The translations under genes were made by a program, and so were the position numbers. This document shows positions 1-35,463 of a stretch of DNA of 35,463 nucleotides, piece by piece. Source of the DNA: Octopus bimaculoides (Eukaryota); NCBI RefSeq assembly GCF_001194135.2, contig NC_068981.1, positions 26,426,233 to 26,461,695 of the forward strand. The letters run 5' to 3'. The notes under the pieces were generated by a model. That model saw nothing but the letters and a program-made list of their open reading frames with translations. It had not been told where the DNA came from and did no database searches. Numbering within the stretch: position 1 is the stretch's first letter; each line of letters opens with the position of its first letter.

Positions 1-88
1 GAAGAAGAAGAAGAAGAAGAAGAAGAAGAAGAAGAAGAAGAAGAAGAAGAAGAAGAAGAAGAAGAAGAAGAAGAAGAAGAAGAAGAAG
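1..88. repeat. (GAA)n microsatellite
   Basis: Perfect GAA array from the window start. Confidence 0.99.
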
Positions 89-776
89 CACTAACAACAA
101 ACAACATAAAATACAGAATAGACAACACAGCAGAAAATGATAAGTACAGAATCTGTGAAACCGTATGGCATTAACAGCCAATGTACGCCACTAGCCCACA
201 AGGAATATAAGAGACACCACGACAATATAGTCAGGCGTGTCCAGTGGACACTATGCAACAAGTATGGAATTGACAGAGCAAAAAATTGGTACGACCACAA
301 ACCTGAAGGCATCGTCGAAAATAGAAATGCAAAGATCCTATGGAATTTTATGATTCAGTGCGACAATGAGATAGAAAATAGGAAGCCAGACATAGTCTTG
401 ATTGAGAAAGAAAGCAAACAATACTGGATCATAGATATAGCATGCCCAGCTGACAACAAAGTATACGATAAGGAAGAAAGAAAAGTCGAGAGATATGACA
501 GGTTAGCTTGGGAATTTAAGCAGTTGTGGTCGATGAAAATGGTCGCAGCAGTACCAATAATTGTCGGAGCCCTGGGAACAGTGAGAAAATATCTCGAGAA
601 GTACGTGGAACAAATAGGGGCTGCAATAAGGGTGGAGCACTTGCAGAAAAGAGTACTGCCTGGAACTGCTCGAATACTCCGGAAGGTGCTCAAAAAATAA
701 GAGGTGTTACCTTAGTTCACTGGTAGTGAGCAGCTGACACTGTAGTACATCTCCAGCGTTAGAAGCTGTGCAAAGG
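86..776 (+). mobile_element. R4/Dong-like non-LTR retrotransposon, 5'-truncated 3' end (zinc knuckle plus restriction-like endonuclease), frameshifted
   Basis: Across frames: EALTTN..KYRIDNTAENDKYRICETVWH..SQCTPLAHKEYKRRHDN (decayed CCHC knuckle), then KILWNFMIQCDNEIENRKPDIVLIEK..WIIDIACP..VPIIVGALG (PD-(D/E)xK RLE). Stop at 700, ~75 bp 3' UTR, then (CAA)n(TAA)n. Confidence 0.9.
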
Positions 777-777
777 C

Positions 778-861
<84 letters not shown>
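777..861. repeat. (CAA)n(TAA)n compound microsatellite (tail or target of the R4-like element)
   Basis: Read directly; abuts the element 3' end. Confidence 0.97.
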
Positions 862-862
<1 letters not shown>

Positions 863-923
863 CAGAAATATTATTTTTTGTTATGGGAGCTTAGAGATAA
901 AATATCTCAATGATCAGACATTG

Positions 924-968
<45 letters not shown>

Positions 969-1289
969 CTCTGTCCCTCTCCTTTGTATAAATTAATATT
1001 ATAATATACACACACAGAGACACATGTGACTATATAACGTATCAAAAATAAACAGCAAATATAACAAAAATAAACAAAGTGATAACAGGGTGTTATTAGT
1101 TTGACGCTCAGTGAGAAGTAAAAAAAAATTGAAATTGAACTGTCTCTGACGTTTGTCTGTTCATTAAAAGGTTATGTCGACACAGGAGGCAGTGAGAAAT
1201 AAATGAGTGACGAATAGGTATGCATTGTTCTCTGTCGAGTATATACATATACACACCCATACCCACACTGATACGAACACCCGTAACTA

Positions 1290-1357
1290 TGTATGTATAT
1301 GTATAAATATACATATATATATGTATTTATTTATATATATATATATATCGGTGTATG

Positions 1358-1446
<89 letters not shown>

Positions 1447-1495
1447 ATGCATGTATGTATTATATGTATGCATATATATGTTTGTATGTATATGA
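1290..1495. repeat. (TA)n/(TG)n compound microsatellite
   Basis: Read directly. Confidence 0.95.
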
Positions 1496-2080
1496 AAACA
1501 GGAGTTTGCAAAGTGTTTTTCAGTATTTTTCAACTCTCATGCATACTTCACACAAATGTAAGAACCGTATACAATTTTGGAGTACTGGAATAAGAAGATG
1601 GAGTTCAAGAGAACACACCTTGGATTATAACATTATCTACATTTTATATATATACATATATATATGAAGAGACAGAGAGAGGAGGAGGCAGAGTGAGACA
1701 GAGAGAGGGAGATAAGATGATACTTCTCATGATCTTCAAGACTAGGAAATGTGGAGAGTCTTGGGGACGTACCATAATATAGACCTTCAAGACATCTTTA
1801 TCAAATATCATCTGAGTTGCAGTTCTTCACATTCGATTAACAATGCCAGCTGTCTAATTATTCTCGCTGTCTAAGAAAATGTTTACATAATTGCGTCTAC
1901 AGGCTGCATCTATTGTCTGACATCATGTGTTACTGAATACTGAACCTTATGTAACGGATGAAATAAAGGAGTACCACATTAAAGCCCATTTTATTTTTAC
2001 AATCATTATGTGCGTGAGTTTGTGTGTATGTGCGTGCCCCTGTGTGTGTGTGTGTGTGTGTGTGTGTTTGTGTTTTTGAA

Positions 2081-2444
2081 GAGACCCAATGGCCCAGTGG
2101 TTAGGGTAGCGGGCTCGCGGTTTCGATTCCCAGACCGGGCGTTGTGAGTGATTATTGAGCAAAAACACCTAAAGCTCCACGAGGCTCTGGCAGGGGGTGA
2201 TGGCGAACCCTGCTGTACTCTTTCACTACAACTTTCTCTCACTCTTCCTTCCTGTTTTTGTTGTACCTGTATTTCAAAGGGCCAGCCTTGTCACACTCTG
2301 TGTCACGCTGAATCTCCCCGAGAACTAAATTAAGGGCTTATGTGTCTGTGGAGTGCTCAACCGCTTGCACGTTACTTTCACGAGCAGGCTGTTCCGTTGA
2401 ACGGATCAACTGGAACCCTCGTCGCCGTAAACGACGGAGTGCCA
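2081..2444 (+). mobile_element. tRNA-derived SINE, family C
   Basis: A box TGGCCCAGTGGTTAGG and B box GGTTTCGATTCC at the 5' end, non-coding body, terminal hairpin cgtcg-ccgtaaa-cgacg. A related degraded head occurs at ~22240-22300. Confidence 0.75.
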
Positions 2445-3189
2445 CTCTCATATGTGTGTGTGCTTGTGTTAAAATACGTTCGAGTGCTCATCGACCTCAA
2501 GATTGAGACTTATAAGGTGCTACACAATTTCATTTTCGTTCTTGTTGCATTATGTGAGTTTAATAACAGGAATATATTCTATTTTATAGATATTTTGTTT
2601 AAGAAATTAACATGACAAGGGAATACGAAAATAGGTGAGGAACTTCATTAGCTATATTTTCGTTTATAATATTTTGAGAATAAAGAACACATGATTAAAG
2701 TTAATTTATGTCCGTCCTTATAGCTTTGTCTTCATAGAATTTTGTTTACTCATACACAATTCTTTCTCGATAAAAAAATGGTTATTTTTATAAGCACTTT
2801 GTTTTTAAATAATATACATCTGATTAATCAATGTTTCAAATAGTAATTGCTTTTCAAATTCTAGCATCGAAGAGAACGACAATGGTAATTCGACTTCAAA
2901 GGGAAGTGTGCAGGAGTCTATGAGCAAAGAAATATCGTGAAACAATAATCGAAGCGATGCTGTAAGCGTAAGTTTTATTGCTCTTAGATAGGGAATGATT
3001 GTGGTTATAATAAGCCCTATTCGAGTAAAGCTATGATCAAAGACATCCTAAATATGACCATCCCCTCTTTATCTTAGCAATTTGTTCCCAAGAATACATT
3101 TTCTAATATGATCGATATCAATACTATCACGTGTTATTTGAGAGAGATGTGGCCCCCATTTCTAGCTGGTCACGTAGAGGCTACTCATT

Positions 3190-3630
3190 TTATTTATGAT
3201 ATTGGTGTTAATGGAGATGTTAATGGCGCTGGCGGTGGTGCAGCTGGTGGTAGCTCTGCTGCTGCTCCTGTTGTGGCCACTACTGCTGCTTGTATTCCTG
3301 GGGGTAACGGTGATCTTATTAGTAATGAATGATGGGGATACTAATGATGGATGAATTGATGGTAGTAATAGTATTAGTGATGGTAGTAATGATGGTGGCG
3401 ATGGTGGTGATGACGTTCTTAGTTCTTAGTAGGACTGATTATCGCATCAATACTTGTGATTTCGTCGATAATTCTCAACACTGTAAATGTTTTGATGATA
3501 AAACCAACACCAACACCAACGCCAGTAATTATGAGAATAGTCGTTTATTAGTGATCATATCTCTGTCTATGACGATAACCATTCCAATGACGATGGTCGT
3601 TATGATTGTGCTGATGGTAATGATAGTGTG
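3190..3630. repeat. Degenerate trinucleotide low-complexity tract (GAT/GGT/GCT)
   Basis: Period-3 low-complexity sequence giving Gly/Ala/Val/Met-rich pseudo-ORFs. Confidence 0.8.
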
Positions 3631-3910
3631 TGTTACTATTATTATCCCAGATCAGCCAAGATCGAGCAGTTCCATGATTAGCGGTTTCTGACCATGACCA
3701 AACGGTCCTTTTCTCTAATAGTGAGTACTGAGGACTACTGCACAATACATACATAAATCTACATTGATATAAGCGTATATACACACATACGTACGTACAC
3801 ATACGTACGTACACACACATACATGCGCACACACATACACATACACACACACATATACATATTTAATATATATGCACACACACTCGTACACATATATACA
3901 CATAAAGACA

Positions 3911-4138
3911 GAAACGTTAGCAGAAACGTTAGCACGCCGGGCGAAATGCTTAGCGGTATTTCGTCTGCCGCTACGTTCTGAGTTCAAATTCCGCCGAGGT
4001 CGACTTTGCCTTTCATCCTTTCGGGGTCGATTAAATAAGTACCAGTTACGCACTGGGGTCGATATAATCGACTTAATCCGTTTGTCAATCTGTGTTTGTC
4101 CCCTCTGTGTGTAGCCCCTTGTGGGTAGTAAAGAAATA
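3911..4138 (+). mobile_element. tRNA-derived SINE, family B1 (young, 5'-truncated, 13 bp TSD)
   Basis: B box GAGTTCAAATTCC, central ggtcgactttgcctttcatcctttcggggtcga domain, TSD acacataaagaca at 3898-3910 and 4139-4151. About 158 bp read as identical to the copy at 8298. Confidence 0.92.
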
Positions 4139-4350
4139 ACACATAAAGACATACACAAAACACACGTACAACCGATCTTACTCTGACAACATCATGTGAT
4201 CTACCATGACCATTAGCAGCGTATTTTCTGGTAACCATTTTGGACTTACTGTGTTTCTCCATTCGGTAAGCCAGGTTTGAACGGGACGGGTTCCGGTTAG
4301 ATGCCCGCGAAACTTTAAACCGATTGGAACCGAATCAAACTGTAGATTTC

Positions 4351-5312
4351 CAATTGTGTTGTTACAATAAAAGGCATGTTTACATTTTCGAATATTCAGA
4401 GAAAAAGGAACGGAAAAAAAGGGAATGTAAATTTATTTTACAGAAAATTGTAGATATGAAGATTTAAAAATTTACTGGAGATGATCTTTTGTCTATCCGA
4501 ACAGGGAAAACTCTAGTGTTCTTGGAATAAAGAGGATCTTTACACTTTCGAAAACCCAGGGGGAAAGGAAGAATGATAGTTATTCACAGGGGGTGTAGAT
4601 ATTAAAGGTTTTAAAGCTGATTGCTTATGTGTTCGAAAGCTGTAGTTATGTAAGTTCCTTAAATTATTTTGAGGGAAATTCAAAATACTCATAGGAAACT
4701 GTAGATATTCTAGTCTTTTTGAATTAGTGTTTCTGAGTCTTCAGCTGCTAAGAAAAGAAAAATTCCAAAAAGAAAAAGAAAAAGAATTTCAGAAATTCAA
4801 AAATCCAACAATGTGAACATCTCTTCCTCCTACTATTCCCAAAGACTGGAATAGCTACAAATTCCTGTCAATATTTTAAATCTCCCACAAAATAAAATAA
4901 GGTGGGGAACTTACATACCTACAACTTTCGAACATACAAACGATCAGCTTTAAAAAAAAATTACTATCTACAACTACTGTGGAAATGCCTGTCCTTTCGT
5001 TTCTCCCTGGGTGTTCGAAAATGTAAACAGCATCCTCCTTTTTATTCTCAGAACACTACCATTTCTCTGTGTGCGATCATACAAAAGACCATATTTAGTA
5101 AATCTTAAAACTTTACTACCTGCAACTTGTTTTCTTTTCTTTTTGACTCTTCCTCAGTATTCGAAAATGTAAACATCCTTTTCATTGGAAAATTCCTACT
5201 ATATTTTCCAACTGGACAGACAGACGAAAATTCCAAGAAAACTTGAAAACTTAAAAACTTTTATATATTACCCAAATACGTAAACACACCTTTTATTGCA
5301 ACAACACAATTG
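4351..5312. mobile_element. Foldback/MITE-like element with 33 bp TIRs and ~360 bp imperfect inverted arms
   Basis: caattgtgttgttacaataaaaggcatgtttac (4351-4383) is inverted at 5280-5312 with 3 mismatches. Arms 4376-4730 and 4825-5180 are colinear reverse complements built from tgtttacattttcgaa subrepeats. Confidence 0.75.
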
Positions 5313-5357
5313 AATTCAGAAATTCAAAAATTCAAAAATTCAGTGACGTGAATATCA

Positions 5358-5394
<37 letters not shown>

Positions 5395-5730
5395 TGNNNN
5401 NNNNNNNNNNNNNNNNNNNNNNNNNNNNNNNNNNNNNNNNNNNNNNNNNNNNNNNNNNNNNNNNNNNNNNNNNNNNNNNNNNNNNNNNNNNNNNNNNNNN
5501 NNNNNNNNNNNNNNNNNNNNNNNNNNNNNNNNNNNNNNNNNNNNNNNNNNNNNNNNNNNNNNNNNNNNNNNNNNNNNNNNNNNNNNNNNNNNNNNNNNNN
5601 NNNNNNNNNNNNNNNNNNNNNNNNNNNNNNNNNNNNNNNNNNNNNNNNNNNNNNNNNNNNNNNNNNCTTATGTATGTAATTATGTATACACATACATACA
5701 TAATATATATATGTATGTATTTATAGAATA

Positions 5731-5780
5731 AAATATAAGGATAAAATCTATACAAGAATATATCAAATAGCCAGCGTGAA
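5731..5780 (+). repeat. Family E terminal module
   Basis: aaatataaggataaaatctatacaa...tagccagcgtg matches 27349-27398. Confidence 0.75.
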
Positions 5781-6162
5781 AAAAAACAGTTTAAAATAAA
5801 ATAATACAAATTATATAATTTTCCCTTTAAATATAAATACATCAATTGTTTATATTTATTGGACTAGTTTTAACTTCAGAGTCCCTTTAGAGCGTGAGGC
5901 ATTTACCTATTGTAATAGCCCTTAATTTAATTAATATATATATTTATATATGCATATAAACAAACCGCAGTTATATATTGGATGAAGAGCTAAAAAATCT
6001 CTGCAGCGAATAAAACATAATGTGGTTGCTATATTTGTGCTCATACAAATATTTTGGTTACTCTACTGGACTCTAGATAATATACAACACATGTGATTCA
6101 TGCATGAAAAGGTATATTGCTCCTCATTATCTATGTCAATCATTGAAGTAGAATCTTAACAT

Positions 6163-6328
6163 AGGCGCAGAAGTGGCTGTATGTTAAGTAACTTGCTTAG
6201 CAACCATATGGTTCCGGGTTCATTCCCACTGCGTGATACTTTGGGCAAGTGTCTTCTACTATAGCTTCGGGTCGACCAAAGCCTTGTGAGTGGATTTGGT
6301 TGACGGAAACTGAAAGAAGCCCGTCGTA

Positions 6329-6385
<57 letters not shown>

Positions 6386-6610
6386 CTGTGCATACGTTTG
6401 TGTGTCTGTGTTTGTCCCCCCAATATCGCTTGACAACCGATGGTGGTGTGTTTACGTCCCCGTAACTTACCGATTCGGCAAAAGAGACCGATAGAATAAG
6501 TACTAGGCTTCCAAAGAATAAGTCCTGGGGTCGATTTGCTCGACTAAAGGCGGTGCGCTCCAGCATGGCCGCAGTCAAATGACTGAAACAAGTAAAAGAG
6601 TAAAAGAGTA
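6163..6610 (+). mobile_element. tRNA-derived CORE-like SINE with internal microsatellite, family A
   Basis: A box tggctgtatgttaag, B box gggttcattccc, CORE-like ttgggcaagtg, internal (TA)n/(TG)n, tail gactgaaacaagtaaaagagtaaaagag. Three further copies are in the window. Confidence 0.88.
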
Positions 6611-6809
6611 TAGACGCAGTCCACCTTCCGTTAGTAATGCTTGATACCAGACAACAATCATTCCTGTAAAAATTGGTACGCTTGGCAAAACACCCAAAAT
6701 TATATCTAGCAATTTGAATTGGAACCTGCATTGTCAACTTGCAAAAAATGTACCATCCTATATTCTAACAAAGATCCTTGACATTTGAAGTGATTTACCT
6801 GCTAGATAT

Positions 6810-7796
6810 ATTAGCATGCACTGGAAGACAGCATCACTTCGGTATGGTGTGGGAATTATAAAATAGTAAAAGAGAGAAATGAAGAAAATGGTTACCAAGA
6901 CCCGAAAGATGTACACGGAGACTTCGACCCGAAAAGTGACACAGATAGGCTGTACATGTCTAGAACGAAGGGTGTGGAAAATTTGATCAGCTGCCAGAAC
7001 TATGTCGAAGTAGATGAAAACAGCTTAGGATAGTATATATAAAATGCCGTGGAGCTACTGTTGAAACACACGAAGGCCGGCATCATCAACACTGGTAAGT
7101 GTGTAACTAAAAAAAAATTAATAAGAAGTAAACAAATAAAAAACAAAAAAACATGGAAGGAAAAGAAAATGTTCGGTCAGATTGCAAGAGATGTAAACGC
7201 CAAAACAGATAGAGAGGACCGGTGGCTATGGATGAGGAGGAATGACATGAAGATAGAGACAGAAGCACTCGCATGTGCAGCTCAGGAACCAGCGTTAAGG
7301 ACAAATACCCTAGCGAGAAATGCAGAGTGTGGAGAGAGGGGTGAAACGGTACGTTACATCATTAGCGAATGCCCGAAATTGGCACAACGCAAATACAAAA
7401 GACGCCAGGACAATGTGGCAAGAATGATCCATTGGGAGCTCTGGGGAAACCACCGCCTACAAAGAACAAAGACGTGGCATGAGCAGACACAAGAAGGAGT
7501 CAACGAAAATGAGAATTGCAAAATCCTTTTGGATGCAATGATCCAGTGCGATCACCCGATCTCACATCAGAAACTGGACACTGTTGCGGTGAATAAAAAA
7601 GAAAGAACATGAATGATAATTGACATAGCATGCCCCAGTGACAACAGGATGAATGTGAAAGAAGGAGAAAATATAAACAACTGACGATTTGAAGTGGGAA
7701 ATATGAAGGTTGTGGTCAATGAGGAGAGTAGACGTGTTTTGACTTGACAGATGACTAAACACTCCGGCGCATCTTCACTTACACTGTGTTACGAAG

Positions 7797-7797
<1 letters not shown>
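6810..7797 (+). mobile_element. R4/Dong-like non-LTR retrotransposon, decayed 3' part (post-RT region, knuckle, RLE)
   Basis: SLRYGVGIIK..KTRKM..HGDFDPKSDTDRLYMSR..CAAQEPALRTN..GETVRYIISECPKLAQRKYKRRQDN..MIIDIACPSD, with stops, frameshifts and a C-terminal deletion. Ends gaagg followed by (AAT)n. Confidence 0.88.
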
Positions 7798-7839
<42 letters not shown>

Positions 7840-7860
7840 GATGATGATGATAATAATAAC
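7798..7860. repeat. (AAT)n/(GAT)n microsatellite between the R4-like element and family D
   Basis: Read directly. Confidence 0.95.
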
Positions 7861-8662
7861 TGCCCTCATGCAGTACCAGAAGTGGCTCTCATTGCTTCTG
7901 ATCTTAAGTGACTGGAAGTGTTATCATGTACATTGTTTTGTCTTCGTATAAAAGGTGGGCTACAGTAAATATTCTGCCCAATACCACAGATTTGCTTCTC
8001 ATTTGAATGACGTTAACCATTTGAGCATGTCACTTGCTGGCTGACGATATGTGCATCTATGACTACGAGCAAAAGTATTGGGGAAGCATCATAGCCATGA
8101 GCTGAGAGGAATTCTTTGGGGTTTGAATAATTCACCTCTGGAAACATGTTTTCTTCATCATCCTTAAACAACCCTTATTCAAGAACCTTTTGAGAGGGGT
8201 GGGCTACTCAACCTGAGCAAAATTCTAACTGGGCCCCACCTGCAAAGTCATGCGCTGTTTATCTTGATATGAGATCACTATGGCATACGCATACATAAGG
8301 CGGCGAGCTGGCAGAAACGTTAGCACGCCGGGCGAAATGCTTAGCGGTATTTCGTCTGCCGCTACGTTCTGAGTTCAAATTCCGCCGAGGTCGACTTTGC
8401 CTTTCATCCTTTCGGGGTCGATTAAATAAGTACCAGTTACGCACTGGGGTCGATATAATCGACTTAATCCATTTCTCTGTCCTTGTTTGTCCCTTCTGTG
8501 TGTGTGTAGCCCCTTGTGGGTAGTAAAGAAATAACACAAACGGTTGTGATACATGTTCGTGGCTTACCCTTATCAGAAGCGTAATTATGATGGGTATACT
8601 GAGCTTCGAATATTTTTTTACCCCAGTGTCACTTTGATGGCATGCACTGCTCTCTTACTTAA
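7858..8662. mobile_element. Family D non-coding interspersed repeat, interrupted by a B1 SINE
   Basis: 7858-8296 plus 8534-8662 is the reverse complement of 16230-16745. No ORF; (AAT)n on the left and ataataata on the right. Confidence 0.85.
8298..8533 (+). mobile_element. tRNA-derived SINE, family B1, full length
   Basis: Head ggcggcgagctggcagaaacgttagc with A and B boxes, tail gccccttgtgggtagtaaagaaata. Nested in family D. Confidence 0.92.
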
Positions 8663-8914
8663 CCATAATAATAACCACGAACCTTGATATCAAGTGAAAA
8701 TGTCCAATACAAATGTACGGTATAATAATGCGGATGGGGTTGGAACCAACGTTGAAGGTCTTCTGCCCGGCAAGTACCCGGTCGTCTTCTAGAGACTGCT
8801 TACACTCAAAGCTAGAGGCAGAATAAAAGGTAAGACGAGGAGGCAAATCGAAATGTAACTGGGTGCTGGAAAAAATATTTGTCACCTTGGCTCGGCCTGA
8901 ATCATTAGGAAAGT

Positions 8915-9100
8915 TTTGTCACAAGGCCAGCGATTTCGTGGGGTGGGATGAAATCGATTACATTGACCCAGTGCTCAACTGGTACTTATCTTATCGACCC
9001 CGAATAGATTAAAGCCATATTCTACCTAGGCGGTATTTGAACTAAAATGGTAAAGACGAACCAAATGCCGTCAAGTATTTCGACCGTCGTACTAACATAT
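8915..9100 (-). mobile_element. SINE family B2, diverged
   Basis: Reverse complement contains ggggtcgataagataagtaccagttgagcactgggtcaatgtaatcga and the ggccttgtg tail. Confidence 0.7.
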
Positions 9101-11775
9101 TTGGCGTACCAAAGCAATCTCTTCCCGAATGTATTGCTTAACTCGAAATCACCTAACGGAAAAGTAACCCCCAACGATTTCCATGTGCGTTGACATTTAC
9201 GTACATTGATTTGCTTGTAATATATAAACTGATGAAAAATGTTTCACGTCACGGGATTCCATGTTACAGTAAAGTGTACAGTAACGCCAGTCTTCTCTTA
9301 AGCGTAATACCTTCAATAATATTGTAAGGCTGAATATGTATATATATTTTTTTTAGAAGTATGACAGTCAGAATCATTTATTGACGATTTCCGTATCTTC
9401 GCAAATTTTCGACAAATTGCTATGTCAAATACATAGCTTTTCTCTGAAATAAAACTTGTGTAATTCAATTTACATTTTTATATAGCTATAAACTGATCTT
9501 TTTTACGACTGAACGGAGGGGTTATTAGAAAATATGAATGATTTATTTTACTGCAGACGAATTTGATATTACAAAATCGGTCGTTTTGACACCAGTATAA
9601 GAAGAATACTGTCTCAACAGGCTATAAAAATAAATCTGGCAACAGAAAATTATATATAATTTTTTTGGTTAATGGTAATGTGATATTTGACGATGCAATG
9701 ATATCTATTAAGATAAACGCAGAAAAATAAGTGAATTATATGACTGTATTCTCGATATCACATAATTATTATACTTGTTCTCGGGCCAAAAATGAATAGC
9801 GTTTAGTAGAATGACTATTTTAGCAGATTAACAGTCGAATTAGATTGTACCAAAATGAATTGGACCACCTAGTTACGTGAGATCCCTATAGGCTATAAAT
9901 TTAAGCATTAACAACACATTGAAACTAACGAACATTTTGTTAGCTTGGGCTAACGTAAATGACATTTTCGTTTCTTATAGTGCCCGTATAACCGTTCAGT
10001 TATGGAACTCATTCATGGATTGAGGGGCTAATGAGTGTTAATGTTCTAATCCATCGTGTAAGGCCGAAACAAATAGAACTATGCACAAATTAAAAGCCAT
10101 ATGGGACTACGAGAAAGTTGTTATCTTCCTTCTGTCAAACGATAGATATATTGGTATAAAATTGAATTTAATCGTGATGTATTTATTTTTAATTATGAAT
10201 GGCCTGATAGACATCAAACAAGACACATGTACAGATATTTGGCTACAGAATAAATTTAATTTCGAGAATAAATTTCATTTCTGGACATATAAAAGGAAGG
10301 ATAAATTAATGATCTGTGAAACAAGAAGAGTAATTTCTACCCAGACTTAACTAATTTGTCTGTCTCATTTTCTTATGCCCTAGCCTCACTTCTGATAATT
10401 TACTTACAGTTCTTAATAGTGTCAACTACAGTTAGTTCTGAAATAGCTTTCTGAAAAGATCAATCACATTCGATCACCAAAGGACCTAACGCTTCAGTGA
10501 AAATCTTGAAAGGTACTTTAAATTACATCAGTGTATTGAAGATGATATAGAATTCACTGCTCTAAATAGAGGTTAATGACAATATTTTAATAATAAAAGA
10601 AATAGTTGCGAGCGCTGTAATGTTAGAGAAGTTTCCAATGAGCCGAATTAGAGATACGGTTCCGATTACTGGTTGTCAGCCATTTCATTTTACCTGCATC
10701 ACTGATTCTGTTTACCTTAAAATGTATAGGCTTATACCAATTTACGAAATTTACAAGAATATAAGTGTGGATGGATATTGTAGAAAGAGGTTAATAGATT
10801 CATGACTGTACTACTCTGTTACTAATCTAATTTTAATAAAAGTAGTAACAGTTTAATATATGTTATTGCATAGCGCCGATTCAGGACGGAAGTAGCAGAT
10901 CCAACGAATGGTTGTCCAGCTACAGACTCAACGATCCAATATACAATGCTTTTGTCTGTTTGAGAATTACGTTATACATCCCAACAGGCAAGACCGTAAT
11001 ATTTTGGGACACAGTGTGACATCTTGCATATTGGATTTTCGATTCTTTATATTATTTAACGTATAACTGCTAACTGTGAAGGTAGACACACCGGAAACTG
11101 TTAAGGATGTCTTCATCGGAATATTACTATTGATGTTCTTTTGAACTTATACTGGTCACGATGAACATCTCAGCAGGATTCACCAGACGTCTACATTTAT
11201 CGATGCCACTTCCGCTTTAGTATATATTTCGTGCTCATAGCATTTATCAGCACTGAACTGTATGGCAAGCGTTTTTACTATAACCCTGTATTAGTGTCAT
11301 AGGGCGTCATAGTCGTTTTTGTGTGTTAATGATTGAATATAATGGTAATGACTGTATATGTTGGATATTGCTGCGATAACAAAACGTTTTCAATGTATGT
11401 GCATGCGTATGGTGTTTCAGTATGGATAGTTTATAGAGGTGCTCTATGGTTGAGGTCAATTAGCAAATATTAATGATCCCAAGTGAGCTGTTCTGTGTTA
11501 TTTATACTACATTATGTATTATGTCTATACACAAATATTAATACACACTGGAAGTAGTGTGTTGTTTGTACTCCTCGTATACATATATTTGTAGTATGTA
11601 TGTATGTATGTATGTATGTGTGTATGTATATATATAATATATATCTATATACATATATATGGTTGTATAATGTATATATATATGCGTGTATATATGTATT
11701 GATAATAATAATAATATGACAACAAAAGAGTGAATGAGACCTCGATGTCATGTAAATAGAGGAATTTATCTATAA

Positions 11776-11947
11776 ATATAATATGTGACAATTAGTTGGT
11801 TGTCATAATAAAACTTGGATGCTCGTCAATTATTAAGACAAACAAAAACGCTATTTGTCTTAATAACTGATGAGATGCCGGAGCAGACTTTGGCATCCGA
11901 AACTCTGAGTTTTATTATGACAACCAACTAATAGTCACATATTATAT
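11776..11947. repeat. Long imperfect palindrome (arms 11776-11842 and 11854-11947) at the end of the Penelope-like remnant
   Basis: atataatatgtgac..ttagttggttgtcataataaaact..ttattaagacaaa is mirrored around an 11 nt spacer; the left arm carries internal deletions. Confidence 0.9.
11855..11923 (+). ncRNA. Type I hammerhead ribozyme (near intact, GUU cleavage triplet)
   Basis: Helix I ttgtc-t-taataa / ttatta-t-gacaa; CTGATGA 11867-11873; helix II gatgcc/ggcatc with one extra C; GAAA 11899-11902; helix III ACTC-T-GAGT; H17 at 11911. Confidence 0.8.
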
Positions 11948-11948
11948 A

Positions 11949-12870
11949 TGGCCATCATTTAAGAAAAGTAGGTTGACTGGTTCAGTGGCTGAGGGAGATT
12001 ACTAAGGTAAGTAGAGAGGTATGAGAGAGGGTAGAGGATGGTGAATGGAGTGAGTTAGTGTTCAATACAACAGTGGTTAGTGGGACAGTGGATTTAGGAT
12101 GGTATTGGAAGGGGAGTACAATGGTATGGAGAAGTGTATGAAATTAAATACACAGAAGTGAACAGGGAGGGAGATAGAAGTTGACAGGTTAGTATCCAAA
12201 GAGGTGGAACAGTATTAAGTACTTTTGGTAGGGAAGAGAAATAAGAGTGGGGAGACTACGAGGGAAGTTGGAAGTAGTGGTTTAGAAGAATTTTGAAAAG
12301 CAAGTATGAGAAAGAATAATTAAATAGGGGTAGATTTGTTGAGATGGTACGTTGCTAGGCTGACCTTGTCTTAGTTCAAGATTAATTTTGAGCATAGATA
12401 CTTATAGCTATGGGATTACATAAATTTAATAAAATGCGTGAATGATGCGTAGAACCTGTGCTTACAAGACAAATTTACATCTGAGAATCTATTAAGTAAT
12501 TAGGAGCTGTGGAAGCGAAGAATGGTTAGCGATTCTTTTAAACATAGTTTACACATAGTGATGTCTGCGTTGTATGTGAGAACCTCACTTACTATGGACC
12601 AGAGTAGGGTATGTGGAACAATTTGAGAGCTAAGGTTGTGTATATAGGTTGCTAAGAAAGTTGATAATTTAGAATTTGGATTGGAGAAAGAGTTCATGTG
12701 TGTACGGTAACGGCGTTTGAAATCAACGTACCGCCGATACATACCCTTGCTTGGTGGGAGTATGGTGTCATAACACGGCAGTTGTAGATTACATTTTTAG
12801 GTAGACAGAAGCCTCTAAGAGGGCATAGTTGAGAAACCCGGCAATTCCAAGTTCTCCTACCCGCTACGTG
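11949..12870 (-). mobile_element. Penelope-like retroelement remnant (Naiad-type GIY-YIG endonuclease plus pyrimidine-rich 3' UTR/pLTR)
   Basis: Minus strand: RTWNCRVSQLCPLRGFCLPKNVIYNCRV..VCIGGT / VDFKRRYRTHMNSF..STFLATYI..LLWSIV..YNADITMCKLCLKESLTIL..LLNRFSDVNLSCKHR (about 12870-12416), with one frameshift and one premature stop. Confidence 0.85.
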
Positions 12871-13020
12871 TTTGGGGCTTAATGCTGGGGAGGTCGTTTA
12901 TCCATTTTTAGTGAGGGAGAACACGAATAGCAATCTGTATCCCAATCCAGCACTGATACAGATTGCACTTCGGGTTTTCCTTTACTAAAAACTGAACAAA
13001 CGAGGTTTGACTTCCCCAGA

Positions 13021-13390
13021 ACTAACCACTCCTATATCGACTACTAAATCACCCCCACTCCAACAGTTTCCTCTAACCTCTCTCAAATCTGTCCACTTAC
13101 CTTAGTTATCTCCCTCAGCCACTGAAACAGTTAACTTACTTTACTCAGATAACGGCCATTTCCTTTTCTCACCATCTCAACCATTAATTCTATAGCCTCA
13201 CATACTACTTGAACCACCTTCTCCTCTTTCCCCTACCTCCCACCTCTACTACTGTCACTCCCTACTAGCCTCATTATCAACCTACTCTCTCTTGAAATTT
13301 ATTTTCTCCTCTCACTATTCCCTATCTGAATACTTCTCCCACCTCTAATACACTTAACTCGCCAGGAAATCATTCCATCTTTGAAATTCT
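13021..13390 (+). mobile_element. Inverted pLTR-like copy of the Penelope-like 3' region
   Basis: 13021-13158 is the diverged reverse complement of 11949-12095 (cttaccttagt(t/a)atctccctcagccactgaa). The remainder is similar CT-rich sequence with weaker homology. Confidence 0.72.
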
Positions 13391-13564
13391 TTCCTTTAAC
13401 ATTCCAAACGTAAGATCTCTTTTCTGAATAGGGAAGCTCGTCTCATCCTACCATGGAATAAATCTATAAACATTATTTTGGACCACCGACCCCACTTCCC
13501 AGAAACAGCTGTTGGGTTTGTTATACTTTTCACAAACACACGCACACACATACGCACGCACTTG

Positions 13565-13600
<36 letters not shown>

Positions 13601-13852
13601 CGCACAGGCCTGGCTGAATAGTAAAAAGCTTGATTCTCAACAAAATGATTCTCGGTTCAGTCCCAGTGAGTGGCACTTTGGGCAACTGTCTTCTACTAAA
13701 GCCGCGGGCCGCCCAATGCTTTGTAGGTGGATTTAGTAGATGAAAGCTGAAAGAAACCTGTCGTGAGTGTGTGTGTATATATNNNNNNNNNNNNNNNNNN
13801 NNNNNNNNNNNNNNNNNNNNNNNNNNNNNNNNNNNNNNNNNNNNNNNNNNNN

Positions 13853-13915
<63 letters not shown>

Positions 13916-14165
13916 CGTATGTCTGTATGGATGGATGTAGTTATGTGTCTATGTATCTATGTGTGTGTGTCCTTGTGTCTGTGTTTCTCCCCCACCGCCG
14001 CTTGACAACCGGTTTTCGTGTGCTTCCGATCCCGTAACATTAGCGGTTCGGCAAAAAGGACCCGATAAAACAAGCACCAGGCTTAAAATCAAAATATGTC
14101 CTGGAGTCCTGCAGCGCTCCAGCATGGTCGCAATGAAATGGCTGAAACAAGTAAAAGAAAAAGAT
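13601..14165 (+). mobile_element. SINE family A, diverged, with an assembly gap in its internal microsatellite
   Basis: ggttcagtcccag..ttggggcaactgtcttctac head; gcttgacaaccg..gctccagcatgg..gctgaaacaagtaaaaga tail. Confidence 0.85.
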
Positions 14166-14977
14166 ATATGATTGCTGATTATTTATGCAATGTTCGTCTA
14201 TGTTTTGAACACCGTCATTAATTAGAAATTGTACTATATATTCAAGTTAAAGCTATTTCAATATATTTTCTCAATTTACTTCGTTTTCATTTCTAGATAG
14301 GGAAGGCATGAACACCGCAATTGTTATTGTTTCGTTTACATGAATAACACAGTAATGCTTATTAATCTTTGCTTATTTCCAATTGGTATTTCGAACAAAA
14401 GATAAAATTCTAGTGAATGCGTCTATCAGTATTATTCAGGAATTTAGAACTACCAACTGGCAAGCAAACATAATTTGTACAAACAATGGATTTTACCGTA
14501 ACAGATGTGATGTTTCTTCTATTACACAAATATTACTATATTCATTAATATTAAGACCTCATTAACGGCAGTTGTTTCACCTTTACCATATGAACTTGCC
14601 CTCTCTGTTTGTTTTGAATATGGCACTGAAGAGATGAAAAAGTACGTTTGATTTCAGTCGTTAATAAATACATGAAGATATTACGTGTTTTTGAAATCGG
14701 TAATGCATTGGTGAATATGTTAACACGTTTTCCCACATATTACTCCGCAACATAGCTAAAGTTGATATGCTTGTAACCAAGCATAACTCGAAGTGTTTTC
14801 AAATGTTCTTGCTCAGGTATTGTCAGCGTAACTCTTCTTAAGTTGGTGAGATGAACTGTTAGAATTCAAAAATCAGGTGTCAATGTTCGTGTTTGTCTAT
14901 GTGTGGGTATGTATATGTATGTATACATATATGAACACACACAAACACACACACATTATTATCATTATTATTATTAT

Positions 14978-15566
14978 GTTGTTTTTTTCTTCTTTCTTCA
15001 AATTTTCTTCCATTTCTCGCCGAGTGTTTTCCGTACACCTAGGGCAGAGAAACTCGTTGTATGCATTCCCAGTTTACAAACGCAAATTCACAGTTAAAAC
15101 ATGTATTTAAGAAAAAAAAAAATTCATGAATGGATGTTGTTTTCACAGCGATAATGCTCTTCTCAGTACATGAGTCGTTCCAGTTAGCACGATTTTTTGC
15201 ACTTCGTGTAGGGATGGTTTGCCTGGTATCATTTTCAAATAGGTTTCAGTACCTTTTGTTTTTATCATTCCTAGAGATCCTACAATCACTGGTATGGTAG
15301 TCGCCTTGAGGTGCCACATTTTTTTCAATTTCTATTAGCAAGTCTTTATATTTACTGATCTTGTCAAATTCTTTCACCGCTATATTATGATCAGAGGGAA
15401 TACTCATGTCAATTAATAAACACGTCTTCTTTGTCTGATCTTTTAGAATAATATCCGGTTTATTAGCTTTTATAGCCTTGTCAGTATGTACGGGGAAGTC
15501 CCAGAGAATCGATACATTTTCTCCCTCAGTCACAGCTTCAGGATGGTGTTTATACCATTTGTCAGC
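14978..15566 (-). mobile_element. R4/Dong-like RLE retrotransposon 3' end (third, divergent lineage)
   Basis: ADKWYKHHPEAVTEGENVSILWDFPVHTDKAIKANKPDIILKD..LLIDMSIP../MWHLKATTIPVIVGSLG..VLRRALSL, with a frameshift in the T-run near 15320. 3' UTR of ~165 bp then (TAA)n at 14954-14977; the 5' side runs into a gap. Confidence 0.9.
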
Positions 15567-15746
15567 NNNNNNNNNNNNNNNNNNNNNNNNNNNNNNNNNN
15601 NNNNNNNNNNNNNNNNNNNNNNNNNNNNNNNNNNNNNNNNNNNNNNNNNNNNNNNNNNNNNNNNNNNNNNNNNNNNNNNNNNNNNNNNNNNNNNNNNNNN
15701 NNNNNNNNNNNNNNNNNNNNNNNNNNNNNNNNNNNNNNNNNNNNNN

Positions 15747-15811
<65 letters not shown>
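15747..15811. repeat. (TTA)n microsatellite
   Basis: Read directly. Confidence 0.97.
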
Positions 15812-15813
<2 letters not shown>

Positions 15814-15968
15814 GGCGGCAAAGAGTTCAAATTTCGCCGAACTAGACTTTGCCTTTCATCCTTCGGGGTCGAAAAAAAGGAACCAGTCAAGTACTGAGAT
15901 CAATGTGATCGACTTACTGCACCTCGCCTCAAATTTCAGGCCTTGTGCCTATAGTACAAAGGATTATT
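15812..15968 (+). mobile_element. SINE family B2 with internally deleted head
   Basis: aaggcggc is joined directly to gagttcaaat; gactttgcctttcatcc domain; tail aaatttcaggccttgtgcctatagtacaaaggattatt. Confidence 0.8.
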
Positions 15969-16195
15969 AAGGCGGCGAGCTGGCAGTGTCATGGCACGCT
16001 GGATAAAATGCTTAATGTTATTTCGCCCGTCAGTACGTTCTAGGATCAAAATCCGCCGAGGCCGACTTTGCCTTTCATTATTTCGGGGTCGATTGAAAGA
16101 GTAGCAGTCAAGCGATGGGGTTGATATAATCGACTATCCCCTCCCTGAAAAAATTGTGCCTATGGTAAAAAAAGATTATTATTATTATTATTATT
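15969..16195 (+). mobile_element. SINE family B2 with (ATT)n tail
   Basis: ggcggcgagctggcag head, ccgccgaggccgactttgcctttca domain, ttgtgcctatgg..gattattatt tail. Confidence 0.85.
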
Positions 16196-16229
16196 TTATG
16201 TTTGACTTTTGTTTTGCATNNNNNNNNNN

Positions 16230-16745
16230 ATTGAGTGAGAGAGTAGTGCATGCCATCAAAGTAACACTGGGGTAAAATATACGAAGCCCAGTATTCTCAT
16301 CACCAGGCACATGCATCACAACCACATGTGCGTGACACGGTGATCTCATATCAAGATAAACAGCACATAAACTTGCAGATGGGGCCCAGTTAGAATTTTC
16401 TTCCGGTCGAGTAACCCATCCCGCTCAAAAGGTTCCTGAATAAGTGCAGTTTAAGGAAGTTGAACGCAACACCCATGTTTCCAGAGGTGAATTATCCAAA
16501 CCCCAAAGAATTCCTCTCAACGCATGGCTACGATGCTTTTCCACTATTTCTGATCTTTTCAGAGATGCATATATCGTCAGTTACTAAGGGACATGTTCAA
16601 CTGACAATCAAATCTGTGGTGTTGAGCAGAATATGTGCTGTAGACCACCTTTTATACAAAGATAAAAGAATGTACATGATAACACTTCCAGTCAGTTAAG
16701 ATGAGAAGCTATGAGAACCACTGCCTGGTACTGCATCAGAGCATT
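16230..16745. mobile_element. Family D repeat, near complete
   Basis: Reverse complement of 7858-8662; followed by (ATC)n(ATT)n. Confidence 0.85.
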
Positions 16746-16746
16746 T

Positions 16747-16787
<41 letters not shown>

Positions 16788-16810
16788 TATTATTATTATT
16801 ATTATTATTA

Positions 16811-17110
16811 TTGAGTGTAAGGGCATTGACTACCATCACAGTGACACTGTGGTACTAATATACGAAACTCAATGTACCTATCATGACTATCCCTCAGATA
16901 AGAACACACCAGGCACATGCATCACAGCCATATGTGCGCGACATAATGATCTCATATTTAAACAAACAACGCATAATCTTGCTGGTGGGGTCCAGATAGA
17001 ATTTTGTTCTGGTCGATTAGCCAATTCTACTCAAAAGGTCCCTGAATACGTGTTGCTTAATGCCGTTGAACGAAATACCTATGTTTCCAAAGGTGAATTA
17101 TTCAAACCCC
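16811..17110. mobile_element. Family D repeat, truncated tandem copy
   Basis: Diverged direct repeat of 16230-16505 (caccaggcacatgcatcaca..ggtgaattattcaaacccc). Confidence 0.8.
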
Positions 17111-17722
17111 AGACGGATCCGTCCGTCATCCGAGTTTGTAGTGATGATCGCACCGCCACTCTACTTCAATCAGGCAGGCAAGGCTGTTTTTCTTTGTCTG
17201 GTGGTTGTGGCGAAAAAGGTTGTTTGGTGGACAAGGCTGAAAGGCCTGAGGACAGATACATTCTTCTTTGGCAGAGCTCTCATTGACTTCTTCAAGTTTC
17301 ACTTCAAAAGGAAATTGAGAGTGAAGAGGGAAGTGCTGTCCTCGGGTGAGTTTATCGAAAGGTGGGTGAAAGTTGCGAAAATGGCAAGAGTGAATGTTAC
17401 CTCTCTAAGTCTAGACCTGTGAATCGGAGAGAAGGAATTCGAAATGACACTTGCTCCTGGGTTTTCAGTGAAATCTCGGACAGTGGGGTTCCTCGATTAT
17501 CCCTCGAGGCCTTCCTGTATCAGGACAGCCACAATCTTACCATCTTCACTGCCACTTTTTTTAAAAACCTTTGCATGCTATTCATATGTTCCTTCTTTTT
17601 CAGTGAATACTTTCTTTCTTTCATTTTTTTTTTTATCATTTCATATGTAAACCCCAACACTTCATGTCTGTCTTTGGATTGCCCCCCCCCTCATCTTTCG
17701 CCCTTGTGGCAAGTAAATGTAA
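17111..17722 (+). mobile_element. Tx1/L1-clade non-LTR retrotransposon 3' end (ORF2 C-terminus plus 3' UTR)
   Basis: FLCLVVVAKKVVWWTRLKGL..LIDFFKFHFKRKLRVKREVLSSGEFIERW fits the AK..W..R..F...W pattern of Tx1-type ORF2 C-termini. Stop at 17422, ~300 bp pyrimidine-rich UTR, then (ATT)n. Confidence 0.68.
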
Positions 17723-17760
17723 TCATTATTATTATTATTATTTTGTTTGTTATTATTACT

Positions 17761-17962
17761 GAAGCAGCGAGCTAATAGAATTTTTAGCTCATCGGGCAAA
17801 ATCGCATTTACGTTCTGAGTTCAAATACCGCAGAGGTCGACTTTGCTTTTCATCTTTTGGGGGTCGGCAAAATAAGTACCAGTTGAGTGTTGTGGTTGAT
17901 GAAATTGATTTGTCCCCTTCTCCGAAATAGCTGGCCTTGTGCCAAAATTAGAAACCATTATT
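17761..17962 (+). mobile_element. SINE family B2, diverged
   Basis: ttctgagttcaaataccgcagaggtcgactttgcttttcatc..ggccttgtgcc..ccattatt. Confidence 0.8.
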
Positions 17963-17994
17963 GTATTACTTTTATTACAATACTGATTATAGCG

Positions 17995-18745
17995 GACTTA
18001 AGAGATTAAATGTTGTTATGAGTGAGTTGACTTCTCTCTCATTTACGTCCCTTTCATAATAGTCCAGTGGATTCAGATTTGGTGAGCTAGGAGGCTATGT
18101 GTGGAGGAGAAGATGATTATAGAGATAGACAAGAATCTACGCTTGGATAGCCCTGGCCCGATGAGATGGTACAGAGTCATGTTGAAAGACGTACGGTCTT
18201 CTTTTGTGTACTCTGTCTATCCAGGGCCTCACAACTTTCTCCAACTTCTCTGTGTAGACATTGGCATTGACCCTTAAACCTTTGGAAAAAAGTGAGGAGG
18301 AATGACATCTCTCTCGTTGCTTATGACTCCCAGAACCATTACAGTCACTGGGAACTTAGTATACATGATCGTTGGACCCTCGTTCGGGTTTCTGCATAAC
18401 CATCTGTCGTTCCTTCGGTTTACGTTTTGGTCTTGATGGAAGTTTTTATCATCGGAAGAAAACCAAAGCTTTCCGGTCTCTGATTAGCAAGTGCTTTGCT
18501 CGGATTAAAGGATTCGCTCTTGTTAAATTCGACATAAAATGAGCCCTCCACAAATGTTCTGATTGACTTCCTGGTGTTTTCATCTATCATTTCTTCGACC
18601 TTTTATAAAAAGTAATGTGTTCTGAGGGTATTAGGATCGTGTGCATGTGTTTTGCGTTCAGCTGCTATTCAGCAGCTTCCAGCGCCTTTGGAACTTTGAC
18701 AACGAAGGATCAGGCAACATTCAGGAAGCGAGCCCTTTCTCTATC
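17995..18745 (-). mobile_element. Tc1/mariner DD37D (maT-type) transposase remnant
   Basis: Minus strand: FLNVA.SFVVKV..EEMIDENTRKSIR..FSSDDKNFHQDQNVNRRNDRW..KFPVTVMVLGVIS..YVFQHDSVPSH..PPSSPNLNPLDY, with 37 residues between the last two Asp. Multiple stops and frameshifts; a possible terminus tacacagggt lies near 18900-18909. Confidence 0.88.
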
Positions 18746-19564
18746 AATACTCTGTATTTTTAAGGCAGCGATTTGAACATGCTTTCGATTTGCTGAGTCA
18801 AACTGACTGATGTCAGGCATTGTTTATTTGAAAAATATAGCAAAAAGAAAGTTAGGAGAAATTTAGAGCTCTTCAAAGAAGTGTCCTCAAAACACAGAAG
18901 TACCCTGTGTATGTATATATATATAAACGTATATAAAAGTGGTTTAATGTAATTAAATTGGGAATTTAAATGTATTGTTTCTCTCCTATTAATAAGCACA
19001 AAAATGGCGAACTGCTCATGTTTTATTGACCACTCTTCATAGAAGACTTACCTGAAATTCTTTTCTAATCAGCAGTATATTTAGTTTCATTCGCACATGT
19101 GTCATTTGAAGCCTCGCTATTAATTACATAGTTATTTTCTGCATAACGGAGTGTAAATCAGGATAGCTGAAATGAATTCAAATATTATAAATAAGTTAAT
19201 GGAACTATCCAGTACTGAGCTTTCCTAACTTGTAACTGCATTACAGCAGGACTTTCCATCAGAAAACTTATTCTCTTATTTTCCTGAATAACTGTAATAT
19301 AGAAAGAATGTTTTCAGATTCTACTTCAGTCTCAGACCGGTTTCGTAATAGTTAAATATATTTCAGTTTCTCTGATTTACTCTTGTTATGCCAAATAAAC
19401 GCAAATATTATGTTATTTGCACACATGCATACAAGCGCAAAGACACACGCACACACTCACAAACACACTCACACATACATATATATTCGTATAAATATGT
19501 GTGTGTATGTGTGTGTGTGTGTGTATATATACATATATATANNNNNNNNNNTATATATATACAT

Positions 19565-19795
19565 ACATATATATATATATAGTCAATTCAAACATGAACA
19601 AGCAAGAAAAAACACGAAGAACATGAAAAGACAATGTGAGGACGTGGAATAAGTACAGTGGTATTGGACGCTCAAGAAAGGAAAGAAAAGAAAGAGGATT
19701 CAACGTTTCGATCGGAGATCGTCAGAAATATAGAAAAAGTCCAAAGAAGGGAAGACGGAGAAAGAAAATCGCCAACAATGCACACGTGGTCACAT
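19565..19795 (-). mobile_element. Non-autonomous Penelope/retrozyme-like repeat with a degenerate hammerhead (family F)
   Basis: Minus strand 19729-19698 reads attt-CTGACGA-tctccgatc-GAAACGT-T-gaat, with helix II damaged. The gacgctca motif is shared with 1085-1170, and the repeat is bordered by TA-rich microsatellite. Confidence 0.55.
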
Positions 19796-20226
19796 ATGTA
19801 TATACCTATATAGATGCACACAAACACACAGACACACACACATGCATACACACACACACACACACACATACACATATATAAACACGTAAACTTTAACATG
19901 CAGAACAAACCGACACACTAACACATACATGTAAACTAAATAACTTATAAGTGTTCGAATTTTTCAATATAGCAGTATTTTCTCAGTGATCTATTGTACA
20001 TAGAATTGGAAGAGTTTCATTAATATGGATTTACACTTGACTTTTCTCTCTGTAGAATTCTTTTTCAGAAACGTAGTCATCTTTGATGTGTATGTGTGCG
20101 TACATATGTATACCCGTGTGTGTATGTGTGTATGTGTGTGTGTGTGCATGTACGTTCCTATGTATGTGTATTTATTTGTGTATGCATATATATATATATG
20201 ATGCACAAACACAAATACACACACAA

Positions 20227-20328
<102 letters not shown>

Positions 20329-20979
20329 CTATAGAGATATATAGATATATACATACACATATAAATACATACATAAACATATATACATACATACATACAT
20401 ACACACACATACACATATATATATATATACATACATGCATACATACATACAAACATACATACATAAATACATACATACATAGATACATACATACATATAT
20501 ACATATACACAGACATATACGAAGCACAATGCAACTGATTGTACTTCCTTTACCAAATGCTAGAGATAAATATTGGTGCATGCGCACGCACTCGCACACA
20601 CACACACATACACACGCATACACAAACACACTCACACCTACTTATGTACATGCACATATATATTCACATAAGTAAGAGTAAATATCTGGTATATTTCTTC
20701 TTAATACAACTGATAGTTGAGGTTGCTTGTTTAGATAAAACAACTGATATATATTTTTTCTGCACAAGACAATCATAAAAACAAACGAACGCTTTATTTC
20801 TTCTGTTAACAAAGCAGAAACAATTACCTAAAAAGTAACATTTATTGATTCATACAAAACATTTGCCGTTTGAAATATAGAAATGTTAAAACCAAGAAGA
20901 ATATATTAATATACATTTATATTAAGTTATTCTGCTAAGGCGCTGAATAGATGGCACTAACGCATTGTAATAGGCAACA

Positions 20980-21190
20980 AACTGACATAATCGTTTGCAC
21001 ACTGAGCAAATCGCATAGCAGTATTTCGTTCGTCTTTATGTTCTCAGCTCAGATTCCACCGAGGTCGACTTTGCTTTTCATCCTTCACGTTCCATAAAAT
21101 AAGTACTTGTTGGATACTGGAATTGTTGTAATTGACTTAACCATTCTCACCAAAATTTCAGGCTTTGTGCCTAGCGTAGAAAAGGCTATT
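20980..21190 (+). mobile_element. SINE family B2, diverged
   Basis: ccaccgaggtcgactttgcttttcatcc..aaataagtac..aaaatttcaggctttgtgcctagcgtagaaaagg. Confidence 0.8.
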
Positions 21191-21206
21191 AAAACATTGA
21201 ATCATG

Positions 21207-21410
21207 TGGCAAGCTGGCAGAATCTCTAGTACTTCGGACAGAATGCTTTCCAGTATTTTATATGGGTCTTTGACTTCTGAATTTAAATTCCGCCGACATC
21301 AGCTTTGACACTCGCAGTCGATAAATTAATGCACGAGTTGAACATGATTCGCTGTAATCGACTAGCCTCCTTCCCGAAAATTTCAGGCCTTGTACTTCTA
21401 GAAGAGATAA
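21207..21410 (+). mobile_element. SINE family B2, highly diverged, tandem to the previous copy
   Basis: ggcaagctggcagaa head, tttaaattccgccga, gtaatcgact..aaaatttcaggccttgt tail. Confidence 0.72.
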
Positions 21411-22189
21411 CTATGTATGTATGTATTTATGTATGTATGTATGTATGTATGTATGTATGTATGTATGCATGCATGCATGCATGTATACATGCGTGATGAA
21501 TGGCTGTTGTATATAGATAAAACAAGGATATTTTTCGCCTTACATCATTTTCGTACCAAGGAGAAACGCTTTTCTTTTATTAAATATATANNNNNNNNNN
21601 NNNNNNNNNNNNNNNNNNNNNNNNNNNNNNNNNNNNNNNNNNNNNNNNNNNNNNNNNNNNNNNNNNNNNNNNNNNNNNNNNNNNNNNNNNNNNNNNNNNN
21701 NNNNNNNNNNNNNNNNNNNNNNNNNNNNNNNNNNNNNNNNNNNNNNNNNNNNNNNNNNNNNNNNNNNNNNNNNNNNNNNNNNNNNNNNNNNNNNNNNNNN
21801 NNNNNNNNNNNNNNNNNNNNNNNNNNNNNNNNNNNNNNNNNNNNNNNNNNNNNNNNNNNNNNNNNNNNNNNNNNNNNNNNNNNNNNNNNNNNNNNNNNNN
21901 NNNNNNNNNNNNNNNNNNNNNNNNNNNNNNNNNNNNNNNNNNNNNNNNNNNNNNNNNNNNNNNNNNNNNNNNNNNNNNNNNNNNNNNNNNNNNNNNNNNN
22001 NNNNNNNNNNNNNNNNNNNNNNNNNNNNNNNNNNNNNNNNNNNNNNNNNNNNNNNNNNNNNNNNNNNNNNNNNNNNNNNNNNNNNNNNNNNNNNNNNNNN
22101 NNNNNNNNNNNNNNNNNNNNNNNNNNNNNNNNNNNNNNNNNNNNNNNNNNNNNNNNNNNNNNNNNNNNNNNNNNNNNNNNNNNNNNNNN

Positions 22190-22220
<31 letters not shown>

Positions 22221-23410
22221 CTCGTCTGATCTTCCACGCGTGCGTATCATGATTTCGATTCCCAGACTGGCGGAGCGTCGTGTTCTTGAGGAAAACACTT
22301 CCCTTCACTTTGTTCACGTCCAATCAGCGACCCTAGGAAGAAGCACATTCCAGTCATAAGCATCCGATGTTATTTTCAGAAATTTACCACGACTAGAATT
22401 TTCAATGTGTCCTTCCATTTTTGGAGCAGTGAAGTTTAATTTGAAATAGATTCAGCTGTTATTTCTAGCACATGTTTGGATCGATTTTATTAGTCATCTT
22501 CAGCCACTGCGCCAGTATACTTTATTTTTTTTATAGGGTAGTATGGGATTTGAGGGACTTTGGAAGCTATTTCCTGTGACTATGCTGTGGCTCACTCTTG
22601 CTTCATGCTGTTGTTGCTGTTTTTGTTGACAGTATCAGTGTACTGTAACGGATGGTGCAGTGCTGAAAAGTAAATATTTTTAATAGAGTTAAGTGCAACA
22701 TTTTCTTAGCAACTCTTTTGTAGCAAGGAAATACCGTTTGACAGCTGCTTATAATAATGTTTGATTTGGCTTATATTACATTTCAAGTCATTTTGACATT
22801 TCAAGTATTACCAACAGGACAATGGTGTATTGGCAGGACCAAGAGAATACGGGACAATATTTCCTCGCAATAAATGCTGTTTCTATATATATATATATAT
22901 ATATATAAATATATAGTTTTAGTATGTATGTGTGTATATATATATATATATATTTTAGGAGATTAATTTTTGAAAGTTGCATTTCCCTCGCTTTCGGTAA
23001 ATATGTTGCTTATTTTTTGGTAGTTTCTGACTTATTTAGTCCCTCTAAGCGTGAGGCATTACTATATAGTTAATGCCCTTATATAAATTATATATATANN
23101 NNNNNNNNNNNNNNNNNNNNNNNNNNNNNNNNNNNNNNNNNNNNNNNNNNNNNNNNNNNNNNNNNNNNNNNNNNNNNNNNNNNNNNNNNNNNNNNNNNNN
23201 NNNNNNNNNNNNNNNNNNNNNNNNNNNNNNNNNNNNNNNNNNNNNNNNNNNNNNNNNNNNNNNNNNNNNNNNNNNNNNNNNNNNNNNNNACATGTATATA
23301 TATATATGTATAAGTATGTATGTGTGTATGCATGTATGACTTTCTCTTTCTTTCCTCCAGAACCAATGAACTACTCTTTCTTTCTCTCTCTTTCTTCCGT
23401 GCTCTCTTTC

Positions 23411-23455
<45 letters not shown>

Positions 23456-24369
23456 TTTCTTCCTTCCCTCTCTCTTAATCGGCTATCATGATTATGTGAG
23501 CCCGCTAGCAAAAATCTAATAAAAGAGAAAACATTCGTGACACACCATTTTGGTGTACAGTGCTGGCACATTAATATCATCTGTCAGTAATATGTTAGAA
23601 ACACGCGCGTACAAGCGCGCAAACACGTTCACATCTATCGTACATCCAATGAGACAACGCAAAAGATTAGTGTTATAAGTTCAAAAACTTGGTGACTTCC
23701 ACTTCCTTCACACTCAACAAGTGAAGAATTTTATCTGTATGCGTGTATTTGCGTGTATGCGAGTGCGCGTGCGGCATTGTGTGTGTTCGCGCGCACGTAT
23801 ACTTTGTCTTTACTTGCAAGTGAACATTGTAAAGACAGTGCATTTGAAACAGTTGGATATTTCACTGGAGAAGAATTCAGCAAATCCTGAAAAGTTTGTT
23901 ACATGAAGCCACTTTTATTAAGGCAATATACAATGGTGCAGTGTCATTTAACAATAGAATACTGTTTGTGAAACCAGCAACAGTACAATTATAATATATG
24001 AGTTTTTCTTCATGAATATGAAAGCAATTAGTTGTAAGCTATAGCAACGTAGAAACAATTTTCTCGGGTTGTCAACTTACTACATCAATATGATACTGCC
24101 GAATAAATGTCTATGACGTTTTCCTCAAAATAATTCCCAAATAATGCATGATATATTTGCTTTCATATTTTCTTCAGTATTTTCTAATAAAAAGAACATC
24201 TTTTCTAGAGCTAATATAGGCAATTCTTCGTTTGTGTGTCAACAATATTCACTGTGTAACGTCACATGCTATGTCATTTTTAATTCTGCCAGAGCACAAA
24301 TTGTTGCTGCCGTCATAACAATTTCATATGTTCGGAGTTGTCTACCACATATTCAAATTAATTTAATGT

Positions 24370-24612
24370 TTTTTTTACTTGTTCCATTCATTCTACTGCG
24401 GCCATATTACGGCACTGCCTTGGATCGAACTAATCGACCCAAGTACTTTTTTATCACTCAATTTTGCCGAACTGCTATGTTAAGATGACGTAAACACACT
24501 AACAGCGGTTGTCAAGCGGTGGTGGGGACAAACACAGAAATCATGACACACACTTACATATACATTTGTATGCATATATGTGAGTGTATGTATATATATA
24601 TATATATATATA
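24370..24612 (-). mobile_element. SINE family A, 3' half plus internal microsatellite
   Basis: Reverse complement of the tgtttgtcccc..gcttgacaaccg..ttcggcaaaa..ggccgcag tail; head not seen. Confidence 0.75.
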
Positions 24613-24618
24613 TAAAGT

Positions 24619-24866
24619 GAAGTATATTTGCCACTTAAATGTGGCTGACCCCGAGGGGTGGATGTTACTGTTGCTTTTAGCCCCAGGAGGATATCTCCTC
24701 CAGCTGGCCATCGACACACTTCTGTTCCCTGTCTGTATTTGCCAAGGGAAGTTATCCTTCCCATCTTGATCTACGATACGTACGTACTCGAGTTTCAGGG
24801 TTATTTCCCTTCTTCAGCGTACGACAATCGCCGACCTTCGATGCAAAAGGCATCCCTTGGCAAATA
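24619..24866 (-). mobile_element. Structured ~250 nt hammerhead-bearing unit (candidate retrozyme or Penelope pLTR) between (TA)n tracts
   Basis: Perfect 14 bp inverted repeat (24736-24749 / 24853-24866) encloses the ribozyme; several further hairpins; (TA)n on both sides. Confidence 0.65.
24774..24830 (-). ncRNA. Type I hammerhead ribozyme, intact core, GUA cleavage site
   Basis: Minus strand: cgtacg CTGAAGA aggg-aaataa-ccct GAAA ctcgagt A cgtacg. All core positions are canonical, helix III is the palindrome ACTCGAGT, and cleavage is predicted 3' of 24785. Confidence 0.92.
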
Positions 24867-25813
24867 TATATANNNNNNNNNNNNNNNNNNNNNNNNNNNN
24901 NNNNNNNNNNNNNNNNNNNNNNNNNNNNNNNNNNNNNNNNNNNNNNNNNNNNNNNNNNNNNNNNNNNNNNNNNNNNNNNNNNNNNNNNNNNNNNNNNNNN
25001 NNNNNNNNNNNNNNNNNNNNNNNNNNNNNNNNNNNNNNNNNNNNNNNNNNNNNNNNNNNNNNNNNNNNNNNNNNNNNNNNNNNNNNNNNNNNNNNNNNNN
25101 NNNNNNNNNNNNNNNNNNNNNNNNNNNNNNNNNNNNNNNNNNNNNNNNCAGCACCGCCACCACCACCAGCACCGCCACCACCAGCAACATCAACTAGGAG
25201 GTGGAAAGTAAGGAAGGAAACAGAAATAGACTACTCATTCATAGGTTCTCTTGTAGTCAAGAAGGTCTTTCCTGGTAGAGAATCATTCACCACAGAGTGC
25301 ACTATGATGCTCACTTATACCAGGGGTTTTATTGCCTTATTTATGAGTTAGCCTTTTGGCTCCTGCTTTCAAAATTCTTAATGTTTCGAACGTCTTCAAG
25401 CCCATGGTGCTAGCTTCATTTCATGTCGACTTATCTCAAGCAAGCTCCCGGATCAAAGATGACATTGGGTTAAATAATAACAACGAAAATAACGTAGTTT
25501 TCTTCATTGTTGAACATTTGTTCAATGTATTGACTTTTGTTCCCACTATTCGCTGTTTCAAAGATACTAGAAATTTGTCTCGACTGATAGTAAGATTCTA
25601 TTATATTGGTTCCTTCCGAAACAATATAAATAGAATGTTAAAATCAGTTTTTCTATGAAAGATTCCAGTTAATGTTAAAACTTTCTCAGGATTTGAGAGA
25701 TAAACGCGGCAGAGTTTTCTCATACTAGCCAATAAAATCTGTCTCGTTTCACGTCAATACTCAAAGTCAGATATAGAAAAACAGCCACCCACACAATCAT
25801 ACAATACACATAT

Positions 25814-25932
<119 letters not shown>

Positions 25933-27340
25933 CTCATACGCATACAATTATATTCAAATACTAAAATACTAGACTATGTAAGTACACAAACATACATACA
26001 AATGTGTATGTGTTTATATACATATATGAATACATACTAGTCTAACTACAAACCAGGTGTTGTATATAGATTAAGGGACATTATATACTGTAAAAGCTCT
26101 GATTGTCATATATCATATCTTTTGAAGTATTGTGACGTATTCTTGACTTATTGTTGCTTTCATTGATTATACAACTATAGGATATACCCTCGTTATCCAT
26201 GGGTATTTGTATCTTTCAATGTCCAAAGCAGAGATGAGAGAAGGCTCATTGATTGTGAAAATTTCTGTGTAGTGCGTAGTGAGAAGTGTTTGCATGTGAG
26301 TGTATGTACAACATATGTATGTATGTACATATGTATGCATGTATGTGTGTACGTGTATGTATGCGTGTGTGTATGTGAGTGTGTGCGTGTGTGTGTATGT
26401 GTGTGTGTTTATATTATATATATATATTCCTTTGAATGTTAAATGGCAGCATAAAAGTGCTGCTTGATTGACGTCAACGGGGTAATGTAAATTTGGCAGT
26501 TGGAAAGTGAAGCCACAGCTGATTACAAGAGGGTTGCACATACAAACAACAACAACAACAAATCAGGCTCATCAATGAATAATAAATTGCTTGGTGGCTG
26601 TTGTTGTGAAGATGGGCGGTTTGGCTTTCAAGATCTAAAAAATCTTTAGCATTAAAAGAATTATAAAATGACTTGAGCGTGTTTTCAAATTCTGGTTCAA
26701 AACATTTTGCGTTGTTGGAAAGCGTGCACCCGGATATGTATGCAGTATATATAATCATAGGGATCTGTTGTTATATACAACCTTATAGAAGCTTAGAGGG
26801 GGTGTATACACACACACACATATCTATATACATATATATATATGTATGTAAGTGTATATATATATGTGTGTGTGTATATATATGCATGTATGTATATATA
26901 TATATATATATATNNNNNNNNNNNNNNNNNNNNNNNNNNNNNNNNNNNNNNNNNNNNNNNNNNNNNNNNNNNNNNNNNNNNNNNNNNNNNNNNNNNNNNN
27001 NNNNNNNNNNNNNNNNNNNNNNNNNNNNNNNNNNNNNNNNNNNNNNNNNNNNNNNNNNNNNNNNNNNNNNNNNNNNNNNNNNNNNNNNNNNNNNNNNNNN
27101 NNNNNNNNNNNNNNNNNNNNNNNNNNNNNNNNNNNNNNNNNNNNNNNNNNNNNNNNNNNNNNNNNNNNNNNNNNNNNNNNNNNNNNNNNNNNNNNNNNNN
27201 NNNNNNNNNNNNNNNNNNNNNNNNNNNNNNNNNNNNNNNNNNNNNNNNNNNNNNNNNNNNNNNNNNNNNNNNNNNNNNNNNNNNNNNNNNNNNNNNNNNN
27301 NNNNNNNNNNNNNNNNNNNNNNNNNNNNNNNNNNNNNATA

Positions 27341-27960
27341 TATCAATTAAATATAAGGATAAAATCTATACAAAATTATGTCACGTAGCCAGCGTGTAAA
27401 ACAAGTTAAGGTAAAAAATTAATACTCAGTATATAATTTTTTTAAATACATAATTATTTTAAAGGCTACTACTATAAGTAAAGCCACAAAAGGTTGAGTT
27501 GCGTATCGAAATGAACTCATGGTCAGCGCTGTAACACGCTCTCCACTCGTCAGTGCAAACAAAACCAGAAATGTATACATATAAACACTTATGCATACCA
27601 TACGAACACAATATATCCACAGCGCATATAAAAATGTTCACACATATACATCCATAAAAGGATTTCTATTTTGTTCATCTCAGCCACGTGTGTATGACTA
27701 AAATAATTCAGCACTGAATATATTCCGCTTAAATATTTATCAATTAAATATAAGGATAAAATCTATATAAGATTTTATGAAGTCATTTCCTCGACTTGAG
27801 CATGTGTGAATATTTTGATAAAGTAATTTGGTTTTAGCGCCTATGCAGCGTATATATTTACTTATAGTAGTAGCCTTTAATGTAATAATGTATTATTTTA
27901 AAATTATATGCTTAGTATTAATTTTTCACCTTAATTGGTTTTACACGCTGGCTACTTGAT
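27341..27960. mobile_element. Family E inverted/direct repeat module (MITE-like or rearranged pLTR)
   Basis: Inverted arms of ~100 bp at 27385-27482 and 27857-27955; 30 bp direct repeat at 27341-27370 and 27738-27767. Confidence 0.75.
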
Positions 27961-28174
27961 AAGAGTGTTCGTCGATCGTTTACGCCGTACGTCTACTCTC
28001 TCGTTGTTTATTCGTTCGAAGCTCTAACTTACCATGAATTTTATATTTTTAAAATTTCTGGATGCTGCTGTCTTATGATATTTCCCTATATTGTCGTTAA
28101 AAGCACGAAATAGGAGTAATAAACAGTCCGGCAACTGATGAGGGGTTATCGTCTTTTAGTATGTTGTCCTTTTC

Positions 28175-28300
28175 TCTCGTGTGTTTACGTGTGTTTCACT
28201 CGTTGGTGATGTCCTTTATTTATTGTGTATGGTTTTAGTAAATTGTTCTGTATTTATCTCACGTGTGTTTACGTGTTTATCAGTCGTTGGTGATGTCCTG
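28175..28300. repeat. Local direct duplication of ~45 bp
   Basis: tctc(t/a)cgtgtgtttacgtgt..tcgttggtgatgtcct occurs twice about 82 bp apart. Confidence 0.8.
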
Positions 28301-28551
28301 TACAATATGGTTATTTTATATTTCATTCATTAATAATCGAACGCCACGCAGCATTGACTACAGTAAGTTCTTAGACACACACACACACGCACGCACACAC
28401 ATGCATATCGCATCTATTCTATTGGCTATTATTGCATAAGATTTCATTACATCTCTCTCTTTCTCTCTCTCTCTATCTATCTATCTATCTAACTATCTGT
28501 CTGTCTGTCTATTTGTATGCATCTCCCTTTGTCTGCATACACACACACACA

Positions 28552-28619
<68 letters not shown>

Positions 28620-29512
28620 NNNNNNNNNNNNNNNNNNNNNNNNNNNNNNNNNNNNNNNNNNNNNNNNNNNNNNNNNNNNNNNNNNNNNNNNNNNNNNNNN
28701 NNNNNNNNNNNNNNNNNNNNNNNNNNNNNNNNNNNNNNNNNNNNNNNNNNNNNNNNNNNNNNNNNNNNNNNNNNNNNNNNNNNNNNNNNNNNNNNNNNNN
28801 NNNNNNNNNNNNNNNNNNNNNNNNNNNNNNNNNNNNNNNNNNNNNNNNNNNNNNNNNNNNNNNNNNNNNNNNNNNNNNNNNNNNNNNNNNNNNNNNNNNN
28901 NNNNNNNNNNNNNNNNNNNNNNNNNNNNNNNNNNNNNNNNNNNNNNNNNNNNNNNNNNNNNNNNNNNNNNNNNNNNNNNNNNNNNNNNNNNNNNNNNNNN
29001 NNNNNNNNNNNNNNNNNNNNNNNNNNNNNNNNNNNNNNNNNNNNNNNNNNNNNNNNNNNNNNNNNNNNNNNNNNNNNNNNNNNNNNNNNNNNNNNNNNNN
29101 NNNNNNNNNNNNNNNNNNNNNNNNNNNNNNNNNNNNNNNNNNNNNNNNNNNNNNNNNNNNNNNNNNNNNNNNNNNNNNNNNNNNNNNNNNNNNNNNNNNN
29201 NNNNNNNNNNNNNNNNNNNNNNNNNNNNNNNNNNNNNNNNNNNNNNNNNNNNNNNNNNNNNNNNNNNNNNNNNNNNNNNNNNNNNNNNNNNNNNNNNNNN
29301 NNNNNNNNNNNNNNNNNNNNNNNNNNNNNNNNNNNNNNNNNNNNNNNNNNNNNNNNNNNNNNNNNNNNNNNNNNNNNNNNNNNNNNNNNNNNNNNNNNNN
29401 NNNNNNNNNNNNNNNNNNNNNNNNNNNNNNNNNNNNNNNNNNNNNNNNNNNNNNNNNNNNNNNNNNNNNNNNNNNNNNNNNNNNNNNNNNNNNNNNNNNN
29501 NNNNNNNNNNNN

Positions 29513-29551
<39 letters not shown>

Positions 29552-29837
29552 TTATCTTTTTGTTTCGTTGGTAAAAAGAAAACGTCATATTAAAATACGA
29601 AATATGTCATAACAGTTTAGTGTATAATAAATTGTTTGTTACAGTAAACGGTAATTACTCTGAACGGTTATTAGACGAAACTTGTGTAATTTATTAACAT
29701 ATATGTATGTATGCATGTATGTATGTATGTATGTATCTTTGTATGTATGTATGTATGTATGTATGTATGTATGTTTGTCTGTCTGTCTGCATGTATATAT
29801 GTATGTATGTATACGTTGTGCATCTAAACATTTTGAT

Positions 29838-30191
29838 ATCTTTTATTCTTTTATTTGTTTATTCTTTTATTTGTTTCAGTCATTTCACTCCGGCCATGCT
29901 AAAGTACCACCTTTAGTCGAGCAAATCGACACCAGGACTTATTCTTTTTAAGCCTAGTACTTATTTTATCGGTTATCTTGCCGAACCGCGATGTTGGAGG
30001 GACAGACAAAGACACACAAACATATATATACATACGACGGGCTTCTTTCAGTTTTCGTCTACCAAATCCACTCATAAGGCTTTGGTCAGCCCGAGGCTAT
30101 AGTAGAAGACACTTGCCCAAGTTGTCACGCAGTGGGACTGAACCCGGTTCCATGTGGTTGGTAAGCAAGCTACTTACCACACAGTCACTCT
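29838..30191 (-). mobile_element. SINE family A with ~40 bp internal deletion
   Basis: Reverse complement of 6163-6610, lacking the segment between gccgaaccgc and gatgttgg. Confidence 0.88.
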
Positions 30192-32129
30192 ATTGCTTCG
30201 TTTTCAGAAAGAGGGAGAATTACGTAAGATGATGTACGTATTAGGTTCATTTAATTCAATATAAAATTATAATGAATGATACTTAATTATTTTCTGTCTA
30301 ATACCGCTTAGATATTTCAAACTCCAGCACTCTTTTAATCCTAGTTTGAACCATTTTAGTTATTCTGCCTGTTTGTTTGTGAGCCTTAATGGCCAACGGG
30401 TTACAAGTGGCTCTCATCCCTGATCTAAGTTCGAATAAGCAGCCTCTTGATAAAACAAGCCGCACAGAGATTAGTTAAAAAAGGAGCAGTAAAAAGAAGA
30501 AAGCTATAAAATTATTTAGAAACCTGGCACGGAAATTATTTCGAAAGATTCGGCCGTCTGGTTAACTGCTTCGAGCTTTAACAGGAAAATAATTAGATTC
30601 CATTCATTCTTATTTTATTCTACATTATATGTATCACAGTCATCATTTTATTTCATTCTGCAACTTTCTTAGAACGAGGCAATATAAAACATACCTTTCC
30701 CTTCGCCTCCTTCTCCATTGTCATCGTTGTCTGTGTTGTCTGACCCGATACAAATTTATGCAATCTCAGTGACTGCACTGAAGATGCAAAATATGCTGAA
30801 ACAAACATTTTCAGATTTTAAGATCATTAAATATTGAATATCAAAAAGTGTATCACCTTTAATTACTATTGACTTGTCTTTAATAATTCAAGAATAAAGC
30901 ATTTCTCATTTACTTCGTCATTTATGCACTAACACTTATGTTATCTCTCTATAGGTATCTCTATGTATGTATGTATGTATGTATGTATGTATGCATGTAT
31001 GTATGTATGTATGTATGTATGCGTGAATGTATGGTGTGATTAGCTTGTGGCCTGCGTCTGCGTATTCTTAAGTTCAATACTTTGCTTTAAACAATCTCGA
31101 CGAAAATCCTGCTGTACCTATCTAGTGTGCGTGAAGAATTTAAATTTTTTAAAATTTTGTATGGCATATTTATCTGCAATGCATAATACTAATATAACGA
31201 GATATCTATGTTAAAGGTATACCATCATTATCAACTGTCTGTAAATGATAATGCATTATTTTTAATAATATATATAGTTACACGTTAGTTTTATTTTTCT
31301 CTTTTCTCTCCATTTTGTTGCTAACTGAATTCCATTAGTCATTAAGTTTGGTCAAACACAGAACGTATAGCATCTTGGCTCAAACATTACTTATAAATTG
31401 ATAACCAAAGCATGAGCCACGACTTTATATTTTCTCCAAGCATTTGCATTGATTTTATTTTTATGGAACTGATTCCAGAAATCAATACTCCTTGTTTTCT
31501 TATCTTAATTTAATTTTTAGTTTATATTTCTATATCACCCTTTAGTCTTAGATTAATATCTTTCGCAATTAGTTTTAGATCGAAATTTTACGACCCTCCT
31601 CGGTATTTGATTAAGAGAGTCAATAATATTGCTGATTAACAACCAAAGTGTTAAAGTTAAAGGCTCAAGGTCATGACACACAATTTTCGTTGTTGTTTTA
31701 GTTTACTACCAGTTGAACGCTAACAGTACAGACATGACAGTCTCTGAATATTTCAGCCATTACTTCATCGTCCTTCGCTTGAACATGGATTATCTGGGAG
31801 TACATTATTTGTCGTGTGATTCTCTATCATGATTTGTGCTACCTGAGATTAATTTGGCTGCGATGTCTTACAAGTCGAATCAACATGTAATGTCTTCTCC
31901 GCTTGTCGTCTCGTCGATTTCTGACCAAGGCACTAGGCCAATGTTTGACGAGGAAGCACGTTCGATTTAAGAGGCTTCACTTATACATACATATTATTTA
32001 TTGCACTTACGTTATAAAAGAAAACACTGCACTAAAATAAGCCTTGCACATATTTGTCTCACATACCGGCGTTCAGTTGTGCAATGGAATCAGCCATAAC
32101 AAGAGAAATACTGAACAATAATAGTTTCT

Positions 32130-32325
32130 GAGCGGGGTTCGTACACGACCAGCAATTTTTGAGGATGGAATTAGTAAATACCATCAACACCAATACTTGA
32201 AGGGTATTTTATTTTATGGACCCCGTACAGTTGAGTTGATCTCGTTAGGATTTGAGTTGAAAATATAAAGATCCGGAAGAAACTACGCTCGGTATTATTT
32301 CCGGCATTCTAAAGATTCTGCCATT
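32130..32325 (-). mobile_element. SINE family B, highly decayed
   Basis: Reverse complement shows a ggcagaat head and a ggggtccataaaataaatacc module. Confidence 0.5.
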
Positions 32326-32429
32326 TTACCACCTTATATATTTCTGTCACACACACATAACCTGATTTATCTGGGATGAGTTATGAGTGGGGATAGATGC
32401 TTCATTTGACCGAAGTAGCTGATCAGTAA

Positions 32430-32562
32430 TTTATTTTATCGGTCTAGAGGGAAGAAAGAAGAAAGCCAGTTTTGATCTCGATAGGATTTAAACGTAGAAC
32501 GTAAAATACTGGAACTGCTACAAGATATTTTGTCTGATACTCTAACATTTCTGCCAGTCCAC
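32430..32562 (-). mobile_element. SINE family B head, highly decayed
   Basis: Reverse complement reads ggactggcagaaatgttagag..ttacgttctacgtttaaatcc. Confidence 0.5.
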
Positions 32563-32976
32563 CGAAGTTTAAATCATTTATTTGTTTAATGGGAAATCGT
32601 AACGAATTGAACGCAGGGGAAAGAAGAAATATATCATTTGATTGTGAATAAAAGCATCGAATGATGACAAGCATTCTTAAATAGAGCAAATGAAGAAAAG
32701 ATGCCAACGTTTAATCGTTCACAAAAAATAAAAGTTAAGATTACAAATAATAATTAAAGAAGTCCGAATTATTTCGCTAGACTCTCTCGTTAATGGTCAG
32801 TGAGTTTATATTACACCTTCAGTTATTGCTAAGCCAAGTTGAATAAGGAAGACTGAAAATATTTTTATACCAAAATAGGCATGTAGTAGAAAAAAAAAAT
32901 ACAAACACATTAAATGGAGATATTTCAAACACTTCAATAAAAGCGATTTTCAAATTCATTACGAATTCTCTTAAAG

Positions 32977-32979
<3 letters not shown>

Positions 32980-33028
<49 letters not shown>

Positions 33029-33055
33029 GTTATTATTATTATTATTATTATTATT
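32980..33055. repeat. (ATT)n microsatellite
   Basis: Read directly. Confidence 0.97.
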
Positions 33056-33828
33056 TTTATTATTTCATATATGTTGCCGCAGTTATATCTCTGTGTAAAC
33101 GTGCTGAATAATTTTTTTTTTAATATTGCTGCTAAAAATGCAGTAAAACATGACAAATATCATAATACTCAATTTCATTCCTAACAATCAATGTTATGTG
33201 AGATCCTGGGTCAATATTTGAACCATTACTGGCACAACACTAGAAATATTCTAGAAAAATTAATTGCTTTATATAACTGGCTGTGATATTGACACTTCAA
33301 ATATTAAAAATTATAAGAATAAACATGTAAAAAACACAGCAGTGCATAAAATAACTACAAATGTTTAAAATGGAACAAAAGCAATATTTTCATTTTTTAA
33401 ATGTGTCTTGAATAAAATAATTCTTGACAAACGAAACAAATGACTTGCCATTTTTGAATAGTATTAGAATTTCAAAAGTGAATTTCGTTGATTTATTTTG
33501 TTTCCAAATGTATATTCTGATTTATAGATTACGAAACTATTTATAAAATGCTTAAAATATAAGCTCTGGTATTACGGGGAGATGTAAGTGGCGATGTTGC
33601 AGACGTTTATTAAATCCTTATTGCACTCGCTGCCAAGCAATATTTACACTTAGAGGATCCATAAATATCGTTTACCGATAACAGTGTGAATACCTTCTGT
33701 GTAGCTGTGGTGAGTTTGTATGTGTACTTATATCCAAAGATTAATATGCATTCATGAATAATTAATTATTCATAAATGCATAAAATATAGCATTGTCTCT
33801 CTCCCCTTCTCCTCCTCTATCTCTCATT

Positions 33829-33881
<53 letters not shown>

Positions 33882-34270
33882 NNNNNNNNNNNNNNNNNNN
33901 NNNNNNNNNNNNNNNNNNNNNNNNNNNNNNNNNNNNNNNNNNNNNNNNNNNNNNNNNNNNNNNNNNNNNNNNNNNNNNNNNNNNNNNNNNNNNNNNNNNN
34001 NNNNNNNNNNNNNNNNNNNNNNNNNNNNNNNNNNNNNNNNNNNNNNNNNNNNNNNNNNNNNNNNNNNNNNNNNNNNNNNNNNNNNNNNNNNNNNNNNNNN
34101 NNNNNNNNNNNNNNNNNNNNNNNNNNNNNNNNNNNNNNNNNNNNNNNNNNNNNNNNNNNNNNNNNNNNNNNNNNNNNNNNNNNNNNNNNNNNNNNNNNNN
34201 NNNNNNNNNNNNNNNNNNNNNNNNNNNNNNNNNNNNNNNNNNNNNNNNNNNNNNNNNNNNNNNNNNNNNN

Positions 34271-34308
<38 letters not shown>

Positions 34309-34484
34309 TCGGTTCTTTCTCTATCGGCAAAAAATCTTGATATAAACTGAATAATGGCATACATACGTATGCATCTACGTACGTACATACGTACACGCAC
34401 GCACGCACACACGTACGCACGTATGTATGTATGTATGTATGTATGTATGTATGTATGTATGTATGTATGTATGTATGTATGTAT

Positions 34485-34760
34485 GGTTATCCAACCACTG
34501 GTTTTCTCTACTTATTTCTGTGACGGTCGTGAAGGCAGAGTCCACAAGCACCACCACCATATGATCCTATTAGGAGCAAAAATCTTTACATTTTCCTCCT
34601 GGAGTCCTGTGCGTGACCAACATAGACCATGGATATTATCCATCCCATTGGTTCTTGGTCTACCCCTTGGCTTCCTTCATATGTTACATCTGAGAAGCTA
34701 TCTTCAAAAGATTTTTTTTGTTTTTGCTCGCCAGTTAAGCTTTTTGAAATGAGAGCATCT
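34485..34760 (-). mobile_element. RTE-like LINE 3' end, decayed, followed by a (CATA)n tail
   Basis: Minus strand PRGRPRTNGMDNIHGLCWSRTGLQEENV..TLPSRPS resembles the RGRPR.RW.D C-terminal motif of RTE ORFs; a (CATA)n array follows immediately (34420-34483). Confidence 0.65.
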
Positions 34761-35463
34761 AATTACAATAACATAGATAATGTACACAAGTTTATCACGT
34801 TTCTTCTATGGCATTATTATTATGTGTTTAAATATGCACACACGAACAGGAATAATTACAACGGCAAATGAATAAACAGAAAATACACATTGCCGTATTT
34901 CTAAAATGCAGCAAAAGAAATTTCCAGTGATTAAAAAGAAATGTGATGAACATAGATGTACTTGTCTGCGGTTGTGCGAATAACAGGTCTCGTTTGAAAA
35001 TGCGAAAGTGGAACAGTGTCCAAAAGAAAAACTCATTATTTTCAACGTTGACTGCCTTTTCGTTAACTGAATATTTCTCACGAAGATGCATTTTAATACA
35101 GAACTGTGCTATGCGTTTATGTGTAAAAATTTGTGCATATCTTTGTACCTGTATCTATGTATGTGACTGTGTAATTACATGTGTATGTAATAGTGTATAT
35201 GGTTCTAAGTATACACCTGTGTATGTCAGATAGTCAAAATCTGTTGACAGTAAGGATTTTAAGCTATAGTTAGTCACCAGGCATTCCTGTTTGAGCAGAC
35301 TGGAGAAGAAGATACTTCAGCGGTGGTGACTCGTCTTTTTGTATGTCAAGGACTATATTCTCTAATACATCTTTCTCTGTTTCTGAATAGAATATTATCT
35401 ATGTATGCGTTCATGTACAGTATATATACACACACACACACATGTATATTTATATATATATAT

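Follow-up and report, generated by a model that had tools for sequence, protein, structure and literature searches.

The SINE B1 of Octopus bimaculoides ends in a tail that is homologous to the 3' end of a LINE, and the homologous stretch is terminal in both elements. We put the probability at about 0.8 that this reflects a tail-sharing partnership between B1 and a LINE of the L1 superclade, most probably of Tx1 type, that carries a conserved terminal box. The window, which is the whole 35.5-kb stretch of DNA that was analysed, is AT-rich and contains many N gaps and dense interspersed repeats. A sequence-only reading of the window had proposed that the tail of B1 matches the end of the LINE, and this proposal was examined here with copies of the LINE from other octopods and from metagenomes.

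The LINE copy and its clade

By repeat comparison, the LINE family is represented by a single copy in the window. An open frame on the plus strand (17113-17422) comprises the last 103 codons of ORF2 and a stop codon at 17420-17422, and it was recognised by homology to the protein P0152; the encoded peptide has 69% amino acid identity to the last 101 residues of P0152 and the same stop. The adjoining repeat of about 580 bp, which is unrelated to the LINE, loses homology at 17111. Downstream of the stop codon lies a 3' UTR of about 300 nt (17423-17723, plus strand), which aligns with the 3' UTRs of six other copies of the LINE and ends in ...gcccttgtggcaagtaaatgtaat, with its last base at 17723. 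The frame, the 3' UTR and the C-terminal match to P0152 indicate that 17113-17723 is a 5'-truncated LINE copy, and this copy belongs to a P0152-like subfamily. The terminal box that the LINE has in common with the SINE tails occupies 17670-17723 on the plus strand (E 6e-4 and 2e-4 in nhmmer searches with two profiles made solely of outside LINE ends). It is followed on the same strand by a microsatellite tail, c and (ATT)6, which was read directly at 17724-17742. The sequences were found where the sequence-only reading had placed them, but the LINE end that it gave, 17722, is one base short.

An exhaustive HMMER protein search with the 104-aa remnant of the LINE found 154 relatives, and a word-index protein search with the same remnant gave no match. 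Among the protein relatives, those of Octopus sinensis and Argonauta hians are the best. P0153, a close relative of the octopod LINE ORF2, is encoded on a 1.8-kb contig and has the NCBI title 'MAG: zinc-binding domain-containing protein [Herbaspirillum sp.]'. This bacterial label is almost certainly due to contamination of a bacterial bin by host (cephalopod-like) DNA. Contigs of such LINE sequence are also present in the JGI metagenomes 3300045642 and 3300045673.

Pfam searches revealed that relatives with longer ORFs have RVT_1 and zf-RVT domains and that full-length relatives have Exo_endo_phos, RVT_1 and zf-RVT domains. P0170 is colinear with human L1 ORF2p over residues 9-875 (E 9e-69), whereas its matches to R2 proteins are at 5e-16 or weaker, and P0069 gives E 2e-47 to human L1 ORF2p versus 2e-19 to R2, in an L1-versus-R2 comparison set made up without CR1, L2, RTE and I proteins. 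The endonuclease of P0170 also matches crystal structures of L1 endonuclease. At the Argonauta locus L126, a near full-length element consists of ORF1 (482 codons), an endonuclease ORF, an ORF with RT and zf-RVT, and a 3' UTR. Its ORF1 contains a knuckle, CFICQKPGHLKSVC, with the pattern C-X2-C-X4-H-X4-C; the Pfam score of this ORF1 for zf-CCHC is 17.7 bits, under the cut-off of 20.8 bits, and Pfam gave no match to Transposase_22 in it. It has been reported that ORF1 variants with RRM/CCHC (Type I-like) in non-mammalian animals fit the Tx1 clade (Ivancevic et al., PMC5203782). In an RT-based survey of molluscs, Tx1 was the L1-like clade (PMC10294476), and 13 families of L1-Tx1 have recently been active in O. 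vulgaris (PMC13282606).

The endonuclease, RT and zinc domains, the colinearity with L1 ORF2p and the CCHC-containing ORF1 thus point to the L1 superclade (L1 and Tx1), a placement that is well supported by these comparisons. Within the superclade, Tx1 type is probable from the CCHC knuckle of ORF1 and from the mollusc and octopus surveys; none of the record names of the LINE relatives bears a Tx1 or L1 label. The earlier view that the LINE is L1-like and does not belong to L2, CR1 or RTE is supported by the Exo_endo_phos, RVT_1 and zf-RVT architecture and by its colinearity with human L1 ORF2p.

The B1 tail and the LINE 3' end

B1 is found in two copies in the window, both on the plus strand. 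Copy 1 (8297-8533), detected by BLAST, is near full length and has a head, a CORE-like body and a LINE-type tail at 8485-8532. It sits within another repeat (7844-8662, minus strand), and its target-site duplication is ambiguous. Copy 2 (3911-4138), detected by BLAST with 95% identity to copy 1, is 5'-truncated and has its tail at 4086-4137; on either side of it, at 3898-3910 and 4139-4151, stands ACACATAAAGACA, a perfect target-site duplication of 13 bp. The tails end at 8532/8533 and 4137/4138, a variant ending in ...GCCCCTTGTGGGTAGTAAAGAAAT, and no ATT repeat follows the tail in these copies. B1 has a B-box-like GAGTTCAAATTCC and a body, ...gcctttcatcctttcggggtcgattaaataagtaccag, which we take to resemble the MIR core. 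Neither ARAGORN nor Rfam found a tRNA in the head of the window SINE copy. From its sequence, B1 appears to be composed of a tRNA-type head with a B box, a CORE-like body, and a LINE box as its last ~50 nt.

Within the window, the best local alignment of the LINE end with the B1 tail, CCCTTGTGGnnAGTAAA, matches at 15 of 17 bases. This is equalled by about 1.2-1.7% of dinucleotide shuffles and by 1.4% of other window segments, and the window LINE copy gives a z of 3.1 with B1. Other copies of the LINE were fetched via their proteins, namely L001 from O. sinensis, L123 from JGI, L125 and L126 from Argonauta, and L128 from Logan. The first nhmmer profile combined the 3' ends of three outside LINE copies (from O. 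sinensis, Argonauta hians and one metagenome contig). When the whole window was searched on both strands, this profile matched 4086-4136 (E 2.7e-6), 8485-8531 (E 1e-4) and 17670-17722 (E 6e-4), and the next-best match in the window had an E of 7.7. With a profile of six copies, the two B1 tails gave E 6e-7 and 2e-5 and the window LINE end gave E 2e-4. All three matches finish at the 3' terminus of the profile. A weak profile match at 30364-30396 (E 0.5) was also inspected as a further tail and is not one. Pairwise comparison of the O. sinensis LINE L001 with B1 gave an alignment of 50-56 nt that reaches the final base (z 9.1 and 12.8), none of 2000 shuffles being as good, and the Argonauta LINE gives a z of 8.8 with B1. 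A scan of metagenome DNA with the 14-base pattern CCCTTGTGGNNANTAAA gave 120 matches, which were chance ones and included no cephalopod DNA.

It is the profiles of outside LINE ends and the pairwise z values, not the comparison in the window by itself, that lead us to regard the B1 tail as truly LINE-derived, as judged from these alignments. Thus, the proposal of a homology between the B1 tail and the LINE 3' end, at the terminus of each element, holds, and the alignment between them is real through the outside LINE copies, but it is marginal within the window (p about 0.012-0.017). The window LINE copy itself matches B1 poorly, and an O. sinensis subfamily is much closer. This P0157-like subfamily of O. 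sinensis, and not the P0152-like copy of the window, is on present sequences the best candidate for the LINE that would drive B1.

We also compared the tail of the related SINE B2. Its copies, identified by BLAST and by reading of their tails, lie at 15812-15969 (plus strand, with an internal deletion and the tail ...ggccttgtgcctatagtacaaaggattatta), 15969-16196 (plus, ending in (ATT)n), 17760-17962 (plus, close downstream of the LINE, tail ...ctggccttgtgccaaaattagaaaccattatt), 8905-9110 (minus, tail ...ctggccttgtgacaaaac) and 20975-21191 (plus, tail ...caggctttgtgcctagcgtagaaaaggctatta). BLAST showed that the head and body of B2 have 75-89% identity to those of B1 to about position 175-184 and that the two SINEs are divergent beyond. 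B2 tails are of the types ...ggccttgtgcctatagtacaaaggattatt or ...ggccttgtgccaaaattagaaaccattatt, with a variant ending in ...GGCCTTGTGCCAAAATTAGAAACC. The similarity of the B2 tail to the LINE tail is not significant (profile E 5.5; pairwise p 0.05-0.08), and these values rule it out as a significant relative of the LINE tail. B2 had been described as having a different tail; this is right in so far as its similarity to the LINE is not significant, but B2 tails, like the LINE tail, bear the motif GGC-CTTGT-GCC together with A-rich sequence, and they end in (ATT)n. From their sequences, B2 tails may match other subfamilies of the LINE.

Other repeats of the window lie around these elements. 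A repeat family of about 580 bp that ends in (ATC)n(ATT)n is found at 16230-16810, 16805-17111 and 7844-8662 (minus); one of its copies is split by a B1 SINE and another is cut off by the LINE fragment. The Logan copy of the LINE family studied here likewise ends in (ATC)n. At 15143-15533 (minus), two overlapping ORFs read ...ILWDFPVHTDKAIKANKPDIILKD...CLLIDMSIPSDHNI...KYKDL..., and we take these to resemble the C-terminal restriction-like-endonuclease region of R2/NeSL/Hero-type LINEs and to be a fragment of a different LINE. Pfam gave no match here, nor on any of ten ORFs of the window other than that of the LINE. Short repeats of another family lie at 6172-6339, 13611-13782 and 30022-30189 (minus) and include, on one strand, a tRNA-like segment, ggttcagtcccactgcgtgacaacttgggcaagtg; this family is probably a second SINE, perhaps of the tRNA-Deu type reported for octopus.

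The terminal box among octopods

The consensus of the box is ...tgt(n)tgtcccctct(a/g)tgtt(n)ggCCCTTGTGGCTAATAAAGAAAT(C/A), about 35-55 nt in length, and it is followed by a variable (ATT)n or (ATC)n. When seven LINE 3' UTRs are aligned, pairwise identity averages 0.68 over the terminal ~31 columns and 0.45 upstream of them. Such conservation of the terminus above the rest of the 3' UTR is expected if the box is functional. A possible 4-bp hairpin, GGCC-CUUGU-GGCU, lies in the box, and its loop is the most conserved segment. Compensatory variants of this hairpin are few (GCCC/GGGU in B1, GACC/GGUC in one Argonauta LINE and GGCC/GGCC in L123), several breaks are one-sided, and the folding energies are no better than those of shuffles; the putative hairpin is thus a weak hypothesis.

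SINE and LINE ends have in common a box of 35-56 nt. They read GAAAT(C/A), to which (ATT)n or (ATC)n may be added, and poly(A) terminates neither element. Because poly(A) is absent and the box is common to both, these ends do not fit poly(A)-dependent relaxed mobilisation of the kind known for Alu and rodent B1. Two further conserved islands were noted in the LINE 3' UTR (window ~17478-17500, L123 ~1815-1870, and L125, L126 and L124). One, GTGGGGTTCC, is retained in the window copy. The other, CCCCCCTATTGGGGA(T/A)TT, is present in outside copies and is not recognisable in the window copy; judged from its bases, it could form a CCCC-UAUU-GGGG hairpin. The SINEs carry neither island.

The box ends a 3' UTR that is continuous with ORF2 in eight LINE copies (the window copy, L001, L123, two at L125, two at L126, and L128), which come from the window, O. 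sinensis, Argonauta hians, one JGI contig and one Logan contig; the sequences of L129 and L002 stop short of the LINE tail. The terminal sequence of the fetched copies is ...G(G)CCCTTGTGGC(T/C)AATAAA(A)GAAAT, after which (ATT)n or (ATC)n usually comes. In two Argonauta loci of 21-22 kb, the profile matches more than 25 further elements, all of which end at the profile terminus, and over all loci searched there are 42 box-ended elements, including 7 LINE ends. At least two types of Argonauta SINE end in the box. Type 1 is ~240-260 nt long and has a CORE-like body (gcctttctttcgggatcgataaaacaagtaccagtg), and type 2 is ~120-160 nt long and simple tRNA-like, with some copies in tandem; the short SINE gives sub-threshold tRNA matches of 18-19 bits. 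The tails of the Argonauta SINEs, ...ttctgtgttcggcccttgtggctaatagagaaatc, are identical to the local LINE end at 34 of 35 nt (z 15-16). About a dozen SINE copies have clear target-site duplications of 9-17 bp that start directly after GAAATC (14 elements were listed with duplications, a few of which are low-complexity matches or LINE ends). The duplications mostly begin with TATT, TTAT or ATTT.

Two arrangements in Argonauta bear on how copies come to lie next to each other. At L125 5001-5365, three short tRNA-type SINEs are arranged head to tail, each ending in GAGAAATC and (C/T)ATTT. This tandem array could have arisen by insertion into the ATT-like end of an earlier copy or by local duplication. 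At L126 12011-12660, the end of a full-length LINE (12285) is followed ~130 nt on by another copy of that 3' UTR, which is 5'-truncated and ends at 12650; this suggests nested or adjacent insertion near existing tails.

The presence of the box on both CORE-type and simple tRNA-type SINEs in Argonauta suggests that the partnership is broad and old among octopods. It had been proposed that a single tail swap placed a young SINE on the LINE. This describes the data less well, since the same box ends at least two types of Argonauta SINE; judging from these sequences, the tail is the common 3' end of several octopod SINE families rather than the product of a single recent swap. As to the ages of the partners, the two B1 copies are 95% identical, and long open LINE ORFs exist (P0168, 912 aa).

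Recognition of the box and its alternatives

We propose that the pol III transcript of the SINE offers the box to the ORF2 protein of the LINE in trans. The ORF2 protein would recognise the box on its own RNA and on the SINE RNA, and it would nick T/A-rich target DNA, as the TATT, TTAT and ATTT starts of most duplications suggest. Reverse transcription would begin at or just past the box, and slippage or annealing on the ATT unit would yield from 0 to more than 30 repeats. The outcome would be dispersed SINE copies with target-site duplications of 9-17 bp. From the conservation of the box among these sequences, we infer that 3'-end recognition is of the 'stringent type', as opposed to poly(A)-only recognition. 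The sequence-only reading had likewise assumed sequence-specific 3' recognition: the homology and conservation of the box speak for it, whereas the recognition step itself is deduced from that conservation.

Other explanations have to be weighed against this proposal. The likeness of two short T/G-rich 3' ends could be due to chance, and the comparison within the window, in which the best alignment covers 15 of 17 nt at p about 0.012-0.017, would leave some room for this. However, profiles of outside LINE ends single out the B1 tails in 35 kb with E down to 6e-7, and the pairwise z is 9-16 with other LINE copies, the matches being registered to the last base. Chance is already refuted by these results, and we give it a negligible probability. 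It is also very improbable that the direction was reversed, the LINEs having gained a SINE tail, or that SINE fragments merely adjoin LINE ends. SINE insertions are dense at these loci, and one Argonauta LINE end is trailed by a second truncated LINE end, which would speak for such an artefact; but in none of the LINE copies is ORF2 separated from the box by a SINE head or CORE, the homology among LINEs extends about 110 nt or more upstream of the box, and six copies, which represent at least three genera or samples, have the box at a similar distance from the stop codon (roughly 215-300 nt).

Two further alternatives concern the recognition step and the name of the clade. The tail could be shared while recognition is relaxed. 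The enzyme would then need no more than the (ATT)n or A-rich run at the terminus, much as poly(A) suffices for mammalian L1, and the box would merely have been inherited. LINE copies that end in long (ATT)n or (ATC)n, TATT-like duplication starts that fit annealing of the repeat to the nicked target, and a hairpin without thermodynamic support would all be in keeping with this. It is nevertheless unlikely, because the B1 copies and the L001 LINE inserted without an ATT repeat (B1 copy 2 with a clear duplication), conservation at the 3' end of the UTR is highest in the box, and several mutually unrelated SINE bodies of two octopod lineages retain it. A partnership that is real, with a LINE that is L1 proper or an unnamed L1-like lineage instead of Tx1, is a less probable reading than Tx1, though the most serious of the alternatives. 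The only solved relative is human L1 ORF2p, and many Tx1 families are specific for a target sequence (PMC4494074), whereas strict target-site specificity was not seen among the octopod copies, whose duplications differ and have only a T/A-rich, TATT-like start in common. Against this, ORF1 has a CCHC knuckle and no match to Transposase_22, mollusc RT phylogenies give Tx1, and octopus annotation gives L1-Tx1.

The common-tail model is the established view of trans mobilisation (PMC3747384). Partners with a common tail are typical of L2, CR1 and RTE, and within the L1 group, a monocot L1 lineage and Chlamydomonas have provided examples (PMC3472496, PMC3747384). The octopod pair resembles UnaL2/UnaSINE1 of the eel (Kajikawa and Okada 2002; PMC3747384) in that the terminal bases of the SINE are homologous to the end of the LINE 3' UTR and in that a short repeat follows the box, TGTAA in UnaL2 and ATT in the octopod LINE. 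However, UnaL2 belongs to the L2 clade and its stem-loop was defined experimentally, whereas the octopod LINE is L1/Tx1-like and known from sequence, and its hairpin is weakly supported. The maize and sorghum SINEs with monocot L1 and SINEX-3_CR with L1-1_CR of Chlamydomonas likewise carry a conserved 3' end of the L1 superclade on a SINE, but these plant and green-algal pairs end in poly(A), whereas the octopod case is from an animal and ends in (ATT)n or nothing (PMC3472496, PMC3747384).

Crocodilian SINEU, with Tx1-Mar, is a SINE that has been assigned to a LINE of the Tx1 clade (PMC4494074). In contrast to the octopod link, which is the 3' tail, that assignment was made by a common target (Mariner-N4_AMi) and by snRNA-derived 5' parts that the two have in common; a LINE resembling SINEU-1 in its 3' half was not found (PMC4494074), and the octopod elements differ from SINEU/Tx1-Mar in lacking strict target specificity. 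In its tRNA-type head, central body and lineage-specific tail derived from a LINE, B1 resembles the CORE-SINEs (MIR/L2, Ther-2, Mar-1, and OR1/OR2 of Ohshima and Okada 1994; PMC4824008, PMC4758252, PMC3531059). OR1/OR2 of octopus are themselves CORE-SINEs (PMC4824008, PMC4758252, PMC3531059), and octopus SINEs are annotated mainly as tRNA-Core and tRNA-Deu (PMC8967140). The searched literature, with Repbase and Dfam annotations outside the search, contains no statement that assigns the tail of an octopus CORE-SINE to an L1/Tx1 LINE. The partnership is an instance of the familiar common-tail phenomenon of SINEs and LINEs, and the conceptual advance is modest.

In octopus genomes, roughly a tenth of the sequence or more consists of SINEs (11.6% in O. 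vulgaris, PMC13282606), and their expansion is considered peculiar to the octopus lineage (PMC8967140). The LINE that drives octopus SINEs is unnamed in the searched literature, and the assignment based on the tail provides a concrete, plausible driver of this expansion, of L1/Tx1 type. It also brings an animal case to the small group of L1-superclade LINEs that apparently need a specific 3' sequence and not poly(A). A wider and more tentative idea, which we hold to be possible though somewhat short of an even chance, is that one L1/Tx1 lineage with a box of ~35-55 nt (GGCCCTTGTGGCTAATAAAGAAAT and the ATT unit) drives most of the large SINE expansions in octopods (CORE-type, simple tRNA-type and possibly B2 via sister LINE subfamilies) and that this predates the split of Argonauta and Octopus. 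If this is true, stringent 3'-end recognition in the L1 superclade would have an example among animals. For plant L1-clade LINEs, Ohshima reportedly proposed that stringent recognition is ancestral and was later relaxed, as in mammalian L1. A single octopod lineage of this kind would bear on that proposal, and the octopod partnership has a bearing on whether the L1 group started out with stringent recognition.
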